Source of the DNA: Shigella phage CM1
Strand: one strand, 5' to 3'
Sequence record: MK962749
Length of the DNA: 64,000 nucleotides
Shown here: piece after piece, positions 1-64,000 of the stretch
Layout: each line of letters opens with the position of its first letter
Numbering within the stretch: the first letter of the stretch is position 1
Notes under the pieces: model-generated
Told to the model about the DNA's origin: nothing
Database searches by the model: none
What the model saw: the letters and a program-made list of their open reading frames with translations, nothing else
Made by a program: the position numbers and the translations under genes

Positions 1-23
1 CAGATATTTAAGTTTTTACTGGT

Positions 24-374
24 CTAACCAGTTGTTGACATCCGAATAACTTCTTCTGGTGGCAAAACTTTGGAAAATGTGCATCTTTTACCTCTCCCTT
101 GTGTGGATGTTTCAACCACCCCTGCACACTCTAAAGTTTTAACGCACGCTGCTGCTTTTGTTTTCTTTATCCCAACATCTGCTGCAATTTTCCTTGTGCT
201 GGGTGTGAAGCGTGAATTTCCTCCAAGCTTATACCAGTTGTGCAGGTAGCAGTATACGATCTTGTCATACAAGTCAAGAACAACAACCTCTCCAGTTGTG
301 TCATTCAAAACTTTTGACATAGACAGTATTTCAAGGGGGACTTTAAGATATAGCAGCTTATCCCCATCTTTCAT
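24..374 (-). CDS. hypothetical protein, possible HTH DNA-binding
   Basis: 116-aa ORF; segment TPSTRKIAADVGIKKTKAAACVKTL resembles a helix-turn-helix; no catalytic motif. Confidence 0.4.
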   Translation of the reverse strand: MKDGDKLLYLKVPLEILSMSKVLNDTTGEVVVLDLYDKIVYCYLHNWYKLGGNSRFTPSTRKIAADVGIKKTKAAACVKTLECAGVVETSTQGRGKRCTFSKVLPPEEVIRMSTTG

Positions 375-421
375 ATCTCCTGATTCTCCTTGTGTGGCAA
401 TTTTCTTTAAAATAGCAGGGA

Positions 422-976
422 TTACTCCCCGCTGTCAATAGCAAAACTCATTGCAATACGGTATGCCTCTTCTAATGGTAAGAGTCTCCCCCACACATCC
501 CAACCGACATCAAGCTGCCTGCCAAACAACTGTTGTGTGGTTCCGTGAGCATGACCGAACAGTTGGACTGATCCGTGAGGCTTTCTGTTCCACTTTGCAA
601 ATTGGTAATGGCTCATACAGATCAAATTCTTGTTGTGGCGAAGCTCGTAATAATCTACAACCTCATGACCGAACTCTTTCATAATTCTGACAGTCGTCCT
701 TGTGTCATGGTTGCCACGAACAAGAATAATATGTCCGTTCAACATATTTAGAATATCTGGAAGTAAGTTGTTGATATTCTTATCATTAGTGCACGCAATA
801 TCTCCCAAGTGGAACACAGTGTCTGCAGGTGACACAACAGAGTTCCACTCGGCGATGATTCCCGCATTCATACTGTCAAGATTGTGATCATACTGAGATC
901 TGTGTTTTTGACATGAATCGAACTCCATGACCCGCTGGTGGAGAAAGTGTGTGTCGCTTGTTACAAAGTATTTCAT
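422..976 (-). CDS. calcineurin-like metallophosphoesterase (putative 3' end-healing phosphatase)
   Basis: Start taken at internal MKYF (GGAGGG-like RBS upstream); motifs DxH (SDTHF), GD (HLGDIA), GNHD (RGNHD), GHxH (GHAHG). Confidence 0.75.
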   Translation of the reverse strand: MKYFVTSDTHFLHQRVMEFDSCQKHRSQYDHNLDSMNAGIIAEWNSVVSPADTVFHLGDIACTNDKNINNLLPDILNMLNGHIILVRGNHDTRTTVRIMKEFGHEVVDYYELRHNKNLICMSHYQFAKWNRKPHGSVQLFGHAHGTTQQLFGRQLDVGWDVWGRLLPLEEAYRIAMSFAIDSGE

Positions 977-983
977 ACATCCC

Positions 984-1394
984 TCATTTAAGTTTAATGC
1001 AGTTTTTAAGCTGGCGTTCCATACGATCCACAACCTTGTCTGGAACATCATGAATGCTTTTATTACCGTGGCGGTTTTCAACCACGATCACGGTATAACT
1101 ATACCCATGACTGATTGCCATGTCAACATATTCCTGCACATGTTTTTCTTTTGTAAACGTATTACTTACCACGATACGGTCGTATCCCATACGCATCGTA
1201 TCTTCTACGTTATCTTTGCACCATTTTGCTGCGAGTGTTACTTTACTTGCATCCCAGTTGTAATTGCCGTCATCGTCATACCAGAACATGTCGTTCTCAA
1301 AATGTGGATACAGACCCTCTAAAGATAGCGCATTTGCCAGTGTTGATTTGCCAGACCCTGGTAGACCACGCACGATATATAGCATTTTAGACAT
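984..1394 (-). CDS. P-loop polynucleotide kinase-like protein
   Basis: Start taken at MSKMLYIV (GGAGGG RBS); Walker A GLPGSGKST; size and layout like the T4 Pnk kinase domain. Confidence 0.6.
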   Translation of the reverse strand: MSKMLYIVRGLPGSGKSTLANALSLEGLYPHFENDMFWYDDDGNYNWDASKVTLAAKWCKDNVEDTMRMGYDRIVVSNTFTKEKHVQEYVDMAISHGYSYTVIVVENRHGNKSIHDVPDKVVDRMERQLKNCIKLK

Positions 1395-1494
1395 AGTAAC
1401 CCTCCGTTTTAATTTCGATGATAGTATACCTAACTGTTTTGTTAATTTCAAGTGTTGACACTGGGTTATTTGTGTGGCAGGATAAAGGGACAAA

Positions 1495-2430
1495 ATGACA
1501 AATGAGGAACGTATGATGAAGTATTTTAATGCAGACGACCTAGTTGACAAAGGTCTTGTAACCAGCAGATATCACCCAGACCTTGGGTTAAAGATCTATA
1601 AATATGCCAGAAAAGTATTCTACAACAACTTATGGCATTTGTCTCCTCGATTACTGGAGTGCCGAGGCATTGTTGTCGGTAATGAAGGAAATGTTGTGGC
1701 ATGGCCCTTTACAAAAGTGTTTAACTTGGGAGAAAACTCCACCAACCTGCCTGACAATAAGCTTGTGACGGCGGTAGAGAAAAAGAACGGATTCCTTGGT
1801 GTGGTGTCATCTCATAAAGGTGAACTATTGTTCTCAACAACCGGGTCTCTTGATTCTCCATATTGTAACCTTGCAAAGGAAACCATCCAGGAGCAATGTG
1901 GTAATTTAGATCTTATCAAGAAGGTTATGGGCAATGAAAATATGACATTCATGTTTGAAATTTGTCACCCCTCAGATCCGCATATTGTTCAGGAAGATCA
2001 TGGCGCATATTTGATAGGTTGCAGATATAATGATTCTGGAATAATGCTACCAGAAGCAGCTTTAGATGGGATTGCCAAATACCTTGGTGCAAAACGTCCT
2101 CACACTGTGCGTGAAATTCCGTTCAGTTATGCAAAAGAATTAGCTGCAGAAACAAGAGGTGAAGGGTATATGATTCGTAAGCCTTACTACCCTTATGATC
2201 TGCAGCTGAAGATTAAGTCTCCATACTATCTGGCACGGAAGGCCGTAATGAGGGGTAAAGCTTGGAAGATTTGGGATGATGATATCTTTAAACGTGTTGA
2301 CGAAGAGTTTTACGGCATGGTAAACTTCATTCGTAACAACTACACAGATGATGTATGGAACTGCCTCCTGGAGCAGGAACGCCGTGAGATACTCGATTAC
2401 TATTTCCACAACGAGAACTATATGCAATGA
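1495..2430 (+). CDS. RNA ligase (Rnl1-like)
   Basis: 311 aa; nucleotidyltransferase motif I KxNG (VEKKNGF) near residue 96, as in T4 Rnl1; divergent from kinase/phosphatase pair. Confidence 0.7.
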   Translation: MTNEERMMKYFNADDLVDKGLVTSRYHPDLGLKIYKYARKVFYNNLWHLSPRLLECRGIVVGNEGNVVAWPFTKVFNLGENSTNLPDNKLVTAVEKKNGFLGVVSSHKGELLFSTTGSLDSPYCNLAKETIQEQCGNLDLIKKVMGNENMTFMFEICHPSDPHIVQEDHGAYLIGCRYNDSGIMLPEAALDGIAKYLGAKRPHTVREIPFSYAKELAAETRGEGYMIRKPYYPYDLQLKIKSPYYLARKAVMRGKAWKIWDDDIFKRVDEEFYGMVNFIRNNYTDDVWNCLLEQERREILDYYFHNENYMQ

Positions 2431-2777
2431 AGAAGTTGATTGTGTGGCTAGATGACTTGAGAGATCCGTCAAATTACGGGCTCCAAGACGCTGTTTGGCT
2501 AAAGAATTCCTCCGAGTTTATAGATTTTATTAACGATAATAGAAAGCTCTACAGACGCGTTTCTGAGTGGCATATGGACAACGACCTTGGAGAGGTATTC
2601 GAAGGGTACGATTGCCTATCTATGTTGGAGGAAAAATTTGTATTTGGTAAGCCTCCTGTAGTTGCCAACGTGAAGATTTTCGTGCATACTTCTAACCCAT
2701 CAGCGGCTCGTAAATTCATGCTTGCAGCTGACTCGTTTAAAAAGTTTGGAATAGAGATTAAACAAAACATCTACTGA
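2427..2777 (+). CDS. hypothetical protein
   Basis: 116-aa ORF, start overlaps upstream stop (ATGA); no recognised motif. Confidence 0.45.
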   Translation: MKKLIVWLDDLRDPSNYGLQDAVWLKNSSEFIDFINDNRKLYRRVSEWHMDNDLGEVFEGYDCLSMLEEKFVFGKPPVVANVKIFVHTSNPSAARKFMLAADSFKKFGIEIKQNIY

Positions 2778-2785
2778 GGACACTT

Positions 2786-3547
2786 ATGCGACGACTGATT
2801 ATTATCTCCGGTGCTGGTTTGAGCGCTGAATCTGGTATTCCCACTTTCCGATCTGGTAGCACTGCAATGTGGGAGAATTTCAGCATCGATGAGGTGTGCA
2901 ACATCCACACCTTTGCCAAGAACTACTATAAGGTGCATGACTTTTACAATGCACGTCGTGTAGCTTTAGGCAGTGTTGAGCCTAACCTTGCACATCTTCG
3001 GATCGCTGAGTGGTATTCCCGCTGGTCTGGTCGTGTGATCAACCTTACCACCAATGTAGATGATTTGCTGGAGCGTGCTGGTGTAAAACATGAAGATATT
3101 TTACATGTCCACGGGTATTTGCCAGAAATAGTCTATGAGGACGATGAAGGAAGTGACGTCATTAAGGACATTGGATACTCTGAGGTAGACGCAGGAAAGT
3201 ATACCTGGGTTAAGCCTAATGTGGTGTTCTTCGGAGAAGTAGCTCCGAAGTATACAGACATGTATGACCTGTTGACTTCTTTTACGAGCAATGATATGGT
3301 TATCCTTGTAGGGTGCTCCAACACAGTTATCAATTTTAACTGGGAGCTATTCCCTGCCTGCAATAAGGGAACCAAACTACTGATCGTTAATAAATACGAC
3401 TCACAGCATCTAGAGGAGAATGGCATTTCACGTAGTGATATTTACCAGTATGAGGATCGCGGCATCCCAGTTTGGTTTAACGGTGCGGTTGATGCCTTCT
3501 CTGATAAAACATTCATTGAGACTGTAGAAAACTTTATGGAACTTTAA
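2786..3547 (+). CDS. Sir2-family NAD-dependent deacylase / ADP-ribosyltransferase, zinc-less
   Basis: GAGLSAESGIPTFRS (Rossmann GAGxS..GIPxFR), TTNVDDL, catalytic-His region HVHG, VVFFGE; no CxxC pairs between. Confidence 0.8.
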   Translation: MRRLIIISGAGLSAESGIPTFRSGSTAMWENFSIDEVCNIHTFAKNYYKVHDFYNARRVALGSVEPNLAHLRIAEWYSRWSGRVINLTTNVDDLLERAGVKHEDILHVHGYLPEIVYEDDEGSDVIKDIGYSEVDAGKYTWVKPNVVFFGEVAPKYTDMYDLLTSFTSNDMVILVGCSNTVINFNWELFPACNKGTKLLIVNKYDSQHLEENGISRSDIYQYEDRGIPVWFNGAVDAFSDKTFIETVENFMEL

Positions 3548-3560
3548 AAGGAGACCTTTA

Positions 3561-4274
3561 ATGCTGAATACTAAATTAATTGACAACCTGGAAAAACTAT
3601 CCCAACCTGAAAACTACCTTTGGTCTGCCAACTGGGTGGAAAACTGGAACCGTGTGGCAGCTAAAGTGAAAAAATCATACACACCATTCGAATTACAGCT
3701 TAGCTTCATTGAGGAAGAGTTCAATGAAGTTTTGGAAGAGCTGGAGAAAGGTGATGGTGGAGATCACCTGCTAAAGGAGGCCTGCGATCTTCACGTTGTC
3801 ACAAGTTATGCAGCTTATCTTGTTAATGACAATCACGAAAAGTGGTCAAACCTGTTTGATAATCCACAAGGTCTTAAGTTCAAGATCGGTGAGTTCTATG
3901 ACACACTGATCGCTGCGAAAAACACATCCAAGCAAAGAGCGTCAGCTTACCGTTTAGCGGAGTTGTCAACAGCTTTGCTGTTCCAGCTTCGCGGCGATGT
4001 GTGCGGGATGATGCGTAAGGTTCTCAAATCGAATGACAGCAAGTTTGCACGGGTCAACCATCTACGGTATTCACACGGTGCCAGTGCAGATATGCCTGCT
4101 GAACAACTCATAGAGTTGGAGATTAAAGATCTTGAGCGACGCTTTGATGGTCGATATGAAGGTTTTGTTGCTAAGGAAGAATTCTACAACGGTAATAAAG
4201 TTATCATATTCCTTGACAGTAAAGGTAAGATCATGAAGCCTTCGAGCTTCAAGGATGTAGCAGAGTATATTTAA
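3561..4274 (+). CDS. possible MazG-like all-alpha NTP pyrophosphohydrolase
   Basis: 237 aa; ExxE...ExxD acidic pattern (IEEEFNEVLEELEKG ... KEACDL). Confidence 0.35.
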   Translation: MLNTKLIDNLEKLSQPENYLWSANWVENWNRVAAKVKKSYTPFELQLSFIEEEFNEVLEELEKGDGGDHLLKEACDLHVVTSYAAYLVNDNHEKWSNLFDNPQGLKFKIGEFYDTLIAAKNTSKQRASAYRLAELSTALLFQLRGDVCGMMRKVLKSNDSKFARVNHLRYSHGASADMPAEQLIELEIKDLERRFDGRYEGFVAKEEFYNGNKVIIFLDSKGKIMKPSSFKDVAEYI

Positions 4275-4337
4275 CAACATGGCCGGGATTACCCGGCTTT
4301 ACTTGTTGTGGAAAGTATGCAAGTGAGGCAGATAGTT

Positions 4338-4646
4338 ATGTACAAGCACTCTAGAGATCTTGAAAACGATGCTGTGTTTGGGGATCAGATGAAAGAGTTG
4401 GTTAAACTTATAGGCAGGATAGAGGATAAGTTTGACACTAAGATCTACATCGATAGCAAGATCTTCAACCACAAAATATGGACAAATGTGTGTGTTGGGC
4501 TACATGGTGATAAAGATATTGTAAATTTGGTTGTAATAAAGTTCATAGTGTGGCAGAATAGGACTATACGTTATTCCGATCCACACTTACTTGTTTATCC
4601 TATAAAAGACCTACTACAGAAGGAGGACTGCAATGCCGTTATTTAA
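4338..4646 (+). CDS. hypothetical protein
   Basis: ORF 4308-4646; start placed at MYKHS with GAGG upstream. Confidence 0.35.
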   Translation: MYKHSRDLENDAVFGDQMKELVKLIGRIEDKFDTKIYIDSKIFNHKIWTNVCVGLHGDKDIVNLVVIKFIVWQNRTIRYSDPHLLVYPIKDLLQKEDCNAVI

Positions 4647-4902
4647 TCTTGCTAAACCTGTAGAAGCACACCAGTTTGATGGAAGCTCTTCATCAGTATC
4701 TGATCTGCAACGGTGGGTTGATACAGGTGTGTTTACATCGTCACCTGTTCGGACCAGAGATATTCGTCGCATGTGTGAGCTTGTTGAGCCGTTTGGCAAC
4801 TTGGTTTTGTACCAGGGAGATTGGTTAGTTGACTTTATGGGAGACTGGTTGGTAATGAGTAAAGAAGAGATGTTTAAAATTTTTAAGGAAGAGGCCGAGT
4901 AA
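4633..4902 (+). CDS. hypothetical protein
   Basis: 89-aa ORF, coupled to neighbours. Confidence 0.4.
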   Translation: MPLFNLAKPVEAHQFDGSSSSVSDLQRWVDTGVFTSSPVRTRDIRRMCELVEPFGNLVLYQGDWLVDFMGDWLVMSKEEMFKIFKEEAE

Positions 4903-6185
4903 TGCATCAAATCAAAACAACACTGTACGCACTGAACAAAGATGGCAGCTACCAACAGTGGAAAGTATTCACTGATGGCGAAAAGGTTATCGTAGAGTTT
5001 GGCAAGCTTGACGGTAAATTGCAGTACAAAGAGACGGTATGCACACCTAAAAACGTAGGTCGTGCCAACGAGACTACAGCTGAGCAACAGGCCGAGCTTG
5101 AGGCTATCAGCAAGTGGGAAAAACAAGTCCGTCTGGGGTATGTTGAAAACATGGAAGATTGCGAGCAGGGTGTTGATCTTTTACCTATGCTGGTGCATGA
5201 CTACCTGAAGCGTGGCAAGGCACTTAAATTACCTTGCTGGATCTTGCGTAAGTTAGATGGCCTTCGTCTGCTTGTTGTTTTCCAAAATGGTGAGCCTAAA
5301 TTTATTTCCCGTGGTAATAAGTCCTACCCTATTCAAGGAAAGCTTTTAGAGCAACTTCGTTCTTTCCATTCTACCACTGGGATTAAACAACTTGATGGGG
5401 AACTATACATTCATGGTCTTCCTTTGCAGAAAATAGTGTCTCTTGCTAAACGGTGGCGCACACAGGAAGAGATTCAGGCCGAGATCGATAAAGACTACAA
5501 GGCAGATAAAAAACGCCGTCATGCAGCAATTAAGGCAGGCTTATCAACATACAAAAACTTCAACAAGGTAGATATTCCTGTCGATGTTGAGCCTGTTCGT
5601 GATGATTTGCGTTACGGTGGATACTGTAGCTACGATCTGGAGTATCACATTTTTGATATTCCTAGCGACAAGGTGTGGTGGGATCCAGAAACAGAGTCTG
5701 GACGCTGCAAGGATCTTATGGATGCAGAGGATACCGTTACCACTCTGATGCTTGATCATATCAAGGTTGTTGACGCAGAGCTTGCGTACACAGTTGATCA
5801 TTGCGAAGAATCTGTTGGTATATTCATGTCCGAAGGATATGAAGGTACTATCATGCGTAATTTCTGCGGTAAATATGAGTATGGTCAGCGAACATCTGAA
5901 GCATTGAAATGGAAAAAGTTCAACGACGCAGAGGTGAAAGTTATTGACGTTGAGAAAGATAAGAATGATGAAGGTGTTCTTATCTGTGTTGACAAGGAAG
6001 GTGTTGTTGTTAAAATGAAGATGAAAGGCACGCACGAGGAGCGTAGCTATGACAGGATGCAGGAAATGATCGGCAAGTTTGTCACCTTCAAATATCAAGC
6101 AAGGACAGAAGACAACAACTACCAATTCCCTGTCGGTATCTGCGTCCGAAATGTTAACCCAGATACTTGGGAGGTTCTGGAATGA
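4902..6185 (+). CDS. ATP-dependent ligase (probable DNA ligase)
   Basis: 427 aa; motif I KLDGLR, motif IV-like EGTIMR, motif V-like LKWKKF. Confidence 0.65.
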   Translation: MHQIKTTLYALNKDGSYQQWKVFTDGEKVIVEFGKLDGKLQYKETVCTPKNVGRANETTAEQQAELEAISKWEKQVRLGYVENMEDCEQGVDLLPMLVHDYLKRGKALKLPCWILRKLDGLRLLVVFQNGEPKFISRGNKSYPIQGKLLEQLRSFHSTTGIKQLDGELYIHGLPLQKIVSLAKRWRTQEEIQAEIDKDYKADKKRRHAAIKAGLSTYKNFNKVDIPVDVEPVRDDLRYGGYCSYDLEYHIFDIPSDKVWWDPETESGRCKDLMDAEDTVTTLMLDHIKVVDAELAYTVDHCEESVGIFMSEGYEGTIMRNFCGKYEYGQRTSEALKWKKFNDAEVKVIDVEKDKNDEGVLICVDKEGVVVKMKMKGTHEERSYDRMQEMIGKFVTFKYQARTEDNNYQFPVGICVRNVNPDTWEVLE

Positions 6186-6309
6186 TGTAGGATGGTTTAG
6201 TAGGTAACGGTAGCCAATTGAATGATGGTTTTTCAATTGGCACCTACATAACCACACTATGCAGTGTTGTTGATCGGGTTAGTTATGAGCAAACTGGAGA
6301 GTATGAAAA

Positions 6310-6807
6310 ATGAAACTTGATAAAAATGTTCAACGAAAAGCTTTCTTGGATCTTATTGGCTGGGCAGAGGGAACAACAACCCACCCTGCCACTAAATGTG
6401 GAGGATACGATGTTGTAGCATACGGGATGGACGGAAAACCTGAAATCTTTACAGATTTTTCTACGCACCCTTTTGCAAACGGTCGCCCTGGTAAAGTGTT
6501 TAACTCAAAAGGGCAAAGAACTACAGCCTGCGGTAAATATCAATTTCTTGTCAAATACTGGGAACACTACAAAAAACAGCTTAAGTTGCCGGATTTTGGA
6601 CCAGATAGCCAGGATAAGTGGGCAATCCAGTTGATCAGGGAACGTAAAGCACTTGAAGACATAGATAACGGTCATATTAAATCTGCTATACGTAAGACCT
6701 CAAATATTTGGGCTTCGTTCCCATACAACCAGTACGACCAAAATCCAAAAACCATTGACAAGTTGCTTAAGAAATTTGTAGAGTTTGGAGGTGTTGTTCT
6801 GGATTAA
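6310..6807 (+). CDS. endolysin, lambda R-like lytic transglycosylase
   Basis: 165 aa; colinear with remembered lambda R (QRKAFLD, WAEGT, GYDV, SNIWASFP). Confidence 0.85.
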   Translation: MKLDKNVQRKAFLDLIGWAEGTTTHPATKCGGYDVVAYGMDGKPEIFTDFSTHPFANGRPGKVFNSKGQRTTACGKYQFLVKYWEHYKKQLKLPDFGPDSQDKWAIQLIRERKALEDIDNGHIKSAIRKTSNIWASFPYNQYDQNPKTIDKLLKKFVEFGGVVLD

Positions 6808-6861
6808 TGATCAAAAGGTAGGCCACTCGCCTACCTTTCTACACCAGAGGTGTGTTGAGAT

Positions 6862-7623
6862 ATGACGATACATTTCTTTTTTAATGATCACTATCCTTAT
6901 TGGTACAAGGATGGCGATCTAATCTTTTGGAAACCTGGCTACAGTAGGAATGGAAATAGGGCTGGACACTACAACAAAAAGACTGGATATTTCCAAGTGT
7001 ACAATAAGCTGACAAATGTTAAACGTGGCAGACATAGGGAAATTTTTGACATGTTTTATGGATGTGTCACAGATACTTGGCATATCGATCATATCGTCTC
7101 TAAGAAAAATTCTACTAACGGAGTGCCTGTAGACAAGATAGAAAACCTTCAAATGTTGAAGCCATGGGATAACTACTGTAAGAGAGCCTTGGAAAATGTA
7201 CAAAGCAATAATACCTCTACAGTGACTGGTGTGGTATGGCTGAAAAGAGAGGGTAAGTGGAGGGCAAGTAGAAGGATAAATAGGGTAAATGTTAGGTTGG
7301 GAGATTTTGACACTTTCGAAGAGGCTAAATCTAGGATTGAATGGTCGATAGCTAACCCGGAAGAGGCTTTAAAGATAGTTCCAAACCCGCACAAGAATAA
7401 TATCCTGCCCGGTATTGATTGGTCTAAGAAAGATACCTGTTGGAGGGCACGAGATAACAAAGGAAGAAACTTAAGGTGCTTCAACGACAGGAAGTGGCTA
7501 AATCCGTGGTGGGAGGCAGTTTGTGCAAGAAAGTCTTGGGAAGTAAACTGTCTCTACGGAGAGATGTCACTAACTGAGTGGAAGTTATCCAGAGGCTATC
7601 CAAGACCTTGTGTTGAGGATTAA
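6862..7623 (+). CDS. HNH homing endonuclease with AP2 domain
   Basis: HNH core HIDHIV...N...ENLQ; AP2-like TGVVWLKREGKWRASRRINRVNVRLGDFDTFEEAKSR. Confidence 0.75.
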   Translation: MTIHFFFNDHYPYWYKDGDLIFWKPGYSRNGNRAGHYNKKTGYFQVYNKLTNVKRGRHREIFDMFYGCVTDTWHIDHIVSKKNSTNGVPVDKIENLQMLKPWDNYCKRALENVQSNNTSTVTGVVWLKREGKWRASRRINRVNVRLGDFDTFEEAKSRIEWSIANPEEALKIVPNPHKNNILPGIDWSKKDTCWRARDNKGRNLRCFNDRKWLNPWWEAVCARKSWEVNCLYGEMSLTEWKLSRGYPRPCVED

Positions 7624-7686
7624 TCATTGACATAACCACACGGACGTGGTATTGTCACCTCATAAAATGTTTGAGAGGGTTTAACC

Positions 7687-7893
7687 ATGAAAGATTTTCT
7701 GTTGGCAATTTTGTTCATGGTAGCATGTCTGTCCTGTGGTGTCGTGTTTGCAGGTGAAACAGCGTATCTTGTCGATGTATATCGGGACAATGGTAAACGT
7801 ATTTGCCTTTATGAGACAAGTCAAGGTGAGCTCTACGAGCTTGTGAAACAAGGTGAGGCAGGTTCCTGCCCTCGCACCCATTTCTTTGAATGA
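7687..7893 (+). CDS. small secreted or lipoprotein-like protein
   Basis: 68 aa; N-terminal signal peptide MKDFLLAILFMVACLSCGVVFAG. Confidence 0.45.
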   Translation: MKDFLLAILFMVACLSCGVVFAGETAYLVDVYRDNGKRICLYETSQGELYELVKQGEAGSCPRTHFFE

Positions 7894-7921
7894 GGGAGAA
7901 CACGTGGAAGACGGACGTTTA

Positions 7922-8368
7922 ATGAAGTCTGAACGCAGGCTTATTGTGCAACTGATCCCAGAAACAGCTTGGTATAATAACCTCCGAAACGCTGTGAAGA
8001 AGAGTGAGTGGGATAAGATACGTAAGAAGTGCTATAGAGAAGCCAACTACACTTGTGAGGTGTGCGGCGGTAAAGGCAGCAAACACCCAGTGGAGTGTCA
8101 TGAACTTTACACTTTCGAAGAGGGAGTGATCCGGCTTGTCGGACTGATAGCACTGTGCCCGGATTGTCACACATCGGTGCATCCTGGGTTAGCAAATATC
8201 CGTGGAAAGTATGCTCAGGCAGTTAATCAGTTGGCTAAGGTGAATAAGATCACCAAGAGTATGGCAGAGGCGTATTACCGAGACTGCTTTGCAGAGTGGC
8301 GTGAGCTTAGTAAAGTTCCAGAATGGAAGACTGACTTTTCGTGGATAGAGGGTTACCTTGATGGCTAA
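7922..8368 (+). CDS. HNH-type zinc-finger nuclease-like protein
   Basis: Start at MKSERR; CEVCG...HPVECHE...CPDCHTSVH fits a CxxC/His-Me finger. Confidence 0.45.
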   Translation: MKSERRLIVQLIPETAWYNNLRNAVKKSEWDKIRKKCYREANYTCEVCGGKGSKHPVECHELYTFEEGVIRLVGLIALCPDCHTSVHPGLANIRGKYAQAVNQLAKVNKITKSMAEAYYRDCFAEWRELSKVPEWKTDFSWIEGYLDG

Positions 8369-8651
8369 GAGACCTGTAAAAGAGAAATTCGATAAGACAG
8401 CTTTTGTATTCGATACACCTCTGGACGACATCATTAGAGGTATGCAATCATTGTATCGGAAGGCTGAATCTGAGCAGCTGTCGGAATCAGAACTTTACTG
8501 GCTCGGTTGGTGGGAGTTAAACCTGCCTAAAGCTGAAAGTTCTTCTCTGAGAACTGTTAAAACGTGCGCCCAAGAAAACGCTGCACTTGGAATCTACCAC
8601 AAAAGGAAAAGATCAACAAAAAGCTCTCCAAGAAAGACTAAAAAGTCTTGA
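8358..8651 (+). CDS. hypothetical protein (basic C-terminus)
   Basis: 97-aa ORF. Confidence 0.4.
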   Translation: MMAKRPVKEKFDKTAFVFDTPLDDIIRGMQSLYRKAESEQLSESELYWLGWWELNLPKAESSSLRTVKTCAQENAALGIYHKRKRSTKSSPRKTKKS

Positions 8652-8678
8652 CAAAAGTGTTATTAATCTGATATTATC
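8648..8678 (+). promoter_or_regulatory. sigma70-like promoter
   Basis: TTGACA, about 18 bp, TATTAT, then GGAGAA RBS and ATG at 8711; approximate. Confidence 0.5.
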
Positions 8679-8710
8679 GGTCAGATATCTATAAACTAGG
8701 AGAACTAGAT

Positions 8711-9019
8711 ATGCTTAAAATTTTTATTGTTGAAGATAAAGATATTGTCCAGTTGTATGCAAACGAGAATCATAAAGGTATGATCCTGAAGAAGGCAAGC
8801 AACCTTCATGAAAACACAATTCAACCTGGCGATGTAGTTAAGATCTGTGGTTATATGATACCAGACTCCTTGATGAAAATAACCCACCACTGGGGGTCTA
8901 ATCCGTTCCTTTTTGAAAAGTATTGGGATGTTGAGTCACTTATTGCAGAGAGTGATGATGCATTCCATTACAGCATCCAACCATCTTGCAGAATAACTAA
9001 CAGGAGGGTCTTTGAGTAG
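8711..9019 (+). CDS. hypothetical protein
   Basis: 102-aa ORF downstream of promoter and RBS. Confidence 0.45.
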   Translation: MLKIFIVEDKDIVQLYANENHKGMILKKASNLHENTIQPGDVVKICGYMIPDSLMKITHHWGSNPFLFEKYWDVESLIAESDDAFHYSIQPSCRITNRRVFE

Positions 9020-10151
9020 AGAATATCCACTTATTGAGTCCATAGATTGTCTGGCTGATCTTCTTGAACCTGACGCTATAGTTTATTATGACTTCGATCA
9101 GGTTGCATATCAAGCTGCAGCAAGTTGTGAAAAAAGGACAATTGAGGTAACACACAAAGCCTCCGGACGTAAGAAGATGTTTAAAACACGAACAGAGTTC
9201 TGGGGGCGGCAGAAGAACACCGTTGGTGGTTGGTTAAAAGCTGAGAATACCAACCGTGAAGCTGCATGTAAAAAGGCTGGCAAGGAGTTTATTCCGTGGA
9301 CACGAGAAGATTTCGATGTCTTGGATATCCAAACCCCTGATCCTGTAGAGAACTGCTTGCACACAATTAAGTGTAAAGCTAATGCAGTCCTTAACTATCT
9401 CGGTATTCCGGAAGATCGGTGCGTGGGGGTACTTGGAGGCACAGGTAATTTCAGACTAGATCTTCCCATGCCGGAAAGATATAAAGCCAACCGTAACAAT
9501 ACTCTTCGACCACTGCTGCTTGGAGATGCAAGACAGTATCTCCAAAAGCAGTATAATGCTCAAGTGATCAACGGTATCGAGGCTGACGACTGGTTAGCTA
9601 TCCAGCAATTTGAAGGTTGGAACCACTACCAAAAAACAGGTAAGTTCAACAAGTTTATTATCTCTATTGATAAGGACCAAAGAACACTGCCGGGGCTTGT
9701 GTTCGATCCCATGCGAAACGATAAGGGAGATTTTGTAAGGGAAACCCCTATGCTGATCGATAACGGTATGGGGAACATCTTCATGAAGCCTAATGGAGAG
9801 GTTGGTGGTTACGGAATGCTGTTCTTCGGATACCAAATGCTGTGTGGTGACTCTGCCGACAATATCAAGCCGTATCAAGGACTTATCGGTAAGGGTAAGT
9901 TCGGGGATGCCTCAGCATTCTACCTACTGTCTCAGTGCAGCACTCCAAAGGAGATGTGGGTGGCTATTATTGATCAGTACAAGAAGTGGTTCCCGAAAGG
10001 TGTTGTTAAGTATACTGACTTCAATGGTGTTGATCGTAGAATTTCCGTAGGTCAATGGATGAGTATAATTTTTGACTGTTTGTATATGAAGCGAACATTC
10101 AATGATCAAACAAAACTTGTTAACGTTCTTAGAAATGTTGGAGCAATTTGA
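9012..10151 (+). CDS. 5'-3' exonuclease / flap endonuclease (T4 RNase H-like)
   Basis: N-terminal acidic YYDFDQVAYQ, GIEADDWLA, GDSADNIKP (GDxxDN) match FEN/T4 rnh signatures. Confidence 0.65.
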   Translation: MSREYPLIESIDCLADLLEPDAIVYYDFDQVAYQAAASCEKRTIEVTHKASGRKKMFKTRTEFWGRQKNTVGGWLKAENTNREAACKKAGKEFIPWTREDFDVLDIQTPDPVENCLHTIKCKANAVLNYLGIPEDRCVGVLGGTGNFRLDLPMPERYKANRNNTLRPLLLGDARQYLQKQYNAQVINGIEADDWLAIQQFEGWNHYQKTGKFNKFIISIDKDQRTLPGLVFDPMRNDKGDFVRETPMLIDNGMGNIFMKPNGEVGGYGMLFFGYQMLCGDSADNIKPYQGLIGKGKFGDASAFYLLSQCSTPKEMWVAIIDQYKKWFPKGVVKYTDFNGVDRRISVGQWMSIIFDCLYMKRTFNDQTKLVNVLRNVGAI

Positions 10152-10483
10152 TGACTAAAAATTCTGTAGATAGTGCAATTATGGAAGCTGTTTTTGAGGA
10201 TGATCATACAACAGGGACACTTAAAACAAAAAATACATTCGTTGTTGCCACAGGTATGTGGCGGTTGTATGAAGATGACACCATTTCATACATCCTGTAC
10301 ACTGATGATTACGCAGATGACCGTGTATGGTCTGCTGTTTTAAAAGAGGATTGTGAACTGATTGAGGGCGAGCGGTTATGCATGTTCACCAGTGTGGAAA
10401 CAGATGTTAAGCTTTGCTCTCTCGTCTTGTTCAAAGATAAGGCTTATGCTCCTGATGAAGGAGAGGAGGATGAGGAAGTATGA
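10148..10483 (+). CDS. hypothetical protein, acidic C-terminus
   Basis: 111-aa ORF ending EGEEDEEV. Confidence 0.4.
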   Translation: MMTKNSVDSAIMEAVFEDDHTTGTLKTKNTFVVATGMWRLYEDDTISYILYTDDYADDRVWSAVLKEDCELIEGERLCMFTSVETDVKLCSLVLFKDKAYAPDEGEEDEEV

Positions 10484-11109
10484 GAGAGCGTCTATTATCC
10501 ATAGACCAGTCGTTGACACACACAGCTTGCGTTGTATGGGACGATGGAAAGCCTGTTCATAAGGTTGTGTTACGAACTCAAAGCTCATCTGCAAAAGAGA
10601 AGAAACCAGGGACGGTTTCTTTTGCAACAGCTGCTGAGCGTATTGACTGGATCTGCAAACAGGTCAGATATTATATCCACACGCACGGAGTTGACACCGT
10701 GGTTATGGAAGGACTTTCCTTCGGATCTCGCGGGGATGCCACACGTGAACTGGCTGGGTTGTTTTACGGTCTCGAGGTTATGCTTTGGGATGCTTTAGCT
10801 GATTGTGAAAATGACGGCCTGTTTAAGGTTCACACAGTGACACCAACAACTGCCAAAAAGTTTGCTCGTAGTCATCTTCCTGAAGAACTTGCTTTTGAGG
10901 AGAAGAAAAAGCTTGACAAAAAGACAGGTAAAGAGCATACTGTGAAGAAACCTGTTACGATGGATAAAAAGTTGATGGTTAAGGCCTGCGAAGTATCTGA
11001 ACCAGGGTTCCTAGATGGGATCAATTTGGTACAAGGTAAGGCCGATCTCGCAGATGCTTATTGGATAGGCAGGGCGCATCTGGAGGGGTTATCGCAAAGC
11101 GTAAAATAA
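10480..11109 (+). CDS. RuvC-like Holliday junction resolvase
   Basis: LSIDQSLTHTACVVWD, VVMEGLSFG, LADAYWIG resemble RuvC/YqgF catalytic segments. Confidence 0.5.
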   Translation: MRERLLSIDQSLTHTACVVWDDGKPVHKVVLRTQSSSAKEKKPGTVSFATAAERIDWICKQVRYYIHTHGVDTVVMEGLSFGSRGDATRELAGLFYGLEVMLWDALADCENDGLFKVHTVTPTTAKKFARSHLPEELAFEEKKKLDKKTGKEHTVKKPVTMDKKLMVKACEVSEPGFLDGINLVQGKADLADAYWIGRAHLEGLSQSVK

Positions 11110-11666
11110 GAAAGAAAGCTGTCAAAGCCCCCGTTCATAGCGGGTGGCTAAAAGATTCTAAGGACATAGCCAACTTTCGAAAAGAATTGTCAGAGGAGCA
11201 GGATGGTCTTGATCCGATCTTGTGCGAGCCACTTCGTAAGCCTTGTTTAGATCATGATCATCTGACTGGTCGTTGCAGGGGTGTTTTGTCTCAGTGCACT
11301 AATACCTTTGAGGGGTATGTGCTTAAATACTGGATGAAATACTGTAACGAGTATACAGATTGCAGTTTATCAGAGGCGTTGCGCCGGATGGCTGACTATC
11401 TGGAGAAAGACTACAGCGACTTCCCGCTCCACAAAAACTACAGAGATGATATGACAAAGTTCTTGAGGAGATGCTCTAAAGCTACGATTATTGCACGAGC
11501 AGAATCAGATCTCAATCTTGTCATTAATCCAGAGTGCACCAAGCATGAGGCTATTGAGTCCTACATGCAGGAGTTTATAAAGAAAACTGAGGAGAGAGAT
11601 TTCTATGGGGATGAAAAAGGTATTCAATCCTTGCGACTCAGTCCTGATCAGGATGAAATACCGTAA
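11061..11666 (+). CDS. endonuclease VII-like resolvase (true start uncertain)
   Basis: CLDHDHLTGRCRGVLSQCTN matches the T4 endo VII LDHDH..G..RG.LC..CN motif; overlaps upstream gene by 49 nt. Confidence 0.7.
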   Translation: MDRQGASGGVIAKRKIRKKAVKAPVHSGWLKDSKDIANFRKELSEEQDGLDPILCEPLRKPCLDHDHLTGRCRGVLSQCTNTFEGYVLKYWMKYCNEYTDCSLSEALRRMADYLEKDYSDFPLHKNYRDDMTKFLRRCSKATIIARAESDLNLVINPECTKHEAIESYMQEFIKKTEERDFYGDEKGIQSLRLSPDQDEIP

Positions 11667-11826
11667 CTGGAAAGGTGTTGTTGCAGATCGCTGCGTTACT
11701 GAGCCTAATTTATGGTTTGGCTCTACAGAGTATCATAAAGAAGAGCAGTGGTTGATGCATGCCTTTGATGTAGACAAGGGCGAATATCGTGACTTCGCTT
11801 TAAAAGACATTCTTCAGTTTTACTAA
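11605..11826 (+). CDS. hypothetical protein
   Basis: 73-aa ORF overlapping the 3' end of the endo VII gene. Confidence 0.3.
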   Translation: MGMKKVFNPCDSVLIRMKYRNWKGVVADRCVTEPNLWFGSTEYHKEEQWLMHAFDVDKGEYRDFALKDILQFY

Positions 11827-11832
11827 GGAATT

Positions 11833-12822
11833 TTGACGATGATGACAAAGTTAACTCTTGAGCAAATTTTAACACTAAAGCAGCAGGGATACACTAATAG
11901 ACAAATTGCTCGTGAATTTTTAGGCCGTGAGTCACGTGAGAGTTGGATCCGACTACAGCTTAAACGTGCACAAGAGAATATGTCAGAGATTGTAGGAGAA
12001 GCAACGGAGCGCTTCCTTGAAGAACACAAAGGAGCTAAAGTTTGGGTGTATGATACAGAAACATCACCAACAAACGGCTGGTTCTTTGGGCACTATAAGA
12101 CCAACATTCAAACCTGCGGTATTGAAATTATGCCCTATATGCTAACTTTCGCAGGTAAGTGGTTAGACAGTCCTAGTGTGGTTGACTGCGCTCTTCCCGA
12201 TTACAAAATGTGGGATGAGGATATTCACAATGACCTCGAATTGATTCAGGACTTGTGGTATTATCTGGATAAATGTGATGTCGCAGTAGCCCACAATTCA
12301 GGTTTTGACTGTGGGTGGGCAAACCAACGATTTGCATTTCACGGGTTGCCTCCAACAAGCCCATACAAAGAGGTTGACACCCTTAAAATGATCAAGAAGG
12401 CATTCCGTTTGAATGCAAACACTTTGGAGTATGCATGCAAATACTTCCAACTTGCCCGACAGAAACTGATTGACCACACATTTGAAATGTGGATCAAGTG
12501 TGTTCATGGTGATCTTGAGGCGTTTAAACAGATGCGGGAGTACAATGTTGGTGATATCCTATCTCTGGGAGGCCTGTATTTGCTGGCACGCCCGTTTGCT
12601 AAGCAGCACCCCAACATGTCATTGTACTACCAGGATGAGGAGCCAAAAGTTCGTTGCCCACGCTGTGGTGGAGAACACCTTCACGAGGAAGAAGCTTTGG
12701 CGTATACTCAACTGAGTGCATTTAAAACATATCGCTGCGAAGGTTGTGGATCTGTTGTTCGTGACCGTAACAACATCCGTAGCAGAGAAGAAATGAAAAA
12801 CACCCTGATTCAGATAATCTAA
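11833..12822 (+). CDS. DnaQ-like 3'-5' exonuclease with N-terminal HTH and C-terminal zinc ribbon
   Basis: HTH YTNRQIAREF; Exo I VWVYDTETS, Exo II AHNSGFDCGW, Exo III YNVGDIL; C-terminal CPRCG...CEGCG. Confidence 0.6.
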   Translation: MTMMTKLTLEQILTLKQQGYTNRQIAREFLGRESRESWIRLQLKRAQENMSEIVGEATERFLEEHKGAKVWVYDTETSPTNGWFFGHYKTNIQTCGIEIMPYMLTFAGKWLDSPSVVDCALPDYKMWDEDIHNDLELIQDLWYYLDKCDVAVAHNSGFDCGWANQRFAFHGLPPTSPYKEVDTLKMIKKAFRLNANTLEYACKYFQLARQKLIDHTFEMWIKCVHGDLEAFKQMREYNVGDILSLGGLYLLARPFAKQHPNMSLYYQDEEPKVRCPRCGGEHLHEEEALAYTQLSAFKTYRCEGCGSVVRDRNNIRSREEMKNTLIQII

Positions 12823-12838
12823 TCAAGTATAGGGAGGC

Positions 12839-13687
12839 TTGCGCCTCCCTTTTCCTTTTGGAGGCACTTTGAGCAAGAAAGAGTCCAACGACAAATATTA
12901 CACAAACCCTGAGTATGCAGAATATCTTGTTGGTAAAGTAAAAGATAAGTATGGAAATTGTGCATACGTTGAGCCTTCTGCTGGAAGGGGTTCTTTTTCA
13001 AAACTATTTTCAGAGATACTGTCTTACGATCTGGTACCAGATCCTGAATTTGAAGGACCAACACCGTGCATTCAGGCAAACTTCTTGGAGGTGCATCCCA
13101 AGGCAGATGTCTTCATAGGTAACCCACCATTTGGCAAGAATTCATCTTTAGCTTGCAAATTCTTTAACCATTGTGCATCATTGCTAGAGCTTGGAGGGGC
13201 TATAGCCTTCATCTTGCCACGGACATTTGAAAAAATATTTTTTGCAAACAAACTGGACATGTCTATGCACCTTGTCTACAGTGAAAGGTGCCCTAAGAAC
13301 TCGTTTCTACTTAATGGCAAACCTTATGACGTGCCGTGTGTTTTCCAAATTTGGGAGAAAAAGGCGTGCAACAGGGATCCTGTAGAGATTGGAGAGAATA
13401 AGTTATTTTCTTTTAGCACCCCAGATGACTACGACTTCTGTGTAAGACGTGTTGGGTATAATGCTGGAAAAATATTGGAGGATGATGATCCAAAATCTGA
13501 AGAATCGACATATTTCATAAAATCTTTAGTTGACGGTGTTGACAGAGTGTTTGCTGAATGCTATTCTTCTTTTCAAGAAGAAGCAGGTAAGACTGCTGGA
13601 ATGAAGAGTATAGGTAAGAAAGAACTACAATACATTTTGGAGACTAGATATGATCAAAAGCATAGACTTGACCAAAGAACTTACTGA
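12839..13687 (+). CDS. DNA methyltransferase (N6-adenine or N4-cytosine class)
   Basis: SAM motif EPSAGRGSF; catalytic IGNPPFG. Confidence 0.6.
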   Translation: MRLPFPFGGTLSKKESNDKYYTNPEYAEYLVGKVKDKYGNCAYVEPSAGRGSFSKLFSEILSYDLVPDPEFEGPTPCIQANFLEVHPKADVFIGNPPFGKNSSLACKFFNHCASLLELGGAIAFILPRTFEKIFFANKLDMSMHLVYSERCPKNSFLLNGKPYDVPCVFQIWEKKACNRDPVEIGENKLFSFSTPDDYDFCVRRVGYNAGKILEDDDPKSEESTYFIKSLVDGVDRVFAECYSSFQEEAGKTAGMKSIGKKELQYILETRYDQKHRLDQRTY

Positions 13688-14108
13688 TGCAAAAGCTTTT
13701 GGTGAGACAGCGGTACAAAGGGGGCAGGCGATGGGGCTGGCACTACCTTTTGTCTTAAAAGAGCACTTTACAGATTTTCAACTCATCAAGGGTGATAAGG
13801 GAATGCTTATCCTGGAGCATAAGTTGAGTAAGAAACGCTATAAAGTTGTTTTTAATTCTAAAGCTCCAACAAAACTGGGATTCAGAACTTACAATCTTAA
13901 CCCATCCTACACTAAGGGTGTTGGAAGGGTAGAGCAACAGCATTTCAGTGCCAGAGCTTCTTTAGCCCCTTTGATGCTAAATTTCTCAGGGGTGGCTTTA
14001 GGATACCTTGATAAGAAAAGAGTTCTTCATGTCCGTTTCACAGACTTTGTAACGCTTCTAGCCAACAACGAGGTTGATGAAAAGGGACGTGTAAAAACAA
14101 ACTTCTAA
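13650..14108 (+). CDS. hypothetical protein
   Basis: 152-aa ORF. Confidence 0.4.
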   Translation: MIKSIDLTKELTDAKAFGETAVQRGQAMGLALPFVLKEHFTDFQLIKGDKGMLILEHKLSKKRYKVVFNSKAPTKLGFRTYNLNPSYTKGVGRVEQQHFSARASLAPLMLNFSGVALGYLDKKRVLHVRFTDFVTLLANNEVDEKGRVKTNF

Positions 14109-14123
14109 TAACGCATAGTATGA

Positions 14124-14327
14124 TTGGAGACCACAATGACACTAAAGTTAACAATTCCAGACAGCTTTTCAGAAAACTTTATCCCAGAAATGATGGGTAA
14201 GATGCGATCATTGCTTGATCAGATTGAGGAAGCTGTTTGGGAAGACGATGCTGTAGTGGCTAACGAGCTGGTAGATAAGTGTAAAAGTATTATTGATGCA
14301 GTTGAAGAATACCACGGAGGTTTTTGA
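14124..14327 (+). CDS. hypothetical protein
   Basis: 67-aa acidic ORF with RBS. Confidence 0.4.
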   Translation: METTMTLKLTIPDSFSENFIPEMMGKMRSLLDQIEEAVWEDDAVVANELVDKCKSIIDAVEEYHGGF

Positions 14328-14941
14328 TGGATATTATTGCTCTTAACGCCCCACCTAGCAGTGGTAAGGATCACATTGCAGATCTCTTGTTGGAAGCTAT
14401 TCCTAACTCACACCACCGTGAGGTTAAGGAGATGCTCTTCAGTGTGGCAATTAAGGCAGCTGGTGTAACTCCTCAACTCTGGAATGCACTTTATGACCGC
14501 CACTACAAAGAAGAGCCTTGCCCTTTCTTAATGATAGACGGCAAGCATGTTTCTCCGCGAGAATGGATGATCCATTGTAGTGAAAATCTGATTAAACCTA
14601 TCTTTGGTGAAGATGCTTTCGGTAAAGCCGCAGTCGCATCTTTGAAGAAAGATTTCCCTGAAGGTAAAGGGGCTGTTGTTTACTCCGATGGTGGATTCAA
14701 AGAGGAGCTGGCATGCCTTAGCGAGTACGCATACAGCACAGGTGGAGATCTGTTGTTGTTCCGTATTCACCGTGTCGGATATGACTGGGGAAATGATTCC
14801 AGAACCTACCTAAGTCTGGAAAAGAACGGAATAAAAGGGGTTGAGTTTGATGTTGTAAACCCTGAAGGTGCACCTTGGGAATGTGCATCGGAGATTGTGT
14901 GCAAGTATATTGATGCTAAAGAGGCCCAAGAAGAATGTTAA
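14324..14941 (+). CDS. deoxynucleoside monophosphate kinase-like P-loop protein
   Basis: N-terminal P-loop ALNAPPSSGKD; size like T4 gp1-type dNMP kinases. Confidence 0.5.
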   Translation: MMDIIALNAPPSSGKDHIADLLLEAIPNSHHREVKEMLFSVAIKAAGVTPQLWNALYDRHYKEEPCPFLMIDGKHVSPREWMIHCSENLIKPIFGEDAFGKAAVASLKKDFPEGKGAVVYSDGGFKEELACLSEYAYSTGGDLLLFRIHRVGYDWGNDSRTYLSLEKNGIKGVEFDVVNPEGAPWECASEIVCKYIDAKEAQEEC

Positions 14942-15528
14942 TCGGTATTGATGTAGATTTGACACTGGTAGATTCAGGAACAGCATGGTGGGAGTGGTTG
15001 GAGCGTTTATATGGTCCAGCCAGTAAGACAGTCACTAAACCTTCTAATGGGTTAATGTATTACGATCTGTCAAAGTATTGGCCTGATCGCCCCAAAGAAA
15101 ACATCATAGGGCCTTTTGATTTCTGGAGTGACCCGTTCCTCTACGACTTTCTTAAGCCTGAAGAGGGGGCTATTGAGGTTATGAAAGATTTGGTGGCTCG
15201 TGGTCACAAGCTTGCATTTATCTCGGTATGCAAGAAAGGTCACCTTGCATCTAAATCAAGGTTCTTAAAGCGTTGGACTAGTGATTTTATGGATCTGGAC
15301 GATCACACCCAGGGTCACGGCTTCTACGCCACGCATTTCAAGGGAAATGTGGCTGTAGATGTTATAATTGACGACAGGCATGAATACCTGAACCAATTCG
15401 CTTCACGCCCTGAAGTTATTAAAATCCTAAAAGATACGCCTTATGAGCAATTTGAGGAGTTAAAGGTCAGTGTTGACTATACCGCTAATAGCTGGTATAA
15501 AATAGGAAAGTTTTTAGAAGGTATTTGA
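14935..15528 (+). CDS. HAD-superfamily 5'(3')-deoxyribonucleotidase-like protein
   Basis: N-terminal HAD motif IGIDVDLTLVDS (DxDxT). Confidence 0.5.
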   Translation: MLIGIDVDLTLVDSGTAWWEWLERLYGPASKTVTKPSNGLMYYDLSKYWPDRPKENIIGPFDFWSDPFLYDFLKPEEGAIEVMKDLVARGHKLAFISVCKKGHLASKSRFLKRWTSDFMDLDDHTQGHGFYATHFKGNVAVDVIIDDRHEYLNQFASRPEVIKILKDTPYEQFEELKVSVDYTANSWYKIGKFLEGI

Positions 15529-15529
15529 A

Positions 15530-15730
15530 ATGGGCAGATGTTCTAAAGGTGGCGATCCTGTAGTCAGATACGGTGACTGGCTAGAGGTGTATGATCTGGG
15601 AGGTAAGCTGGTGTATGCCTCCAGGATCACCCAAGACATGTGCTCCGATATGTTCAACAGATACCTTGCATTTAAGGCCAACATAAACCCAGACGAAATT
15701 TCCAAAATTAAAACAAGGAGAGCAAAATAA
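15530..15730 (+). CDS. hypothetical protein
   Basis: 66-aa ORF coupled to thyX. Confidence 0.4.
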   Translation: MGRCSKGGDPVVRYGDWLEVYDLGGKLVYASRITQDMCSDMFNRYLAFKANINPDEISKIKTRRAK

Positions 15731-16713
15731 TGCTAAAACTGTGCACTGCAAAGATCATTGCTGACAGCATTTCCGAGAAAGGTAAGCGCATCACCACTTT
15801 TGAGCTAGAGTATCCTCGAATTATTCACTCAGAGCTTATGACGCACCGAGTGTTCAGCCGAAACGCCATGTCTTCCCGTGCAGTGCCTGTCGGAAAGATG
15901 CTGCAACAGATTGTGGAGAATCCGGCAATGCCAGTTCGCTTCGGTGTAAATAAGCGAGGAATGGAAGATGGTGGGGAACACGATCAAAAGATCCGTGTAG
16001 AGTACACTGATATGGGGCTAACTCCGGAAGAGTTTTGGAAAGAAGCTGCAAAAAACGCCGCTTGGCATGCAGAGAAGTTTGCCCTTGCTGGTTACCATAA
16101 GCAAGTATGTAACCGCTTAGTGGAGCCTTTTCAGCGCATGAAAACAGTTGTAACAAGCACCGAGTGGAATAATTTTTTCCACCTCCGTTGCTGGCACGAT
16201 GCGGATCCTACGATTCAGATGTTAGCTAATTGTATGTGGGAGGCTCTTGTGAATAGCACTCCTGAAATCCTTAAACCGGGTCAATGGCACACTCCATATG
16301 TAGAGCACGTTTATTTGGACGGGGAGTTTAACTACGCTGTACGTGACACAGAAGGAAAGCTCTGCATTCTCGATACTAAAGAAGCTCTGTCTATCAGTGC
16401 TAGTTGCTGTGCACAAGTATCTTATCGAAATATTGACAGCACGTTTGAAAAGGCAGACAGTGTGGCTAAAAAATTGATTGGTGGGGATCGTATTCATGCA
16501 AGCCCTTACGAGCACCAGGCAACACCTATGGATCACGATAACGCAATGGAACGTTTAAACTACTACCTGTCTTCATGTGAAATCACACAAGACATCAGTA
16601 CTTGGCAGGAAGGTGTAACCCATCAAGACCGTGATGGTAAATTCTGGTCTGCCAACTTTTGTGGGTGGGTTCAGCACAGACAACTGCTTAATAACCACTT
16701 CGTGAAAGGTTAA
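15730..16713 (+). CDS. thyX: flavin-dependent thymidylate synthase (ThyX-like)
   Basis: THRVFSRNAMSSRA fits the ThyX RHRxxSxxxxSxR signature. Confidence 0.6.
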   Translation: MLKLCTAKIIADSISEKGKRITTFELEYPRIIHSELMTHRVFSRNAMSSRAVPVGKMLQQIVENPAMPVRFGVNKRGMEDGGEHDQKIRVEYTDMGLTPEEFWKEAAKNAAWHAEKFALAGYHKQVCNRLVEPFQRMKTVVTSTEWNNFFHLRCWHDADPTIQMLANCMWEALVNSTPEILKPGQWHTPYVEHVYLDGEFNYAVRDTEGKLCILDTKEALSISASCCAQVSYRNIDSTFEKADSVAKKLIGGDRIHASPYEHQATPMDHDNAMERLNYYLSSCEITQDISTWQEGVTHQDRDGKFWSANFCGWVQHRQLLNNHFVKG

Positions 16714-16742
16714 TCCTATCACAGCGATAGGTAACTTTTGTG

Positions 16743-16771
16743 TTGACTAATAGTATTAGATAATCTATAAT
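16743..16771 (+). promoter_or_regulatory. sigma70-like promoter
   Basis: TTGACT, 17 bp, TATAAT just upstream of ATG 16773; approximate. Confidence 0.55.
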
Positions 16772-16772
16772 A

Positions 16773-17294
16773 ATGGCTCACTTTGTTAGTGAGCCAGAAA
16801 TGGAGACAGATATGAGTAATGTTATGATTCCTAAAAAGACATTTATTTCAGTTACTTTGGATTTCCTATCTACCGTTCCCGGGTTTAACGTTCGCACACG
16901 AAACGGTCTCCGAGCTGCACTCTTTGCCGTAGGGTTTGATTTAAAAAGTATTGATGTTCTTCGTGGAAAAAACGTTCGATGCAAAAATAAGCCAACACAT
17001 TATCGAAAGGCAGATGTATTTGCTGGTGTCATGCGTGCAGACTTTAGATACCCGCAAATGTATAACGGTGTAGATATTTTAGATGTAGATAAAGCACCCG
17101 GTGAGGCAATGCTTGTTCAAGATCTTCCGTATGATATCCCTGTAGAGGATCGTGTTAATGTAAGAAAGTATACAAAACAATCTGAAAAGGCTGAAGATAT
17201 TCATATTGTTGATGAACCTTTCAATTTTGAAGATCTGCATCGCCTGGAAAAATTATTCGGTATTGAAAGCCAAGGTGGTGAAGATGAGTCATAA
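16773..17294 (+). CDS. hypothetical protein
   Basis: 173-aa ORF downstream of consensus promoter. Confidence 0.45.
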   Translation: MAHFVSEPEMETDMSNVMIPKKTFISVTLDFLSTVPGFNVRTRNGLRAALFAVGFDLKSIDVLRGKNVRCKNKPTHYRKADVFAGVMRADFRYPQMYNGVDILDVDKAPGEAMLVQDLPYDIPVEDRVNVRKYTKQSEKAEDIHIVDEPFNFEDLHRLEKLFGIESQGGEDES

Positions 17295-17514
17295 CTCCAA
17301 GTGGAAGGATCTTGGTTTTGCAAGTCGGGCAGAGTATGTTGGTTGGCTTTGGTTCAACGGCCTGACAAACGATATTAAAATGTATGATGATGTTTATTAT
17401 GACGAGTATACAGGTAAAATTATAAATATCTCTGTAGAAGAGGATACCTTTATCCAGCAAGATACTGATACCTGCCTTGATAAATACGTTAATGAAGTGG
17501 AGGAAGCAAATTGA
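17284..17514 (+). CDS. hypothetical protein
   Basis: ORF 17206-17514; start at MSHNSKW with GGTGGTGA RBS. Confidence 0.4.
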   Translation: MSHNSKWKDLGFASRAEYVGWLWFNGLTNDIKMYDDVYYDEYTGKIINISVEEDTFIQQDTDTCLDKYVNEVEEAN

Positions 17515-19826
17515 TCACCAAGGTAATTAAAAGCAACGGATGTGAAGTGGCATTCGATCCAGAACGTTTAAATAAGGCAGCTATTTTCGGTGACGACGGT
17601 AACGGCAATTGGTCACATATTGCACTGGATGCCTACAAGCGGTTGTATGATGGATGTACAACCAAAGAAGTTAACCAAGCTATTATAGACTCTTGTGTTA
17701 GCCGTAAAGACGAAGCACATTCCCGTATGGCTGGTCGTGTTCTTATTGGTCAGATCTATAAAGAGGCTTTTGGAGGGTTTACAAAGATCCCTTCCTTACC
17801 ATCATTTTACAATGACATGGTTGAGAAAGGTTATTGGGAGGATATGGGTTATAGCTTTACCGAGCTAAACACTTTAGACGCTGTTATTGACCACAGTAAA
17901 GATCTCGGTTATGGCTATGCAGTCCTTAAACAGTTTCGCGACAAATACGGGATCAAGGATACTCTTAAAGACACCTTGTTTGAATCTCCCCAGATGATGT
18001 TTATGGGGATAGCAATGGCTGTCATGAAGAATATGCCGAAAGAACGTCGTATCAACGATGTTGTAAAATTATACACTTATCTGTCCGACTTAAAGATCAA
18101 TGCCCCGACACCGTACTTAAACGGGCTGCGCACAGGTAAGACAGGGTATGCATCTTGTTGTGTAATAAAAGCTGACGATACAGCAAAATCTATTGGTGTG
18201 GCACGTGAAGTTGCGTACACAATGACGGTTAACCAAGCAGGTATCGGCTACTACTTATCCTCAAGATCTGCAGGCGATGGTGTTCGTGGTAACACTATTA
18301 AACATATGGGTAAGATTCCATATTATCGAGGTATTGATGCTGGTGTTAAGGAGAACAGACAACAATCACGTGGCGGTTCTGCAACAGTATCATTCCTTGC
18401 ACTAGACCCGCAGATTGATGAGCTAATCCGCTTGAGAAACCCTATGACTGTTGCTTCAAAAAGAATCAACACCATGGACTACTCCATCGGTATTAATAGG
18501 TCGTTTATCAACCGTGTGGCTAAGAATTTAGATTGGATGCTTGTTTCTTATAAGCACGCCCCTCAACTGCATGAGGGTATCTTCACCATGTCTATGGAGG
18601 AGTTCGATGCAGAGGTTGAGCGTATTGCTAAAGATGACAGTATTCCTAAGACATGGATCCGGGCTAGAGATCTTGCTGTTGAGCTGATCACGCAGCGTAC
18701 TGAGGTGGGAAGGCTGTACGTATACTGGACAGATGAGATGAATAGACATACACCTTTTAAAGATGTGATCTATTCAAGCAACCTGTGTGCAGAAATAGCC
18801 CTCCCGACAAAAGGCTATTCAGATATGCGTAATATCTTCAAGTACGATGTTGATGATGGTGAGGTTGCATTGTGCTTCCTGTCATCTCTTGTAGCTGGAA
18901 GGGTTACCCCAGAGGAGTATGAGGATGTTGCATACTACACGGTGCTTATGATTGACAATGTTATGGAAATCATGACATATCCGTATGAAAACATGGAGAG
19001 TACTGTTAAAAAACGCAGATCCATCGGGGTTGGCCTTACCAATGTTGCACATTTTATTGCCAGCCACAAGGTTACTTACGGATCTCCTGAAAGTAAACAG
19101 CTTGTTCACGATCTTGCAGAACTTCACAGCTACAGCTTGCATAAGGCAAGTTTACGGTTGGCAAAAGAGCGTGGTGTCTGCGAGTGGATGTATAAAACAA
19201 AATATCCAGAAGGTTGGTTACCAATCGACACTTATAACAAAGAGGTCGATAGTGTGGTGAAAGATCCTTCTCTTAAACAGGATTGGGAAGGGTTACGTAA
19301 AGAAATCATTGAAAATGGTGGGCTACGTAATAGCGTTCTTGAAGCATATATGCCTAATGAAAGCTCTTCGCTGGCAACAAACACCACTAACGGGGTTTAT
19401 CCTGTCCGTGAGCACATTATCTTTAAAAAGTCGCCACAAGGGCAGGTGCTGTTTATCGTTCCTGACTATGATGAGTTGAAAGAGTATTACACCTCGGCTT
19501 GGGACGTTGATACTAACGACATGATCGATATGTATGCCGTGATTCAAAAATTCACAGGTCAGGCAATCAGCGCGGATTTATACATAGACTACACCAAGTT
19601 GAAAGATGGTAAAATTTCAATGAAGGAGCAGTTAGGGTACCTTATCCGTGCCACTAAATTCGGGATGAAGACATGGTATTATTTAAACTCTAGGGTTGGT
19701 GCTGGTGACTCCTTGGCAGAGGAACTTCATGCCAAGAAACAGGCTGAAGATGAAACCAGAAAGAACTATCCTTTGATTGCAGATAGTTCAGTTGAAGATC
19801 CGTATTGCGAAAGCTGTGCACTATAA
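17511..19826 (+). CDS. nrdA: ribonucleotide reductase class Ia large subunit
   Basis: 771 aa; N-terminal ATP cone; active-site SSNLCAEIALP. Confidence 0.9.
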   Translation: MITKVIKSNGCEVAFDPERLNKAAIFGDDGNGNWSHIALDAYKRLYDGCTTKEVNQAIIDSCVSRKDEAHSRMAGRVLIGQIYKEAFGGFTKIPSLPSFYNDMVEKGYWEDMGYSFTELNTLDAVIDHSKDLGYGYAVLKQFRDKYGIKDTLKDTLFESPQMMFMGIAMAVMKNMPKERRINDVVKLYTYLSDLKINAPTPYLNGLRTGKTGYASCCVIKADDTAKSIGVAREVAYTMTVNQAGIGYYLSSRSAGDGVRGNTIKHMGKIPYYRGIDAGVKENRQQSRGGSATVSFLALDPQIDELIRLRNPMTVASKRINTMDYSIGINRSFINRVAKNLDWMLVSYKHAPQLHEGIFTMSMEEFDAEVERIAKDDSIPKTWIRARDLAVELITQRTEVGRLYVYWTDEMNRHTPFKDVIYSSNLCAEIALPTKGYSDMRNIFKYDVDDGEVALCFLSSLVAGRVTPEEYEDVAYYTVLMIDNVMEIMTYPYENMESTVKKRRSIGVGLTNVAHFIASHKVTYGSPESKQLVHDLAELHSYSLHKASLRLAKERGVCEWMYKTKYPEGWLPIDTYNKEVDSVVKDPSLKQDWEGLRKEIIENGGLRNSVLEAYMPNESSSLATNTTNGVYPVREHIIFKKSPQGQVLFIVPDYDELKEYYTSAWDVDTNDMIDMYAVIQKFTGQAISADLYIDYTKLKDGKISMKEQLGYLIRATKFGMKTWYYLNSRVGAGDSLAEELHAKKQAEDETRKNYPLIADSSVEDPYCESCAL

Positions 19827-19864
19827 TTTTAAAGGGGCTTCGGCCCCATTTTAGAGGTAGAATA

Positions 19865-20953
19865 ATGGCTGTATTTAATGCTGAGAACACCGCTCATAAA
19901 ACTGGTGACTATCCGCTGTTTCTGGGACAGCAAATGGGTATGTACGACTCTATCAACAAAAAATATCCACAACTGTTTGAACTATACAAAAAACAAAAAG
20001 AGCAAGATTGGGCAGAGGATGAAGTGGATTTGTCGCAATCTATTTCAGATTTTGTAACATGCTCAAAGTCAACTTATGACGTGATGGTGCAGACCTTGAT
20101 GTGGCAATGGGAGGCTGATAGCGTTGCGGCAAGATCGATCATCTGCCTCTTTTCACCATTCATCACTAATAGTGAGCTTTTCACTCTATTGATGAAACAG
20201 TCAGAGATTGAAGTTCTTCACGCACTAACTTACTCAGAGATTGTTAGACAATGCCTCCCCAATGCCCGTGAGATTATAGAAGAGATTCAGGAAAACCAAA
20301 ACGTTCTGAGCAGATCTGGCGTTATTGTCAAATACATGCAAGAGCTTGAGGTTATTGGTGCAAAATACCGACTGGATACTTCTAGTGTTGAAGAAGATAT
20401 TGTGCGGAAATGCATTCTTAGAGCGCTTTTTGCACTTTTAGCCCTGGAAAGTATTGAGTTTATTGCAAGTTTTGCATGCACTTTCGCAGTAGCTGAACAG
20501 GGTATTTTTGTTCAGGTGGCGCAGCTTGTTCAAAAAATCATGCTTGACGAAATGCTACACTCGAAAGGTGATTTTGCCATCATTGATATCCTGCTTAATG
20601 ATCCAGCATGGGAGAAAAGCTTCCTTGAGATAAAAGGGGAGTTAAAAGAGATTCTTGATGAAGTACGAACCAAAGAGTACGGTTGGAGTGACTATATTTT
20701 CAGCGAAGGAAGAGCGATTATAGGTCTTAACTCACCGTTGCTTAAAGAATGGGTTGACTATAACTGCTCACCGATTTATGATTACTACGACATCGACAAA
20801 GACTTTGTGCCGCCAACAAAGGACCCGCTACCGTTTATGCAGGTGTGGATGAAACCTTCATTGCAACAGACGGCAAACCAAGAAATGTCGAACACTGACT
20901 ACCGCGTCAACACAACTGTTAACGACGCTGAAGAAGAAATTTGGGAGTTTTAA
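19865..20953 (+). CDS. nrdB: ribonucleotide reductase class Ia small subunit
   Basis: Start at MAVFNAEN (GAGGTAG RBS); di-iron/tyrosyl-radical helices. Confidence 0.85.
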   Translation: MAVFNAENTAHKTGDYPLFLGQQMGMYDSINKKYPQLFELYKKQKEQDWAEDEVDLSQSISDFVTCSKSTYDVMVQTLMWQWEADSVAARSIICLFSPFITNSELFTLLMKQSEIEVLHALTYSEIVRQCLPNAREIIEEIQENQNVLSRSGVIVKYMQELEVIGAKYRLDTSSVEEDIVRKCILRALFALLALESIEFIASFACTFAVAEQGIFVQVAQLVQKIMLDEMLHSKGDFAIIDILLNDPAWEKSFLEIKGELKEILDEVRTKEYGWSDYIFSEGRAIIGLNSPLLKEWVDYNCSPIYDYYDIDKDFVPPTKDPLPFMQVWMKPSLQQTANQEMSNTDYRVNTTVNDAEEEIWEF

Positions 20954-20956
20954 TAT

Positions 20957-21235
20957 ATGAGCTGCGAAAAATCTTTTTTCATCATCATCTACGGTAAGGA
21001 TAACTGCCCACATTGTGTCAGAGCAAAAGAAGTTGCAGTTAGCAAAGGTATACCTTTTGTATATAAGACACTTGGAGAGGGCTACACAAAAGAAGAGCTT
21101 ATTGAGAAGTGTAGTCCAATCGTCCCCAGAACGTTGCCGCAGATCTTTTTAGAAAGCGCTCTTGAAAGTGTCCATATAGGCGGTGCCGACGATTTCATCT
21201 CTTTTGTTAAGAATGGTTTTGGAGAGAAAAAGTGA
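20957..21235 (+). CDS. glutaredoxin-like redoxin
   Basis: 92 aa; CPHC active site; between nrdB and nrdD. Confidence 0.6.
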   Translation: MSCEKSFFIIIYGKDNCPHCVRAKEVAVSKGIPFVYKTLGEGYTKEELIEKCSPIVPRTLPQIFLESALESVHIGGADDFISFVKNGFGEKK

Positions 21236-22095
21236 AAGTTGTAAAACGGGACGGTAGAGAAGAGTTCTATAACGGAATTAAGGTGATCAAGGCGGCAGAG
21301 TCCGCCTTACTTGAGTCTGGACATACTGAAGAAGAAGCTTACCGGATCGCCTGCGCGGTTAATGAAGTTGTTGCTAACAATCTACCAACCGACCAGTGCA
21401 CGATCTCTGTAAAAAATATCCATATCCTTGTTGAAGATGCTCTTATGGATATGGGTTTAAAATGTGCAGCCAGAGAATACATCCAGTATAGACAGACAAG
21501 AGATAATAACAGAGAGGCAGGTGGAAAACTGCTTGCAGATATTAGTGGCTTCTTGGATCGAACTTGTGATGAATTTACAAAAGAAAACGCAAATAAGCCT
21601 ACCAATCATGTACACACTCATCGTGACCTGCTTGCAGGCATCCTTAGCAAACACCTTGCATCAACACAGATCCTGCCAGACCGTGTCTCCGAAGAGCACA
21701 ATAAAGGCTTCATCCATGTGCATGATCTTGACTACCTGATTAGTCCGTTAACAAACTGTTGTTTGGTAAATTATCCGGATATGTTGGAAAACGGATTCAA
21801 CATTGGTAACGCCCATGTCAGTAAGCCGAAGTCAATAGGGGTTGCAACAACAATCCTTAGCCAAATCTCTAGTGCAGTAGCTAGTGCTCAATATGGTGGT
21901 CAGACTATGAGCCATATTGATCATTACCTGGCACAGTATGCTGAAGCAACCTATGAGAAGAACCTTAAATTCTGCCAGGAACATTGGTTGCCAGATGCTG
22001 AGACTGTTGCAATGCAAATGACAGATAAAGACGTGTTTGACAGCATGCAGACGTTGCTTTATCAGATCAACACACTAACCTCGGTAAACGGTTAA
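21232..22095 (+). CDS. nrdD: anaerobic ribonucleotide reductase, exon 1 (3' boundary approximate)
   Basis: ATP-cone N-terminus; C-terminus of exon continues in ORF at 22380. Confidence 0.75.
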   Translation: MKVVKRDGREEFYNGIKVIKAAESALLESGHTEEEAYRIACAVNEVVANNLPTDQCTISVKNIHILVEDALMDMGLKCAAREYIQYRQTRDNNREAGGKLLADISGFLDRTCDEFTKENANKPTNHVHTHRDLLAGILSKHLASTQILPDRVSEEHNKGFIHVHDLDYLISPLTNCCLVNYPDMLENGFNIGNAHVSKPKSIGVATTILSQISSAVASAQYGGQTMSHIDHYLAQYAEATYEKNLKFCQEHWLPDAETVAMQMTDKDVFDSMQTLLYQINTLTSVNG

Positions 22096-22379
22096 CAAAC
22101 TGGCCGTTTTAAAACTCTGCTAACCTCAGTATGAGGGGTCAGCTGATCGCTGGCTAACGGGGAACGCTAAGGCGAAAGCTATGCCAATCCCGTGACTAGC
22201 TTCACAAGGAGTGAGGCGGTTGTAACGACTAACCTTTTGGTGTAGGGATTATGGAAGATTCCGAAACGCAGGGGTCTGATTAAGAATCACACGGTGTGAT
22301 TTCAGGCAAGAGATAGTCTGGCCTTGTGGAAACATAAGGGTGGGGACCGCAAACCCCTTTTATCACATTAAGTTTAGGT
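22096..22379 (+). other. ORF-less group I intron in nrdD (boundaries approximate)
   Basis: About 285 nt between the nrdD halves with group I P/Q/R/S-like elements (GGTTGTAACGACTAACC, AGAGATAGTCTGG); in-frame stop directly after exon 1. Confidence 0.6.
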
Positions 22380-23627
22380 TTGGACACTTCGGTCTTTGGT
22401 AGAATGATTACCAAAAATTACTTGAAAGTCCACAAAATGGGTCTTGGTGAAGAACGTATCACACCTGTGTTCCCTAAAGTGCTGTTCTTCCTGGAAGAGG
22501 GTGTCAACATGAACCCTGGGGATCCTAACTATGATTTGAAACGATTAGCTCTGGAATGCTGTGCAGAACGTATCTATCCTGACTTCGTATCTGTACCACT
22601 AAATAGAAAAGTGACAGGCTCGACAGATGGCAAAGTAACTAGCATGGGTTGCAGGAGTTTTCTTAGCAAATACAATGACTTGGAAACAGGCGAGGAGAAA
22701 TACCTTGGCAGATTTAACTTAGGCGTTGTTAGCCTTAACCTGCCAATGATTGCGGCAAAAGCTAAGACGGAAGGTGTTGATTTCTTTGCAGTTCTTGACG
22801 AATACTTGGATCTTGCATATGAGGCTCACCTTGTAAGGGTTAACCGTCTAAAAGGAACAAAGGCAGGGCAGAACCCCATCATGTGGTGTGAAGGCGCTCT
22901 TGCTCGCCTGGATCCTGAAGAGAGTATTGATAAACTCTTCTATGACGGGTACGCTTCCATCAGTATTGGGTATATTGGTGTGTATGAAACCTGTCAGATT
23001 TTGGGCAGAGAGGGTGACAAGGCTTTAGCTCTTGGAATCCTTCAGCACATGAGAGATGCTTGTGAGCGATACAAGAAGGAAAGTAGACTAGCATTTAGCT
23101 TGTACGGCACTCCTTCTGAGAGTCTATGCTATAAAGCTGCAACCTGTCTGGATCGTGAATATCCGGAAGTGTTGAAGCACGAGCATGAATATCTCACCAA
23201 CAGTTTCCATCAGCCAGTGTGGATAAATAGCTCTCCTTTTGATAAGTGGGAGTATGAGGAAGGTTTTGCTATGATCTCCTCTGGTGGCAACATTGGATAC
23301 GTAGAGACACCTAACCTGAAAAACAACCTGGATGCTTTAGAGGCTCTTGTTGACTTCGGGTATAAACATATTATGTATTTTGGTATTAACCAACCTGTGG
23401 ATAAATGTCTCAAGTGTGGTTTCTCTGGTGAGTTCAGTGCAACAGCTAAAGGGTTCTGCTGCCCTGCGTGCGGATGCCACGATGAACAATATATCTCAGT
23501 GATCCGAAGAGTGTCTGGCTATCTCTCCAGCCCGAACAGTAGGCCGTATAACACAGGTAAACAAGCAGAGGTTATCGAACGTGTTAAACATGTTGGGAAT
23601 GTAGACTGTTGTCCGTTGAGTAAATAA
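22380..23627 (+). CDS. nrdD: anaerobic ribonucleotide reductase, exon 2 (5' boundary approximate)
   Basis: C-terminal Zn site CLKCG...CPACGC and glycyl-radical motif RVSGYL. Confidence 0.8.
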   Translation: MDTSVFGRMITKNYLKVHKMGLGEERITPVFPKVLFFLEEGVNMNPGDPNYDLKRLALECCAERIYPDFVSVPLNRKVTGSTDGKVTSMGCRSFLSKYNDLETGEEKYLGRFNLGVVSLNLPMIAAKAKTEGVDFFAVLDEYLDLAYEAHLVRVNRLKGTKAGQNPIMWCEGALARLDPEESIDKLFYDGYASISIGYIGVYETCQILGREGDKALALGILQHMRDACERYKKESRLAFSLYGTPSESLCYKAATCLDREYPEVLKHEHEYLTNSFHQPVWINSSPFDKWEYEEGFAMISSGGNIGYVETPNLKNNLDALEALVDFGYKHIMYFGINQPVDKCLKCGFSGEFSATAKGFCCPACGCHDEQYISVIRRVSGYLSSPNSRPYNTGKQAEVIERVKHVGNVDCCPLSK

Positions 23628-23635
23628 GGAAAGAG

Positions 23636-23672
23636 GTGGAGAGCAAGGATGCTCTCATTTTTTTTTTTTGTT
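23636..23672 (+). terminator. rho-independent terminator after nrdD
   Basis: Hairpin GAGAGCA-AGGA-TGCTCTC followed by a T run of about 11; approximate. Confidence 0.6.
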
Positions 23673-23676
23673 TTTA

Positions 23677-23703
23677 TTGACTTCTATTCCTCTTTTCTAT
23701 AGT
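23677..23703 (+). promoter_or_regulatory. sigma70-like promoter
   Basis: TTGACT, about 15-16 bp, TATAGT upstream of ATG 23744; approximate. Confidence 0.4.
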
Positions 23704-23743
23704 ATGCAATATAAAGTGAATAGCGGAAGGGTCTGGTCTGGTA

Positions 23744-24553
23744 ATGAGAAGACTAACAACCGAAGAGTTTATAGAAAAAGCTCAGACTATACATGGTGAC
23801 AAATATGATTACTTCAAAGTGGAGTATAAAAACAACAAGACACCTGTGTGTATAATTTGTCCTGAGCACGGTGAGTTCTGGCAAACCCCTGTGGCACATG
23901 CTTTCAAGAATCATGGTTGTCCAAGGTGTGGTGGGTCAGCGAAAAAGAACACTGAAGAGTTCATAAAAGAGGCTATGGCTGTTCATGGGGACAAGTACGA
24001 TTACTCATTAGTCAAATATGCGAACATGAGAACGCCTGTAAAAATTGTTTGCCCTGAACACGGTGTGTTTGAACAATACCCTGAAAACCACTTATACCAA
24101 AGAAACGGCTGCCCAGAGTGCTATGACTTAAGACGTGGGCAAAGTCAAGCGTTAACCCATAAGGAGCATGCTGCAATTATCCACAAAGCCAACCCAGACA
24201 TAGAAATATTAGAGAAAATTGCCAATGATAACACAAAAGTGCAATGTAGGTGCAAAATTTGTGGGTATAAGTGGTCTGCTAAACCTAATAACCTAAAAAG
24301 TGGTCGTGGCTGCTGTAAATGCGCACAAAATGGATTCTTATCTCATGAGTACGGTAAACTCTACATTATGGTTGATGACTTAGAAGTGCCAACACTTATG
24401 AAAATCGGTGTATGCGTTAAAATGCACAGGAGGAAAAATGAGGTGCTTAACAGTGCTCGTAAATCTGGCGCAGGTGTCCACACTCTTCACGTAGTAAAAA
24501 CATGGAGCGGATCAACTCAAAACATGGTAGATTTAGAAAAAATCTGTGCATAA
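23744..24553 (+). CDS. putative homing endonuclease (Zn-ribbon repeats plus T5orf172/GIY-YIG-like C-terminus)
   Basis: Two repeats HGDKYDY...CPEHG.F...GCP.C; C-terminal YGKLYIMVDD...MKIGV; inserted between nrdD and nrdG. Confidence 0.4.
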   Translation: MRRLTTEEFIEKAQTIHGDKYDYFKVEYKNNKTPVCIICPEHGEFWQTPVAHAFKNHGCPRCGGSAKKNTEEFIKEAMAVHGDKYDYSLVKYANMRTPVKIVCPEHGVFEQYPENHLYQRNGCPECYDLRRGQSQALTHKEHAAIIHKANPDIEILEKIANDNTKVQCRCKICGYKWSAKPNNLKSGRGCCKCAQNGFLSHEYGKLYIMVDDLEVPTLMKIGVCVKMHRRKNEVLNSARKSGAGVHTLHVVKTWSGSTQNMVDLEKICA

Positions 24554-24729
24554 GGCCTTGAGCAAGTATAAAATAAACTTTCCTGTAAAATTTGACGGTA
24601 GCACTGAGTTTTTCTACTACAGGCCTGAAGTGTTTGACACGGTAGAAGAGGTATACAAGAAGATTTGTGGTAAATGATTGTAGAAAGATATGCATATCTT
24701 AAACATGCTATTAACTAAGGAGGTGCAGT

Positions 24730-24846
24730 ATGTCATCAGGTATTTATAAAATTTGCAAGTGCGGCTGTAGTTGCAATCTTCGTTGGTGCAAGGCACTAGA
24801 CGATTTTATTTGGCATTGCCCTAAATGTGATGCGGAGTATCTATGA
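24730..24846 (+). CDS. small Cys-rich zinc-ribbon protein (38 aa)
   Basis: Strong SD TAAGGAGGT; MSSGIYKICKCGCSCNLRWCKALDDFIWHCPKCDAEYL; stop overlaps nrdG start. Confidence 0.4.
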   Translation: MSSGIYKICKCGCSCNLRWCKALDDFIWHCPKCDAEYL

Positions 24847-25316
24847 ACATTGTCGGATACACAGAAATATCCTACACCGAAGGGCCAGGTATTAGAACTG
24901 CCTTGTGGGTATCTGGGTGCCCACACGCTTGCCCTGGTTGCTTTAATCAGGCATTTTGGTCAAAAGATAAGGGGAGAGAGTTCACTGAAGAAGACTTGCA
25001 AAAAATCTTGTCAGATCTAGATAACCCGTCTGTGTGCGGTATCTCTCTGCTGGGTGGAGAACCCTTAGCATACTATAATGAGCCAGGTATTATTAGCCTG
25101 ATGGAGAAAATTAAGGAAAAATTTGGTGACAAGAAAACCATTCTTGTATATACTGGGTTCACATTTGACCATATCTCTAGTGATGTTCTTAAACTGGCTG
25201 ATATCATCATTGACGGTAAGTATGTAAAAGATTTACCAACCAAGAAACCGTTCCGAGGCAGCGATAACCAAAGAATGTTTAAAAAAGTAGCAGGCGGTTG
25301 GGTTAAGGTAGACTAG
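24843..25316 (+). CDS. nrdG: anaerobic RNR activating enzyme (radical SAM)
   Basis: CPHACPGC radical-SAM cluster motif; downstream of nrdD. Confidence 0.85.
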   Translation: MNIVGYTEISYTEGPGIRTALWVSGCPHACPGCFNQAFWSKDKGREFTEEDLQKILSDLDNPSVCGISLLGGEPLAYYNEPGIISLMEKIKEKFGDKKTILVYTGFTFDHISSDVLKLADIIIDGKYVKDLPTKKPFRGSDNQRMFKKVAGGWVKVD

Positions 25317-25318
25317 TT

Positions 25319-25350
25319 GTTGACAAAGCTTGGTGTAGATAGGTATAATT
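25319..25350 (+). promoter_or_regulatory. sigma70-like promoter
   Basis: TTGACA, about 18 bp, TATAAT; approximate. Confidence 0.5.
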
Positions 25351-25380
25351 ATCGTAAAATGAAAGCAGAGGAGGTGCCAA

Positions 25381-25494
25381 ATGGCTAAAAAAGCCTTGAA
25401 GAAGGCGTACAAGAAAGAGATTGCGCTTGAGCTTAAGAAAAAACACAAGCGTGAAAAGAAACATCATGAAGATGAAGAGGGGGTGCAACAGTGA
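25381..25494 (+). CDS. small highly basic protein (37 aa)
   Basis: SD GAGGAGGTG; MAKKALKKAYKKEIALELKKKHKREKKHHEDEEGVQQ; not in ORF track. Confidence 0.35.
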   Translation: MAKKALKKAYKKEIALELKKKHKREKKHHEDEEGVQQ

Positions 25495-25841
25495 CACAAG
25501 AACGTATCGATTTGGCTAATAAGTTTGTAGACCTCATTTTGCCACGGTTAGTTACTCAACATGCAGATGCTATTTCTACTAATCTTGATGGCTTACGCCT
25601 AATGCTGAATCGCACAGATGACCCTCGTATTCGGGCTGATTTAGAAGCCTCTGCCAACAAACTGGAAAAGTTCTTGCAAGTAGACACGCAAGAAGCCTTG
25701 CACAAGATTATGGTGGAAGGTTTCTCTAAAGAATTTACCATTAAAGAGCTTAAGGAGCTGATCCACCAAGAAGAGATGAATATCCGAGTTCAGGCTGTTG
25801 CAAGCAGCATGGAAGAGGCTATTGAAAAACTGTTGCAGTAA
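25491..25841 (+). CDS. hypothetical protein
   Basis: 116-aa ORF, GTG start overlapping upstream stop. Confidence 0.4.
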   Translation: MTQERIDLANKFVDLILPRLVTQHADAISTNLDGLRLMLNRTDDPRIRADLEASANKLEKFLQVDTQEALHKIMVEGFSKEFTIKELKELIHQEEMNIRVQAVASSMEEAIEKLLQ

Positions 25842-25879
25842 AAGTACTTGGCACATCTCAATCTGAAAGGAGTCCCAAC

Positions 25880-26668
25880 ATGGGTCGAGCTAAAGAAACA
25901 AAACGCATGCGTGATGAAGCTAGAGAGGCTCGCAAATCTGATCGCCTGCGTAAGGCTGCTGAGAAATTTGCTGACGAAAGAGAGCACACCGCTCCAGCTC
26001 TCCGACCAATGAATAAGAAGCAGCAAAAGTATCTTGATTATCTGGGGTCACGTAAGATTATTATTGTAAACGGTGTGTTTGGATCCGGTAAGACATTTAT
26101 GGCATCTGCATATGCAGGTGATCTTCTGCGTAAGAACGAGATTGATAAGATCATTGTTGCACGTCCTTACGTCCAGACAGGAAAGACTTCAGGATTTAAA
26201 CCCGGAAATGCAATGCAGAAACTGTGGCCCTATCTTCGAAGCATGATGGACACGATTTGTCGTCGTGTTGGCAAAGGTGCTTTTGCCGCAATGCTGGGAG
26301 ACGGTCAGAACAGTCGTATCGAGATTTGTGAAGTTGAAAGCATTCGTGGTCGTAGTTTCGATGAGCGATGCTTTGTCCTGATTGACGAGGCACAGCAAAC
26401 TAACCCTGAAGAAATGTTGTCAATTATCACAAGGATCTCTGATCAGGCCACCCTTGTAATTATGGGTGATAATAGCCAACGTGACATCCCTGGTAAATCT
26501 GGCCTTGCATGGGTGACGGATTTCTTTACTCGTCATCCAGATCCTGAGGTTGGAATGATCAGCTTTGATAGTCCAGACGATGTCGTTCGTTCCGGGTTGG
26601 GTCGTCAGATCGCACTCAATCTTATTGAGGATCGTGCAAATCATATTTGGACCCCTGTTTCCGAGTAA
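25880..26668 (+). CDS. phoH: PhoH-like ATPase
   Basis: Walker A GVFGSGKTFMA; Walker B VLIDEAQ. Confidence 0.8.
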   Translation: MGRAKETKRMRDEAREARKSDRLRKAAEKFADEREHTAPALRPMNKKQQKYLDYLGSRKIIIVNGVFGSGKTFMASAYAGDLLRKNEIDKIIVARPYVQTGKTSGFKPGNAMQKLWPYLRSMMDTICRRVGKGAFAAMLGDGQNSRIEICEVESIRGRSFDERCFVLIDEAQQTNPEEMLSIITRISDQATLVIMGDNSQRDIPGKSGLAWVTDFFTRHPDPEVGMISFDSPDDVVRSGLGRQIALNLIEDRANHIWTPVSE

Positions 26669-26712
26669 TACAGAAGGGTGGTTATTCCACCCTTAAATAT
26701 CTAAAACAGTTG

Positions 26713-26741
26713 TTGACAAATAGGTAAGCTTTAGATATTAT
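26713..26741 (+). promoter_or_regulatory. sigma70-like promoter
   Basis: TTGACA, 17 bp, TATTAT; approximate. Confidence 0.5.
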
Positions 26742-26769
26742 TATCGGACAAAACAGAGAGAAGGACAGT

Positions 26770-27081
26770 ATGGCTACAATACAAGAGAAACTGAATAAAA
26801 TATACTGCCTGTTTGTCTACAACGGCGAGACAATTTTGGCAAATAAAGGATCCAAGAATGTGTGGATCAAGGACAGCGGTGGTAATATAATCAACTTAGC
26901 GTTGCTACGTGAGCGCCGACACAGATTCTTTATCGAGTCTCGGATTATTGAAAGCAGTACCTGCTACAGAACAGGCGATAAAGTAATTGTTGACAATGAT
27001 ACGTGGTATGTGGTAGACTGGCAATCATTGAGCTGTGATGCTTCTGACAATCGTAAGTATTCACTGGTGATTGCTAAATAA
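26770..27081 (+). CDS. hypothetical protein
   Basis: 103-aa ORF. Confidence 0.45.
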   Translation: MATIQEKLNKIYCLFVYNGETILANKGSKNVWIKDSGGNIINLALLRERRHRFFIESRIIESSTCYRTGDKVIVDNDTWYVVDWQSLSCDASDNRKYSLVIAK

Positions 27082-27141
27082 AGGTAAATGTGAATCAGGT
27101 TTAAATAAATAGCTTTCAACTTCCAATATTAAGGATTTCTC

Positions 27142-28191
27142 ATGAATTTAACACCTCGCAGCACCATGGTACACGGCATGAAAGAAAAACAGAACGGTTT
27201 CGAACCTATGAGTAATAAAATGTTCGGTATGCCGGGTGGTATTATGGAGACATACAGCTACCCAACACCTGTTGTTGACCACGTTCTTTATATCGACGAT
27301 TTGGAAGACCTGCAGGATCATATGTCTCGCCTGCAGACGATCCGTATGGCTCAGCCTGAAGAAAGCATTCGAGTGATCATTAACAGCCCTGGTGGTTGCG
27401 TGCACATTGCGATGGCTTATCTACAGGCATTCCGCGAGTCTCAGGCAAGCGTTGTTGCACATGCTGAAGGGATGTGCTGCTCTGCTGGAACAATCCTATG
27501 GCTGGGTTGCAAAGAACGCACTGTGGCTCCGGACACAGAGTTTATGTTCCACTACTATCAAGGTGGCACTTATGGTAACGGTGTGAACATGAATACTCAG
27601 GTCAGCTACTGGAAAAAGCGTTTCGAACGCCTGATCGAAAAATACTACGGTTGGGTGCTGACAGAAGATGAGATCGCATCCATCACAGCTGGTGGTGAAG
27701 TGTGGTTGGACGGAGAGGAGCTGGCAGCTCGAACTGGAGCTATCATTCTGGATGAAGGTAACATACAACGCATCCAGAACGGACAAAAACCGAAAAAGCT
27801 TCTGGCAAAAGGTGATGAAGAAGGTGTGTTAGGTGAAGCAGGTCTCCCGGAGATTCACCAGTGTACCTCTTTAGATGAGTTAGTTCATGCTGTTGAATCT
27901 GCAAAAGCTGGTGGTTCGAAAGGTGATGTTCACACTGTGTTCCTGAACCTGCAGATGGAAAGTGGTGAGACCGTTAAGATTGCCTTAGGTGAGATTACCT
28001 CAGAAGATCTGCAGCGATTCTCTGTCGTTGAACTTCAAGACATTTTGTCCCAATTGAAGACAACCCTAAACGGCGGTGAAGAGGTTAAGGTAAAAGATAA
28101 GACTCGCAAGCGTCTGGTGGACAATATTATTAAAACAGCAAAAGAGCTCAATGAAAAAATCCTGGGTGCAGGAATTGTCGAAGAAGCTTAA
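27142..28191 (+). CDS. ClpP-like serine protease with C-terminal extension
   Basis: IINSPGGCV, AEGMCCSAGT (Ser), FMFHYYQGG (His); about 150-aa extension. Confidence 0.5.
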   Translation: MNLTPRSTMVHGMKEKQNGFEPMSNKMFGMPGGIMETYSYPTPVVDHVLYIDDLEDLQDHMSRLQTIRMAQPEESIRVIINSPGGCVHIAMAYLQAFRESQASVVAHAEGMCCSAGTILWLGCKERTVAPDTEFMFHYYQGGTYGNGVNMNTQVSYWKKRFERLIEKYYGWVLTEDEIASITAGGEVWLDGEELAARTGAIILDEGNIQRIQNGQKPKKLLAKGDEEGVLGEAGLPEIHQCTSLDELVHAVESAKAGGSKGDVHTVFLNLQMESGETVKIALGEITSEDLQRFSVVELQDILSQLKTTLNGGEEVKVKDKTRKRLVDNIIKTAKELNEKILGAGIVEEA

Positions 28192-28242
28192 ACATTAATT
28201 CTAAAGCCCTCTTCGGAGGGCTTTTATGATCTGGAGATTTGC

Positions 28243-28776
28243 ATGACTTGTGCTCGAAAACCTGATGAACAACGTAACGCCTACGATGAGTATGTGACAC
28301 CGGAGTGGTGTGCAGAAGGGCTGTATGACCTTATTCCGTTCCCAGAAGACTGGACCTACTTAGAGCCTTGCAGGAATAGTGCCTCAGGTGTGTTCTACTC
28401 CCGTATGCCGTTAGGATCTGCATGGGGAGAAATACAAGAAGGTGTTGACTATCTGAATACAGAATACAACCATGTTGACTGTATTATCACCAACCCACCA
28501 TACAGCCTGGCTCGTGAGTTTGTAGACAAGGCGTTGAAAGATGCTGACGTAGTTATTATGCTTTTGCGTCTTAATTTTCTGGAAAGCAAAGCCAGATTTG
28601 AATGGTGGCTTGATAATGCACCTACCACTGTGATCACAATATCTAAGCGTCCGTCATTTCAATCAAATGGCAGAACTGACGGGCAAGCATATGCATATTT
28701 TGTGTGGGATAAGAAAAACCGTTTAGACTTGCCGCCGTTTATGTGGTTGGCACCCCCAGAGGTAGACCTGAAATGA
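28243..28776 (+). CDS. DNA N6-adenine methyltransferase-like protein
   Basis: Catalytic CIITNPPYS; size typical of small phage N6A MTases. Confidence 0.6.
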   Translation: MTCARKPDEQRNAYDEYVTPEWCAEGLYDLIPFPEDWTYLEPCRNSASGVFYSRMPLGSAWGEIQEGVDYLNTEYNHVDCIITNPPYSLAREFVDKALKDADVVIMLLRLNFLESKARFEWWLDNAPTTVITISKRPSFQSNGRTDGQAYAYFVWDKKNRLDLPPFMWLAPPEVDLK

Positions 28777-29057
28777 AAATGAGTGCTAAGGACAAATTAC
28801 ACCAGCTAGCGCTAAAACGCCCTGTAACGCTCCCTGACGAGCTTAACTCCATTTATGATGCGATTGTAGGGGAGATACAAAATAAAGCGTTAGCAGGCTT
28901 TCTGGGGTGCGGATTTTCGATAAATCTACCCTCGCATCTCTCAGATTACTTCCCGCACATTGTTGGAGATTTAAGGGCAGGAGGTCTGCAGGTAGATGTT
29001 GTTGGCATCTCCCCAGAGAAAAATAATACGGTTGCCTACTTGACAGTAACCTGGTAG
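28743..29057 (+). CDS. hypothetical protein
   Basis: 104-aa ORF. Confidence 0.35.
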   Translation: MVGTPRGRPEMKMSAKDKLHQLALKRPVTLPDELNSIYDAIVGEIQNKALAGFLGCGFSINLPSHLSDYFPHIVGDLRAGGLQVDVVGISPEKNNTVAYLTVTW

Positions 29058-29333
29058 TTGTGTATTGTTGTTTTCAACAAGAGGGGGTCATTTATGTACA
29101 AGTCATTTTCAATCTACTCAAGACAGGCGAAACACTACACAGAGATCCTGATCACTCAGAAAAAATCTGTGGAAGGTGAGTGGGAATATCACCATAAAAT
29201 GTTGCGTCCAGACTGGGTTTTTGATAGACTTATTGCTATGATCCCTCTCGGAGAAGTATACCCTCTGACAGCCCATCGCGATGCTTGGGATTTAATTGAT
29301 TACATAGATTCATTTAAGGAGCCTAGATTATGA
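29058..29333 (+). CDS. hypothetical protein
   Basis: 91-aa ORF. Confidence 0.4.
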   Translation: MCIVVFNKRGSFMYKSFSIYSRQAKHYTEILITQKKSVEGEWEYHHKMLRPDWVFDRLIAMIPLGEVYPLTAHRDAWDLIDYIDSFKEPRL

Positions 29334-29728
29334 AGATTGAGATTACTAAAGAAGGTAAGAAAGTGTCCGGCAACTATGCAACAGTAATTCGGGATTTAAT
29401 GTTTGAAGCCACCAAGATCGGTACATCTAAAGTTGGTCAAACTGTTAGTGTGAAAAGTAATATCTCCACAGGAGAGAAGGTATTCATTGTGGTCAAAGGG
29501 CAGGATCCCGTGGAAGGAACAGTGGGCCGAGGTGGCTACCTGTGCATTTCTGAAGAGCCGCGTATGTTAGTGACTGACGCTACTATGGGTGGGAAACGTG
29601 TGTGCGAGGCGGATGAGGTAATGATTATCCAACCTGTTGATCCAGATGACCCAGCAACTTGGGTGGTAGGAAATGAAATCTTCTCTTTAGAAGAGTTATC
29701 CTTCCCAGCACCGCGCTCTGTTCAGTAA
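29330..29728 (+). CDS. hypothetical protein (MKIEIT-type N-terminus)
   Basis: 132-aa ORF. Confidence 0.45.
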   Translation: MKIEITKEGKKVSGNYATVIRDLMFEATKIGTSKVGQTVSVKSNISTGEKVFIVVKGQDPVEGTVGRGGYLCISEEPRMLVTDATMGGKRVCEADEVMIIQPVDPDDPATWVVGNEIFSLEELSFPAPRSVQ

Positions 29729-29765
29729 TAATTTATCTTACCAGGGATGGTAGGTAGGAGGTAGC

Positions 29766-29999
29766 ATGAAAGTTAAATTTCTTACAGATTTAGGGTACCC
29801 TTCCTTGGTTGACTGTGTTGGTAAAATTGTGGAAGCAAAACGGCTATCTGCAAACGAGAATGTTGTCCTGGTTAAAGGGAAGGATTTACTAGCTGCAGGT
29901 GCAGAGTCTGGCAGGATCTCTCCTGATTATATGTATTACCTATCTTTAAGTAATCTGCCAGAGCGAGGCGGTAAAGGCCTTGAAGTTGTGGAGGAGTGA
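29766..29999 (+). CDS. small acidic protein, paralog family member
   Basis: MKVKFL...VKGKDLLAAGAES...LEVVEE. Confidence 0.45.
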   Translation: MKVKFLTDLGYPSLVDCVGKIVEAKRLSANENVVLVKGKDLLAAGAESGRISPDYMYYLSLSNLPERGGKGLEVVEE

Positions 30000-30529
30000 C
30001 AGGTATGCTTCTGATTAACTGGGAAGACCTCTATGGGGACAAAGACCCTGTTGCGTTTGTTGATCGTAGGTGGAGATACACTGAAGAACAACTGGCGGCA
30101 AAAAATTTAACTGCAAAACGCAGAAAGATCATCCAGTGCAAGTACAAATACGCACAGTTTGCTGCAAAAGTGTCTCCACAAATCGAGAGCTTTGTGCTTA
30201 AATTGTATGACGAGTACCTCAAATTCAAATTGGATTTTGTGCAGGTGTACCGTGCACAGGTACGACCAGATACCAACATATGTAGATGGAAGGTTGTTTG
30301 TGAAGGTAAAGATTTGCCGCTCAGCTTGACAATTGAGTGGCGTTATGGGTATCATGAGTGCGGTCTGTATGATATTTGGGATGTCATTGTAGATCCTGCT
30401 AAGCATCTGAACACAGAGGAGCTGGAATATATCAATAAGGTTATTCTCGATATGTTTTTCAGCTACACACATGAAAACTCTGAGAAAGAACGGGATAATT
30501 TTCTTGACACCCTCAGCGACCATTTGTAG
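29996..30529 (+). CDS. hypothetical protein
   Basis: 177-aa ORF. Confidence 0.45.
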   Translation: MTGMLLINWEDLYGDKDPVAFVDRRWRYTEEQLAAKNLTAKRRKIIQCKYKYAQFAAKVSPQIESFVLKLYDEYLKFKLDFVQVYRAQVRPDTNICRWKVVCEGKDLPLSLTIEWRYGYHECGLYDIWDVIVDPAKHLNTEELEYINKVILDMFFSYTHENSEKERDNFLDTLSDHL

Positions 30530-30559
30530 TATACAATTTAACCTACAAAGGGAGGACCA

Positions 30560-30796
30560 ATGAGTATAAATGTTGTGCTAATAGGTTACCTGGTAATGTC
30601 CGTTATAACAGCGGTATTCTTGACAGGTGTATGCATCGTGTCCAGACGAAGGGTGAAGTTTGATGATTTTATCACCATCATCACTGCTGCACCTTTTTGG
30701 CCTGTTGTTATCTTCATCGTGATAATGTGCTTGGTTGATTACTACAAGAATATCCGTAAGGAGAAAAAGGAGGGTAGGGATGGAGACCGCACCTAA
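30560..30796 (+). CDS. small membrane protein
   Basis: 78 aa; two hydrophobic helices. Confidence 0.4.
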   Translation: MSINVVLIGYLVMSVITAVFLTGVCIVSRRRVKFDDFITIITAAPFWPVVIFIVIMCLVDYYKNIRKEKKEGRDGDRT

Positions 30797-30932
30797 AACT
30801 GTTTATACTGTTCTTAAAGAGATTGCGTTCTACGCAGATCTTAGCCAGGCACCTTTATGGGAAAAGAGCATGTATTTAAAATGGTGCGTTAATTTAGGGA
30901 GGCCTTCCAGTGTTTCAAGCCATGTTTATTGA
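30780..30932 (+). CDS. hypothetical small protein
   Basis: Internal ATG of ORF 30735-30932 with AGGAGGG RBS. Confidence 0.3.
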   Translation: METAPKTVYTVLKEIAFYADLSQAPLWEKSMYLKWCVNLGRPSSVSSHVY

Positions 30933-31015
30933 GATGCTATCTGGGGTATTGTTACTGGTAGCCATCTTAGGTGGTGCAGTTCTGATGTATAACTATCTTG
31001 AAAAAGGAGACAGCA

Positions 31016-31201
31016 ATGGTAAAAAATAAATCTTTAGAGCAGGCTGAAAACCTTCTCCACGAGCTGGTAAAGGAGTGGAAAGTTGAATACTCAGATTTTA
31101 ATGCACGAAAGGGTGAAGATTATTGGCCTACGGAGCGCTCAGAGGGCGAATGGTATCAAGATTTTATAGAGTGGTTATATCAGACGTGCGATGAGGGGTG
31201 A
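31016..31201 (+). CDS. hypothetical protein
   Basis: ORF 30998-31201; start at MVKNKS with AAGGAGA RBS. Confidence 0.4.
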   Translation: MVKNKSLEQAENLLHELVKEWKVEYSDFNARKGEDYWPTERSEGEWYQDFIEWLYQTCDEG

Positions 31202-31668
31202 CGATGTTTGTTAAATATGTAAAAACGTGCCTCAACAGTCTTGGCAGAGAGCATTGGTACACCTTGCTTGAAAAAGGGGAAATTTTAACAAAATCTGGAA
31301 AGATAACTTTGATACCTCTTGATAGTAAAGGTAAAGACCCGTCACGACTTGTTATAGATGATTACGTTACAGGTGTGACGTTCGAGGTCTCTGTGGAGAG
31401 GTTAATACGCAGAGCTGGCGGCCCTTATGACCGAAGAGAGTATGTTTTCGATTCCGTTACAGAGATGGGGGAGCATCCGTCTTTAATGTTCAGGATGGTA
31501 ATCAGAGATATGAGGTCATCTATAGATAGGATCGTAAAGGACATTAAGGAACCTTTTAGAGTAAAAGTTAAGAAGTTTTTCGATTCTAAGATTAACATAC
31601 TTGCCGTTGCACTAGGTGTAGTTCAACTTCTGTTAATTTTGCACTATTTTGAACTACTATTTAAGTAG
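31198..31668 (+). CDS. hypothetical protein with C-terminal TM helix
   Basis: 156-aa ORF. Confidence 0.4.
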   Translation: MTMFVKYVKTCLNSLGREHWYTLLEKGEILTKSGKITLIPLDSKGKDPSRLVIDDYVTGVTFEVSVERLIRRAGGPYDRREYVFDSVTEMGEHPSLMFRMVIRDMRSSIDRIVKDIKEPFRVKVKKFFDSKINILAVALGVVQLLLILHYFELLFK

Positions 31669-31730
31669 TAGTTGAGATATGGCACAAAGGATGTGCCATA
31701 GTGAAATAAACTAAGAAAGAGGTAGAGAGA

Positions 31731-32078
31731 ATGCCAAAGATTAAAACGTTATTACTGTGGGTAGCTGTTTTAGCTTTTATAGGGTACTGGACTTGGGAAA
31801 CTGAATTAAAAGATATCGGATATACCAGTCTTGAGAGCAAGGCGTGCATTGGCATAACCGATGCGTTCAGGCAAAATGCTATGGATCACGAATGTGTTGA
31901 TGCAGATATAGATGAGAAACTGTCTAAGGACAAAGATTTTTACCATGGGCATGCTTTACTTGATAGTGGTGACACTGTAGAGTTCTGGTCGTGGTTTCGT
32001 GAAGATGGAACAATAAAAACAGCAGTAAAGATCTCTAACAAAGAGTTAATGCTGTTGCAGCAAAAGGAGGCTCAATGA
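31731..32078 (+). CDS. hypothetical membrane-anchored protein
   Basis: 115 aa; N-terminal TM LLLWVAVLAFIGYWTW. Confidence 0.4.
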   Translation: MPKIKTLLLWVAVLAFIGYWTWETELKDIGYTSLESKACIGITDAFRQNAMDHECVDADIDEKLSKDKDFYHGHALLDSGDTVEFWSWFREDGTIKTAVKISNKELMLLQQKEAQ

Positions 32079-32362
32079 TCTGGATATCCTATGCTGATGG
32101 CACCATGCTGTATACTGCAGGTACCAGATATGAAGTTCAGGAGAACGATAAAAAATTTATCGTAAAAACATTTGACAAGGACGACAACCTTTTGCTAGAA
32201 TTGACTTACAAAGTTGGAGAGGTATCCAATATCCAGTTGGATTGTGGTCATAAAGATAATCCACTCAAAAAACCTGGAGTAGGTAAGGCTTCAGAAGAAC
32301 GTCTGTCTCGTATTGCAGAAAGCGTTTCTCCCCAAAAATCTAAGAAGAGGACTAGAAAATGA
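32075..32362 (+). CDS. hypothetical protein
   Basis: 95-aa ORF. Confidence 0.4.
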   Translation: MIWISYADGTMLYTAGTRYEVQENDKKFIVKTFDKDDNLLLELTYKVGEVSNIQLDCGHKDNPLKKPGVGKASEERLSRIAESVSPQKSKKRTRK

Positions 32363-32553
32363 AAAACTTACGTTTTAACACTTATTACTACAACACATTG
32401 AATGATTTGTATTATATTGTTCGAAGTAAAAGTCTTGAAACAGTCCTATTCTGCCGCGAACCTTTCAAAGGGGAGGAAGTAGAGTCTGAGATGAATGTTA
32501 GCCAGATCACCTCTTTGTTGCTCTCAGGCGCAATGGAAGAAGCAATATTCTAA
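32359..32553 (+). CDS. hypothetical protein
   Basis: 64-aa ORF. Confidence 0.35.
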   Translation: MKNLRFNTYYYNTLNDLYYIVRSKSLETVLFCREPFKGEEVESEMNVSQITSLLLSGAMEEAIF

Positions 32554-32571
32554 ACCAGGCGGGAGGGTTTT

Positions 32572-32757
32572 ATGAAGCACTATTGCCTGTCTGGTAGAAT
32601 GGGTGCAGATTGTGATTGGGTTTTCTTAAAACTTGTCAGCATTCGAGAGTTCATCCCAGAGGAAGAGCAAGAAAGCGAGCTGATGTCATGGATCAACCAT
32701 TACGGTAACACTTTTCGGCATGTTAAGGTAGAAGAGTTGCCAAGCGAGGCTGATTGA
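32572..32757 (+). CDS. hypothetical protein
   Basis: 61-aa ORF. Confidence 0.35.
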   Translation: MKHYCLSGRMGADCDWVFLKLVSIREFIPEEEQESELMSWINHYGNTFRHVKVEELPSEAD

Positions 32758-32759
32758 CT

Positions 32760-32849
32760 ATGATTGCATCAATATTAACGTTTATGGGTGGCGTGGCATT
32801 CGGATTCATTGTTTGCCTGTTTATAGTGATTATGTCTATGCGAGGCTGA
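32760..32849 (+). CDS. 29-aa hydrophobic membrane peptide
   Basis: MIASILTFMGGVAFGFIVCLFIVIMSMRG; fills the gap between adjacent genes. Confidence 0.3.
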   Translation: MIASILTFMGGVAFGFIVCLFIVIMSMRG

Positions 32850-32852
32850 ATT

Positions 32853-33149
32853 ATGAAACTTTTTGAGTGGTTTAAAAAGTTTAAATATAAAGCTGTAGCC
32901 ATCGTGCCGTGGTCCATTCAGTGGGTTGATGAAGGTGGTCTACCGATACCTGGTGACAAAGATACTGGGTACTGGATTATGATGGAGAACGGGTTTGGAA
33001 AGCGAAAGTATACGTGCACAAACTCTACTCGATCTGCACTTAATAGAGTGCCTGGTTACAAACTTATGGTTGTGTGGAAAATGTCAGGCGTGCCTCCAGC
33101 CAATGCTCAATTTCTTACTGACAATCCGACCACGGTAGAGGGAGATTGA
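32853..33149 (+). CDS. hypothetical protein
   Basis: 98-aa ORF. Confidence 0.4.
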   Translation: MKLFEWFKKFKYKAVAIVPWSIQWVDEGGLPIPGDKDTGYWIMMENGFGKRKYTCTNSTRSALNRVPGYKLMVVWKMSGVPPANAQFLTDNPTTVEGD

Positions 33150-33433
33150 TAATGAAAAAGATTAACAGTAGTGAAGTAGAGTTTAAACTTGTCGGAAAAG
33201 GCACTTACTGGGAAGTTCGTCAAAAGGTATATTTGTTCGGTCTTATTCCCTACTGGTCTAAATTCTACTGGGGAGCTAACGAGTTGGGAAGATACGCCAC
33301 CAAATCAATGGCACTTATTGGTATAGCAGAGTACATTGCAGCCAGAGATAGGGTTGGAGACACTTATTACTATACTGCGGACGATATTCGTAACAGTGTT
33401 TACGTCCCACAACCACCTGATGGAGACCGTTGA
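33146..33433 (+). CDS. hypothetical protein
   Basis: 95-aa ORF. Confidence 0.4.
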   Translation: MIMKKINSSEVEFKLVGKGTYWEVRQKVYLFGLIPYWSKFYWGANELGRYATKSMALIGIAEYIAARDRVGDTYYYTADDIRNSVYVPQPPDGDR

Positions 33434-33657
33434 TGAAAGTTAAAGTTTTAAATTCAAGCTTCTATATTGGTCAGGAGCCTTTAGTAGGAAAAGTGTTTAC
33501 TGCTGTCCCTAACGAAGATTACCCTGACCTTTTAAAAATAAAAGGAGCAGATCTTATTGCCGCTGGTGCATCTCAGGAATGCTTTGACAGTCAGTGGACC
33601 TACAACTTTGCCCTAGGTGAGGATGTAGAGGTAGTGGAGGACGATCATGAAGGTTAA
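33430..33657 (+). CDS. small acidic protein, paralog family member
   Basis: MMKVKVL...IKGADLIAAGAS...VEVVEDDHEG. Confidence 0.45.
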   Translation: MMKVKVLNSSFYIGQEPLVGKVFTAVPNEDYPDLLKIKGADLIAAGASQECFDSQWTYNFALGEDVEVVEDDHEG

Positions 33658-33901
33658 AATTCTTGATTCTAACGTCTACTTGGGACAATCCTTCCTGAAT
33701 GGGAAGGTCGTTCCTGCGGTATACTTTGAAGGGTTGCCGTGGGAGGATCCTGTGCGGCAACATCACAGTTATGTAGGCCACAACGTGGTGTTTATCTTGG
33801 GATCAGACCTGATCACCGCTGGTGCACCTGAATATTATTTCGGGGAAGGGTCCTACTATGCCTTTGGGGTAGGGTCAGATGCAGATATTGTAGAGCTGTG
33901 A
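33647..33901 (+). CDS. small acidic protein, paralog family member
   Basis: MKVKIL...ILGSDLITAGAPE...DADIVEL. Confidence 0.45.
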   Translation: MKVKILDSNVYLGQSFLNGKVVPAVYFEGLPWEDPVRQHHSYVGHNVVFILGSDLITAGAPEYYFGEGSYYAFGVGSDADIVEL

Positions 33902-33913
33902 TGGGTAACCGTT

Positions 33914-34312
33914 GTGAAAAATAAACTGTTTAAAGTTACAATGAAAATTCGCGGGGCTTGGAGCGTAAAGCAAGGGCGTATTCCAGAATTTGAGAAAGAC
34001 TTCTACGTAGTCTCCACCTCGGAGGAGGCTGCATGCTGGCAGGCTGGCTATGCCTATGCAAGAACCTGGTACGAAGGATACCAGACTGGGGGCTATGACG
34101 GAGAAATTATCAGCAAGGGTGTAGAAGAAATTAATGTGTTGACAAGTGAAAAAGTTTTTGTTATAGTGCATCCAGATTCCAGAGTGAAGCATTACTGGAA
34201 TGCCAGAACAAAAACTTGGACACCGTTTGCAGATTCTGCTACGCCACTTTTAAACCAGAAAGCTCTTGACTCTGCCCCAAGTTATGGGGTTGTTGAAGAA
34301 AAGCTAAACTGA
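33914..34312 (+). CDS. hypothetical protein, paralog of 36119-36514
   Basis: Shares the pattern V..HP.S...YW...WTP with ORF 36119. Confidence 0.45.
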   Translation: MKNKLFKVTMKIRGAWSVKQGRIPEFEKDFYVVSTSEEAACWQAGYAYARTWYEGYQTGGYDGEIISKGVEEINVLTSEKVFVIVHPDSRVKHYWNARTKTWTPFADSATPLLNQKALDSAPSYGVVEEKLN

Positions 34313-34329
34313 AACAGTGAGGTGTCACC

Positions 34330-34620
34330 ATGATGGATTTAATTCTAAATATTGATAACGCAGGAGAGTTTAAAGACGATGGTGTAACAAGCGTGGACAA
34401 ACCCTGCTCTGCTAAGGTTGACTCAAAATGGACCTACAAGTTTGACGGAGAGATCTTCGCAAATGATGAGAAGGTTGTAGATGCTGCAGCCATTTTAAAC
34501 GCTCTAGGGTACGACCCTGTGAATTCTTTGATCAAGGATCCTGTTGAGTTTGCAGAGTATGTTCGAAAAATGGCAGATCTTGCTGTGGATATTTTAAAAA
34601 CTATCGACAACAAGCTGTAA
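34330..34620 (+). CDS. hypothetical protein
   Basis: 96-aa ORF. Confidence 0.4.
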   Translation: MMDLILNIDNAGEFKDDGVTSVDKPCSAKVDSKWTYKFDGEIFANDEKVVDAAAILNALGYDPVNSLIKDPVEFAEYVRKMADLAVDILKTIDNKL

Positions 34621-34625
34621 AAACT

Positions 34626-34654
34626 GTTGACACAACGCTTCAGATTTAGTATCA
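34626..34654 (+). promoter_or_regulatory. sigma70-like promoter upstream of hpf-like gene
   Basis: TTGACA, 17 bp, TATCAT; approximate. Confidence 0.5.
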
Positions 34655-34702
34655 TTGTTTTCAAAGAGGGTTTGGTTCCCTCTTCTTTAAAAGGAACACG
34701 TT

Positions 34703-35020
34703 ATGCAAATTGAAATCACTGGCAACGTAGAAATCACTGAAGGTATGGTGTCTTTCATTTCCCACAAAATGTCTAAGCTGGAGCGTTTGCACCCCTCTGC
34801 CAACTATGCACGTGTGAGTGTAAAAGTTGAAAATGATCACCAGGAAGTTATGGCGCTCATTTTTGACAATTCTGGAAAAGAAGTTATTGCCAAGGCTAAA
34901 GGTAGTGATGCTTACGAGGCAACTGACCGTATGGTAGATGTTGCAGCACGTCAGTTGGCTAAATGCGGTGGAAAGAAAGGTAAGGGGAAAGGCAAAGTAA
35001 AGATTGACTTTGGAGAATGA
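34703..35020 (+). CDS. ribosome hibernation promoting factor / RaiA (YfiA) family protein
   Basis: MQIEITGNVEITEGM...KLERL...VSVKVE...DAYEATDRMVDVAARQLAK is colinear with remembered E. coli HPF/YfiA. Confidence 0.75.
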   Translation: MQIEITGNVEITEGMVSFISHKMSKLERLHPSANYARVSVKVENDHQEVMALIFDNSGKEVIAKAKGSDAYEATDRMVDVAARQLAKCGGKKGKGKGKVKIDFGE

Positions 35021-35157
35021 GGTGCTACAATGGGTGTGATTAAGAAATTAGCCCCAAATGTAGAGATTGCATGCTTTGAAATTATGTTTGCAATCGCAGT
35101 TGTAGTTAATGTGTTAGGTTACGGCTATTAATATCAAATAATTGAGGAGACCTCTAA

Positions 35158-35427
35158 ATGAAAATTAAATTATTCAAAACTGAGCTGGCAGACAAAAACT
35201 GTGGACTGGTTGAAGGCATGATTGTCGAAGCACAACCAGTTGACTATATGAAGGTGGTTCGTGATGCCCTGGGTGAAGGTTTTGATCTGATGGAGCCAGC
35301 TCTGCGAGAAGATGTTATCGAGATGGCTAAAAAGCACACACCTGAAGGAATGGTGGTGTTTGTTGCACCGGGTAACGGAGAAGAGTTGATTGTAACTCCG
35401 GATGTGTATGAGATTGTAGAGGAATAA
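35158..35427 (+). CDS. small acidic protein, paralog family member
   Basis: MKIKLF...FVAPGNGEELIVTPDVYEIVEE. Confidence 0.45.
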   Translation: MKIKLFKTELADKNCGLVEGMIVEAQPVDYMKVVRDALGEGFDLMEPALREDVIEMAKKHTPEGMVVFVAPGNGEELIVTPDVYEIVEE

Positions 35428-35518
35428 TCCTGCTTGGATTAGCATACTTCCTCGACAAGGAAGGTTTGTAATTATTTGTGGGAAAGGAATCCCAATCTCT
35501 TACCAGAGGTGATACTAT

Positions 35519-35782
35519 ATGATTGTTTATTTTAAAACTTCAGGTGGATACCCTGATTCTCAAAGCTTGATCGGAAAAACGTGCACAGCATACTCACCTC
35601 TTGATGAGGAGGTAAGTGATATCCTACGAGATATGTATCGGATTGACCCCCAAGAAGCCTTTGATCAAAACCTTGTATTTGTCAAGGGCTCAGATATGAA
35701 GTCTTTGGGAGCATTCCCTGAAGCAGATGATGATGCCGTTTATTCGTTCATGACTCCTTTTGAAGCTATGGTTGTTGGGTGA
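35519..35782 (+). CDS. small acidic protein, paralog family member
   Basis: FVKGSDMKSLGAFPE core shared with family. Confidence 0.45.
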   Translation: MIVYFKTSGGYPDSQSLIGKTCTAYSPLDEEVSDILRDMYRIDPQEAFDQNLVFVKGSDMKSLGAFPEADDDAVYSFMTPFEAMVVG

Positions 35783-35786
35783 TAAT

Positions 35787-36119
35787 ATGAAAGTACGCTT
35801 TATTGGTGAAACAATTCCTGTGCATCTCCGGTCGCCTGAGGATTCTGCAGATCTTGCATCTCAAAAGGCGAGAGGTTATGATAAGAAAGTAACCTCAACC
35901 GATGTAGTGCTTGAGGCTACTAGTCTACCTGACCCTGCTGCATTCTTTAATCATTATGGGTACTATTTCAGCAATCTGATGAATATCGGTGAGCTTGTGT
36001 TTATTAGTGGTGGAGAAATTGTTGGCAAGCTTGGCGGCGATCCGGATATCTTTCATGAAACCTGTCCTTTTGCATTTGTGGTAGGTTCAGATGTGGAAGT
36101 TATTGAGGAGGTGCGGTAA
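35787..36119 (+). CDS. small acidic protein, paralog family member
   Basis: Start at MKVRFIGE; ...FVVGSDVEVIEEVR. Confidence 0.45.
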   Translation: MKVRFIGETIPVHLRSPEDSADLASQKARGYDKKVTSTDVVLEATSLPDPAAFFNHYGYYFSNLMNIGELVFISGGEIVGKLGGDPDIFHETCPFAFVVGSDVEVIEEVR

Positions 36120-36514
36120 TGGTAAGCCTATACCGTGTTGAGTATAGCTCAGATACTGTATACAACGTAAGAAGCAAAGATCGCAGCGACAGAGTGCAAG
36201 AAATGTATGTTCTTGCCGACAGTCCGTTATCTGCAGCGTTCAAGGCAGGGGCTCTTGCATCTCGTTGGAAATTTGAAGGTGGATCTTTCTATGAAGAAAC
36301 CCTTGAAGATTCTGTTGTTATTTCTTCTGTAGAGGTTTCAGATGACTACGAAGGGAAAAAGTTCGTAATGCGGCACCCACACAGCAACATTGCGTACTAC
36401 TGGGATGTTCTGAACAACGAGTGGACCCCAGATCTTCAGAAGGCTACTGTGCTAACACCGTTTTTGGCAGATAAGTTCCCACCAGAAGGTAATTTATCCG
36501 CACTGTTTCAGTAA
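36119..36514 (+). CDS. hypothetical protein, paralog of 33914-34312
   Basis: 131-aa ORF with shared HP..YYW..WTP segment. Confidence 0.45.
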   Translation: MVSLYRVEYSSDTVYNVRSKDRSDRVQEMYVLADSPLSAAFKAGALASRWKFEGGSFYEETLEDSVVISSVEVSDDYEGKKFVMRHPHSNIAYYWDVLNNEWTPDLQKATVLTPFLADKFPPEGNLSALFQ

Positions 36515-36590
36515 TTTTCTTGCACACAGGTGTTGACAACGCCAACCCTGTGTGAAATAATACCTTCATCTTAACAAGACAGGGGACCGA

Positions 36591-36851
36591 TTGATGAAGA
36601 TTAAATTGAAAAACCTTGAAACGGCAGAGATTCAGGACGGTGTTGATTTCCGTTCTAAAGATGGTGACATCTTAGAGGTAAATATTCCAACCTACGAGCT
36701 GATTAAAGGTTTTGGCAACGTTCCGGAAGAGGATATTACAGAAATTCTTATGATGTTGATTATTGACGGAACTGTGTTTGTAGGTGAAGGTGAGAACGCT
36801 ATTGCAATCCCAGGCCATTTTTATGAAGTAGTTGACGAAGAGGTGCTGTAA
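36591..36851 (+). CDS. small acidic protein, paralog family member
   Basis: MMKIKLKNL...HFYEVVDEEVL; promoter-like TTGACA upstream near 36533. Confidence 0.45.
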   Translation: MMKIKLKNLETAEIQDGVDFRSKDGDILEVNIPTYELIKGFGNVPEEDITEILMMLIIDGTVFVGEGENAIAIPGHFYEVVDEEVL

Positions 36852-37202
36852 ATGAAAGTAGAAATTACCGGTTTTGATGTGAATGTGGTTCCGGAAGATA
36901 TTTTAGCTAAACTTCCAGAAGGTTTTGGTAACGGCGTTGTGGTGGATGCTGTTCCTCCTACCAAAGACATTCTGCTGCAGTATGGTGTAGCAGAGGAAGA
37001 TGTCGATAAAGTTCTTACAATGATGGCAATCGATCGTGTTGTCGTTGTTAAAGGTCTCGATAATTTTGAGAGTGATCCCCTGATTATTCGTGGAGATGAC
37101 TACAAAATCATCGATAATGAAGGCCAAGAGTTCTATGAACCTTGTGCAGAAGATATTCTTAACTTATTACTGGAAGCAGGTACCGAAGAGGAGGACGAAT
37201 AA
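36852..37202 (+). CDS. small acidic protein
   Basis: MKVEITGFD..., acidic C-terminus EEEDE. Confidence 0.45.
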   Translation: MKVEITGFDVNVVPEDILAKLPEGFGNGVVVDAVPPTKDILLQYGVAEEDVDKVLTMMAIDRVVVVKGLDNFESDPLIIRGDDYKIIDNEGQEFYEPCAEDILNLLLEAGTEEEDE

Positions 37203-37531
37203 TGAAGATTGACCCGTTACTGAAGGCTCGTGCAGAAAAAGCGTACACCATTAAGCTGACCAACCTGGTTCCTACTTATCATCCAGATGTAGGTTGGCCT
37301 GAAGGTCTGGTAGAGGGGACTGTAACAGCTGCATACCTCCCTAACATCAAATACCTTATGGAAATCTTGGAGCTGGATGAGGAAACGGCAGAAGAGTTCC
37401 AGTTGGACATGAAACAAAGTGGGACTCTGGTTATTCACGGGTGGTATAATACTAAAGACGCAGAAGATCCTCTTGTAACTTCTAATCTGGCATATGAAAT
37501 CTTAGGACCTTTGAACCTGGGGGAAGACTAA
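37202..37531 (+). CDS. small acidic protein
   Basis: 109-aa ORF, translationally coupled. Confidence 0.45.
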   Translation: MKIDPLLKARAEKAYTIKLTNLVPTYHPDVGWPEGLVEGTVTAAYLPNIKYLMEILELDEETAEEFQLDMKQSGTLVIHGWYNTKDAEDPLVTSNLAYEILGPLNLGED

Positions 37532-37818
37532 TGAAAGATCTGGTTAAGATTAAGATTAAAGATACCAACGGCGAACTCAGCCATTTTGGAATTAATGATG
37601 GTGACGAGCTGATCGCACACCTGCCTACCAAGGAAGTTGTAAGCAAAGCAGTTGCCGGAGAAGAAGATGCAATGCAGGCTGCAGGTGTGGATGAAAACTA
37701 TGTAGCCATGTGCATGTGCCGAGACCAGGTTGTTCTGTATAAAGCGTATCGACCAAACGGAGCCACGGAGTGGCTTGTATTCCGACCCGAAGGATATGAA
37801 ATCTTAGAGGCACTATGA
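37531..37818 (+). CDS. small acidic protein
   Basis: 95-aa ORF, translationally coupled. Confidence 0.45.
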   Translation: MKDLVKIKIKDTNGELSHFGINDGDELIAHLPTKEVVSKAVAGEEDAMQAAGVDENYVAMCMCRDQVVLYKAYRPNGATEWLVFRPEGYEILEAL

Positions 37819-37907
37819 TAAATCTTGCCAAGGTTGCAACGGCACTGTTAATTATTTGCTGGTCAGTAACCTTAACACTGTGTCTTGTATTTCAGTAAGG
37901 TGCTTAT

Positions 37908-38171
37908 ATGAACATCCTGATGTGGGTTGTAGCAGTGGCGTTTGTTGCATGTTTTTGCTGCTGGGTTGCGGTGAGGATTTCTGTAGCTACCCTTCGGAAG
38001 TTGGGGTTCTCAGAGTGGGATATTAATATCCTTTCTTTTCGCAATGAAACAATCTCAGCCGCCCTGCTCTGTAAGAAATTCAAGTGGGAACCTTGCGAGG
38101 TCATGAACTATCTAAGAACGGGAGATATCCCTGAAAGATTTAAAAAAGTTCTTGACGACAAGGATAAATGA
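37908..38171 (+). CDS. small membrane-anchored protein
   Basis: 87 aa; N-terminal TM ILMWVVAVAFVACFCCWVAV. Confidence 0.4.
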   Translation: MNILMWVVAVAFVACFCCWVAVRISVATLRKLGFSEWDINILSFRNETISAALLCKKFKWEPCEVMNYLRTGDIPERFKKVLDDKDK

Positions 38172-38326
38172 TAGTATAGTGACTAACAAGAGGTGAGGAA
38201 TGACTGATTTTACTGAAGCTTTAATGATGGCCTTGTCTGTTTTAGCGCTATCGGTGTGTTTTGGGGCGTTATTTACATCTCTGGTTAAAGTTTTACATAC
38301 AGTATTATTACCTAAGGGGCGCAGTA

Positions 38327-38578
38327 ATGACGAAGATTGACTTGAATGCTGGCGACCATGTTGTTGTCAAATGCATCGGAGATTATCTTGGATTCACAAT
38401 CGGCAATACTTACGAGGCGGTAGTGGCGAAGGTTTATCATGATAAAGTCCTCAGTCTTGTATTTGACTGCGATGATGATGGAGATGACCGATACGTCTGT
38501 GAGGTGCTGGCACGAGACGACAGTGAAGACCAGAAATTCCTGGTTATTGAACTGAACGGTATTTTTGTAGAACGTTAA
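38327..38578 (+). CDS. hypothetical protein
   Basis: ORF 38261-38578; start at MTKIDL with AAGGGG RBS. Confidence 0.4.
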   Translation: MTKIDLNAGDHVVVKCIGDYLGFTIGNTYEAVVAKVYHDKVLSLVFDCDDDGDDRYVCEVLARDDSEDQKFLVIELNGIFVER

Positions 38579-38606
38579 TTTAAAACAACATAAGGAGACT
38601 CTTACT

Positions 38607-38912
38607 ATGGCTAAATCTAAAGTTGAACTGTTCACCTCTCTTCCTTCTGACACTGCAGAGCGTGATCGCCTTCGCAAGACAATCGAAGAACTGGTGGAAC
38701 TCCAACTTCAGATTAAAGATCTGAAAGATGCCATTAAGGATATCATTCTCGTTGAGAAGCAGGATCACCTGTATTCTCCTAAATTCATCAAATCTCTGGT
38801 GGCTACCGAGTTCGATATTCGCTATGAGGCTGAAAAACGTCGAGCTAAAATCGAAGAAGAGGTTGAGCACATGTCCGAGGCAGACATTTTGTTCAAACGC
38901 TCTGTAGAATAA
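38607..38912 (+). CDS. hypothetical coiled-coil protein
   Basis: 101 aa with RBS AAGGAGA. Confidence 0.45.
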   Translation: MAKSKVELFTSLPSDTAERDRLRKTIEELVELQLQIKDLKDAIKDIILVEKQDHLYSPKFIKSLVATEFDIRYEAEKRRAKIEEEVEHMSEADILFKRSVE

Positions 38913-38966
38913 TGACAAAAAGAGGGGCTTGGGCCCCTCTTTTACTATCTATGAAGGAGATTTGAG

Positions 38967-39293
38967 ATGGGTATACCGATCACTGTAAAAGAATTGAATG
39001 AACGTGATGCAGGTGGTCTATGGCCTGCACGAAAAATCCGCTGCGTCTATATGAAAGAGAATCTTGAACATCTTGATCAACAGATAAAGGTCGGCGATAT
39101 TTTCGAGGTCTTCTATTCCAATCGGCGCAACTGGGAAACCATTCAGCCTTCTGGTTTTGTTCTTGCCAAACTTGACACTGGAGAAGTGATTATCCCTGGG
39201 TTGGATATTGTCTTCGAAATTATCCAAGAGTGGGATCCGGATAAGATTAGATACGAAGAATTATTCGGTAAAGGTATTATCAAACCTGTGTGA
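38967..39293 (+). CDS. hypothetical protein
   Basis: 108 aa with RBS GAAGGAGA. Confidence 0.45.
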   Translation: MGIPITVKELNERDAGGLWPARKIRCVYMKENLEHLDQQIKVGDIFEVFYSNRRNWETIQPSGFVLAKLDTGEVIIPGLDIVFEIIQEWDPDKIRYEELFGKGIIKPV

Positions 39294-39601
39294 GGTGGAT
39301 TATGTCTACAAAGGCGGCTAAATACTCCTATATGCCATCAACCTCTGCAGAGGTAGACTTTAGTTTCGATGTGTTTCCACTGTTTGAGGTGATTCTGGCA
39401 TACCCAACAATACTATCTACTCCTGAATCACTTGTACCTGTTAAGTTGCAGAACGCTATGCATTCTATGCACTACAACAATAAATGTAGGCACAGATGGT
39501 GTCAGGACGAGGAAAAAGATTTGGATAGTTTGAGGGATTTTGACAGTCACCTTTTGACACCTTTCAGCTACTCCAACCTTGATAAGCCCTCATGGGTATA
39601 G
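39290..39601 (+). CDS. hypothetical protein
   Basis: 103-aa ORF. Confidence 0.4.
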   Translation: MRWIMSTKAAKYSYMPSTSAEVDFSFDVFPLFEVILAYPTILSTPESLVPVKLQNAMHSMHYNNKCRHRWCQDEEKDLDSLRDFDSHLLTPFSYSNLDKPSWV

Positions 39602-39619
39602 CAAAATATCAAATTTAAG

Positions 39620-39655
39620 ACACCTAGGACGCTCTGTGGCGTCCTTTTCTTTATC
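39620..39655 (+). terminator. rho-independent terminator
   Basis: Hairpin AGGACGC-TCTGTG-GCGTCCT then TTTTCTTT; approximate. Confidence 0.55.
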
Positions 39656-39863
39656 TGGTGCACGATTGCATACCTTGGACAGATAATCTCGTTACAGAGC
39701 GTTTAAGAGCTTTCTACAAACAAGTCTCTCTTTCGAGCGTAGCGAGAACGCACGTCCGTTTTGACCCAAATCACCATACGCTCGGATTTTAACCAAACCC
39801 TCGCGGCGTTTCTGTTGACACATTACCGCTCCAGTGATAGTATCCACACATAGTTTGGAGAAT

Positions 39864-39965
39864 ATGGAATACACAATGAGAACATTGTCTGAAGTTTTAG
39901 TGGTGATCCTGATGATCATTACGTCCATAGCGGCTGTTGCCGGAATACTCACGGGTGGAACATGA
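39864..39965 (+). CDS. 33-aa membrane peptide
   Basis: RBS GGAGAA; MEYTMRTLSEVLVVILMIITSIAAVAGILTGGT; stop overlaps next start. Confidence 0.35.
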   Translation: MEYTMRTLSEVLVVILMIITSIAAVAGILTGGT

Positions 39966-40165
39966 TCAACACACATGCATCTGAAGGAGTGACGACCATA
40001 TGTAACCTGGATGAGCCAGTTAAAGAGGAAAACTTAGATTCTGATGACTCTTCATCTTCGTCCCAGACAGATCCTGAGGCTGATGACCTAACGTGGGAAG
40101 ACATCGTAGACATCTGGTTCTCTATTATGCCTGAGCACGAAGAGTTCAGAGGTGGTAGACTATGA
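39962..40165 (+). CDS. hypothetical acidic protein
   Basis: 67-aa ORF. Confidence 0.3.
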   Translation: MINTHASEGVTTICNLDEPVKEENLDSDDSSSSSQTDPEADDLTWEDIVDIWFSIMPEHEEFRGGRL

Positions 40166-40286
40166 AGCACCGAGCCCACACAGGTTCCTCATGCTAAAGC
40201 ATGGCCTGAAGAGGCAAACGTGCATAATTCCAGCGTATTGGAACGTATAAAACCCTGTTCACACTCTCATTTCCAGAGGAGATTTC

Positions 40287-40502
40287 ATGAAGATAGAAAT
40301 ATTTGGTGGAGCTGACAACACTCGTGGCCTGATTTACCTTGAATTCGATGAATCATACCTGCCAGAGGTGTTAAATATAGACTCTGTTGCTGAGGCTTTG
40401 GGAGTAAACCCTAAAGAACTCCACTCTTGTGCTGAGATCGATGGTTGGGAAGAGACCATGAACATTGATTTCAGTGAAGTAGAGGATGAACCGCTGGACT
40501 GA
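40287..40502 (+). CDS. small acidic protein (MKIEIFGG N-terminus)
   Basis: 71-aa ORF with RBS AGAGGAGA; last plus-strand gene before the gene desert. Confidence 0.4.
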   Translation: MKIEIFGGADNTRGLIYLEFDESYLPEVLNIDSVAEALGVNPKELHSCAEIDGWEETMNIDFSEVEDEPLD

Positions 40503-41533
40503 CACACAATTAGCTGCCCGGCTAAAGTGCTGGAAGCGCACCTATAACACATCTTTCAACTAAATTTCCCACCACCACAATCACTTACCTTCCACACATG
40601 ACTGTTTGCTTGTTTAGTGAGCAGTCATGCCTTAACATTCTTGCCTATCCTGATAAAATTAAGTTCTTCTCTTTTCTTTTACCGAGTAATTCGGGTTTTC
40701 TGTTCTCTTCGGTTTGAAGGGGTATGGAGATACACCTGAGTGAACAGGGTGAACAACCGAACATTTGGCTATGGCATTAGCATGGCGAAGCGGACGGGTG
40801 ACGAAAGAGGGGCCGGAGGACACCAGTCACTGCCATATGATATATGGGTGATAACCTGAAGAGTCTGAATAAGTGTTTAAGTACCAGTCAGAGGAAAAGG
40901 TGAATGGTAGCCGAAGGGGGAGGGGGGTTTCTTGTATCTTTAATTTGTATATTATGTATACACTTGTAAACCAATATCATCTAAATCTGTTTACCACACA
41001 AAGTGGATAGAGACAAATATTACCTATTAAACTTGAATTATTTATAGAAAATACCACAACACCACTTAAGTCTTTGATTTTACACACAAATCTTACAGAT
41101 ATTCAACCCCCATATTTAACATACCTGTAACATATTCCATACTCTACCCGCCTGATCAATTTCCCCAACTACATCCCCCATATTTCCCCCGTCTGTACTA
41201 CCACTGCCCCGCCGGGAGTCCCGTCATATCTGGCTTTCCAGCAAATATCACACCCACAAATATCATTGCCTGAAGAGGGTTTCATCCCATAATACATGCC
41301 TTACCTGAAGAGCGCTTCATACACCACGTAAATTTTTTAATTGACCTGCAATTTCTCCTCAGATATCCCCCTGTCCCGCCGGAGAGGTTGTCTTTTCCCA
41401 CACAGACCTGAAGAGTCAGTCAGAAATATCTGAATAGTCCCAATTCTACCACGATTTTGACCTGACCTACAGGGAGGCCCGAAGGGTCTAGCTTTCAGCT
41501 AGAGCCCTTGCAGGACCTACAGGAGCGCTGCCA

Positions 41534-42579
41534 GGCGGACGGAATGGGAATACTTCTCATTCTTATAACAATTCTCAAATATCGAGGCAGTGAGAGAAAT
41601 TAATAGGCCAGGCCGTTCACACAGTGGCACAACATTTGCAACCTATTTTGTGTGGATGAATGAGAATACCTATCATTGTGAGAACTGTTATCATTACGGG
41701 CAATTTAACATAATACCCATTATGCGCACCACTGGCGATACATACAGGGATTGATAACATGGGTTACTGTTTACGCACATAACAATTATATTTCTTATTA
41801 TTTGTGGGGGATATAGTTAGCAGCCAATAGATTAGATATTGACCTGCAGACTTCTGACCGTCTAGACGTCTAAACGCCCACACATCAAGGGTTATACATA
41901 CATTACTGAATGTAAACAAGGCCGCAAAAATGCTACCATACCAGTTTGTAAATTTTTCATGCAGCACTTGACAAAGAGGAGGAAAACTTGTCTGACATAC
42001 TGTGACATAATATGACATAATAGTGACACACTGGGCATACTCAACACACTGGATACGGCGGACGGAATGGGAATACTTCTCATTCTTATAACAATTCTCA
42101 AATATCGAGGCAGTGAGAGAAATTAATAGGCCAGGCCGTTCACACAGTGGCACAACATTTGCAACCTATTTTGTGTGGATGAATGAGAATACCTATCATT
42201 GTGAGAACTGTTATCATTACGGGCAATTTAACATAATACCCATTATGCGCACCACTGGCGATACATACAGGGATTGATAACATGGGTTACTGTTTACGCA
42301 CATAACAATTATATTTCTTATTATTTGTGGGGGATATAGTTAGCAGCCAATAGATTAGATATTGACCTGCAGACTTCTGACCGTCTAGACGTCTAAACGC
42401 CCACACATCAAGGGTTATACATACATTACTGAATGTAAACAAGGCCGCAAAAATGCTACCATACCAGTTTGTAAATTTTTCATGCAGCACTTGACAAAGA
42501 GGAGGAAAACTTGTCTGACATACTGTGACATAATATGACATAATAGTGACACACTGGGCATACTCAACACACTGGATAC
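41534..42579. repeat. tandem direct repeat, 2 copies of about 523 bp
   Basis: Minus-strand track ORFs 41764-42153 and 42287-42679 share an identical 96-aa C-terminal segment; likewise 41892 and 42415; both offsets 523 nt. Confidence 0.85.
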
Positions 42580-42599
42580 AATAACAATTGTTACTATTG

Positions 42600-42960
42600 C
42601 ATGCCTCACTGTTCACGCATAGATGATAAGCCATGCCATTCGTTTGCATGAAAACAATTAACAAGATAACAATCGACAAGTTAATAATCTTTCGCTGGCT
42701 ATGCCAGGTGACTAGGTCACCCCTTCGGGCGTTCCTATGACATAATATAAAAGCAGGGCAACTATTAGCAGATCTATAGTTGCCTTGCTTGTTATGTCAT
42801 GATTAACTAAATACAAGGCAACTATGATCTGATTAATAGTTTGCAGACAAACTATCACGGGGGTGATGGTTACTGCTTTTATATTATGTCGCGACTCCGT
42901 CGCGCCATGCCATTCGTTTGCATAGTTGCCTTATTGTTACAGATAAAATAATTGTATTGT
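42600..42960. repeat. cluster of inverted and direct short repeats (iteron-like)
   Basis: GGCAACTAT-N10-ATAGTTGCC; 18-bp inverted pair GACATAATATAAAAGCAG / CTGCTTTTATATTATGTC about 110 bp apart; GCCATGCCATTCGTTTGCAT twice; palindrome GGTGACTAGGTCACC; approximate. Confidence 0.6.
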
Positions 42961-43539
42961 TAATTATTTCTTATCTTTCTATTAGTCATCTAATGATTTC
43001 AGTTAATATAGTAACGTACAGTAAACATTAGACGACTAAAGATTTCTCTGCTTATGGTAACCTAACGTGACAATTCCAGACTGTTTACGAAAAATGTTGA
43101 CACCTGGGCCGATTTATGTTATGCAGTTTACACGAATAATTATTTTATGCAGGTATTGACTATTCCGTTATTCTATGGTTGGAATAAATGCTTAGCAGGC
43201 TATAGAATGGCGAGCGTACGTAAATTCTGAGATCTGGCGGCTATAGTTATACTCAATTTTTCACGTAGAAAACGTTTTTGTAGTTATGTAAGTGTATGAC
43301 TTATAAAGATTTTTAGTTGTTGACAAGCTATTGAAGATATGCATCAGGTTAAATTTTGTGCAATAGCGGCATTACGTGCACTTTTGGGAGAGAAAACGGG
43401 TAAAAATGGACTTGCTACCACACAATGAAAAATTATGCAATAGTTATTTTCCATGTATATTTGTACAGTATGTGGGATTGATGGCTAGTCCATTATTCCA
43501 CTTGCCAGGTAGGGCCGTTTATGGTAGGAGAAGAGCAGA

Positions 43540-43570
43540 CAAAGAGAAAGGGGCCTAAGCCCCTTGATAA
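43540..43570 (-). terminator. rho-independent terminator at end of minus-strand gene array
   Basis: Hairpin AAGGGGC-CTAA-GCCCCTT, T-rich tract following on the minus strand; approximate. Confidence 0.5.
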
Positions 43571-43583
43571 TTCAGTTAAAAAA

Positions 43584-44003
43584 TTATAATGATTCGTATA
43601 TTTCAAAAATCCGATTTGCCAGGTCGTTACGGTAGCGGAATTTTTCCTCACGTTTGATCATAAGATCTTTATAGCCGTACTCTTTAAGCACTTCATTAAC
43701 TTTATAGCGGCATACTTTCATATTATCCTGCGCGTCACCAATAAATCTGTTGCTATGGTGCATGGCTTTAATTTCTTCTTCCAGGACCAGGGCAACTATG
43801 CGGACCGGATCAAGCTGATAGGCGGTAACATCCATGCGGCATTGTAAACGGCTTTTTACGTCTGCCACCGGATATACTGCAACCTCTTCCCCGTCAACAT
43901 TGACAATAATTAGTTTACCATCGATTTCGAATCCTTTCGCCGCCGGACCGTGACAAAAAGCGTTATCAAAGCTATATGCCGGATTATTAGATTTAATGTT
44001 CAT
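43584..44003 (-). CDS. hypothetical protein
   Basis: 139-aa ORF. Confidence 0.45.
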   Translation of the reverse strand: MNIKSNNPAYSFDNAFCHGPAAKGFEIDGKLIIVNVDGEEVAVYPVADVKSRLQCRMDVTAYQLDPVRIVALVLEEEIKAMHHSNRFIGDAQDNMKVCRYKVNEVLKEYGYKDLMIKREEKFRYRNDLANRIFEIYESL

Positions 44004-44148
44004 GGTGTTTTTACCTCTTAGTTAATTTTCTTACAACTTCCCTTTAAAAAAGAATATAGCAAAACTGCCGATCCCTGTCAACCAGGGATAGCATAATTTT
44101 TTATGTGATCAAGGGGCTTTATTGCCCCTGACCATGTAACTTGTTGTA

Positions 44149-44412
44149 TTATTTGTTGCTCATCCAGTTTTCCCAAGCTGCCTGATAATCTGCCTCACTA
44201 CGGCGGATCTCTTCTTGCTCTTCAAGGCGGATCTCTTCTTCCAGGTACCCCAAGATGTCAGCCTTTTTAGTCTGGCGTAGCATCCAGTCATCTTTTTTGC
44301 GAGTGAAGATCTTATAAGCTTTCTCGCAAACCTCTTTTTTGCTACCTTTCTGGACTTCAAGAACACGATAAGCCATATATTGAACTAATTTGAGCTGATC
44401 AAGACGTTTCAT
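44149..44412 (-). CDS. hypothetical protein
   Basis: 87-aa ORF. Confidence 0.45.
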   Translation of the reverse strand: MKRLDQLKLVQYMAYRVLEVQKGSKKEVCEKAYKIFTRKKDDWMLRQTKKADILGYLEEEIRLEEQEEIRRSEADYQAAWENWMSNK

Positions 44413-44472
44413 GATGTTTACCTCTTTGTGCGGTTCTGATTAGTGGGCCTTTTGGCCCGTGTCATTATCTTA

Positions 44473-44745
44473 TTACTTATGGCGGCAGAATTCAAGCGTT
44501 TTTAATTGATAATCTTCCTCAGCTTGGAGTACGACCGCCTCGATCATTTCGTTGGCATTGTTAAAGCCATAACCTTTAGCGAACTCATCCGCGCCACCTT
44601 CGTGATCATGTTCTGCGTTCATCGCTTCCACAAAATGGAATTCCAAATTGTTGAGGTAGGGGCTTGATGTTCCGTCCTCTTTTTCGATGAGATCCCAAAT
44701 AGCATTAAAACGTGATTCGACTTCTTGATTAATCCAGCTTGACAT
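44473..44745 (-). CDS. hypothetical acidic protein
   Basis: 90-aa ORF. Confidence 0.45.
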   Translation of the reverse strand: MSSWINQEVESRFNAIWDLIEKEDGTSSPYLNNLEFHFVEAMNAEHDHEGGADEFAKGYGFNNANEMIEAVVLQAEEDYQLKTLEFCRHK

Positions 44746-44962
44746 AGTGTTTTCCTCTCTCCTGGTTGTTGTGTGGGCACTTTTGCCCCTTCAAGATAAA
44801 TGTTACCTCACCCCATGGCAGATGTCAACGGTTTTTATAGTTCTTATATGACAGGCAGACCTGGTGATTGTCTCCCCCTGTTCCCAAGTGCCGCCCGTTT
44901 AATAAGAATAGCAAAAGGGGCCGAACAAGTCAACCCCAAAATCAGTACCAAAACACTTTTAT

Positions 44963-45274
44963 TTATACGGTCCGATCATTGGCCTTTGTCCAGGACCTGG
45001 CGATCCGTTTCCCGGTCACCTGGAACGGAGGCTGCATTGTGTGTAATGAGTCCAGAGTAAGGGAGGACCGTTTACGGCGTATCTTCAGGATTGCTAACGT
45101 ATTGTCCATCTCACGGCCAGGTCCTGGGCGGTATGGTGTGCCTCCAGCGTTAAGGTTGATGATCTCATGTATTGAGATCCGGCGTTGTTTTGCTTCCGCA
45201 TCTTTGAAGATAGCCAGCGGAGGCGCTATGCGTTGCCGATACCAATCTAAAACGGTTGGCGTAATAGCGATCAT
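44963..45274 (-). CDS. hypothetical protein
   Basis: 103-aa ORF; plus-strand ORFs overlap it. Confidence 0.3.
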   Translation of the reverse strand: MIAITPTVLDWYRQRIAPPLAIFKDAEAKQRRISIHEIINLNAGGTPYRPGPGREMDNTLAILKIRRKRSSLTLDSLHTMQPPFQVTGKRIARSWTKANDRTV

Positions 45275-45462
45275 ATTTTACCCCCTATGTAGTCCGGTCG
45301 GTTTTTCTCTGTCATACGCTTAAGCAATTCTTGCATGTTGCTTATGGCTTGTAGTGTATCCTCTTCAAGGGATGAATCAAGATAATCAGGATCATTCTTC
45401 ACCTTGCAATGATTATGATAACGCAGTACCGCCAGTACTTTTTTAACTTCTTCCGCTGTCAT
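45271..45462 (-). CDS. hypothetical protein
   Basis: 63-aa ORF. Confidence 0.4.
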   Translation of the reverse strand: MTAEEVKKVLAVLRYHNHCKVKNDPDYLDSSLEEDTLQAISNMQELLKRMTEKNRPDYIGGKI

Positions 45463-45470
45463 TATCGCGC

Positions 45471-45605
45471 CTAAAACAATGAGTTAATATATAACACCAG
45501 ATCGCTGACTACCAGGACAACATTAATCAGCACATACCTAACCATAAAGGGAAAGATCACCAACATTGCCGCCACGATCCCCATGGTAATAATTATCTTT
45601 CTCAT
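45471..45605 (-). CDS. 44-aa membrane peptide
   Basis: ATG 2 nt after upstream stop; MRKIIITMGIVAAMLVIFPFMVRYVLINVVLVVSDLVLYINSLF. Confidence 0.35.
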   Translation of the reverse strand: MRKIIITMGIVAAMLVIFPFMVRYVLINVVLVVSDLVLYINSLF

Positions 45606-45607
45606 GG

Positions 45608-45892
45608 TTAACGGTTCACGTAAGTTTTCCCGTTTACGGTTATCGGCAGATCCTCCAGGTCTGGATCTTCTTTAAGGTCGTGAGCAAGTTCACCGCACCG
45701 AACGCCCTCGAATCCGTAGTACTCTGTCGTGCCATCCTGGAAAGTTTTAGCGGCAAGGCATAGGCGATAAGTAACACCGATTTGATTGACGGCATGGATA
45801 TCAGTTAGATCTACCTCTTTTGCCAGCTCTTTGGCCATTACAGGCGCATTAAGTCCAACAACCAGGGCAACCACTGCGATCATCTTTTTCAT
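45608..45892 (-). CDS. small secreted protein
   Basis: 94 aa; signal peptide MKKMIAVVALVVGLNAPVMA; two Cys in mature part. Confidence 0.5.
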   Translation of the reverse strand: MKKMIAVVALVVGLNAPVMAKELAKEVDLTDIHAVNQIGVTYRLCLAAKTFQDGTTEYYGFEGVRCGELAHDLKEDPDLEDLPITVNGKTYVNR

Positions 45893-45983
45893 TGTATCTA
45901 TCCTCTTTCTGCTACGTTTAAGGCGGCGGCAACCGCCTGTTTATGCTTTGTTGGTTAATTTTCGGGTATCGGTATAAATTAAA

Positions 45984-46199
45984 CTATGCTGTACGCTCAA
46001 CTATAACAACGGCTTGAGGGATCTCACCTTCCACCACTATCAAGGCTTTTTTCTGCGTAATGGATATCTTTACCCGCTTCAGCGTGGCGGTAAAGTCTTT
46101 CATTTCGTCGCGTGGTGTTTTAGTGCAATGCCAGATCTCAGGCTTGCCGATCTGCAAGTTGCGTAAAAATTCTGTTTTGCCTGTTTTGTTAGTGATCAT
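45984..46199 (-). CDS. hypothetical protein
   Basis: 71-aa ORF. Confidence 0.4.
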   Translation of the reverse strand: MITNKTGKTEFLRNLQIGKPEIWHCTKTPRDEMKDFTATLKRVKISITQKKALIVVEGEIPQAVVIVERTA

Positions 46200-46207
46200 T
46201 TGCCAAC

Positions 46208-46312
46208 CTCACCCGATACCGTTGGAAGATAAGATCACATTAGCCATGGTTGCAATCAGGCCAATACCCAGGGCAATAACCAGGATCACCGCATCAATTA
46301 ATTTCTGTTTCA
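46208..46312 (-). CDS. 34-aa membrane peptide
   Basis: RBS GAGGAA; MKQKLIDAVILVIALGIGLIATMANVILSSNGIG. Confidence 0.35.
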
Positions 46313-46654
46313 TTTTGTTTTCCTCTTCTTGTTCCAGGTGGCGGACCATTCCACCGCCTTATGTATTATGCTTTGTAAGATGGTTGTTTGTTTTCAAACT
46401 ATTTTAACGATAATCATCGTACGCTTTATTAACCTGGCGAATATAACATTCAAAAGCCAGATCAATAGATTTATATTCACGGATATACTCACCATAGGAA
46501 ACCACATACATTTCTATAGCTTCCTCATATGCGAGGAGAATAGAATCCAAGCCTACGATCTCAGTCTTTGCAATAATAGCCATGATTTTTATCCTCTTTG
46601 TGGTTGGTGGGGCTTGCCCCTTTGATTTATATACTACAGTCTTATATGGTCATG

Positions 46655-46888
46655 TCAACTATTTTCAAAAAATTTTTCTGCTGTGATATTTTTCCCGGTA
46701 GGATTGGCTACTTTTAAAATTCTATCATGCACCGGACGCCCGAAAGAATAAGATCCGTATACAGTAAACCAATAATCGCCGTCAGGTTGTACTATTACCG
46801 CCGCATATGGTACGCCTTTTTCGTTTTTGCTGACAAAATAGATCACATTGCCATTAATAGCCTCAGCGCGTTTAATTTGTTCCATCAT
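46655..46888 (-). CDS. hypothetical protein
   Basis: 77-aa ORF. Confidence 0.45.
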   Translation of the reverse strand: MMEQIKRAEAINGNVIYFVSKNEKGVPYAAVIVQPDGDYWFTVYGSYSFGRPVHDRILKVANPTGKNITAEKFFENS

Positions 46889-46942
46889 GATGATTTACCT
46901 CTCTTTATTTTCATAATTGGGGCCTTTTCGGCCCCGCCAGGT

Positions 46943-47227
46943 TTATTTATTGATAGCGTGCAGCGGGAAAGGTACGCCAGGTTGATAGATAACTTTTACA
47001 ACCTCATCAGGGCAAAAGAAATTGCAGAATTCACCCTGATAAGCCTCATCCTCTTTTAATTCTTCATCAACATACTGGAAAAAGTAGTCAATGCTTGGAT
47101 AATCCTGACCGGGATTATATTCAACCATGGTTAATAACAATTCTTGATCATTCCGTACGATATGCATACCAGCTTTTAAGTATTTGGCTTCCATTTCTAC
47201 TACATCGCCAACGGTAACAATAGCCAT
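46943..47227 (-). CDS. hypothetical acidic protein
   Basis: 94-aa ORF. Confidence 0.45.
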   Translation of the reverse strand: MAIVTVGDVVEMEAKYLKAGMHIVRNDQELLLTMVEYNPGQDYPSIDYFFQYVDEELKEDEAYQGEFCNFFCPDEVVKVIYQPGVPFPLHAINK

Positions 47228-47374
47228 GGTTTTAACTCCTATCTATCCGGTTAATGATTGGAGGCCTCACCGCCCCCGACACCCTTTATTATCCATATTG
47301 TAGGACTTGATGCAAGTACTTCTTTAAAAATTTTTTAAGCGCCTTGGGGGCCGCTGTAACGCCAAAATAATAAA

Positions 47375-47410
47375 GGCTATGCAACCGCATAGCCTTTATG
47401 TGATTATATC
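47375..47410 (-). terminator. hairpin terminator, possibly bidirectional
   Basis: 8-bp stem GGCTATGC-AACC-GCATAGCC flanked by T-rich runs on both strands; approximate. Confidence 0.45.
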
Positions 47411-47432
47411 GCTGCAGGCCCTGCCAGGGGCC

Positions 47433-47783
47433 TTATTTTGCATTCTTTCCTATATTGCCGCTACGGTACCAGCGTTTACGGTGAAAATGGTAATAATCAC
47501 CATCGGCATTAAACATCAGATGATTTTCAATAACCAGCTTACGAAGGTGGGCCGGATCTTGTTCCATTCTTGCCAGATTCTGGCGGCTGTTACGTAAGCG
47601 GATAAATTCCATATTCAGGCCGTTGATTGCAGCATGGATGTCAAAGTAACCACCTTTGAGACGTTCACGCATGGCGTTAAGCTCAACACAATATACAGAT
47701 TTCTCACAAATCAAGGTATTAGCCAGGGCGCGGACCTGGGCAAGGGGGTTAAGCTCATTAAGGTAATATAGTTTTACTTTCAT
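47433..47783 (-). CDS. hypothetical protein
   Basis: 116-aa ORF. Confidence 0.45.
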   Translation of the reverse strand: MKVKLYYLNELNPLAQVRALANTLICEKSVYCVELNAMRERLKGGYFDIHAAINGLNMEFIRLRNSRQNLARMEQDPAHLRKLVIENHLMFNADGDYYHFHRKRWYRSGNIGKNAK

Positions 47784-47800
47784 AAAATCACCTGCTGAAA

Positions 47801-48100
47801 TTAGTTTGAGAAAACATCGTTCACAATAGCGATCACAATGCCGCCCACCTTGTCACGGTCAACAATGCACAAATCACCATAGATCATGTGGTAGTCTGGA
47901 TGATCTTTGACGGAATAGTCGATAAGTGTTTTCTTGTCATCCAGCTTACTAACTTCCATTCTCATAACGATATGAGAATCATCAAAGGCATTATTCCGAA
48001 AAGTCATAACCTGACCGCCAGGGCACCCGGTGATTTCCACCTCCACGCCGTCTACGATCTGACCATCAAAGAAATAAAGATTATTAGCCTGGATAAACAT
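47801..48100 (-). CDS. hypothetical protein
   Basis: ORF 47801-48121; start at second ATG with AAGGAG 8 nt upstream. Confidence 0.4.
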   Translation of the reverse strand: MFIQANNLYFFDGQIVDGVEVEITGCPGGQVMTFRNNAFDDSHIVMRMEVSKLDDKKTLIDYSVKDHPDYHMIYGDLCIVDRDKVGGIVIAIVNDVFSN

Positions 48101-48143
48101 GATCATTACTCCTTTTTGCACTGATTATTTTAACAGGGTTTAA

Positions 48144-48188
48144 ATTTACTTTATTGATGGCCCTGGAGTCAAGGCCATCTAAAAATAA
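48144..48188 (-). promoter_or_regulatory. conserved 45-bp hairpin element, copy 1 of 3
   Basis: TTTACTTTATTGATGGCCCTGGAGTCAAGGCCATCTAAAAATAA; minus-strand reading gives TTGACT-18-TAAAtT; approximate. Confidence 0.45.
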
Positions 48189-48191
48189 ATT

Positions 48192-48392
48192 TTACAGGCC
48201 TACAATCTCTTTAATTCGTTTTACTGCTGCCTCAGCGCCTTGAGGGTAAAAATTATGGTAACCAATCACGCGAGTGATACTAATCGCCGTTTGATGATCT
48301 TCATAATCACCTTTAAAGATTTCTTGACCGTCAATCAGCACGGCAATTTTTTCTTCTTTTTTGAAGTTAATAACGCGGATATTGTTGCTCAT
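48192..48392 (-). CDS. hypothetical protein
   Basis: 66-aa ORF. Confidence 0.45.
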   Translation of the reverse strand: MSNNIRVINFKKEEKIAVLIDGQEIFKGDYEDHQTAISITRVIGYHNFYPQGAEAAVKRIKEIVGL

Positions 48393-48531
48393 TTTGTTTC
48401 TCCTTTTGGAACTTTGTCTATGCGGTGGGGAGTGTCTCCCCGTTGATTGATATTATCCATATTCTGGATCGGATTGCAACACTCAGGGAGAAAAAATTTG
48501 AAAAGTTAGGCCCCAGGGATCGGGGCCGTTA

Positions 48532-48651
48532 TCAGTTACTTACAGCGATAAAATACATCCCTACGCCTAACAATATTTCAAGGGCGATGATCTCAAGCCA
48601 TACCATAACACGGCGCGCCTTATCGGTGCGGGGCTTATCCTTGGGTGTCAT
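48532..48651 (-). CDS. 39-aa membrane peptide
   Basis: Strong SD AGGAGG; MTPKDKPRTDKARRVMVWLEIIALEILLGVGMYFIAVSN. Confidence 0.35.
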   Translation of the reverse strand: MTPKDKPRTDKARRVMVWLEIIALEILLGVGMYFIAVSN

Positions 48652-48760
48652 CGTCTCCTCCTTTCCTCCTGTTAGCAGTGACGTGGTTTGCAATGGCCCC
48701 CAGGAGTATTATCACCACGCACATTACAAGAAAAATTATCTCTGTCGTTGTTCGATCCAT
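48635..48760 (-). CDS. 41-aa membrane peptide
   Basis: Internal ATG of ORF 48635-48817; MDRTTTEIIFLVMCVVIILLGAIANHVTANRRKGGDDDTQG. Confidence 0.3.
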   Translation of the reverse strand: MDRTTTEIIFLVMCVVIILLGAIANHVTANRRKGGDDDTQG

Positions 48761-48870
48761 TGTTATAAAATTCCTTAAGATCAGGCCTGAAAATAAAGCT
48801 TTCGTTATTGAATCCATCCCGCCAGGCGGCTGGCTTCAAATCTTCACTAAAGGGGTTAATTAACGTGGCA

Positions 48871-49242
48871 TTATTTAAACGGCTGGTCCACATATTTTCT
48901 ATTCCTCTCAAATAGGCGATCCGCCTCAGTTAAACAAATCTCATGGGCGTGATCTCTGGTTTTAGCTTCATCGAAAACCTGTTGTGCAAGGCTGCAACGT
49001 AGGGAGACTGGAAGATCGCTGTAGTAGGCGTTGACAAATGTTTGAGCGTCGTACAGGTCTGAAAATACTTTACCCTTTCTATTATTCCCCTTGTCAACAA
49101 TTGCAAGGATAACCAATACAATAGTTGCAACCACTCCCAGGAAAATAGATATAACAAACCATAGAAAAGCGGATCTACCCATCTTGCCAGCGATCCAGGC
49201 GTTGAACAAGGCAACTACTACAGCCAAAATAATAAATTCCAT
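48871..49242 (-). CDS. membrane protein (two TM helices)
   Basis: ORF 48871-49275; start at MEFIILAVVVALF. Confidence 0.45.
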   Translation of the reverse strand: MEFIILAVVVALFNAWIAGKMGRSAFLWFVISIFLGVVATIVLVILAIVDKGNNRKGKVFSDLYDAQTFVNAYYSDLPVSLRCSLAQQVFDEAKTRDHAHEICLTEADRLFERNRKYVDQPFK

Positions 49243-49306
49243 TCTATGTACCTCTTTTGCAGTTCTGTTTAACAATAAGGCGGCAAATATGCCGCCTGTT
49301 ACCTGA

Positions 49307-49687
49307 TTAAAAATTATCGCCGTAAATCTTTCCGCTTTCTGCCCACACCACCACGCGGGGCATGTTATCCCATACGTCTTGTTTTAGATTTAACGCGTGC
49401 AATTCTTCTGTGGTGCTCATACCAGGCACGGGCTGATTGTATACTGCAAAACGACCACCTGCATAATCATAAGCTAAAGTCAAATCGCACTGAATCATTT
49501 TCTTGATCATGGCGTTAAGCATAGCGTTAGCCGCGTACTGGTCACGTTTTAAAGGCAACTCTTTGATTAGTTTGCGATAGTTTTCGATATGGTCGCACAC
49601 TGTTTCACGTGGAAGATCTTTCATATCTTCACGGAATGTAACCAGGTTAAACATAACGGTGTCAATAGCTTTAGTAGTGTTTTTCAT
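49307..49687 (-). CDS. hypothetical protein
   Basis: 126-aa ORF; promoter-like TTGCAA-17-TATTAA and leader hairpin upstream. Confidence 0.45.
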   Translation of the reverse strand: MKNTTKAIDTVMFNLVTFREDMKDLPRETVCDHIENYRKLIKELPLKRDQYAANAMLNAMIKKMIQCDLTLAYDYAGGRFAVYNQPVPGMSTTEELHALNLKQDVWDNMPRVVVWAESGKIYGDNF

Positions 49688-49778
49688 GATGTTTTCCTCT
49701 TTGTTTTGTGTGGGGGCAAGTCATCTCGCCCCCTTAAGTTTTAATATAGCAGGTTTTTAGATTATTGCAACACTTTAT

Positions 49779-50402
49779 TTATGAAAAACTCATCTCTCCA
49801 TATTCATCCACATCAAACCGCCAATCATTGGCTTCAATAAGGCCGATCAAGTTTTCGGTAGTAAACTGTTCAAGATAGGCCTCCTCCAGGTCTACATAAA
49901 CCTTGCGGGATAGCTCCCGTACCGTCTCGGTGATCAGCTCTTCCAGATCTTCCACTTTATTTTCTTGTTTTGCGGTCAGATCTAGCCAGGCAGTATCAAT
50001 ATATCCGCTTACAGTGTTTTCATGGCTGTAATGGCTGTACTTGTCGCGTTCAACACTGGCTGATAGTTCGCCATCGTGCATTGTGCCGAACAAGTGACGA
50101 ATTGATCGGAACTTGGTCAGGGCCTTGACTTTACGCAAGAATTTCTCTAAGTCTACATTTTCAGCACTAATTGACGCGCCATCGCCTTGACACCAAAAGC
50201 CGGACCAATGTACATCGGTATCTTCAAGGCCGTACTCTGGAAAAACTTGTTCTTTATAATATTCAATTACACTTTCTGCGAAAAAATCCTCTCCGCTGTG
50301 TTCTTCTCTTTCGCGGACCATTTCAATAGCTTTTTCTTTTTGTTCGTCGGTCAGCACGTCGAAAGATAAATTGCAACCTGTGGTAATGTTAACGGTAGTC
50401 AT
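49779..50402 (-). CDS. hypothetical acidic protein
   Basis: 207-aa ORF; promoter TTGACA-16-TATACT and leader hairpin GGCGGGAAAACTTCCCGCC upstream. Confidence 0.5.
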   Translation of the reverse strand: MTTVNITTGCNLSFDVLTDEQKEKAIEMVREREEHSGEDFFAESVIEYYKEQVFPEYGLEDTDVHWSGFWCQGDGASISAENVDLEKFLRKVKALTKFRSIRHLFGTMHDGELSASVERDKYSHYSHENTVSGYIDTAWLDLTAKQENKVEDLEELITETVRELSRKVYVDLEEAYLEQFTTENLIGLIEANDWRFDVDEYGEMSFS

Positions 50403-50485
50403 GATATTTTCTCCTATTTTCTTTGTTAGTGGCGGGAAGTTTTCCCGCCTGTGTGTTTAAGTATACTTATTGAGGCTTACTTGTC
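50403..50485 (-). promoter_or_regulatory. sigma70-like promoter plus 5'-leader hairpin
   Basis: Minus-strand reading: TTGACA, 16 bp, TATACT, then GGCGGGAAAACTTCCCGCC, then GGAG RBS; approximate. Confidence 0.5.
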
Positions 50486-50737
50486 AACACTATTTTTTAA
50501 ATTATTGTGGCGTAAAATGTTTAGAATCTCTTCAACGTCATCAACACGGCGGCAATTTTTAAACGCTACCAATTGCCCCATGATTTTAATCACTGGGCGG
50601 CCTTGCCAGTGCCCCTGGAGAAAGCGCGCCTTGACTTTATCGGTGGAACTATCACGCCACCAAATAGCCTTGTTGTTGCAGTAGTAAAAATTATTCAGGA
50701 CAACATCAACTTTATCAAAATTTTTTAATTTACGCAT
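50477..50737 (-). CDS. hypothetical protein
   Basis: 86-aa ORF. Confidence 0.45.
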   Translation of the reverse strand: MRKLKNFDKVDVVLNNFYYCNNKAIWWRDSSTDKVKARFLQGHWQGRPVIKIMGQLVAFKNCRRVDDVEEILNILRHNNLKNSVDK

Positions 50738-50949
50738 GGCGTTTACTCCTTTCTCTCTTTGATGTGGTTAGTATAGCTAACCTGTTTAAGATGTCAAGCT
50801 TTAAATAAAATCACTGTCAATGATATTTTTAACGCCATAAAACGGCCCTAAGCGATGTTTTCAGGTTAAAGGGGGGCGATTGCATAGGTGGGGCCTTTTT
50901 GGCGCTTACAGGGCCAACCAGGGGCGCTATTCGTAGGATAGAAATAAAA

Positions 50950-50990
50950 AGCCCCGCACAATGGCGGGGCGTTGGTTGTTATTTGTCTTT
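50950..50990 (-). terminator. rho-independent terminator (minus strand)
   Basis: Minus-strand hairpin GCCCCGCC-ATTGT-GCGGGGC followed by TTTTTATTT; approximate. Confidence 0.6.
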
Positions 50991-51164
50991 ATGGCGGTAT
51001 CGTTCTGCCTGTCGTTCACGTTCCAAAAGTAGGCCAGGCAATTTACGATCATAATGATTCCGCCAGATCTTCCCAAATCTTTTTGGCTTATTCAGTTTAT
51101 TGTTGCGCTGGCGACGTTCCGGCAACTCTTCGGAATCATGAGGGCGCTTTACAATTTTTCGAAA

Positions 51165-51518
51165 TTAATTTTCATAACTTCCCCCCTTACTGATCTCAAT
51201 ATTTGCCTGAATCGCCCGGATACGCCGTTTTATAACCTCCTGATCCTTGCAATCATATCCCCAAAAGTCTACGATTTTTGCGCCTCCAGCCTTTAGGCGG
51301 TATAGTGTTTCTTGCATCTTGTAGGCCGGGATCGGTCGCGGTGTTACCTGGTCGCCCTTCTCATTCTTGTACTTGATAATGTAGTCTTCATTGTCGTTGA
51401 ATACCCAAAATGGGTATTCTGTGAGCGCGTTGCTCTCTTTTTCGTTTTTAGATTGGATCTTGTTTACAATTAAAGCCGTAGCAATAGCGCCAATAATAAA
51501 ACTTGCCCCACTGATCAT
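51165..51518 (-). CDS. membrane-anchored protein
   Basis: ORF 51165-51536; start at MISGASFIIGAI with AAAGGAGAAAG. Confidence 0.45.
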   Translation of the reverse strand: MISGASFIIGAIATALIVNKIQSKNEKESNALTEYPFWVFNDNEDYIIKYKNEKGDQVTPRPIPAYKMQETLYRLKAGGAKIVDFWGYDCKDQEVIKRRIRAIQANIEISKGGSYEN

Positions 51519-51594
51519 GTTACTTTCTCCTTTCATTGTATTGATAAACTATCTTTATAGATGGCCCTGCTACCAGGACCACCGAAAAAACAGT

Positions 51595-51840
51595 TTATTT
51601 GACGATACCGACAAAACAGATCCCGCCTTCCCCTATATAGGCAATATCGGTAATTTTATAATTTGTCAAGATCCGCGTGTTCAGCTCATTAATAAAATCT
51701 GTCATCGCGTTGGTGTAGTTGTCTTCCGTGTCTAAGGCATAATCCCAGGTGTAAACCTTTTTACGTCCGAAGCCTTTTACCATGATACGGGCGCTTTTGG
51801 TGTTGGTAGGGGCATAATATTTGGTGATTAGTGCTGCCAT
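51595..51840 (-). CDS. hypothetical protein
   Basis: 81-aa ORF. Confidence 0.45.
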   Translation of the reverse strand: MAALITKYYAPTNTKSARIMVKGFGRKKVYTWDYALDTEDNYTNAMTDFINELNTRILTNYKITDIAYIGEGGICFVGIVK

Positions 51841-51882
51841 GGTTTTAACTCCTATGCATTAGTTCAGTGTTAACAGTATAAA

Positions 51883-51927
51883 GTTTACTTTATTGATGGC
51901 CCTGGAGTCAAGGCCATCTAAAAATAA
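51883..51927 (-). promoter_or_regulatory. conserved 45-bp hairpin element, copy 2 of 3
   Basis: Same GATGGCCCTGGAGTCAAGGCCATC hairpin with T-rich flank; approximate. Confidence 0.45.
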
Positions 51928-51929
51928 TC

Positions 51930-52280
51930 TTACTCGTTTTCTTCCAGCTCCGCAAGCTCTTCTTTTGCTTCTTCCAACTCTGTCTGTAATTCCTGGTATT
52001 CTTCATCGTCCTCAATATCCAGGCTGTCGATGTAGTCGCTAAATCCGCAGCGGTAAGCGATAGGATCTAGCTCTTTGAGGATACGCGACGGAAGAAAAGA
52101 AATGTTTCCGATCATAATTTCGCCGTAGATCTCGTCTAACCATTCATCATAGTTTTCGTCGTACTTGTCCTCGTCGATTTCAAAGTTATCGATCTTGTCT
52201 TCAAGTTCTGCAATCTGTTTTTTCAGGGCGGCGATCTGCAGGGCTTTTTCTTCGGCGGTCATAGTGATGGAAGTATTCAT
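51930..52280 (-). CDS. highly acidic coiled-coil protein
   Basis: 116 aa, D/E-rich with heptad-like N-terminus; promoter TTGACA-17-TATAAT and leader hairpin upstream. Confidence 0.5.
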   Translation of the reverse strand: MNTSITMTAEEKALQIAALKKQIAELEDKIDNFEIDEDKYDENYDEWLDEIYGEIMIGNISFLPSRILKELDPIAYRCGFSDYIDSLDIEDDEEYQELQTELEEAKEELAELEENE

Positions 52281-52360
52281 AATGTTTTCTCCTTTTGGTG
52301 TTCTGGGAAGTTTTCCCGTTTATGTGCTTAGTATTATACTGATTTAAGTTAGCTTGTCAA

Positions 52361-52480
52361 TTAAAAGTTTAAGAAAAATTTTGCGAAATCATTGGCGCTA
52401 CTCATCAACATTTGCGCCAGGATGTAACCAATGATGCAAACGATAATAGTTACCTTTGTGTGCTGGCGTGTAGTGCTCAT
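52361..52480 (-). CDS. 39-aa membrane peptide
   Basis: Strong SD AAGGAGG; MSTTRQHTKVTIIVCIIGYILAQMLMSSANDFAKFFLNF. Confidence 0.35.
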   Translation of the reverse strand: MSTTRQHTKVTIIVCIIGYILAQMLMSSANDFAKFFLNF

Positions 52481-52508
52481 CTTCAAGCCTCCTTTTTAAC
52501 TGGGATTA

Positions 52509-52553
52509 GTTTACTTTACTGATGGCCCTGGAGTCAAGGCCATCTAAAAATAA
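52509..52553 (-). promoter_or_regulatory. conserved 45-bp hairpin element, copy 3 of 3
   Basis: Same GATGGCCCTGGAGTCAAGGCCATC hairpin; approximate. Confidence 0.45.
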
Positions 52554-52555
52554 AC

Positions 52556-52951
52556 TCAATAAGTTTTTAGTACTTTCCCGTCCAATCTGTCAAGCTGGAT
52601 CTCGATAGCTGCAGAAAACCTATTGTAAACCACATCGCCCAAGGAGTCCAGCCAATCTATGACGTTATACACCTGCTCTTTATTCTTGCAAGTCCGGATC
52701 CGTTTCATTACGTAAGACGGATCAATATTAGCGCTCTCGTTGTTGTGGTCATGCTCCTGGCCTGCTGCATTAGTTATAGATTTTACAACCACCTGAAAAG
52801 GCTTTAAGGTGCCTTTTGCGTTCATCTCACGCGCTTTTGCGGCGCGGTTGTTATATGTTACACAACGGCGGCAAATGTTGACCAAATGCATGTCAATAAT
52901 TTTTTCATCGTTTGCCAGTTCGTTCATGATGCGGCGTACGTTCTTATTCAT
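52556..52951 (-). CDS. hypothetical protein
   Basis: 131-aa ORF; upstream TTGACA-16-TAAACT and hairpin GGCGGGAATGTTTCCCGCC. Confidence 0.45.
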   Translation of the reverse strand: MNKNVRRIMNELANDEKIIDMHLVNICRRCVTYNNRAAKAREMNAKGTLKPFQVVVKSITNAAGQEHDHNNESANIDPSYVMKRIRTCKNKEQVYNVIDWLDSLGDVVYNRFSAAIEIQLDRLDGKVLKTY

Positions 52952-53033
52952 GATCTTTTTCCTTTGTGTTGGCGGGAAACATTCCCGCCTTTTGTGATTA
53001 GTTTACTTGAATTTTGCAGCGTGTCAACAATTT

Positions 53034-53432
53034 TTATTCGTGGGCGCATGTTACAATGTGCTTTTTATAGCCCAGGTGGTTAGCAAGTGCCGACAAAAAC
53101 TCTTCTTCATAGATCCAGCCGTTGGCAGTGATCCCCATAGCATTTAATGCGCTCTCAAGTGCTGCATTAGCTTTATCGTAACCGTGACCGCTCGCCTTCC
53201 CGCCAGTATAACCGTACTTATTGTTCTTGTTGTCGTGAATCCAAAAAACGCAGTATTGAGTGTTCCCGCTGGCGGCGGCATAATACCGGATCTCAGCTAC
53301 TTCGTGCAAATTATTGTCATCGTCCAGGCCCACCAGATTATAAGCCTTGTAAAATCCACGATCCCGGCGGCAGTTCTTGACATCAGAAAAAGAAAAGTCC
53401 GCATTATCAAAATTAAAGGTAGTGGTTTTCAT
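53034..53432 (-). CDS. hypothetical protein
   Basis: 132-aa ORF. Confidence 0.45.
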   Translation of the reverse strand: MKTTTFNFDNADFSFSDVKNCRRDRGFYKAYNLVGLDDDNNLHEVAEIRYYAAASGNTQYCVFWIHDNKNNKYGYTGGKASGHGYDKANAALESALNAMGITANGWIYEEEFLSALANHLGYKKHIVTCAHE

Positions 53433-53496
53433 GATTTTATCCTCTTAGTGTCTTTTGTGCTTTTAGTGTATTTGGTGTCAGACTATATGTCAATAC

Positions 53497-53694
53497 TTAT
53501 TTTTTATTAAACCAGTGGTTGATCTGGCCTTTTGTCAGGGCGCAACGATTAAGCTGTTGCCGGGTATAGCTCTGACCGCGACGGAATTTATAAAGGCCTT
53601 GCCCGTTGTTGATGGTTACGTCCACCTGGCAAACCATTTGATCGGTGACGGCCTGGTAAGTGTTGCGACGTACTTTAATTCCGTAGGCGTTCAT
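53497..53694 (-). CDS. hypothetical basic protein
   Basis: 65-aa ORF. Confidence 0.4.
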   Translation of the reverse strand: MNAYGIKVRRNTYQAVTDQMVCQVDVTINNGQGLYKFRRGQSYTRQQLNRCALTKGQINHWFNKK

Positions 53695-54089
53695 GATTTT
53701 TTATCCTCTCTGTTAATTAGTGTGGTGTTGTTCACCTTGCGAGGATAAGAATAACAGAACTCTCCGAGCTGTCAACCATTAGTTAGAATTATTTTTTGGG
53801 AAGAATTCTCCAGCCGCCGCCCCTGCCAGGTTAACCATCATTTTTCGTACTCTTCTTTATGTTCCAACGCTCCCGCCATAGCCTTTTCAACCAGGGTGAT
53901 AACTTCAGCGGCGTTGATCGCTACATTTTCCAGGGGATTATATTACTTTTCATTTTTGTACCTCCTCTTCAATTGTTACCTGCCCTGTAGCATAGGCCTG
54001 CCAGGCTGGCCCCGCCAGGTTGCAACGGTTAGCGCATCAGGTTAGAAAAATTTTTTGAAAAGTGTTGACAGCGGCCCCGCCAGGTGGCA

Positions 54090-54330
54090 CAATATACCTA
54101 TCGAAAGGACGGCAGGCACCGGTGACGGGGGAGACAACCACCGGGGATGGGCGCTGCATAAAATGAGAACGGTTATCATTATCATTTAAAAATTTATGCA
54201 AAAAATCCTTGCTTTCTTTGTCCTGTGTGATACTATAATAACAAGCCGGGGCAACAGGGGCCGGGAGACAATCACCGGGGGTGCCCGTTATTCTGCAAAC
54301 GAGAATGATTATCATTCAAAATTCTAAATG
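54090..54330 (+). ncRNA. two tandem related GC-rich units, candidate small RNAs or regulator-binding module (strand uncertain)
   Basis: Unit A (CACCGGTGACGGGGGAGACAACCACCGGGGATGGGCG...GAGAACGGTTATCATT) and unit B (GGGGCCGGGAGACAATCACCGGGGGTGCCCG...GAGAATGATTATCATT), each after a promoter-like TTGACA or TATAAT; approximate. Confidence 0.3.
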
Positions 54331-54419
54331 AGAACTCCTCGCATTTAATAAATTTAATTAGCGTGCTAATTACCCTCCGTAACAATTTCCTATAAAACAG
54401 TATCCCATAAAATATTCCC

Positions 54420-54640
54420 ATATAGAAATTTTAAAAATCCATTTCTGAAAACGAAAAATCGATTTCGTTCCCAAAAATTTCAGGTCGAGCTCCGGAACGA
54501 TTTCCAGAAAATCCGATTCAGAAAACGAAAAACAGATCGAGTACTGAGAAATTTATCGAGAAAAATTTTCAGAAAATTCAATCTTTGAAACGAAAAACAG
54601 ATCGAGTACCCGGAAAGCTGTACCGCAACCTCAAGATAGT
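54420..54640. repeat. array of three imperfect direct repeats
   Basis: GAAAACGAAAAA(T/C)(C/A)GAT(T/C)... three times at about 65-80 bp spacing, each preceded by AATCC(A/G)ATT; approximate. Confidence 0.6.
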
Positions 54641-54921
54641 GGTTAGACTATTACCATAAAAAGTAAAGGGTAAGTGGAGGAAGTTCTAGTAGAAGGATGT
54701 GAGCATGTGCGGGAAATCTGTAGTGGTGGTCTGGAATATGGTGCAAACGATAGGATGAGCGATTCAGCTTGTCGCGCCTACTCTGAAAAATCCATTTTAG
54801 TTTTCGATCCATTTTCTGATTTTCTAAGAATTTTAAAATATCTGGTCCGGTGAAATATCAAAAGGAGGAAATCCATTTTAGAAATCCTCCTGATCTCTAG
54901 CAACCTGATAACTTAAAAATA

Positions 54922-55254
54922 TCAGGTGCCCAGTTTGTTCTTTCCTTTATACAACCGTAAGGGTATAGTTTTTGTAACAGTCCATCTCCCCAGCCCTTCC
55001 CAGTTCCAGTTGTAGGCATGGTACCCGGTTACGCATGCACTGCTAGAATGGTCATAGGCATAAGAGAACGCTATACGCACCAAATGGAACCAGTCTTTCC
55101 ACGGTTGTGGTCCGTAAGCTTTTCTCCAACACCGACACAAACTAAATGTCTCAAGAATAGGTAGGATAACAAATCCATACACCGCCACCAGAATAGCCAG
55201 CGCAATGATTGTCAGGAATACATACCCTGCAGTTGAAACGATGATCTCTGTCAT
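54922..55254 (-). CDS. membrane protein
   Basis: 110 aa; N-terminal TM helices. Confidence 0.45.
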   Translation of the reverse strand: MTEIIVSTAGYVFLTIIALAILVAVYGFVILPILETFSLCRCWRKAYGPQPWKDWFHLVRIAFSYAYDHSSSACVTGYHAYNWNWEGLGRWTVTKTIPLRLYKGKNKLGT

Positions 55255-55454
55255 TTGTCGTCCCCTTTCTTACGGATATAGATGTGAGAGCCTGCCTGTA
55301 TATAAATTTCTCGACCATCTTCTGCAAAGATATGAAATACACGATCACCTTCATACTCGATACGTGATATCTTCATAATGGTCTTTCCACCTGGGATGCG
55401 GATCTCGTCCCCCACAGCGATGTTCCATGCAGATTTAAGCTTAAACATCTGCAC
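55251..55454 (-). CDS. hypothetical protein
   Basis: 67-aa ORF. Confidence 0.4.
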   Translation of the reverse strand: MQMFKLKSAWNIAVGDEIRIPGGKTIMKISRIEYEGDRVFHIFAEDGREIYIQAGSHIYIRKKGDDK

Positions 55455-55686
55455 CCTCCTTTGGGAGCTCTAACTCTGGCATAGCCATATACGCCACAAC
55501 AGGGTTGTAATCAAAGTAGAAATGACCGTTAATTATCCCAGTTTTGTGAGCATAGTCACCAGATCCTGCAAGAACAACCTCGCAAACTCCGAAATCCACC
55601 TTGCCATTCTCATCTGCCATGGCTACAATATACTTTCCTAGAGGCATGTTTTTAACGCCGTCTACAAATGTCCACCCTTTGTTCAT
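55441..55686 (-). CDS. hypothetical protein
   Basis: 81-aa ORF. Confidence 0.4.
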   Translation of the reverse strand: MNKGWTFVDGVKNMPLGKYIVAMADENGKVDFGVCEVVLAGSGDYAHKTGIINGHFYFDYNPVVAYMAMPELELPKEGADV

Positions 55687-55706
55687 ACTTTATCTCCTGC
55701 ATTCTC

Positions 55707-56039
55707 TTAAGGTAACCAGTAAACAATCTCGCCTTTCAGCTTCATGTCGTTTCCAACATAAATTTGCCAGCCATCCATCTTAGCAGCTGCAGGCCCAAAG
55801 TCATCCGCACCCCTTACCTCTTTCCAGGTCCCGTAGTCAGGTTGCCAGATGTAAAATCCACCTTCTTTGTCCCATGCTCCATACACTACGTTTAACAAGT
55901 TTCCCATTGCAACAATAGTGGGCCGTGGGAACAATGCATCTACAGATGCGCCACAATATTTGGTATCTTTTAAATTGCACTCCCAAAAGATGTCTGCCAG
56001 TGTGGCGGCGATAGCTTTACGTCTTTCTAATGTTACCAT
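55707..56039 (-). CDS. hypothetical protein
   Basis: 110-aa ORF. Confidence 0.45.
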   Translation of the reverse strand: MVTLERRKAIAATLADIFWECNLKDTKYCGASVDALFPRPTIVAMGNLLNVVYGAWDKEGGFYIWQPDYGTWKEVRGADDFGPAAAKMDGWQIYVGNDMKLKGEIVYWLP

Positions 56040-56046
56040 ATCATAC

Positions 56047-56238
56047 TCACTTGTTGTTAATAAGTTCTAAAACTTTCTGTCTTACCTTATCAATATCTGT
56101 TGATTCAAAAACTGTACGATATCCCCAACTTTGCCCATAAGAATGGCTGCAATCACCATAACACCATTGCTCAATTTGATAGTATTCAAGGAACGGGTGC
56201 TGTCTAACTATGATACCGTCCCGGTTAAAAATTACCAT
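56047..56238 (-). CDS. hypothetical protein
   Basis: 63-aa ORF. Confidence 0.4.
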   Translation of the reverse strand: MVIFNRDGIIVRQHPFLEYYQIEQWCYGDCSHSYGQSWGYRTVFESTDIDKVRQKVLELINNK

Positions 56239-56301
56239 AATACATCACTCTCTGTTAGTTTATGCGTATATTATACACTGCAGTTTTCAGATGTCAACCT
56301 C

Positions 56302-56496
56302 TTACAGATTGCTCCAGTACAATCGGCATTTACATTTTGGGCAATGAGGTTCTTTTATGTAATAACCGTCAGTCTTTGGAACACTTTTTGGTGCAGTTTT
56401 AAGATTGTACCTGGTAAAACATCGGAAGCAGGTTACCTCTCCCACCTGTTGATCGTTGATCCACTCACCAGAGTAAAGTTCTTTCTTGTTTCTCAT
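56302..56496 (-). CDS. small zinc-ribbon protein
   Basis: ORF 56302-56553; start at MRNKKE with GGGAGAG RBS; CFRC...CPKCKC. Confidence 0.4.
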   Translation of the reverse strand: MRNKKELYSGEWINDQQVGEVTCFRCFTRYNLKTAPKSVPKTDGYYIKEPHCPKCKCRLYWSNL

Positions 56497-56522
56497 AATT
56501 CTCTCCCAAATCCTCTGCAATC

Positions 56523-56693
56523 TTATACCAAAATCTCCAGCCAGAAAGCACACGGGAACACTTTGAGGATTGAATCTTTACTTGGCTCGGAAGTTCTTTT
56601 TCCGTATGGTAGGTAGAAATACCCTCCTGCAGATTCGAATATAGCTCCTTCGGTTGTATCTACCACAGCAAGAATTAAGATTTTAGTCTCCAC
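56523..56693 (-). CDS. possible 56-aa small protein (GTG start)
   Basis: AGAGGAGAG then GTG; VETKILILAVVDTTEGAIFESAGGYFYLPYGKRT...; not in ORF track. Confidence 0.25.
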   Translation of the reverse strand: METKILILAVVDTTEGAIFESAGGYFYLPYGKRTSEPSKDSILKVFPCAFWLEILV

Positions 56694-56747
56694 AGTGCTC
56701 TCCTCTCTTAGTTGTCGTGGAAACTATATCACCTCAGAAGATGGTCG

Positions 56748-57206
56748 TCAACACTTTTTGTACTCCACCACGACAATATCTATGTCGAAAGTGGCAAGGT
56801 TAATAACGTCCTCTACGTGTTCCCACTTCAAACCGCCTATGCCGCACCCGATCTTAGGTATGTAGAATGGTAAAGTCGATCCGCTGAATACTTCATTGAC
56901 TAGCTCAAAGCCTTTCAGGATTGAGAAATACTCAGCATTAGGTCCTGGGTAGAACTGGGTATATAGATTGATTCCGTAGACAATACCTATCGGAGATAAG
57001 TGCTCCCATCGGGAGAACGCACCCAGTTTACTTAGGCAACCGTATCTAGTCTCTTTGTCGGCTGACAGTGCTTGAGGAAACTCACGGGCAATCTGTTTTG
57101 CTATACCCTTGCCCATTGTGTGGAAGCAGTTACAACCGTGGATCAGGTGACCAGCACCGCTCTTAAAAAGGGAGATTAAATCTCCCTCTACAGTATCAAT
57201 AATCAC
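56748..57206 (-). CDS. macrodomain protein, TARG1/OARD1 (DarG-like) family ADP-ribosyl hydrolase
   Basis: GAGHLIHGCNCFHTMGKGIAKQIAREFP and IPKIGCGIGGLKWEHVEDVI match remembered TARG1 segments; start set at GTG (about 152 aa). Confidence 0.65.
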   Translation of the reverse strand: MIIDTVEGDLISLFKSGAGHLIHGCNCFHTMGKGIAKQIAREFPQALSADKETRYGCLSKLGAFSRWEHLSPIGIVYGINLYTQFYPGPNAEYFSILKGFELVNEVFSGSTLPFYIPKIGCGIGGLKWEHVEDVINLATFDIDIVVVEYKKC

Positions 57207-57621
57207 GGTAAGCCAGCTCCTCTTCCGCAATTTCAAAAAACTCAGTCCAGCACTGTGGCATATTGGAGTTACCGAAGTGGCTTTCATAGTAAAGGTTCTT
57301 ACCGCTAGGAAGGTAGAAATCTGTTACCTCATAAAATCCACAATCGTCGCACTCACCTTCTTCAAACTTGGCCTTAACCTTAATACCGAGGAAGGTGAAA
57401 AGTTTATGGACATCTTCAGTTTCGAACTCCCAGGGAATGTTGTTTTCCGCATCGGTGTAGAACTGGATCAGCAGACCATTGTCCAGTTTACCAAAATACT
57501 CTGTGAAGTAACTTCCTTCCCAGAAATCTTTATGACAAATAATATCCATGCGTTTGCCCATAATAATGGTGTGAGCGTTTTGGGCATCGTCACGAATCAG
57601 TTTTGGCATTTCATAGATCAT
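57196..57621 (-). CDS. hypothetical protein
   Basis: 141-aa ORF. Confidence 0.45.
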   Translation of the reverse strand: MIYEMPKLIRDDAQNAHTIIMGKRMDIICHKDFWEGSYFTEYFGKLDNGLLIQFYTDAENNIPWEFETEDVHKLFTFLGIKVKAKFEEGECDDCGFYEVTDFYLPSGKNLYYESHFGNSNMPQCWTEFFEIAEEELAYRDY

Positions 57622-57689
57622 CTTAGTTCTCCTGGTTCAACAGGTGGTGGCGCTACAGGAAGATCATAAAACATAGCTATCACAGTCTC

Positions 57690-57887
57690 TTACACAGGAA
57701 TTGCTTCAAACAGGCCGTTATCTATACCGTCCTTCAGATAGAGATTATATTCTATGTCGGTATCTGTGTAAAGGGCAGCATCCAGCATTCTATCTGTGAG
57801 TCCATCCATTGGGTGGAGAAACCACCACCCACGCCAGTCAAAGTAACAGCCTGGTGCATCTTCTTTTACACGGATTCGATAAATCAT
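57690..57887 (-). CDS. hypothetical protein
   Basis: 65-aa ORF. Confidence 0.4.
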   Translation of the reverse strand: MIYRIRVKEDAPGCYFDWRGWWFLHPMDGLTDRMLDAALYTDTDIEYNLYLKDGIDNGLFEAIPV

Positions 57888-57983
57888 GGGCAGTGGCCTC
57901 CTGTTAGTTATACATCCCAGTTTTCTTCGTTCATCACGTCCTCCCGTTCTATGAAGTTATAATTGCACACCTTTCAATCTGTG

Positions 57984-58400
57984 TCAACAGAAAACTTCAA
58001 CAAATTCTTCCACAGTTTTAATGTCGTGGGAAAAAGGTTTACGGCTATAACGGGCAATAGCACTATCAACCACCGCCCGGTACTCCAAATCTTCAGAATA
58101 TTTCATGAAGCATTGTAGCGTCTCTGGACAGATAGCTAAATAGCTCCACCACCCCTCTTCAGATTGGTAGTCGAATCCCATACTCTCCAACCATGAAGCA
58201 TATACGCCTGCACCCTCAAGCCAGTGAGTATTTTCATCCAGAAACTTGTTAATAGACATGTGAGCTTCTAAGCATTTATCCAGCTCTTTTCCGTTAACCA
58301 GCCACGCACTGACCGTGGCGCATCCAAGGTCTACAGATTGAGTTGACAGGTTGTATTGGTCATAGTTCTCAGGCTTAACAATGATATCTTCTAATGTCAT
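57984..58400 (-). CDS. hypothetical protein
   Basis: 138-aa ORF. Confidence 0.45.
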   Translation of the reverse strand: MTLEDIIVKPENYDQYNLSTQSVDLGCATVSAWLVNGKELDKCLEAHMSINKFLDENTHWLEGAGVYASWLESMGFDYQSEEGWWSYLAICPETLQCFMKYSEDLEYRAVVDSAIARYSRKPFSHDIKTVEEFVEVFC

Positions 58401-58462
58401 TTTTCAGATCTCCTTATACAAAAATGCCCCACCCTTTCGGGCAGGGCTATGTCAGTTAGGTG

Positions 58463-59086
58463 CTAAAAGTATTCATAGAGGTATCCATCGGGAGCTGGAA
58501 TTTTTTCATGAATGTAGTAATCAACACATATTCCGGTTTCTCTTCTACAAGAATTGTGGGATACCCATTCTTTAAGAACGTTGCCATTCATGTCCAGCCT
58601 CCTTACATTTTTACACCGTCTACCGCTGGTGCTTCTATGCAACAGAATATCCTCCGTCTGCTTGTCTTTATTTTCTCCCCAGGTCGTTAAACGGATATTA
58701 TCAAAAGAGTACCCTTTGAAATCATCTATCCTATCACAAGAAGGCTTTTTCCTTTTGTCGTATCCGCTGGCTACCCACTGATCATACAACTCTTTGTAAC
58801 CGTTCAGGTATAGCCACTCCTTAAACTCCTTTTTGGTGTAAGTAGGAGGCGGGTGACCTCTCTTCTTACTGTTGCACTTTTGAGTCTTGTACAACACGCG
58901 GATAACACCTTTTTCTGAAGAGTCGTGGGAAAATTGGTCAGCCTCCCTGCTGGCCTTCTTACAACACTCTTTGCACTTATTAAGATGACCGTCAGACATC
59001 TTTGGGTGTTTGTAGAACTCGGAGAGGTTTTTCACCTCTCCGCACTTGATGCACCTCTTACAATGCGTGGATTCTACTTTTGCCAT
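58463..59086 (-). CDS. zinc-finger HNH-like putative homing endonuclease
   Basis: Start at MAKVEST (GGTGGG RBS); CKRCIKCG...CKECC; HNH-like [22 protein letters not shown]. Confidence 0.4.
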
Positions 59087-60329
59087 ATTGCAAACCCACC
59101 GGAGCGAAAGGTATGTCATCACAGAAGTCATACTGTGCTGGATTCTGATCCATTGGGTCATCTTCCTCATCATTTACAGGAGGAGCGTCTACAGTGTTTT
59201 GCTGTGGAGCTGCTTCCTGTTTGGCAGCCTGGGGTTCTTGATAGTCAGTTGACCCAGCACCGTTCTTGATCCAATCGTACAACGGCTCAGCCAGATTAGT
59301 CAAGACATCTTTTGCTTCTGCAGTAATTGCCGCTGCAAAATCATCAACTTTCGTTTTCTTGTCAATACGGCGACAAGCGTTCAACACCGCATTGCCGACA
59401 CTGGCACCTACTTCATCTTCAGTTCGGTTGGTGGCTTGAGCATACTCTTTCTTAAGCTCAATGGTGACTACGTGCAGTGTTTTAGCCACGCCTAGTGGGT
59501 CGTCCACCTTAAACCCGCGATCCAGGATGATCTGCAACGCATTGATGCTATGTCCCGTCTCCACACCGATAGGGTCGTAAGAGGATTTACGCTTGCCACC
59601 AGAGCCTTGAGTGCCGTTCTCTGCCTTAGGAGGATAGGCCTTGAAACCACTGATAATGTTTCCGGTGTCTTTGTCAACAATGGCTGCAACACGACCACCT
59701 ACCACCAGGTCTTTAAGCTGCTCATCAGTGACAACCATAGCACCTTCGCCAATCTTGTGGTCATTAACAGTAACCACGTTGCCAACAATCTGAGTCACAT
59801 CACCATAGATGCGTAAAACGTCTTGATTGGCATTCTGCTGAGGTTTCTGCTTCTGGCCTTGTGATTGTGCACCTTGTTGCTGTTTTTGCTGCTGAGTCGC
59901 TGCTGGAGCCTCTCCTGCACCCAGCTTAACCATCTTAGCCAGTGAGCCTTTGTAATAGGTCTTACCGTTATGCTCGTTTGCCTTCAAAGGGATATTTACG
60001 ATCCATCCTGGCGTTACGGTTTCCCACTTGTCATCAATCTTAACAGAGACAGAGTCTTGATGACCCGGTTTAAGCAGTTTATCACCCATACTGATCCAGA
60101 CTTCTTCACCACCTTGAAGCAGGTTATCAGAGGAATCCAGTTCAGAAATCAGTAAAGAGATGGTGTGGCTGGATTCAATTTTCTTACCTTGCCACACAGT
60201 GGTTTTAATACCTGTTGTAGGATCAGCACCTTTGATAGGCTTGATGCTGACACGTTTAATCATGCCGTGAGCCAGTAAAACAGTTTCACGCGGATTCATC
60301 GGGTTAGCGAATTGTTGAATAACGCTCAT
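59058..60329 (-). CDS. Q-rich linker protein, possible ssDNA-binding protein
   Basis: 423 aa; low-complexity linker [20 protein letters not shown]; acidic DEEDD...DFCDDIPF resembles the SSB tail DDDIPF but is not C-terminal. Confidence 0.35.
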
Positions 60330-60694
60330 TATTTGTCTCCTTGTTCTTCGTTAGTGTTTGCCGTGTGTGCAAACCCTGCTTGAATTAATTTGTCCTGAAC
60401 TTGAGCCAACAGCCCCATTGCAAAACTTGTGGTCCCAGAGAGGGCCATCAGCATATCTCGTTGTTGAGCTACCCAACCTAAGGCATAGTCCAAACGACGA
60501 TATTTTTCTTCTTCACGCAGAGCTTGAAATAATTGTTCAGCCTCTGGTTGTTGTGTGAGCTCCTGAAGTCTTCCCATGAAAGAAGAAAGCACTAGCAGAA
60601 GAGACACTTGATCTTTACTTAACCCTAAGAAAAATTCTTGAGGTTGTTCTTGCTCGTTCATCGCAACCGACGCTTGATCGTTCATTTGTTCCAT
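60329..60694 (-). CDS. hypothetical protein
   Basis: 121-aa ORF. Confidence 0.45.
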   Translation of the reverse strand: MEQMNDQASVAMNEQEQPQEFFLGLSKDQVSLLLVLSSFMGRLQELTQQPEAEQLFQALREEEKYRRLDYALGWVAQQRDMLMALSGTTSFAMGLLAQVQDKLIQAGFAHTANTNEEQGDK

Positions 60695-60777
60695 TATGGA
60701 ATCTCCGATTTTATTTGAACAACATAGAAGGAGACACTATTTTAGCATCCCCTTCTGCAAATTACAATAGGTATTTG

Positions 60778-61023
60778 TTAGCCAATCACTTCGAAAGTTC
60801 CCCAATTCCCGTCCAGCAGGCAGGTGATCGGCTCCCCATCGTCGTCAAAGATTTCAAAGTTTTCAGCACCCAGGATGTGGCCCTCGAACACAATACTTTC
60901 GTCGCCACCACCAGAAATAACAGCGTATTCCTTACCTTGAGTCAAGTTTTGACACCCTTTGCCACCAAAACCTACTTCCACACAACGTACTTTCTGTCCT
61001 GCGCGAGCAACTACTTCAGCCAT
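60778..61023 (-). CDS. hypothetical protein
   Basis: 81-aa ORF. Confidence 0.4.
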   Translation of the reverse strand: MAEVVARAGQKVRCVEVGFGGKGCQNLTQGKEYAVISGGGDESIVFEGHILGAENFEIFDDDGEPITCLLDGNWGTFEVIG

Positions 61024-61040
61024 CTTAAGGTCTCCTGATA

Positions 61041-61361
61041 TTAATCGTCAAGTTCAAAATAGATTTTAACAGCTTCATCAAAGATTGGAATCCCGATGTT
61101 GTTGATAAGCTGCCAAACTACCATATCTTTACCTGGGTCTGGGAGAATGTCAACCTTTCTCCATGCGCTGTATATCCAGTTCGGACCACCTTCTGCACTA
61201 ACTGGCAGATTTTCACCAGCCTCCTGCAGATACTTATACAGCAAAAGATACTCTGGATACTCTAGAATACTGTCCTCTGTAGTGTATAGCAGTTCACGGT
61301 ATACTTTTAAGAACCCTGCGGGGGTGATGTTTTCAGTCTTCATTTGCTGCCTCTCCTGCAT
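61041..61361 (-). CDS. hypothetical protein
   Basis: 106-aa ORF. Confidence 0.45.
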   Translation of the reverse strand: MQERQQMKTENITPAGFLKVYRELLYTTEDSILEYPEYLLLYKYLQEAGENLPVSAEGGPNWIYSAWRKVDILPDPGKDMVVWQLINNIGIPIFDEAVKIYFELDD

Positions 61362-61722
61362 TCATCAGATCTGCCATAGCGTCACCAACGAAGAGAACAA
61401 CCACATCGTTGACAGCGTCAGTATCATCTTTGTTGACGTTGCTGAATTTAGGACACACAGCAATGATCATATAGACACCGTTACCCACCTGAACTGTCCG
61501 TGTGGTGCACATCATGGCGGTATTTGTGCCTTCTTTGAAGGCGAAGCCTTGAAGACGCTCCTCTAGAGTGTTACCGGTAGACTTCAGAAGCGCCAGCTCG
61601 TCCAAGGCATAGATGATATCTCCGGAAGTTAGTGTTGCCTTGCCATCAGACACCATAATCACTCCATCAGCACCGTCAAGCTTAGAGGCTTCAAAGATAT
61701 CAATATCCCAAATATTTTTCAT
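61333..61722 (-). CDS. hypothetical protein
   Basis: 129-aa ORF. Confidence 0.45.
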   Translation of the reverse strand: MKNIWDIDIFEASKLDGADGVIMVSDGKATLTSGDIIYALDELALLKSTGNTLEERLQGFAFKEGTNTAMMCTTRTVQVGNGVYMIIAVCPKFSNVNKDDTDAVNDVVVLFVGDAMADLMNAGEAANED

Positions 61723-61994
61723 TACGCTTCCTCGTCATCTAAGTAATCATCAAGAGAGGTGAAGATTTCACCGAAGTATTCTAAGATTTCTAGCTCACGT
61801 GTGGTGCAGCAAACATAATCGCCTTGGTCGTCCTTAATAGTGGCCTCTTTACCCAGAATATCTACTTCAAGTTCATCGTTCAACAGGACGGCCCCTGTGT
61901 AAACTTTGTCAGCTGTGCAGTCCCGAAAAGCAGAGTCCTTCTCCAGACAGTCCGGCTTAACCTTGGCTTTAATTCGTTGATATTGTTTGGTCAT
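61722..61994 (-). CDS. small acidic Cys-containing protein, paralog of 62059-62310
   Basis: Shares KP(D/E)C.E.D.AF.DCT with ORF 62059. Confidence 0.45.
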   Translation of the reverse strand: MTKQYQRIKAKVKPDCLEKDSAFRDCTADKVYTGAVLLNDELEVDILGKEATIKDDQGDYVCCTTRELEILEYFGEIFTSLDDYLDDEEA

Positions 61995-62058
61995 TGCTAT
62001 GGTCTCCTTTTTCTTAGAGGGGGACCATTATATCTGGTCCCATCTTTCTTGTCAAGTA

Positions 62059-62310
62059 TTAATGTTCAGGTTTTACAAAAACCACTTCGTTAACGGTGCA
62101 CCAGACAGAGTCTCCTTCATCATCTTTAAAGGTAAGGTACTGTGCTGAGTTTTCCAGCTCATCGATCTCTTCTTGTGATAAAGAGCCTTCTTCCAGAAGG
62201 GCTTTTACCAGAGGGTTCTCACAAAACTCTGCTTCATAAATTGCACCGATTGTGCAATCTTTAAAAGCTCGGTCATTTTCAACGCATTCTGGCTTCAGAG
62301 TAATTTTCAT
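62059..62310 (-). CDS. small acidic Cys-containing protein, paralog of 61722-61994
   Basis: MKITLKPECVENDRAFKDCT... Confidence 0.45.
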   Translation of the reverse strand: MKITLKPECVENDRAFKDCTIGAIYEAEFCENPLVKALLEEGSLSQEEIDELENSAQYLTFKDDEGDSVWCTVNEVVFVKPEH

Positions 62311-62386
62311 CTTAGCTGTCCCCTTAAGTGTTAAACAATAAACGCTCTGTTTGTGTGAAGCATCTTATATCTAATCTTACTTCTTG

Positions 62387-62758
62387 TCAACGACTATTTT
62401 CAATCATCCACACAGGGTCGAGGTAAATTTGTTGACGTCTTGCCCAATGACAAACTTCATTGTACATCTGAATCTCTTTGTCAGTCAGTTCACGAATAGG
62501 CTCATCTATACCCTCATTTTTGTGGTAATCCCAGTCGGCATCGATTTCCCACAACCATGACTTGTTGTCACCACGCTTACGCACACAGAAGTCACCGGGA
62601 CGGCCTGCCAATGCATTTAAGAACTCGTTCTCCGCTCGCTCCTGAAGAATACTAAGGAGCAAAACGTTGGAGCATGACCGTAAAATATGCTTCAGCTCAC
62701 AATCATCAATCTCAACTTCAATACGTTGTTTGACTGTGTGGGTACCTTTTACTAACAT
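62387..62758 (-). CDS. hypothetical protein
   Basis: ORF 62387-62785; start at MLVKGTHT with GAGGAGGT RBS. Confidence 0.45.
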   Translation of the reverse strand: MLVKGTHTVKQRIEVEIDDCELKHILRSCSNVLLLSILQERAENEFLNALAGRPGDFCVRKRGDNKSWLWEIDADWDYHKNEGIDEPIRELTDKEIQMYNEVCHWARRQQIYLDPVWMIENSR

Positions 62759-62768
62759 CCTACCTCCT

Positions 62769-62963
62769 CTAAACGAACTCTGCAAGAGTTGTGTTGTTCA
62801 CTGCACCGCAGTAAATGGAGTATCCCAGCCCATTAGAGTGCAGAAACCACGGCGTGCCGAAATTATCTTTCACGTAGACATCGCCGTTGTTTGTAAAGGG
62901 CCAATATTCTTCACCAAGGGTAAAATACCTATTCATACCTTCAGCAAGATACTTTACTTTCAT
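62769..62963 (-). CDS. hypothetical protein
   Basis: 64-aa ORF. Confidence 0.4.
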   Translation of the reverse strand: MKVKYLAEGMNRYFTLGEEYWPFTNNGDVYVKDNFGTPWFLHSNGLGYSIYCGAVNNTTLAEFV

Positions 62964-63187
62964 AGGTCCTCTTCAACAACTACAAACTTGGCAAGCAAAG
63001 TGGTTCCGTAGATATGATACTCACCGTTTGCCAGGTGAGAGATATACCAGTCAACCCCTTCCTCGTCTTTAATCATTTTGTTTGCACGAGCTTTATCGTA
63101 ATAAACCTCGTAGGTCTTTCCTTCTTTAAAGAATGACATGTCTGTCATCTTTTCTTCTACAAAGGTAGCTTTAACCAAAGTTGTCAT
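62960..63187 (-). CDS. hypothetical protein
   Basis: 75-aa ORF. Confidence 0.4.
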   Translation of the reverse strand: MTTLVKATFVEEKMTDMSFFKEGKTYEVYYDKARANKMIKDEEGVDWYISHLANGEYHIYGTTLLAKFVVVEEDL

Positions 63188-63546
63188 TGATCGGTCTCCT
63201 TCTTGTTAAATCTGAATACTGCAATAATAGCATTCCCAAGGTGCAGTGTCAAGTCATTTCCAAGATACCACAGCATTCCACGTTCATCTTTAATGAAAGG
63301 GTAACAATCTGGTGCCTTCCAGACATTGTACACTTTCCCAACCTGAAAGAAATCAGGCCCTGTTGGGATTTTGGTGCCAGGCCACACTTGAGATACCTGA
63401 ACACACTCCACCTGCATAATAACAGGGATAGTCATGGATGTAAATGTTTTTGTTGGTTCTACTACCATAAAAATCTCCTCTTTGCTCAACAGCACCTCCC
63501 TGTGCTGATAGTTTACATTAGTGACAATCACCCCAGTTCCGACCAC
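63184..63546 (-). CDS. hypothetical protein
   Basis: 120-aa ORF. Confidence 0.4.
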   Translation of the reverse strand: MVGTGVIVTNVNYQHREVLLSKEEIFMVVEPTKTFTSMTIPVIMQVECVQVSQVWPGTKIPTGPDFFQVGKVYNVWKAPDCYPFIKDERGMLWYLGNDLTLHLGNAIIAVFRFNKKETDQ

Positions 63547-63874
63547 ACAAGTATTCGCCTGTGATCTGGAATGGAACGCCCATCATTTTAGAAGCTTGCC
63601 AGAAGCAATGCACCACCATTTCACCCACAGGGCTCCAGATAAGTTCAAGCTTTCCGTCATCGTTCAGGATAGGATCGTACACCGTGTTTCCGTCTCTGTC
63701 AACCACTTCGTTTCCGTCTTCATCCTTGCGTGCCTTTTTGTACTTATGACCGTCGAACACATGAAGTTTGGCTTCCTGCTCTGCCTTAAATGCTTCCAGC
63801 TCTTCAATTGTGTCGAAGGTGTACACAGTCTTATACTTAGGCGTGTCAGGGACCTGAAGTTGGTACTCATCCAA
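63518..63874 (-). CDS. hypothetical protein
   Basis: 118-aa ORF; an equal-length plus-strand ORF overlaps. Confidence 0.35.
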   Translation of the reverse strand: MDEYQLQVPDTPKYKTVYTFDTIEELEAFKAEQEAKLHVFDGHKYKKARKDEDGNEVVDRDGNTVYDPILNDDGKLELIWSPVGEMVVHCFWQASKMMGVPFQITGEYLCGRNWGDCH

Positions 63875-64000
63875 TAGTTCAGGTAGGTCGTTAAGCTACC
63901 CCGCACCATTACGTGCACAGCCATACGGTTTCCTGTATGGATCGGACTATCTCATTACCTTGTTACCAAGGCACCTCTCATTTCGACCGCACTTGCTGGC

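Follow-up and report, generated by a model that had tools for sequence, protein, structure and literature searches.

A dense cluster of repeats next to the terminal repeat of an rV5-like phage resolves into the parts of one nested stem-loop of about 150 nt (positions 42739–42890 of the window, the whole 64-kb stretch of DNA that was analysed), and the base-pairing and position of this element, not its sequence, are conserved throughout the Vequintavirinae. The element looks more like a structured transcription stop or a genome-end signal than the classical iteron origin or operator that the original prediction had proposed. Our leading interpretation, to which we give a probability of roughly 40%, is that it acts as a bidirectional terminator or insulator next to the direct terminal repeat (DTR). 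A non-coding box and a DTR have already been described for such phages; in the literature we found no description of the structured element, of its subfamily-wide conservation or of the conserved sequence box that accompanies it.

A structured element in the gene-free gap

The window derives from an rV5-like phage of the genus Vequintavirus (119 records of the phage collection match at 80–99% identity, almost all of them Vequintavirus). A gap of around 3 kb without genes (40503–43583) separates a block of + strand genes to the left from a block of − strand genes to the right, so that the two blocks converge. The gap is left empty in carefully annotated relatives and was drawn as a ‘non-coding’ box of around 2.5 kb in the rV5 genome paper, whose authors expected a bidirectional terminator between genes 163 and 164 but did not find one, and who explained the local switch in GC skew by the reversal of transcription direction (PMC3606486). 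In the window, the skew switch likewise coincides with the switch in gene orientation. The open reading frames within the gap (42287–42679, 42712–42858 and 43376–43558) match no PHROG or Pfam family. Genes that flank the gap do match PHROG families, all of unknown function; the nearest of them (43584–44003 and 40287–40502) fall into such families and have no Pfam domain. We rejected a protein-coding explanation on the basis of the unmatched reading frames and of indels among relatives that are not multiples of three. No tRNA genes were detected by ARAGORN, and the conserved block at 40660–40940 is not notably structured (z = −1.4 and −0.1).

Judging from sequence mapping, the gap holds the physical ends of the genome. 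The DTR of phage LL12, determined by PhageTerm (104966–105424, 459 bp; PMC6658697), maps by sequence to 42057–42515 of the window, and a second, identical copy lies at 41534–41992. Published DTRs of relatives are of similar length: 459 bp in Gotham (PMC7471380), 458 bp in EdH4 and HdK5 (PMC6563267) and 514 bp, determined experimentally, in the Klebsiella phage KPP-1, a Mydovirus (PMC9862379). The first base of the EdH4 and bov10K2 records is the first base of the DTR (GGCGGACG), and the last base of the ECP2303 record is its last base (...CTTGTC). With the DTR mapped in this way from relatives, the studied cluster lies 85–445 bp inside the right edge of the 459-bp repeat and would begin 85 bp inside the left end of the virion DNA.

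Short degenerate repeat arrays occur on both flanks of the DTR. On the left are CWGGAGYGCT-type short units with indel variation. On the right, between the DTR end and the element, GACAY units recur about once per helical turn in an array that is hypervariable among relatives; this segment is also part of an exact 523-bp tandem duplication (41534–42579). The duplication may be genuine or may be the terminal redundancy written twice, in which case this lineage would have a DTR of 523 bp instead of 459 bp. Tandem Repeats Finder reported nothing, the duplication being longer than its period limit. All four copies of GACATAATA in the window lie inside the gap. The DNA from the DTR end to the element is hypervariable among relatives, save for the first copy of a 20-bp direct repeat, which is invariant and distal to the GACAY array. 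A C(UUCG)G-type hairpin is present upstream of the element. The features of the locus are as follows.

42057–42515, + strand: DTR, GGCGGACG...AAAACTTGTC; published LL12 DTR mapped by sequence onto the window
42516–42579, + strand: phased GACAY array, TGACATACTG TGACATAATA TGACATAATAG TGACACAC..., abutting the DTR end
42630–42649, + strand: direct repeat copy 1, GCCATGCCATTCGTTTGCAT, 20 bp; an invariant island amid variable DNA
42707–42729, + strand: palindrome GGTGACTAGGTCACC (42707–42721) plus CCCCTTCGGG hairpin
42739–42756, + strand: left arm of the closing helix, GACATAATATAAAAGCAG; outer part A-rich, inner part GC
42757–42784, no strand assigned: palindrome 1, GGCAACTAT (42757–42765)-N10-ATAGTTGCC (42776–42784)
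42817–42844, no strand assigned: palindrome 2, GGCAACTAT (42817–42825, +)-N10-ATAGTTTGC; 60 bp from palindrome 1
42850–42871, + strand: side hairpin, AACTATCAC-GGGG-GTGATGGTT, from the predicted fold
42873–42890, + strand: right arm of the closing helix, CTGCTTTTATATTATGTC; inner part GC, outer part U-rich
42888–42907, + strand: conserved box, GTCGCGACTCCGTCGCGCCA, directly after the closing helix
42904–42930, + strand: direct repeat copy 2, GCCATGCCATTCGTTTGCAT (42904–42923), overlapping a third ATAGTTGCC (42922–42930, − strand)
42930–43000, no strand assigned: AT-rich block, the most AT-rich stretch of the gap (18–20% GC)

Every repeat on which the original prediction was built is present where it had been placed, and the clustering goes far beyond chance. 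There are six copies of GGCAACTAT in the 64 kb against 0.49 expected, a number reached in none of 100 shuffles, and four of the six lie inside 175 bp. ATGACATAA occurs four times (0.8 expected), always in the gap. Even with three mismatches allowed, the 20-mer GCCATGCCATTCGTTTGCAT has just two copies in the window. When arms of 14 bp or more and spacers of up to 250 bp are considered, the 18-bp pair is the sole perfect inverted repeat in the window (shuffled sequences contain 0–1); its interior measures 116 nt, for which the original prediction gave ‘about 110 bp’. Palindrome 1 and its flanks (42737–42800) form an imperfect palindrome of around 64 bp, and degenerate copies of the motif follow at 42833–42841 (ATAGTTTGC) and 42845–42852 (CAAACTAT). 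The GGTGACTAGGTCACC/CCCCTTCGGG part is a variable accessory that is missing in the magaca/naswa/EdH4 lineage.

The two palindromes, the side hairpin and the arms are parts of one nested structure, which the 18-bp perfect inverted repeat closes around its 116-nt interior. Compared with shuffled sequences, the segment has fold z-scores of −8.1 (+ strand) and −9.3 (− strand) as RNA and of −10.5 as DNA. In the predicted lowest-energy fold, palindromes 1 and 2 pair with each other to give one long rod, from which the side hairpin at 42850–42871 is predicted to branch off; the two GGCAACTAT-N10-ATAGTT(T)GC(C) palindromes are predicted to be able to fold locally as an alternative. Beyond the closing helix, the box GTCGCGACTCCGTCGCGCCA is followed in order by the second 20-bp repeat copy, ATAGTTGCC and the AT-rich block. 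The box contains a small GC hairpin and is the single match to GTCGC-N(2-16)-CGCGCC in the whole window. GC content falls to 19.7% at 42940–43000, compared with 42.6% for the window, and 42930–42995 includes the most AT-rich 60 bp of the gap. The original prediction thus holds in its description of a non-coding, cis-acting, strongly constrained symmetric cluster followed by AT-rich DNA. Searches with the Rfam 15 covariance models gave no match at E ≤ 1, either in window positions 38000–46000 or in six related loci.

Conservation of pairing across the Vequintavirinae

Within Vequintavirus, the sequence itself is strongly constrained. In a 4-kb alignment of nine sequences from the genus, 42741–42940 ranks second in conservation among all 200-bp segments (11 variable columns, where 30–45 are typical), and the longest invariant run of the alignment (94 bp) is at 42847–42940. 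The few variable sites fall in predicted loops or turn a G·U pair into G-C. Matches to the element sequence in blastn are confined to this genus. A scan of IMG/VR for GGCAACTAT-N(6-16)-ATAGTTGCC returned 26 contigs, which carry unrelated generic hairpins except for two rV5-like contigs.

One relative has lost the element. The FV3 record shows a clean 274-bp deletion between the 20-bp repeats, by which the whole element and the box are gone and one GCCATGCCATTCGTTTGCAT copy remains; the left context of the first repeat copy runs directly into the right context of the second. It is the sole record with this deletion among the 119, it retains the flanks of the element, and the phage was isolated as viable. 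Taken at face value, the record suggests that the element may be dispensable, if the deletion is genuine; the deletion may also be an artefact in which a palindrome between flanking direct repeats was lost during cloning or sequencing. The original prediction had named absence of the repeats from a close relative with conserved flanking genes as evidence against it, and such an absence is what the FV3 record contains.

Across genera, we compared 16 lineages from seven genera (Vequintavirus, Septuagintavirus, Mydovirus, Seunavirus, Avunavirus and Henunavirus, plus IMG/VR contigs), a cross-genus homology that rests on the shared box and the perfect inverted repeat. All carry, at the same position, an inverted repeat of 16–21 bp around an interior of 71–217 nt, which is perfect in every examined lineage but EC152 and GAP31 (one bulged base in one arm). 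It ends at a GTCGC-N-CGCGCCA box in all genera except Henunavirus, in which the box has diverged; in the other six genera the few kb examined per locus contain a single box, always oriented the same way and immediately following the closing helix. A direct repeat particular to each genus has one of its copies right behind the box, with AT-rich DNA beyond it. KPP-1 has the gene layout of the window, a DTR that ends in a related purine-rich ...TTGTGT motif and, 309 bp inward from the DTR end, a perfect 21-bp inverted repeat around 164 nt; homologues of the KPP-1 element are recognizable in Seunavirus, Henunavirus and Avunavirus. The distance from the element to the DTR end is 177–313 bp in 10 of 14 lineages, those with a locatable DTR-end motif, and this end has been determined experimentally for LL12, EdH4, Gotham and KPP-1. 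Such recurrence at the same locus in diverged genera, together with the lack of a target-site duplication, led us to reject a MITE-like mobile element.

The sequence of the helix changes between lineages while its pairing is kept, which identifies the folded structure as the conserved property. Left arms differ by lineage (GACATAATATAAAAGCAG, GACACTATAAAACGAG, AGCGACACAATAACACGGGAG, GACACAATAACGCAGTAG and GCCACCTATAAAAGCAAGTAG), always with complementary changes in the right arm. In the closing helix, both partners have changed in 11 of 18 pairs, and pairing holds in 99.4% of cells. The number of pairs with such double changes, the proportion of paired cells and the covariation score were each reached by 0 of 500 shuffles, and the number of further pair types by 10 of 500; slid controls gave 0–3. 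No G·U pair occurs among the 162 cells of this helix. The inner helices, examined in the Mydovirus/Seunavirus group, contain nine compensatory pairs with 98.8% of cells paired (slid controls, 0–1); four helices covary, and their loops are variable. Here G·U appears at four pair positions on the + strand and A·C cells are absent, a strand assignment that is weak, given that it comes from four pair positions in one clade and that none is decisive in the element of the window itself. GGCAACTAT is confined to Vequintavirus and absent from the homologous elements of A73, KPP-1, SSE121, 4MG, Av-05 and pEa55; in other genera, the interior is filled with different hairpins.

Possible roles: transcription stop, genome-end signal or structured RNA

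As a bidirectional intrinsic terminator or insulator, the closing helix would work in the same way on either strand: after an A-rich tract, RNA polymerase would pass through an interior that is already folded and a GC-rich return arm before reaching a U-rich tract, whereupon the long helix would snap shut and the transcript would be released. Read-through would be halted from both convergent blocks and from the promoter-like sites of the terminal region; without the element, such transcripts would extend across the terminal repeat or enter neighbouring genes in antisense orientation. The + strand transcript would carry the element as a folded 3′ domain, as is suggested by the restriction of G·U in the covarying inner helices to the + strand. 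The box, direct repeats and AT-rich block might have a second, DNA-level role at the genome end.

The design of the closing helix in all lineages argues for this reading: a GC-rich core is bordered by outer arms that are A-rich on the 5′ side and U-rich on the 3′ side (for example, ...TATAAAAGCAG/CTGCTTTTATA..., ...TAAAACGAG/CTCGTTTTA... and ...AACACGGGAG/CTCCCGTGTT...). On both strands, a GC-rich stem is immediately followed by a U-tract (...AAAAGCAG...CTGCTTTT..., with an interior of 71–217 nt across lineages), and the two strands read alike because the inverted repeat is perfect. That the closing helix contains no G·U is compatible with both strands being under selection. The element is located where convergent transcription units meet, and a bidirectional terminator had independently been expected there in the rV5 genome paper, which did not find one. 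In Vequintavirus, palindrome 1 read on the − strand is a hairpin followed by UUUUAUAUUAU, a canonical terminator layout, and the Murica and Alma records carry a − strand terminator annotation inside the conserved region, which may or may not coincide with the palindrome 1 hairpin. Loss of the element in FV3 fits a non-essential function. Against the terminator reading, canonical terminators directly follow the last genes of both blocks (43548–43565 on the − strand and 40682–40694 on the + strand), which makes the element a second stop, 600–2,000 bp farther on. A structured ‘loop’ of 71–217 nt would be highly atypical of an intrinsic terminator, canonical local units of a hairpin and a U-tract are not kept in A73 and KPP-1, outside Vequintavirus, and no promoter beside the element is conserved across genera on either strand. 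Nor does termination account for the GTCGC...CGCGCCA box found across the subfamily, for the flanking direct repeats, for the AT-rich block or for the near-invariance of around 200 bp within the genus. Our literature search found no transcriptome for any member of the Vequintavirinae.

These unexplained features can be accommodated if the element is a cis-acting genome-end signal of the Vequintavirinae, in which the hairpin is kept as structure and the box is read as sequence, a proposal that we consider somewhat doubtful. Such a signal could stall transcription to recruit the terminase and duplicate the terminal repeat, or it could prime or seed replication of the left end through the neighbouring AT-rich DNA. 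A doubtful version places the function at the level of DNA. The element would then form a cruciform or single-stranded hairpin during replication that serves terminal repeat duplication or processing, or terminase recruitment, as in the T7 concatemer junction, or it would be an origin or primosome-loading site with the adjacent AT-rich block as the unwinding element. Consistent with a DNA-level role, the element stays near the right end of the DTR wherever that end can be placed, short degenerate repeats flank the DTR on both sides, the closing helix is strictly Watson–Crick and very stable as DNA (z = −10.5), and the box beside the helix is conserved across genera. The most AT-rich DNA of the gap comes directly after, around 200 bp are near-invariant within the genus, and these phages have a T7-like replisome and T7-type packaging. 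However, the G·U-type pairs of the inner helices all lie on one strand and would not be tolerated by a symmetric cruciform; the distance to the DTR end varies (177–313 bp) and is filled with hypervariable DNA; and FV3 is viable without the element and box, although its deletion could be a sequencing or cloning artefact of the palindrome. Packaging in T3 and T7 starts by pausing of RNA polymerase at the concatemer junction (PMC3276506), so a transcription stop and a packaging signal need not be alternatives.

Another alternative is that the element could represent a class of structured phage RNA not seen before, produced from the end of the genome. In its specific form, a stand-alone non-coding RNA gene on the + strand, this is unlikely. 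Promoter-like sites at the edge of the DTR would drive rightward transcription of the gene, and its RNA would terminate in the U-rich arm of the closing helix that it contains and act in trans, for example as an early decoy or regulator. The four covarying helices with variable loops, the G·U at four + strand pair positions with no A·C cells, and the C(UUCG)G-type hairpin upstream all speak for such an RNA. Promoter-like sites aim into the element (42515–42544, 10/12 with TG, in the window; 11/12 in LL12), and dispensability in FV3 would fit an accessory RNA. But the candidate promoters are not conserved even inside the genus, neither the window nor the six related loci matched an Rfam family, the absence of any G·U from the closing helix suggests selection on both strands, and an RNA of this kind would include neither the conserved box nor the direct repeat. 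A precedent exists in pseudo-ToxI, a functional non-coding RNA of the rV5-like phage phiTE (PMC3475682), although it sits in a different part of the phiTE genome. We rejected a link between the two, because the phiTE locus is elsewhere, near tRNA genes and the terminase gene.

A role in replication origin function is a minority reading. As expected of an origin, an AT-rich region (42930–42995, 18% GC) adjoins the repeats; this block is real, and phages can carry redundant origins. Nevertheless, no initiator gene is adjacent, FV3 lacks the element, and the GC-skew switch is tied to the direction of transcription (PMC3606486).

The strict form of the original prediction, in which GGCAACTAT and ATGACATAA are iterons or operators for a phage initiator or repressor, is very improbable. 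Both motifs are strongly over-represented and clustered, the GGCAACTAT palindromes are 60 bp apart (about six helical turns), AT-rich DNA is next to them, and in the KPP-1 group the element and its surroundings carry another set of repeated palindromic sites, of the TGATAA-N4-TTATCA type. However, the GGCAACTAT sites are two palindromes and one extra inverted copy, not phased direct repeats; three or more regularly spaced direct repeats of 17–22 bp are not present in the cluster, in which the only long direct repeat is the two-copy 20-mer, 274 bp apart. The motifs are not conserved in the homologous element of other genera (GGCAACTAT is missing from all six), where pairing is kept and the changes in the hairpins are compensatory and not motif-preserving. 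Protein-binding sites keep their sequence without covariation, so this reading loses its main support. An operator in particular would lack a target, as the 3′ ends of both convergent blocks face the element and no gene lies downstream either way, and no sigma-70 promoter at a fixed offset is conserved on either strand among 10 lineages. There is no initiator or repressor gene adjacent, and the cluster is missing in FV3.

The Vequintavirinae are among the most frequently isolated phages of E. coli, Klebsiella and Salmonella and are included in therapeutic and biocontrol cocktails. The ‘non-coding’ box of rV5 now gains an anatomy that comprises the DTR, short-repeat arrays, a subfamily-wide structured element and a conserved sequence box. 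If the element is a genome-end signal or a new RNA, it would give a large group of phages in therapeutic use a conserved non-coding determinant that had not been described before. The element provides a concrete target for mapping transcript ends, genome-end processing and replication, and it is relevant to engineering, both for where inserts can go and for which part of the genome end must stay. The natural deletion between the 20-bp repeats in FV3 bears on whether the element is required.

Comparison with known systems

Iteron-type origins, such as lambda ori and plasmid Rep origins, resemble the locus in having short repeats beside AT-rich non-coding DNA, but differ in the arrangement, which is palindromic here, in the initiator gene, which is not found in cis here, and in what is conserved across genera, which here is pairing and not a motif. 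The injection-stop region of T5 is repeat- and palindrome-rich non-coding DNA near the left end, and is similarly a cluster of direct and inverted repeats near a terminal repeat; there is no sequence similarity, however, and two-step entry would make no sense with only around 0.7 kb of gene-free DNA inside the cell at this point. Structured single-strand initiation (ssi) signals and RNA-primed origins (the G4 and phiX174 ssi, ColE1 RNA II, and T4 oriF and oriG) share with the element multiple hairpins, pairing conserved on one strand and easily melted DNA alongside, and the phage studied here has a Pol A-type polymerase. What distinguishes the locus is the symmetry of the closing helix, shared by both strands, and the failure of our search to turn up a conserved promoter.

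Further parallels come from T7 and T3. The T7 terminal repeat is flanked by the short-repeat arrays SRL and SRR, which the DTR-flanking arrays described here resemble, and a hairpin intermediate at the T7/T3 concatemer junction was reportedly described by Chung, Nardone and Hinkle in 1990. Both systems have a short exact DTR, short degenerate repeat arrays to either side of it, a palindrome or transcription-stop signal no more than a few hundred bp away, and a T7-like replisome and packaging type. In contrast to T7 and T3, the phages considered here have no phage RNA polymerase, their palindrome is on the left-end side of the repeat, FV3 apparently manages without the element, and the sequences are not similar.

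Bidirectional rho-independent terminators also lie between convergent units and are formed by a perfect inverted repeat with an A-tract, a GC core and a U-tract, so that both strands read alike, with a stem that covaries among relatives. They differ from the element in that its ‘loop’ of 71–217 nt is a conserved, covarying multi-hairpin domain, and in that it lies 0.6–2 kb past ordinary terminators and is accompanied by the box, direct repeats and AT-rich block. We classify it as a cis element, either terminator-like or of the genome-end kind, whose interior is conserved, covarying and unusually large.

Conserved DNA in the gap's left half and the genes at its right edge

The gene-free stretch between the convergent gene blocks (the gap, 40503-43583) contains the direct terminal repeat (DTR) and the nested stem-loop element. 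The following further features lie in its left half or, outside it, to the right of its right edge:

40632-40659: promoter-like site (10/12, with TG), just before the terminator-like hairpin
40666-40915: conserved non-coding block, purine-rich on the + strand
40682-40694: terminator-like hairpin, at the start of the conserved block
43584-44003, - strand: gene of 139 aa assigned to phrog_12277; counting inwards from the left end, it is the first gene
44189-44236: tandem direct repeat of 24 bp (75% identity), inside an 87-aa gene (44149-44412)

Conservation in the non-coding DNA of the gap is highest in the block at 40666-40915, in which we counted 7 variable columns in 200 bp across nine aligned Vequintavirus sequences and found invariant runs of 81 bp and 75 bp. 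The block has no notable structure (z = -1.4), and a search against Rfam returned no match for it. A third family of repeated motifs in the gap is CCTGAAGAG; four + strand copies lie in the left half (at 40855, 41269, 41304 and 41407) and seven are present in the whole window.

Some relatives carry the phrog_12277 gene and others (for example, PMBT16 and Alma) lack it; it is thus an accessory gene. Its product is annotated with Rel homology domain in the Murica record; a Pfam search with the product of the copy in the window (43584-44003) returned no family match.

Deletion of the element in the FV3 record, and repeats and records of other phages

Of 119 records, only that of phage FV3 (JQ031132) has a deletion of the element; at about 1500-1560, exactly 274 bp are lost between both copies of GCCATGCCATTCGTTTGCAT, which takes out the whole element. 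The deletion is either that of a natural mutant or an artefact of palindrome loss. In the Mydovirus locus of Klebsiella phage KPP-1, TGATAA-N4-TTATCA-type palindromes of 16 bp occur 4-5 times in and around the element (3441-3664 and 3886), and a 33-mer containing TTGACAAG is found inside the DTR and again just after the element. Six copies of GCAACTAT/ATAGTTGC were found within 400 bp (4788-5168) of an unrelated 58-kb viral contig (IMGVR_UViG_3300037721_000035), which may be an independent repeat cluster with the same 8-mer as the window. Eighteen GenBank records (MG0656xx) that are titled ‘Campylobacter phage’, with Campylobacter jejuni as host, have 90-99.7% identity to this Escherichia coli rV5-like region; the name or host assignment of these records looks doubtful.

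Tandem copies and short-repeat arrays at the terminal repeat

Positions 41534-42056 and 42057-42579 are tandem copies of 523 bp each that are 100% identical, the unit consisting of the published 459-bp terminal repeat and the following 64 bp. This duplication is absent from all of the closest public relatives. Either the assembly wrote the terminal redundancy twice, in which case the DTR in the CM1 lineage would be 523 bp in length, or the duplication is real and very recent. One further feature lies directly left of the DTR:

41440-41533: array whose units (CCTACAGGAGYGCT, GTCAGGAGCCGGT and TACTGGAGTGCT) are short and degenerate

Large indels in this array distinguish relatives, and it includes a hairpin, GGGTCTAGCT-TTC-AGCTAGAGCCC, the loop of which is GAA in bov10K2. 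The terminal repeat of phage T7 has short-repeat arrays on its flanks, and the array at 41440-41533, together with the GACAY array on the right of the DTR, resembles this arrangement.

Follow-up and report, generated by a model that had tools for sequence, protein, structure and literature searches.

Organization of the Repeated Element

The 64,000-nt stretch of DNA analysed here (the window) is from a Vequintavirus, an rV5-like phage, and Escherichia phage I29 matches it at 99.9% identity. Four direct copies of a short element lie within 4.4 kb, between small early genes whose products have no Pfam domain and no assigned function. The element is described neither in the rV5 paper nor in the annotations checked. 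Its 25-nt core TGATGGCCCTGGAGTCAAGGCCATC has exact matches at plus-strand positions 48155, 51894 and 52520 (0 expected from shuffles) and no further match in the window when up to 3 mismatches are allowed. The copies carrying this core, A to C, are in direct orientation and feature runs of identity of ~45-62 nt. These exact matches confirm the original prediction of an element occurring three times, each just 3' of a minus-strand gene. Of the two variable positions claimed, the (A/T) position is invariant in the window and only the (T/C) position varies. The count of three holds for the exact core, but a diverged fourth copy, D, at 51547-51595 was overlooked.

All four copies are read on the minus strand and begin at or by the stop codon of the upstream ORF, the first paired base of the encoded hairpin being the final base of the stop codon or the position 1 nt after it. 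This placement also holds in relatives. Copy C (52508..52556, upper stem-loop 52521-52544) pairs from the last base of the TGA stop codon of ORF 52556..52951, which is rV5 ORF194-like. Copy B (51882..51930, upper stem-loop 51895-51918) starts from the TAA stop codon of the rV5 ORF192-like ORF 51930..52280 and is upstream of ORF 51595..51840. The latter, ORF191-like, ends in the TAA stop codon from which the hairpin of copy D (51547..51595) starts, upstream of ORF 51165..51518. In copy A (48143..48191, upper stem-loop 48156-48179) the hairpin begins 1 nt past the TAA stop codon of the ORF179-like ORF 48192..48392, upstream of ORF 47801..48100.

A Two-Tier RNA Hairpin

The sense (minus) strand of the element, ~50 nt, folds into a two-tier hairpin with a 10-bp A/U lower stem, a 2x3 internal loop, a 10-bp G/C upper stem and a tetraloop. 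A hairpin was correctly foreseen, but the palindrome extends beyond the GC hairpin then recognized: the T-rich and A-rich flanks pair as a second 10-bp stem. Predicted energies are -19.8 to -24.7 kcal/mol for the sense strand (z about -5 to -6) and -9.2 to -16.5 for the antisense strand. A covariance model of the fold has exactly four matches in the window and four in the whole rV5 genome, scoring 74-83 bits in sense versus 31-41 bits in antisense orientation. Individual scores are 83.3 bits for copy A, 82.3 for copy B and 80.6 (38.4 antisense) for copy C. Copy D, with the upper stem GGUGGUCCUG/CAGGGCCAUC and a GUAG loop, has the same fold; its lower stem differs in sequence from the other copies while pairing is kept, and it scores 73.8 bits versus 31 antisense, with energies of -24.3 versus -9.2 kcal/mol.

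Among 33 distinct sequences 98.2% of cells are paired, compared to 35-58% in slid controls, and double (compensatory) changes are found at five pairs in 31 cells, the lower stem included. The upper stem shows one-sided changes of A-U to G.U, C-G to U.G and G-C to G.U, and in copy D of U.G to C-G. Every one-sided change yields G.U on the sense strand alone, where the other strand would have A.C. The base of the upper stem and the internal loop, UUUU-NN-G(A/G)UGG...CCAUC-NAU-AAAG, form the most invariant part of all copies, divergent ones included. The compensatory and sense-only G.U changes, together with the lack of a U-tract, point to an RNA structure and away from a terminator or a double-stranded DNA operator. 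The element is, with high confidence, a sense-strand RNA structure under selection.

Conservation and Cassette Exchange

Copies A-C are present in about 120 Vequintavirus records (346 places altogether), at the same positions, and 117 Vequintavirus records each have a single copy D. Copies A and C have a nucleotide diversity of 0.02-0.03, versus 0.07-0.12 in their flanks; for copy A, pi is 0.019 versus 0.068 and 0.083 on its two sides. In the divergent copies of contig OLOT01000016 the apical hairpin is altered, including the distal box discussed below.

The interval from core C to core B is a 626-bp repeat unit (51919..52544, minus strand) that is present or absent as a whole among relatives. 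It carries, on the minus strand, a 39-aa ORF (52364..52480), promoter P192 (52333-52360; TTGACA-16-TATAAT, 12/12, listed in rV5 Table S4 and found by the promoter scan), a 5'-UTR hairpin (52304-52318), the ORF192-like gene and one copy of the element. The region is present in 123 records and the interval in 114. It is exactly missing in ECP26, ime, magaca, phiWec189 and an IMG/VR contig, in which one hybrid element remains. Trees of the flanks show these five genomes to be polyphyletic. Between phage ime and the three-copy phage EdH4 the difference is 0.3% downstream and 2.8% upstream. One loop variant is common to two copies within a genome, namely copies C and B in EdH4 and copies B and A in rV5. 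The module composed of P192, the ORF192-like gene and copy B is found also in KKE7M, a Justusliebigvirus of another subfamily, with borders that fall within P192 and within the element. The deletions of rV5_ev146 do not use the element. The copies have very probably served as junctions of homologous recombination, leading to gene conversion, the gain and loss of cassettes and the passage of a module from one subfamily to another. The original prediction did not foresee a role of the element in recombination.

Promoter-Like Sequence in Copies A-C

The minus-strand sequence TTGACT-18-TAAA(T/C)T, as originally reported, is recovered by the promoter scan at 52537-52508, 51911-51882 and 48172-48143. 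The putative -35 and -10 hexamers are at 52532-52537 and 52508-52513 in copy C, 51906-51911 and 51882-51887 in copy B, and 48167-48172 and 48143-48148 (TAAATT) in copy A. The apical stem and loop contain the -35 TTGACT, while the -10 TAAAYT is part of the lower stem, in its 3' arm. The DNA of copies A-C also reads as a sigma70-type promoter, which may re-initiate transcription for the downstream gene. Its 9/12 match with an 18-bp spacer is at the chance level of the scan, which gave 50 such matches in 14 kb versus 30 expected. Some natural variants read TTTACT or have a spacer of 19-20 bp. In favour of a promoter, the divergent contig OLOT01000016 has TTGACA-17-TAAACT inside the element, directly upstream of an ORF192-like gene. 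The strong promoters of the same region are unlike the element, with TTGACA-16/17-TATAAT and mostly no hairpin. TTGACT-18-TAAAYT is a plausible but weak, possible promoter and not the common denominator of the copies; that it is active in copies A-C is a tentative proposal with the odds somewhat against it.

Candidate RNase III Processing Sites

Among the three functions originally offered, an RNase processing site is the best supported, by the selected sense-strand structure and by its likeness to T7 signals and E. coli RNase III determinants; a promoter is possible for copies A-C only and a double-stranded DNA regulator site is disfavoured. Host RNase III would cut read-through early transcripts once, on the 3' side of the internal loop, after ...GGCCAUCAAU and before AAAGUAAA..., as at the early sites of phage T7. 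The predicted cuts are between 52518 and 52517 in copy C, 51892 and 51891 in copy B, 51557 and 51556 in copy D, and 48153 and 48152 in copy A. After cleavage, the upstream cistron would end in a protective 3' hairpin and no longer share the fate of the downstream cistron.

When folded, T7 sites R0.3, R1 and R1.1 display a lower stem that is A/U-rich (R0.3) or mixed, a 2x3 internal loop, a 9-10-bp upper stem and a tetraloop, and their cleavage position is the end of the 3-nt 3' internal loop. The T7 cleavage coordinates reportedly come from Dunn & Studier 1983 and are corroborated here by the folds alone. A search of 7.8 kb of T7 early DNA with the element model returned only two matches, R0.3 and R1, which are individually non-significant (E 1.4 and 2.4).

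The boxes were judged against the E. coli RNase III determinants (PMC1540722, PMC3867540). Aligned in the R1.1 register, copies A-C have a canonical distal box (U.G, then U-A beside the loop-closing pair); in the proximal box, position 2 is A-U and position 4 a non-Watson-Crick pair. These copies have 11 'pairs' from cut to tetraloop and ~21 bp overall. Against RNase III, positions 1 and 3 of the proximal box are U-A and G-C where G-C and A-U are optimal. Recognition should be weaker in copy D, where proximal-box position 2 is G.U and distal-box position 2 is C-G. The apical changes of the divergent OLOT copies, which reach into the distal box, also count against it. Overall, RNase III-type processing at the element has a nearly even chance.

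Interpretation and Alternatives

The element is best read, with a probability of about 0.55, as a Vequintavirus-specific intercistronic 'punctuation' cassette of the early ORFan region transcribed by the host RNA polymerase. An unlikely alternative is a repeated sigma70 early promoter whose palindrome acts as operator for a dimeric phage or host regulator, or as a cruciform, switching three promoters jointly. The promoter-like sequence does stand behind an A/T-rich stretch with the next start codon 30-45 nt downstream, most copies of the A-C type retain TTGAC and several genomes improve it to TTGACA, and in KKE7M the -10 of the element takes, in register, the place of the promoter-like TTGCAA-16-TAAACT of relatives. 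Yet TTGAC is missing from copy D and OLOT copy 2, both of which have the hairpin, the spacer ranges from 17 to 20 bp and the match is of chance quality. Covariation in the lower stem also speaks against it, and the G.U asymmetry is not expected under selection of a DNA palindrome or cruciform: departures from the palindrome are tolerated on one strand only, which disfavours a double-stranded DNA regulator site.

Slightly less probable is a terminator or attenuator of the PeSL type, with the hairpin halting or pausing RNA polymerase that comes from the upstream gene, so that each ORFan would be a separate transcription unit. The element occupies the terminator place of a moron-type module, P192, ORF192 and the element moved into KKE7M as one unit, and PeSL stem-loops are reported to cut downstream expression as strongly as rrnB T1 (PMC2839356). 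However, the 3' flank is A-rich (AAUAAAGUAAA) and has no U-tract, so a weak RNA:DNA hybrid is not expected, and the terminator scan calls the element on neither strand, in agreement with the original view that it is no canonical intrinsic terminator. True U-tract intrinsic terminators close by look different, and the A/U lower stem, fixed 2x3 internal loop and conserved U.G pair are unexpected for a terminator. A REP-like 3' hairpin that is not cleaved endonucleolytically has the same low standing; it would adjust how strongly the upstream ORFan is expressed, either by blocking 3'-5' exonucleases or, since it begins at the stop codon, by standing in the way of terminating ribosomes. The start at the stop codon in four copies and relatives, a stability of -20 to -25 kcal/mol and the joint move of hairpin and upstream gene into KKE7M favour it, but a simple barrier needs no fixed internal loop, 10-bp upper stem with tetraloop, or conserved U.G and U-A pairs, and the element resembles neither E. 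coli REPs nor anything in 5,426 E. coli genomes. The conserved internal-loop region might instead be recognized by a phage-encoded RNA-binding protein (translational repressor, antiterminator or processing factor), as the invariance of this region and of the upper-stem base would suit. This is very improbable: no candidate is found among the neighbouring genes, and RNase III would contact the same region (proximal box and cleavage site).

Comparison with Known Systems

Bacterial REP (repetitive extragenic palindromic) elements recur directly behind stop codons as short imperfect palindromes, and they can affect stability or translation of the upstream gene at the RNA level. The punctuation cassette is likewise a short imperfect palindrome repeated after stop codons and may act on the upstream gene as RNA. 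It differs in its unrelated sequence, absent from E. coli genomes, its fixed orientation and precise two-tier geometry, and in that no RAYT-type transposase is involved. Morons are promoter-gene-terminator modules inserted between phage genes, a concept of Hendrix and colleagues. The P192, 5' hairpin, ORF192 and element series is similarly an autonomous unit, which has taken the place of another small gene in a phage from outside the subfamily. Unlike in morons, the element at its 3' end is no intrinsic terminator and exchange takes place via short homologies in promoter-like sequences, not at arbitrary sites.

The early polycistronic mRNA of T7 has RNase III signals R0.3, R0.5, R1, R1.1 and R1.3 (Nicholson reviews, PMC3867540; Pertzev & Nicholson 2006, PMC1540722). 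These are also intercistronic hairpins in early mRNA made by the host RNA polymerase. Common to them and the element are the 2x3 internal loop, 9-10-bp upper stem and tetraloop, the A/U-rich lower stem (with R0.3), the distal-box U.G and U-A by the loop-closing pair, A-U at proximal-box position 2 and a length of about two helical turns; R0.3 and R1 are the covariance model's only, though non-significant, matches in T7 early DNA. There is no sequence homology, and cleavage of the element is a prediction. Proximal-box positions 1 and 3 are non-canonical in the element, and so is the distal box of copy D and of the OLOT copies. The T7 sites, in contrast, are not repeats mediating cassette exchange and contain no sigma70 promoter within the hairpin, although T7 promoters are near several of them.

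The nearest known analogues are the promoter-early stem-loops (PeSLs) of T4-type phages RB49/phi1, PST and nt-1 (Arbiol et al. 2010, PMC2839356; Comeau et al. 2014, PMC4122927). PeSLs belong to T4-like phages and have no sequence similarity to the element, which is found in Vequintavirinae. They number dozens of loosely similar copies, whereas the element has only four, three of them near-identical. Its two-tier ~21-bp stem-loop covaries and encloses the whole putative promoter, and is unlike a polyG/polyC hairpin; the promoter is lacking in one copy, and the putative promoter of the others is sub-consensus. A PeSL consists of a stop codon, an A/T-rich stretch, sigma70-like -35 and -10 boxes, a G-T-containing stem-loop that may overlap the -35, a Shine-Dalgarno sequence and a start codon (Fig. 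2 legend; PMC2839356, PMC4122927), and the anatomy of the element fits this description. Both are repeated within a region of small ORFans, and direct copies of the element 0.3-4 kb apart flank, as in PeSLs, cassettes that some close relatives have and others lack, a hybrid element remaining at the junction.

Copies of the element and their position

The region of phage CM1 that carries the element is 99.9% identical to Escherichia phage I29; identity to other Vequintavirus (rV5-like) phages, more than 100 in number, is 94-98%. The element sits among the small ORFs of an extended early cluster on the minus strand (rV5 ORF177-195). The PHROGs of the seven proteins encoded around it are all of unknown function, and no Pfam domain was found in these proteins. 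The original prediction described a hairpin element present three times just beyond minus-strand stop codons, and this description holds. The 25-nt core TGATGGCCCTGGAGTCAAGGCCATC occurs at plus-strand positions 48155, 51894 and 52520, with no further site in the window at up to three mismatches and 0 expected in shuffled sequence; a repeat finder returned a single three-member family of 62 nt. The three loci, named copies A (48143..48191), B (51882..51930) and C (52508..52556), share in their minus-strand alignment the stretch TTATTTTTAGATGGCCTTGACTCCAGGGCCATCA(A/G)TAAAGTAAA(C/T)T and a short GTTAA match beyond it. Identity begins 1-3 nt past the stop of the upstream minus-strand ORF (52556..52951 for copy C, 51930..52280 for copy B and 48192..48392 for copy A) and ends well short of the next ribosome-binding site.

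The search for further copies, proposed together with the element, added a fourth one when the pattern was relaxed. Copy D (51547-51595, minus strand) begins at the stop codon of ORF 51595..51840 and has the upper stem GGUGGUCCUG/CAGGGCCAUC with a GUAG loop, while its lower-stem sequence differs from that of copies A-C. A covariance model trained on 18 copies recovers just these four copies from the window, and the complete rV5 genome likewise yields exactly four; every one is on the coding strand, scoring 74-83 bits in sense versus 31-41 bits in antisense. The observation is confirmed and extended by the fourth copy and by a longer hairpin.

Distribution and previous annotation

The 53-nt element is found at 346 places in 120 phage records, mostly three per genome, and all records but one are Vequintavirus. 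Matches of the element in blastn are confined to this genus and to the Justusliebigvirus phage KKE7M. Copy D is present once per record in 117 Vequintavirus records. Pattern scans of IMG/VR and JGI metagenomes gave mostly chance palindromes, among which the covariance model confirmed only Vequintavirus-like contigs. A host origin of the element was rejected, since a search of 5,426 complete E. coli genomes gave no match.

Table S4 of the rV5 paper (PMC3606486), with 33 promoters and 20 terminators, does not include the element, it is unannotated in EdH4 and Alma, whose records do annotate terminators, and no Rfam family matches it. The literature searched yielded no Vequintavirus transcriptome paper or transcript-end data. 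Phages of the rV5 type are widely isolated and are part of E. coli phage-therapy and biocontrol collections, and their early-gene regulation is essentially uncharacterised.

In the 136.8-kb metagenome contig OLOT01000016.1, which is divergent and Vequintavirus-like, an ORF192-like gene lies directly between two element copies (978-1470); this locus has neither the 39-aa ORF nor P192, the promoter at 52333..52360 (minus strand) of CM1, and its downstream copy is devoid of a -35 sequence. Seventeen records of the MG0656xx series ('Campylobacter phage', UNVERIFIED), labelled as Campylobacter jejuni phages, are ~92-95% identical here to E. coli rV5-like phages; their Campylobacter host assignment looks doubtful.

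A two-tier hairpin under selection

Each copy was folded as a minus-strand segment of about 65 nt. The T-rich run that precedes the GC hairpin pairs with the A-rich run that follows it, yielding a two-tier structure composed of a 10-bp A/U lower stem, an internal loop of 2 nt (5' side) by 3 nt (3' side), a 10-bp upper stem (GAUGGCCUUG/CAGGGCCAUC) and the tetraloop ACUC. The sense fold has an energy of -22 to -25 kcal/mol (z about -5 to -6). Folding of the opposite strand is far less stable (-9 to -16.5 kcal/mol) because two pairs that are G.U in sense become A.C in antisense.

Pairing was assessed across 18 genomes or contigs, which supplied 39 sequences (33 distinct). Standard pairs occupy 98.2% of the cells of the 33 distinct sequences, and double-sided changes, such as U-A/C-G, A-U/U-A and G-C/A-U, occur at five pairs (31 cells). 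When the 3' partners were slid by 1-3 columns as a control, pairing was 35-58% and covariation was almost gone. The one-sided changes of the upper stem all retain pairing through G.U on the sense strand, and the C/T of the TAAA(C/T)T motif noted earlier is one side of the covarying G-C/A-U pair. Nucleotide diversity in copies A and C is 0.02-0.03 inside the element versus 0.07-0.12 in the flanks; in copies B and D it about equals that of the flanks, much of the variation in D being compensatory. The hairpin structure is under selection.

This pattern favours a single-stranded (RNA) structure in sense orientation. Binding of a regulator to DNA, one of the three functions originally offered for the element, is disfavoured. 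Neither a double-stranded palindrome for a dimeric protein nor a cruciform would favour G.U on one strand, and a palindromic operator was rejected on the grounds that the asymmetries are all G.U-compatible in sense (A.C on the other strand) and that the lower stem covaries with no conservation of its sequence. The hairpin precedes the putative start site and is contained only in transcripts that come from the upstream gene, which makes it a 3'-UTR or intercistronic structure.

Copy D of phage Alma (vB_Eco_Alma, OV101294; ~5500-5600 of the locus) has an extra G in the 5' arm and an extra T in the 3' arm when compared with EdH4, which is otherwise 99.8% identical. These insertions could be sequencing errors or a real variant.

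A candidate RNase III processing site

RNA processing, also among the functions originally offered, is the best of the three. The signal for E. coli RNase III is a double-stranded RNA of about 20-22 bp (~two helical turns) with at least 11 bp from the cut to the tetraloop, U-A and U.G pairs in the distal box, and A-U or U-A at position 2 of the proximal box. G/C at that position prevents binding; an internal loop confines cleavage to one strand and leaves a protective 3' hairpin (PMC3867540, PMC1540722). The element has on its sense strand 10 + 10 bp that are 98% paired, and its 2x3-nt internal loop lies directly under the 10-bp upper stem and tetraloop.

The five early RNase III sites of phage T7 (R0.3, R0.5, R1, R1.1 and R1.3) were folded at positions 890, 1468, 3138, 5887 and 6448, which we take to be the coordinates of Dunn & Studier 1983. 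R0.3, R1 and R1.1 fold into a layout shared with the element. Their lower stem, which in R0.3 is rich in A/U, is followed by a 2x3 internal loop, an upper stem of 9-10 bp and an apical tetraloop. Cleavage at these presumed coordinates coincides in the three sites with the end of the 3-nt 3' internal loop. In 7.8 kb of T7 early DNA, both strands included, the model of the element has two matches only, R0.3 and R1; with E values of 1.4 and 2.4 they are individually non-significant and thus reflect architecture, not homology.

Set in the register of R1.1, copies A-C have U.G then U-A at the exact distal-box positions and A-U at proximal-box position 2. Position 4 of the proximal box is a non-Watson-Crick A.A in these copies versus U.C in R1.1, and there are 11 'pairs' to the tetraloop and ~21 bp overall. 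Positions 1 and 3 of the proximal box are non-canonical and suboptimal with respect to the RNase III determinants. The fit is poorer for copy D, whose proximal-box position 2 is G.U and whose distal-box position 2 is C-G, and for the OLOT01000016 copies, whose apical part differs.

By analogy with these sites, RNase III-type processing is the leading mechanistic reading, to which we attribute a probability of roughly 0.45. The cut is predicted between GGCCAUCAAU and AAAGUAAA. The hairpin may otherwise serve as a passive 3' barrier or as a ribosome roadblock at the stop codon, and an attenuator or a site for a phage RNA-binding protein are likewise possible. Intrinsic termination was rejected. 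The element has no U-tract, its 3' flank being A-rich on both strands (AAUAAAGUAAA in sense, UAAAAAUAA in antisense), and a terminator scan calls it on neither strand, in agreement with the initial view that it is not a canonical terminator; genuine terminators with U-tracts are present nearby. Mechanistically the hairpin is closer to T7 RNase III signals than to a terminator. If RNase III-type processing is correct, the early ORFan transcripts of rV5-like phages would be punctuated by T7-style signals, a convergent solution in an unrelated phage lineage.

Possible promoter sequences within the element

The TTGACT-18-TAAA(C/T)T arrangement initially read on the minus strand was recovered by a simple promoter scan at all three copies, and in copies A-C the element is possibly also a promoter. 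TTGACT and TAAAYT are preceded by an A/T-rich stretch and lie 30-45 nt upstream of the next start codon, and several genomes have TTGACA in place of TTGACT. The upstream copy of OLOT01000016 displays TTGACA-17-TAAACT within a remodelled apical stem, directly upstream of the ORF192-like gene, for which no other promoter-like sequence was found. In KKE7M the -10 region of the element replaces in register AATAAAGTAAACT of its relatives' TTGCAA-16-TAAACT, which is followed by a 5'-UTR hairpin as at other strong promoters of the region.

TTGACT-18-TAAAYT is a 9/12 match, at the chance level of the scan (50 hits versus 30 expected). The -35 is absent from copy D and from the second OLOT01000016 copy, natural variants include TTTACT, TTGATA-20 and spacers of 19-20 bp, and the distal box plus the closing pair account equally well for the invariant TTG. 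Strong promoters of the region have TTGACA-16/17-TATAAT, mostly without hairpins. That -35 hairpins could be a general property of promoters in the region was rejected, such a hairpin being found in only 1-2 of the 19 minus-strand sites folded (matches of at least 10/12), e.g. at 44081.

Recombination at the element

The exact 626-bp interval between copies C and B (51919..52544, minus strand), which comprises the 39-aa ORF, P192 and the ORF192-like gene, is missing in phages ECP26, ime, magaca and phiWec189 and in one IMG/VR contig. This is gain or loss of a cassette at the element: all five genomes carry a single hybrid copy, flanked as C is on the 5' side and as B is on the 3' side. The interval is found by blastn in 114 records versus 123 that hold the region. 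Genomes without the cassette are polyphyletic, showing no clustering on trees of either flank, and between ime and EdH4, which has three copies, the divergence is 0.3% downstream of the element and 2.8% upstream. Loop variants are shared by two copies of one genome (ACAC in C and B of EdH4, ACUU in B and A of rV5), a pattern of gene conversion.

A 436-bp Vequintavirus module has been transferred across subfamilies into KKE7M (Justusliebigvirus, Stephanstirmvirinae; PQ356295, 6581-7048). It carries a P192-like promoter, a 5'-UTR hairpin, an ORF192 homologue and the element (100% identity over 50 nt), and takes the place of the gp234 gene found in the relatives Antha and Paula. Its left junction lies inside the promoter -35/spacer and its right junction inside AATAAAGTAAA of the element; the junctions fall within shared promoter-like sequences of 21 and 11 nt. 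In the small genome of rV5_ev146 (LR699804) deletions of ~0.5 kb and ~6.1 kb remove copies C and A. Their occurrence through element copies was rejected, the breakpoints (~52961/52468 and ~51031/44869) having 13-16-nt microhomology outside the element.

A broader proposal, which we regard as rather improbable, is that one 50-nt sequence has two readings, an RNase III site as RNA and a promoter as DNA, with processing and re-initiation hard-wired in a portable, ORFan-carrying recombination module. The RNase III site would act on read-through transcripts. As DNA, its distal box (UUG.../...CAG) would be the -35 hexamer and the 3' arm of the lower stem the -10, so that processing of the upstream message would be coupled to re-initiation for the downstream gene. 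The module would carry ORFans between subfamilies, from Vequintavirinae to Stephanstirmvirinae.

Other repeats and hairpins of the window

A second hairpin family, (G)CGGGAA-NNN-TTCCCG(C), has three copies (0.11 expected) in minus-strand transcripts, at 50433-50447, 52304-52318 and 52973-52987. They lie ~10 nt downstream of the -10 of the strong rV5 promoters P185, P192 and P194, at the extreme 5' end of the predicted transcripts, and similar hairpins trail promoter-like sequences in KKE7M, Antha and Paula; the hairpin looks like a 5'-end stabiliser. A different composite is found at 44917-44937 (minus strand), where the terminator-like G/C hairpin GGGGTTGACTTGTTCGGCCCC is followed by TTTT, with TTGACT in its loop and a TG-extended -10 17 nt later (44905-44933, minus strand). 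This terminator overlapping a promoter has the style of the promoter-early stem-loops (PeSLs) of T4-type phages and is unrelated in sequence to the element.

Two 300-nt direct repeats, 100% identical and 523 nt apart (41534-41833 and 42057-42356), are located near the strand and GC-skew switch at ~40-42 kb, probably within the stretch labelled 'non-coding' by the rV5 paper. In the early region three tandem-like copies of a 57-nt A-rich unit (GAAAACGAAAAA...) are found at 54421-54616, with spacings of 74 and 65 nt and 63-77% identity.

Comparison with promoter-early stem-loops

As an element of regulation and recombination it is clean and conserved, had no earlier annotation, and fits known principles. 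It yields precise, testable predictions, with cutting expected at four sites, transcription starting at three and a single 626-bp cassette able to be excised, and could be used as a compact natural part to insulate cistrons in engineered phages.

The closest kind of element described is the PeSL of T4-like myoviruses, for which mini-circles as well as activity as promoter and terminator have been demonstrated. PeSLs have the order stop codon, A/T-rich stretch, sigma70-like promoter and SD; their stem-loop has G-T pairs and may overlap the -35, and they recur among ORFans, where they mediate deletion and insertion of cassettes (PMC2839356; PMC4122927). The element shows this anatomy, with a promoter that is putative, and this behaviour, its copies lying in a plastic ORFan region and being flanked by genes of unknown function. 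If this reading is right, recombination of the PeSL type at a regulatory cassette extends beyond the T4-like phages, and it would also account for swaps of small accessory genes within a genus and between subfamilies. The element differs from PeSLs in that it belongs to an unrelated family (Vequintavirus, not T4-like), has no sequence similarity to them and is present in four copies only, one of which (D) lacks the putative promoter. Its precise, conserved and covarying two-tier hairpin moreover encloses the whole putative promoter sequence. In strict terms we place the element outside the PeSL family.

Follow-up and report, generated by a model that had tools for sequence, protein, structure and literature searches.

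Two kinds of phage and plasmid replication origin are relevant to the region described here. The primary origin of phage T7 combines the tandem promoters phi1.1A/B with an AT-rich tract, and oriF and oriG of T4 are likewise activated by transcription, while iteron origins, such as lambda ori, P1 oriR, and those of the plasmids R6K and pSC101, contain direct repeats with a period of ~20 bp. Structured RNAs encoded close to promoters are represented by lambda nut and HK022 put, which are promoter-proximal elements with boxA/boxB or a two-stem put RNA, and by PrrF1/PrrF2, the tandem Fur-regulated small RNAs of Pseudomonas, whose promoters are covered by Fur boxes. Host Fur and DtxR control the phage-borne genes stx1 and tox, and Fur boxes in multicopy lead to de-repression of the Fur regulon, as in the FURTA assay. 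To our knowledge, the use of a host metal sensor by phages has so far concerned mainly toxin genes of temperate phages. The rV5-like phages are widely used in typing and biocontrol of Escherichia coli O157. In the rV5 genome paper, skew analysis failed to locate an origin, and a box labelled "non-coding" is left without explanation (PMC3606486).

RESULTS

The island studied here is 1.2 kb long and is located between the minus-strand genes 53497..53694 and 54922..55254 of a 64-kb window (the whole stretch of DNA analyzed), which sequence comparison assigned to a Vequintavirus, 99.9% to phage I29. The first-pass annotation had seen no convincing ORF in it, and this was confirmed: every candidate, i.e., a 92-aa minus-strand ORF, 43/44-aa ORFs, and a 59-aa plus-strand ORF (at 54621-54785), is disrupted by frameshifts or stops in close relatives, and a comparison across these relatives revealed no conserved ORF within the island. 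The gene calls in GenBank records differ between annotators, who placed contradictory hypothetical genes there. The window contains no tRNA or tmRNA genes and no homologue of the small plus-strand gene that precedes the island in other genera. The features of the island are listed in Table 1.

Table 1. Features of the island and of the related module at 44.9 kb
Feature	Position	Strand	Remarks
Left-operon promoter, sigma70-like	53748..53775	-	TTGACA-16-TATTCT with TG; 5' of RBS and ATG
Small-ORF remnant, frameshifted	53790..53965	-	Intact (55 aa) in rV5_ev168
CCCTGCCAGGT box 1	53821..53831	+	Within 3' end of decayed ORF
CCCCGCCAGGT box 2	54010..54020	+	48-nt insertion with extra box just upstream in some strains
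Putative promoter P1	54065..54093	+	TTGACA-17-CACAAT, extended -10; hexamers invariant in 9 rV5-like phages
Hairpin unit U1	54105..54160	+	Loop GAGACAACCACC; 29.5 bits
Fur-box-like site a	54162..54186	.	Two overlapping 19-mers, 6-bp offset, each 15/18
Putative promoter P2	54209..54236	+	TTGCTT-16-TGaTACTAT; homologous to promoter before hairpin unit in other genera
Hairpin unit U2	54240..54294	+	Loop GAGACAATCACC; nearest family consensus; 61.8 bits, 35.7 bits
Fur-box-like site b	54298..54316	.	AACGAGAATGATTATCATT, 16/18; invariant in 9 rV5-like phages
Fur-box-like site c, degenerate	54327..54345	.	AATGAGAACTCCTCGCATT; 29 bp after site b; repeat family D17
Three iterons	54421..54620	+	57-nt core; start-to-start 74 and 65 bp
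Variable purine-rich spacer	54621..54785	.	75-88% identity between strains
Highly conserved A/T-rich block	54786..54842	+	Further AAATCCATTTT / GATCCATTTT motifs; extends iteron field
AGGAGGA-N15-TCCTCCT hairpin	54863..54891	-	Followed by UUUUGAUAU on minus strand
ACCTGATA-N9-TATCAGGT hairpin	54903..54927	-	Overlaps stop codon of gene 55254..54922; conservation not seen in every strain
Third module copy including hairpin unit U3	44839..44935	-	Loop GAGACAATCACC; 38.9 bits

There is nothing unusual about the outer parts of the island, which are made up of the promoter of the left-hand operon, a decayed small ORF, and what we read as the terminators of the right-hand operon. The promoter and the ORF form the left third; the left-hand minus-strand operon begins with gene 53694..53497, and the small ORF is deleted or broken in strains other than rV5_ev168. 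At the other end, the two strong hairpins reported earlier were both found, with arms at 54863-69 (AGGAGGA) and 54885-91 (TCCTCCT) and at 54903-10 (ACCTGATA) and 54920-27 (TATCAGGT). In the former, a G:C pair is replaced by A:T in L135 and L137, a compensatory change, and L133 and L134 have a G.U pair that is workable on the minus strand only. Both look like terminators of the right-hand minus-strand operon, the former an intrinsic one. They had been counted as part of a small-RNA or origin hub; their presence stands, while their function would belong to the neighboring operon.

Three CCCCGCCAGGT-like boxes had been claimed near 53806, 54011, and 54072 and are indeed there, at 53821, 54010, and 54075. 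With at most one mismatch, CCCCGCCAGGT occurs four times in the 64 kb versus 0.30 expected, a count reached in 0 of 100 shuffles; the fourth box is at 46932. The number of boxes differs from strain to strain, and box 3 (54075-54085) is simply the spacer of P1.

The central part of the island is different in its conservation. Among rV5-like phages, the core (54060-54620) is conserved to the same degree as the flanking genes, with 96 to 100% identity at 54080-54600 across 9 phages versus only 67 to 88% at the island edges, and parts of it retain 80 to 89% identity between genera whose flanking genes differ. The same layout was found in other Vequintavirinae genera and in Phapecoctavirus, and partly in one Aeromonas phage. 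It comprises a promoter of the sigma70 type, a GC-rich hairpin unit of ~55 nt (loop GAGACAAnCACC), one to five copies of the palindrome AATGAGAATnATTMTCATT, in many cases spaced by 29 bp, a stretch of AT-rich DNA, and three ~65- to 75-bp iterons with a GATCGAG core. The order of the elements is kept in GAP31, PVP-SE1, KB57, CR3, phiTE, Hena1, Kashira, ESCO5, and anhysbys, while Aeromonas phage 2L372X has the promoter, a different RNA unit, the boxes, and the iterons. Other genera carry at the matching place a second, different promoter-driven unit ("RNA-A"), which is absent from the window. The first-pass annotation had named a lack of conservation of the paired units or iterons in related genomes as evidence against its proposal; the proposal survives, since both turned out to be conserved far beyond close relatives. 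Some contigs end inside the island, but real genome ends were rejected as the cause, assembly breaks at the U1/U2 duplication being the better explanation.

These data bear on the view that the island is functionless debris between two operons, left over from decayed genes and duplicated promoter fragments, together with repeats that arose by chance. The left third, with its decayed ORF and its duplicated box fragments of varying number, and the variable spacer at 54621-54785 would fit this view, but it is already contradicted for 54060-54620, where the core is conserved within the genus like coding DNA and is shared in part by genera with differing neighbors. We find it hardly credible. Judged by its sequence, the island can be taken to be a non-coding control hub, conserved in rV5-like phages and in related large myoviruses.

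Two related GC-rich units of ~110 bp, each preceded by promoter hexamers, had been described in the core. Both units and their hexamers are present, with a period of ~135 bp, because the repeat families D2 and D6 have a spacing of 134 to 136 bp. The ends ascribed to them, GAGAA.G.TTATCATT, exist as GAGAACGGTTATCATT and GAGAATGATTATCATT but are Fur-box-like palindromes situated outside the RNA units. P1 and P2 appear promoter-like, by consensus and conservation only, and neither they nor the 44.9-kb promoter is included in the supplementary promoter table for rV5. The third copy of the module, at 44.9 kb, has the order promoter TTGACT-17-TATTCT, U3, second promoter, gene 44745..44473, and the promoter-hairpin module, with or without a box, was found elsewhere in the genome and in a Klebsiella-phage-like contig. 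Since U3 precedes an ordinary gene and not iterons, the hairpin module is not origin-specific.

We then considered whether the units give rise to discrete RNAs. In such a small-RNA locus, P1, P2, and the 44.9-kb promoter would make short structured RNAs, with the loop GAGACAAnCACC pairing with or binding a putative host or phage target, and the boxes and iterons would be separate features. The genome has three promoter-proximal copies, U1, U2, and U3, whose loop 12-mers match exactly under one degenerate pattern; all copies are predicted to fold with the conserved motif in the loop, the loop being conserved and the stems variable, and RNA-A provides another promoter-driven unit at the equivalent place in other genera. 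In a model-guided alignment, 85.5% of cells pair versus 39 to 55% in slid controls, five pairs are changed on both sides (a number reached by 4 of 500 shuffles), and several G.U variants pair on the plus strand only, all of which favors an RNA, but this alignment had been fitted to the structure. RNAalifold run on a MAFFT alignment of the units predicted no pairs. The folding z-scores are only -0.8 to -3.4, and hairpin arms swapped between phages fold as well as the native arms, so that co-evolution of the arms has no support from the arm-swap test. A search of the island for intrinsic terminators on the plus strand was negative, the U-tracts after the hairpins being weak or absent, and Rfam, searched at the gathering score, yielded no credible match in the whole window, none for the island units even at E<=1, and none in four related loci. 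The hairpin unit is conserved in sequence, with only modest support for its structure and covariation, and a small-RNA locus seems unlikely to us.

The units could also act as leaders of the lambda nut or HK022 put kind, in which the hairpin modifies RNA polymerase or binds a phage factor and causes read-through of downstream signals. There are multiple copies, each a few nucleotides past a conserved promoter, with U3 and the second module copy in contig L048 being upstream of ordinary early genes, and a conserved loop on variable stems would suit such a role. U1 and U2, however, run into non-coding DNA antisense to the neighboring operon, and no antiterminator gene was identified. We regard this explanation as quite improbable. 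Mimicry of ToxI or pseudo-ToxI was considered as well, phiTE being a relative, and was rejected: the 36-nt ToxI repeat is unmatched in the phiTE island and gives only chance 10- to 12-mers in the window.

The palindromes downstream of the hairpins were compared with the Fur-box consensus GATAATGATAATCATTATC, its 7-1-7 form TGATAATnATTATCA, and the Vibrio form AATGATAATAATTATCATT (PMC11353095; PMC7536154). They match at 15 to 17 of the 18 positions (15 to 16 for sites a and b, up to 17 in the boxes of relatives). The window contains 6 sites that match at 15 or more positions versus 0.1 expected, and a degenerate Fur pattern has 10 matches when both strands are counted, representing 6 distinct sites of which two are duplicate copies, versus 0.36 expected. 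Relatives have one to five boxes each, often with the 29-bp spacing. No other element of the island is as conserved as the boxes, and their distance of 8 to 11 nt 3' of the hairpin is fixed in all genera. In the commonest box, the mirror positions 6 and 14 form a G-A mismatch, so it is not an RNA hairpin that is conserved; this points to a protein site acting at the DNA level. The phage boxes favor G where the Fur consensus has T (position 6), and the binder could therefore be another protein. None of the boxes overlaps a -35 or -10, which would be the classic Fur arrangement; relative to P1/P2 they are located at roughly +55 to +100, and the next -35 follows after >20 bp. Control by Fur of a minus-strand promoter that overlaps the box, TTGAAT-18-CAGAAT, was discarded, since this promoter is weak and its -10 is not retained in phiTE, in the Aeromonas phage, or in L048. 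A search with one Fur query sequence revealed no phage-encoded Fur homologue in the window, and a literature search yielded neither a description of Fur boxes in the genomes of lytic phages nor RNA-seq data on Vequintavirinae. In view of the match and the conservation, the palindromes are putative operators for the host iron repressor Fur. Box arrays are known for extended Fur binding (PMC11353095; PMC7536154).

If so, the island might serve as an iron switch or a Fur sponge unrelated to replication. As a switch, the boxes would recruit host Fur and, with iron in good supply, block rightward transcription or attenuate it; as a sponge, the many copies of replicating phage DNA would titrate Fur and thereby relieve the repression of host iron uptake, to the benefit of iron-dependent phage enzymes. 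The conservation and fixed placement of the boxes would agree with either, as would their presence in degenerate form in the second module copy of L048, the further boxes in the 41.5- to 42.2-kb non-coding junction, and the box arrays in viral contigs, 39 of 120 with at least two strong boxes within 300 bp and 18 of 120 with at least three, in a sample biased by seeding with one box. The boxes are, however, off the promoter and few per genome relative to the abundance of Fur, their G at position 6 deviates from the consensus, no Fur homologue or iron-linked gene adjoins the island, and the iterons and the AT-rich tract would be left unexplained. An iron function of this kind alone is, in our opinion, rather doubtful.

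The three imperfect direct repeats of the earlier description proved to be real. They form a 57-nt family at 54421, 54495, and 54560 with 63 to 77% identity, each copy having the sub-motifs AAATCC(A/G)nTT, GAAAACGAAAAAC, and AGATCGAGTAC; a 24-mer of the repeat has one exact occurrence and one with two mismatches versus 0 expected. The third copy is much more degenerate and partly palindromic, and the copy first by position is partly palindromic. In the homologous islands of GAP31, KB57, phiTE, CR3, L044, and L048, GATCGAGnnCC occurs three times. At 30.7%, the stretch 54297..54596, which takes in sites b and c, an AT-rich spacer, and the iterons, has the lowest GC content of any 300 bp in the 64-kb window.

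DISCUSSION

The description of the island as a "small-RNA locus or second origin/regulatory hub" pointed in the right direction, the units and iterons being conserved and the anatomy origin-like, although a discrete small RNA is unsupported. Tandem promoters are followed by the 300 bp with the highest AT content in the window and by iterons far beyond chance; P1 and P2, by consensus and conservation, are directed into the AT-rich tract, and the non-template strand is G-rich. Counting against an origin, no initiator-like gene is found next to the island, the flanking genes matching only PHROGs of unknown function, a scan of the island for DnaA and IHF consensus sites gave 0 of each and no GATC enrichment, and the iteron period of 65 to 75 bp is long for a classical iteron origin. 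Also against it, the GC skew changes only at changes of gene orientation (see also PMC3606486). Weighing these points, we give a probability of roughly 0.4 to the island being a transcription-activated iteron-type origin, or a control region for replication or early transcription, that carries host Fur operators.

In such an origin or control region, the tandem host-type promoters P1 and P2 would direct rightward transcription, opposite to that of the minus-strand early genes around them, and each would transcribe a ~55-nt G-rich leader able to fold as an imperfect hairpin with the loop GAGACAAnCACC. Fur would bind the palindromes past each hairpin, and transcription would enter the most AT-rich DNA of the window and the iteron field, where a phage or host protein might bind the iterons and the duplex open. 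The G-rich transcript might then activate or prime replication by analogy with the T7 primary origin or with oriF and oriG of T4, and Fe-Fur on the boxes could be a roadblock or an architectural factor that ties this step to the iron status of the host.

The island is a concrete, testable candidate for the replication origin of rV5-like phages. If the palindromes do bind Fur, strictly lytic phages plug a metal sensor of the host into their own control DNA, and phage replication would be linked to iron limitation in the gut. Since the module is shared across subfamilies and box arrays are present in many metagenomic viral contigs, the result would generalize. It is possible, though we propose it tentatively, that Vequintavirinae and Phapecoctavirus, as large lytic enterobacterial phages, the Aeromonas phage, and many uncultivated viruses have Fur-operator arrays wired to a promoter-proximal hairpin and an iteron/AT-rich field and thereby read or perturb host iron to gate replication or early transcription, with the promoter-hairpin unit being an undescribed structured-RNA family. 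In practical terms, contradictory hypothetical genes are now annotated on this region.

Compared with the transcription-activated origins of T7 and T4, the island shares tandem promoters leading straight into the most AT-rich DNA and a predicted non-coding transcript, and its G-rich non-template strand would favor an RNA-DNA hybrid; it differs in that its promoters are of the host sigma70 type and in its additional iterons and Fur-like boxes. With iteron origins it has in common at least three direct repeats with a conserved core and an adjoining AT-rich tract, whereas its repeat period is 65 to 75 bp versus ~20 bp, its iterons lie in a stretch predicted to be transcribed, and an adjacent initiator gene and DnaA or IHF sites are missing. 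The palindromes resemble Fur boxes in being 19-bp A/T-rich sequences with a 15- to 17-of-18 match to the consensus, and site a shows the overlapping 6-bp offset of the classical box, but the phage sites are 3' of a leader hairpin and 5' of AT-rich DNA and iterons, belong to a strictly lytic phage, are regularly spaced by 29 bp, and prefer G at position 6. As in PrrF1/PrrF2, two related promoter-driven units of ~100 nt are arranged in tandem and associated with Fur boxes; in the phage, the boxes follow the units, and terminators, sequence similarity, and an Rfam match are lacking. Like lambda nut and HK022 put, the units would place a structured RNA right after early promoters in several copies per genome, but each consists of one imperfect hairpin whose loop is large and conserved, and no gene follows two of the three copies.

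Setting and coding potential of the island

The island, a gene-free stretch at 53700-54920 between two minus-strand genes, is 99.9% identical over the flagged 1221 bases to Escherichia phage I29 and 90 to 96% identical to ~100 rV5-like phages (genus Vequintavirus). Window genes occupy the plus strand as far as ~40 kb and the minus strand beyond ~43 kb, which places the island within a long series of small minus-strand genes; all neighbours tested belong to PHROG families of unknown function, and none of them has a Pfam match. The four features reported here by the first-pass annotation were all recovered in the window, by coordinates and with chance controls: the CCCCGCCAGGT boxes (4 occurrences at no more than one mismatch versus 0.30 expected), two GC-rich units recurring with a 134- to 136-bp period, each after promoter hexamers, direct repeats forming a 57-nt family of three copies, and both strong hairpins. 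A set of 16 to 18 GenBank records (MG0656xx; "Campylobacter phage" A141, C12, C2, and others) shows ~94% identity to this E. coli phage region, and some of these contigs break off inside the duplication of the two units; these appear to be rV5-like phages whose host label is doubtful and whose assemblies broke at the repeat.

Judged by its sequence, the island is non-coding. GenBank annotations of it disagree, calling different ORFs, different strands, or none. When nine rV5-like phages are aligned, a 92-aa minus-strand ORF and 43/44-aa plus-strand ORFs are broken by a 1-nt insertion in one phage (L139) and a 2-nt insertion in another (L133), while a 59-aa plus-strand ORF has stops or frameshifts in five strains. 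A 55-aa minus-strand ORF, beginning MEGNMIPLENVAINDAEAIALVEKAMAGALEHKEEYEK, is intact in rV5_ev168, frameshifted in this phage, and partially deleted in both pangalan and nomine; apparently it is a decaying gene.

The island edges are ordinary. A consensus minus-strand promoter serves the left operon. In three strains a G:C pair of the AGGAGGA/TCCTCCT hairpin is replaced by A:T through compensatory change; the hairpin also has one G.U pair viable on the minus strand only, and a U-run follows on that strand, all of which points to a predicted terminator of the right-hand operon. The second hairpin covers the last stop codon of that operon and is not conserved. The CCCCGCCAGGT boxes, of which there are 3 or 4 depending on the strain, resemble duplicated pieces of promoter regions. 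One forms the spacer of the plus-strand promoter P1, another is located in the decayed ORF, and a copy at 46932 falls in an unrelated intergenic hairpin. The latter (GGGGCC-N5-GGCCCC) is followed by GCCAGGTTT and has the 13-mer GGCCCCGCCAGGT in common with the boxes of the island.

Coordinates of features in and around the island
Feature	Position	Strand
Promoter of left operon	53775-53748	minus
Decayed 55-aa ORF	53790-53965	minus
Fur-box-like site a, after U1	54162..54186	
AT-rich tract (300 bp)	54297-54596	
Iterons	54421..54620	
Conserved block with iteron sub-motif	54786-54842	
Hairpin unit U3	44902-44839	minus
U3 module	44839-44935	minus
Gene after U3	44745..44473	
Intergenic hairpin with CCCCGCCAGGT copy	46917-46945	
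Duplicated non-coding stretch	41534-42356	

Conserved core and origin-like anatomy

Related records are mostly 90 to 95% identical over the whole island, and a 306-nt query over both units retrieved 19 records with at least 99% identity and another 95 with 95 to 99%. Within the genus, identity is 96 to 100% at 54080-54600, on par with the flanking genes, whereas it drops to 67 to 88% at 53880-54000 and 54600-54920. This distribution of constraint suggests a functional core that comprises two tandem predicted plus-strand promoters with their hairpin units (P1-U1-P2-U2) together with the palindromes, iterons, and AT-rich tract. The tract has the highest AT content of the entire 64 kb (30.7% GC), lies directly downstream of the tandem promoters, at which the non-template strand is G-rich, and contains the iterons, whose sub-motif AAATCCATTTT is repeated in a conserved block farther on. 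The island holds no DnaA or IHF consensus site and no GATC enrichment, and no initiator gene lies near it. The rV5 genome paper, in which an origin was sought by skew analysis, found only gene-orientation-linked changes and depicts an unexplained non-coding box (PMC3606486).

A sensitive search found the 3' part of U2 and the next palindrome at 80 to 89% identity in Cronobacter phages GAP31 and CR3, Klebsiella phages KB57 and BIS47, Salmonella phage PVP-SE1, Serratia phage Kashira, Pectobacterium phage phiTE, and Erwinia phage Hena1, at ~71% in Phapecoctavirus (ESCO5, anhysbys), and partially conserved in Aeromonas phage 2L372X, almost always in unannotated sequence. The relatives' loci share a layout within a gene-free island of 0.8 to 1.3 kb that lies among minus-strand genes: a small plus-strand gene in many cases, then a promoter with a GC-rich unit (RNA-A), a second promoter, a hairpin unit with the loop GAGACAAnCACC, between one and five palindromes (centre-to-centre spacing often 29 bp), a third promoter in some of the phages, and three ~65- to 75-bp repeats, each with a AAAAATTTTT palindrome and GAAAAnC-GATCGAGnACC. 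RNA-A is absent from the window; in rV5-like phages the module of hairpin plus palindrome is duplicated, and the extra copy (U1) stands in place of RNA-A. In other genera RNA-A (L003 1320-1405, L004 1385-1470, L127 1330-1415, and other non-rV5 loci) is a strongly conserved promoter-driven unit, CGCCACCCCACGGCGAAAAGGCGGGGCTAAC...GGAAGGTGGATCGCCGGTAG, with a possible pseudoknot and no Rfam match, followed by a TGTAAAGA direct repeat.

GC-rich hairpin units

A profile built from 14 homologues found exactly three copies in the window, namely U2 (61.8 bits), U3 (38.9 bits), and U1 (29.5 bits). U3 is preceded by TTGACT-17-TATTCT and followed by a second promoter and then an ordinary gene; the promoter-plus-hairpin module is therefore not confined to the island. 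A Klebsiella-phage-like contig carries two copies: the second lies 7 kb away from the main one, on the other strand, and is followed by a degenerate box. Every copy is predicted to fold into an imperfect 9- to 14-bp hairpin with a conserved motif in a 10- to 19-nt loop.

The first-pass annotation had proposed a small-RNA locus or a second origin or regulatory hub. A small-RNA locus is a serious rival, compatible with the hub reading. In a model-guided alignment, itself fitted to the structure, pairing cells reach 85.5% versus 39 to 55% with slid partners, both sides change in five pairs (reached by 4 of 500 shuffles), and several G.U variants are compatible with plus-strand RNA only. Folding z-scores are modest (-0.8 to -3.4), native arms fold no better than swapped ones, RNAalifold predicted nothing on the plain alignment, no plus-strand terminator was found after the hairpins, and the units have no Rfam match. 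We thus treat the unit as a promoter-proximal leader element and not as an established small RNA. Overall, the proposal is partly supported.

Fur-box-like palindromes

The palindrome consensus AATGAGAATGATTMTCATT is that of the 7-1-7 Fur motif TGATAATnATTATCA flanked by AA/TT. It shares its register with the Vibrio Fur box published as AATGATAATAATTATCATT (PMC7536154), and the classical Fur box GATAATGATAATCATTATC contains the consensus (PMC11353095). Six sites in the window match at least 15/18 positions, versus 0.1 expected: three in the island, two in the duplicated 41.5-42.2-kb junction, and one at 45582. The box sequences show that in the commonest one the mirror positions 6 and 14 place G opposite A, so two half-sites are conserved and not an RNA stem, which favours a protein site at the DNA level. 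The other serious rival, likewise compatible with the hub reading, is a Fur switch or sponge, in which these boxes would bind Fur. As one caution, the boxes do not overlap a promoter. A search with a Fur query sequence found no Fur homologue encoded in the 64-kb window.

Among 120 viral metagenome stretches, a sample biased by its retrieval with one exact box, 39 have at least two strong boxes within 300 bp and 18 at least three, and in one of the stretches the boxes are embedded in iterons that contain CGAGAT; even with the seed bias admitted, such clustering is not expected by chance. Unrelated viral contigs (L013, L040, L068, L109, and other IMG/VR loci) carry intergenic arrays of 3 to 7 Fur-box-like palindromes, embedded in L109 in 52- to 58-bp direct repeats with CGAGAT motifs that resemble the island's iteron core.

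The non-coding stretch within 41.2-42.7 kb, where plus- and minus-strand genes converge, contains a tandem duplication, exact over at least 300 bp and with a period of 523 bp, that carries four Fur-box-like sites per copy. Several rV5-like GenBank records start or stop exactly there and hold its sequence at two places; this probably marks the physical end of the genome, with a short terminal repeat in direct orientation that was joined in this assembly.

Overall reading and comparison with known systems

The evidence best supports a conserved non-coding hub; its likeliest identity is a transcription-activated iteron-type origin or a replication/early-transcription control region with putative host Fur operators, and we give this reading a probability of roughly 0.4. 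The combination of parts, the arrays of Fur-like boxes in lytic phages, and the hairpin family appear to be new, no description having been found in the sources searched, and a literature search found no paper reporting Fur boxes in the genomes of lytic phages. Each kind of part is already known. Site a consists of two overlapping motifs with a 6-bp offset, as does the classical Fur box, but Fur sites favour T where the phage boxes favour G. The AT-rich tract with iterons after tandem promoters recalls both transcription-activated phage origins and iteron origins.
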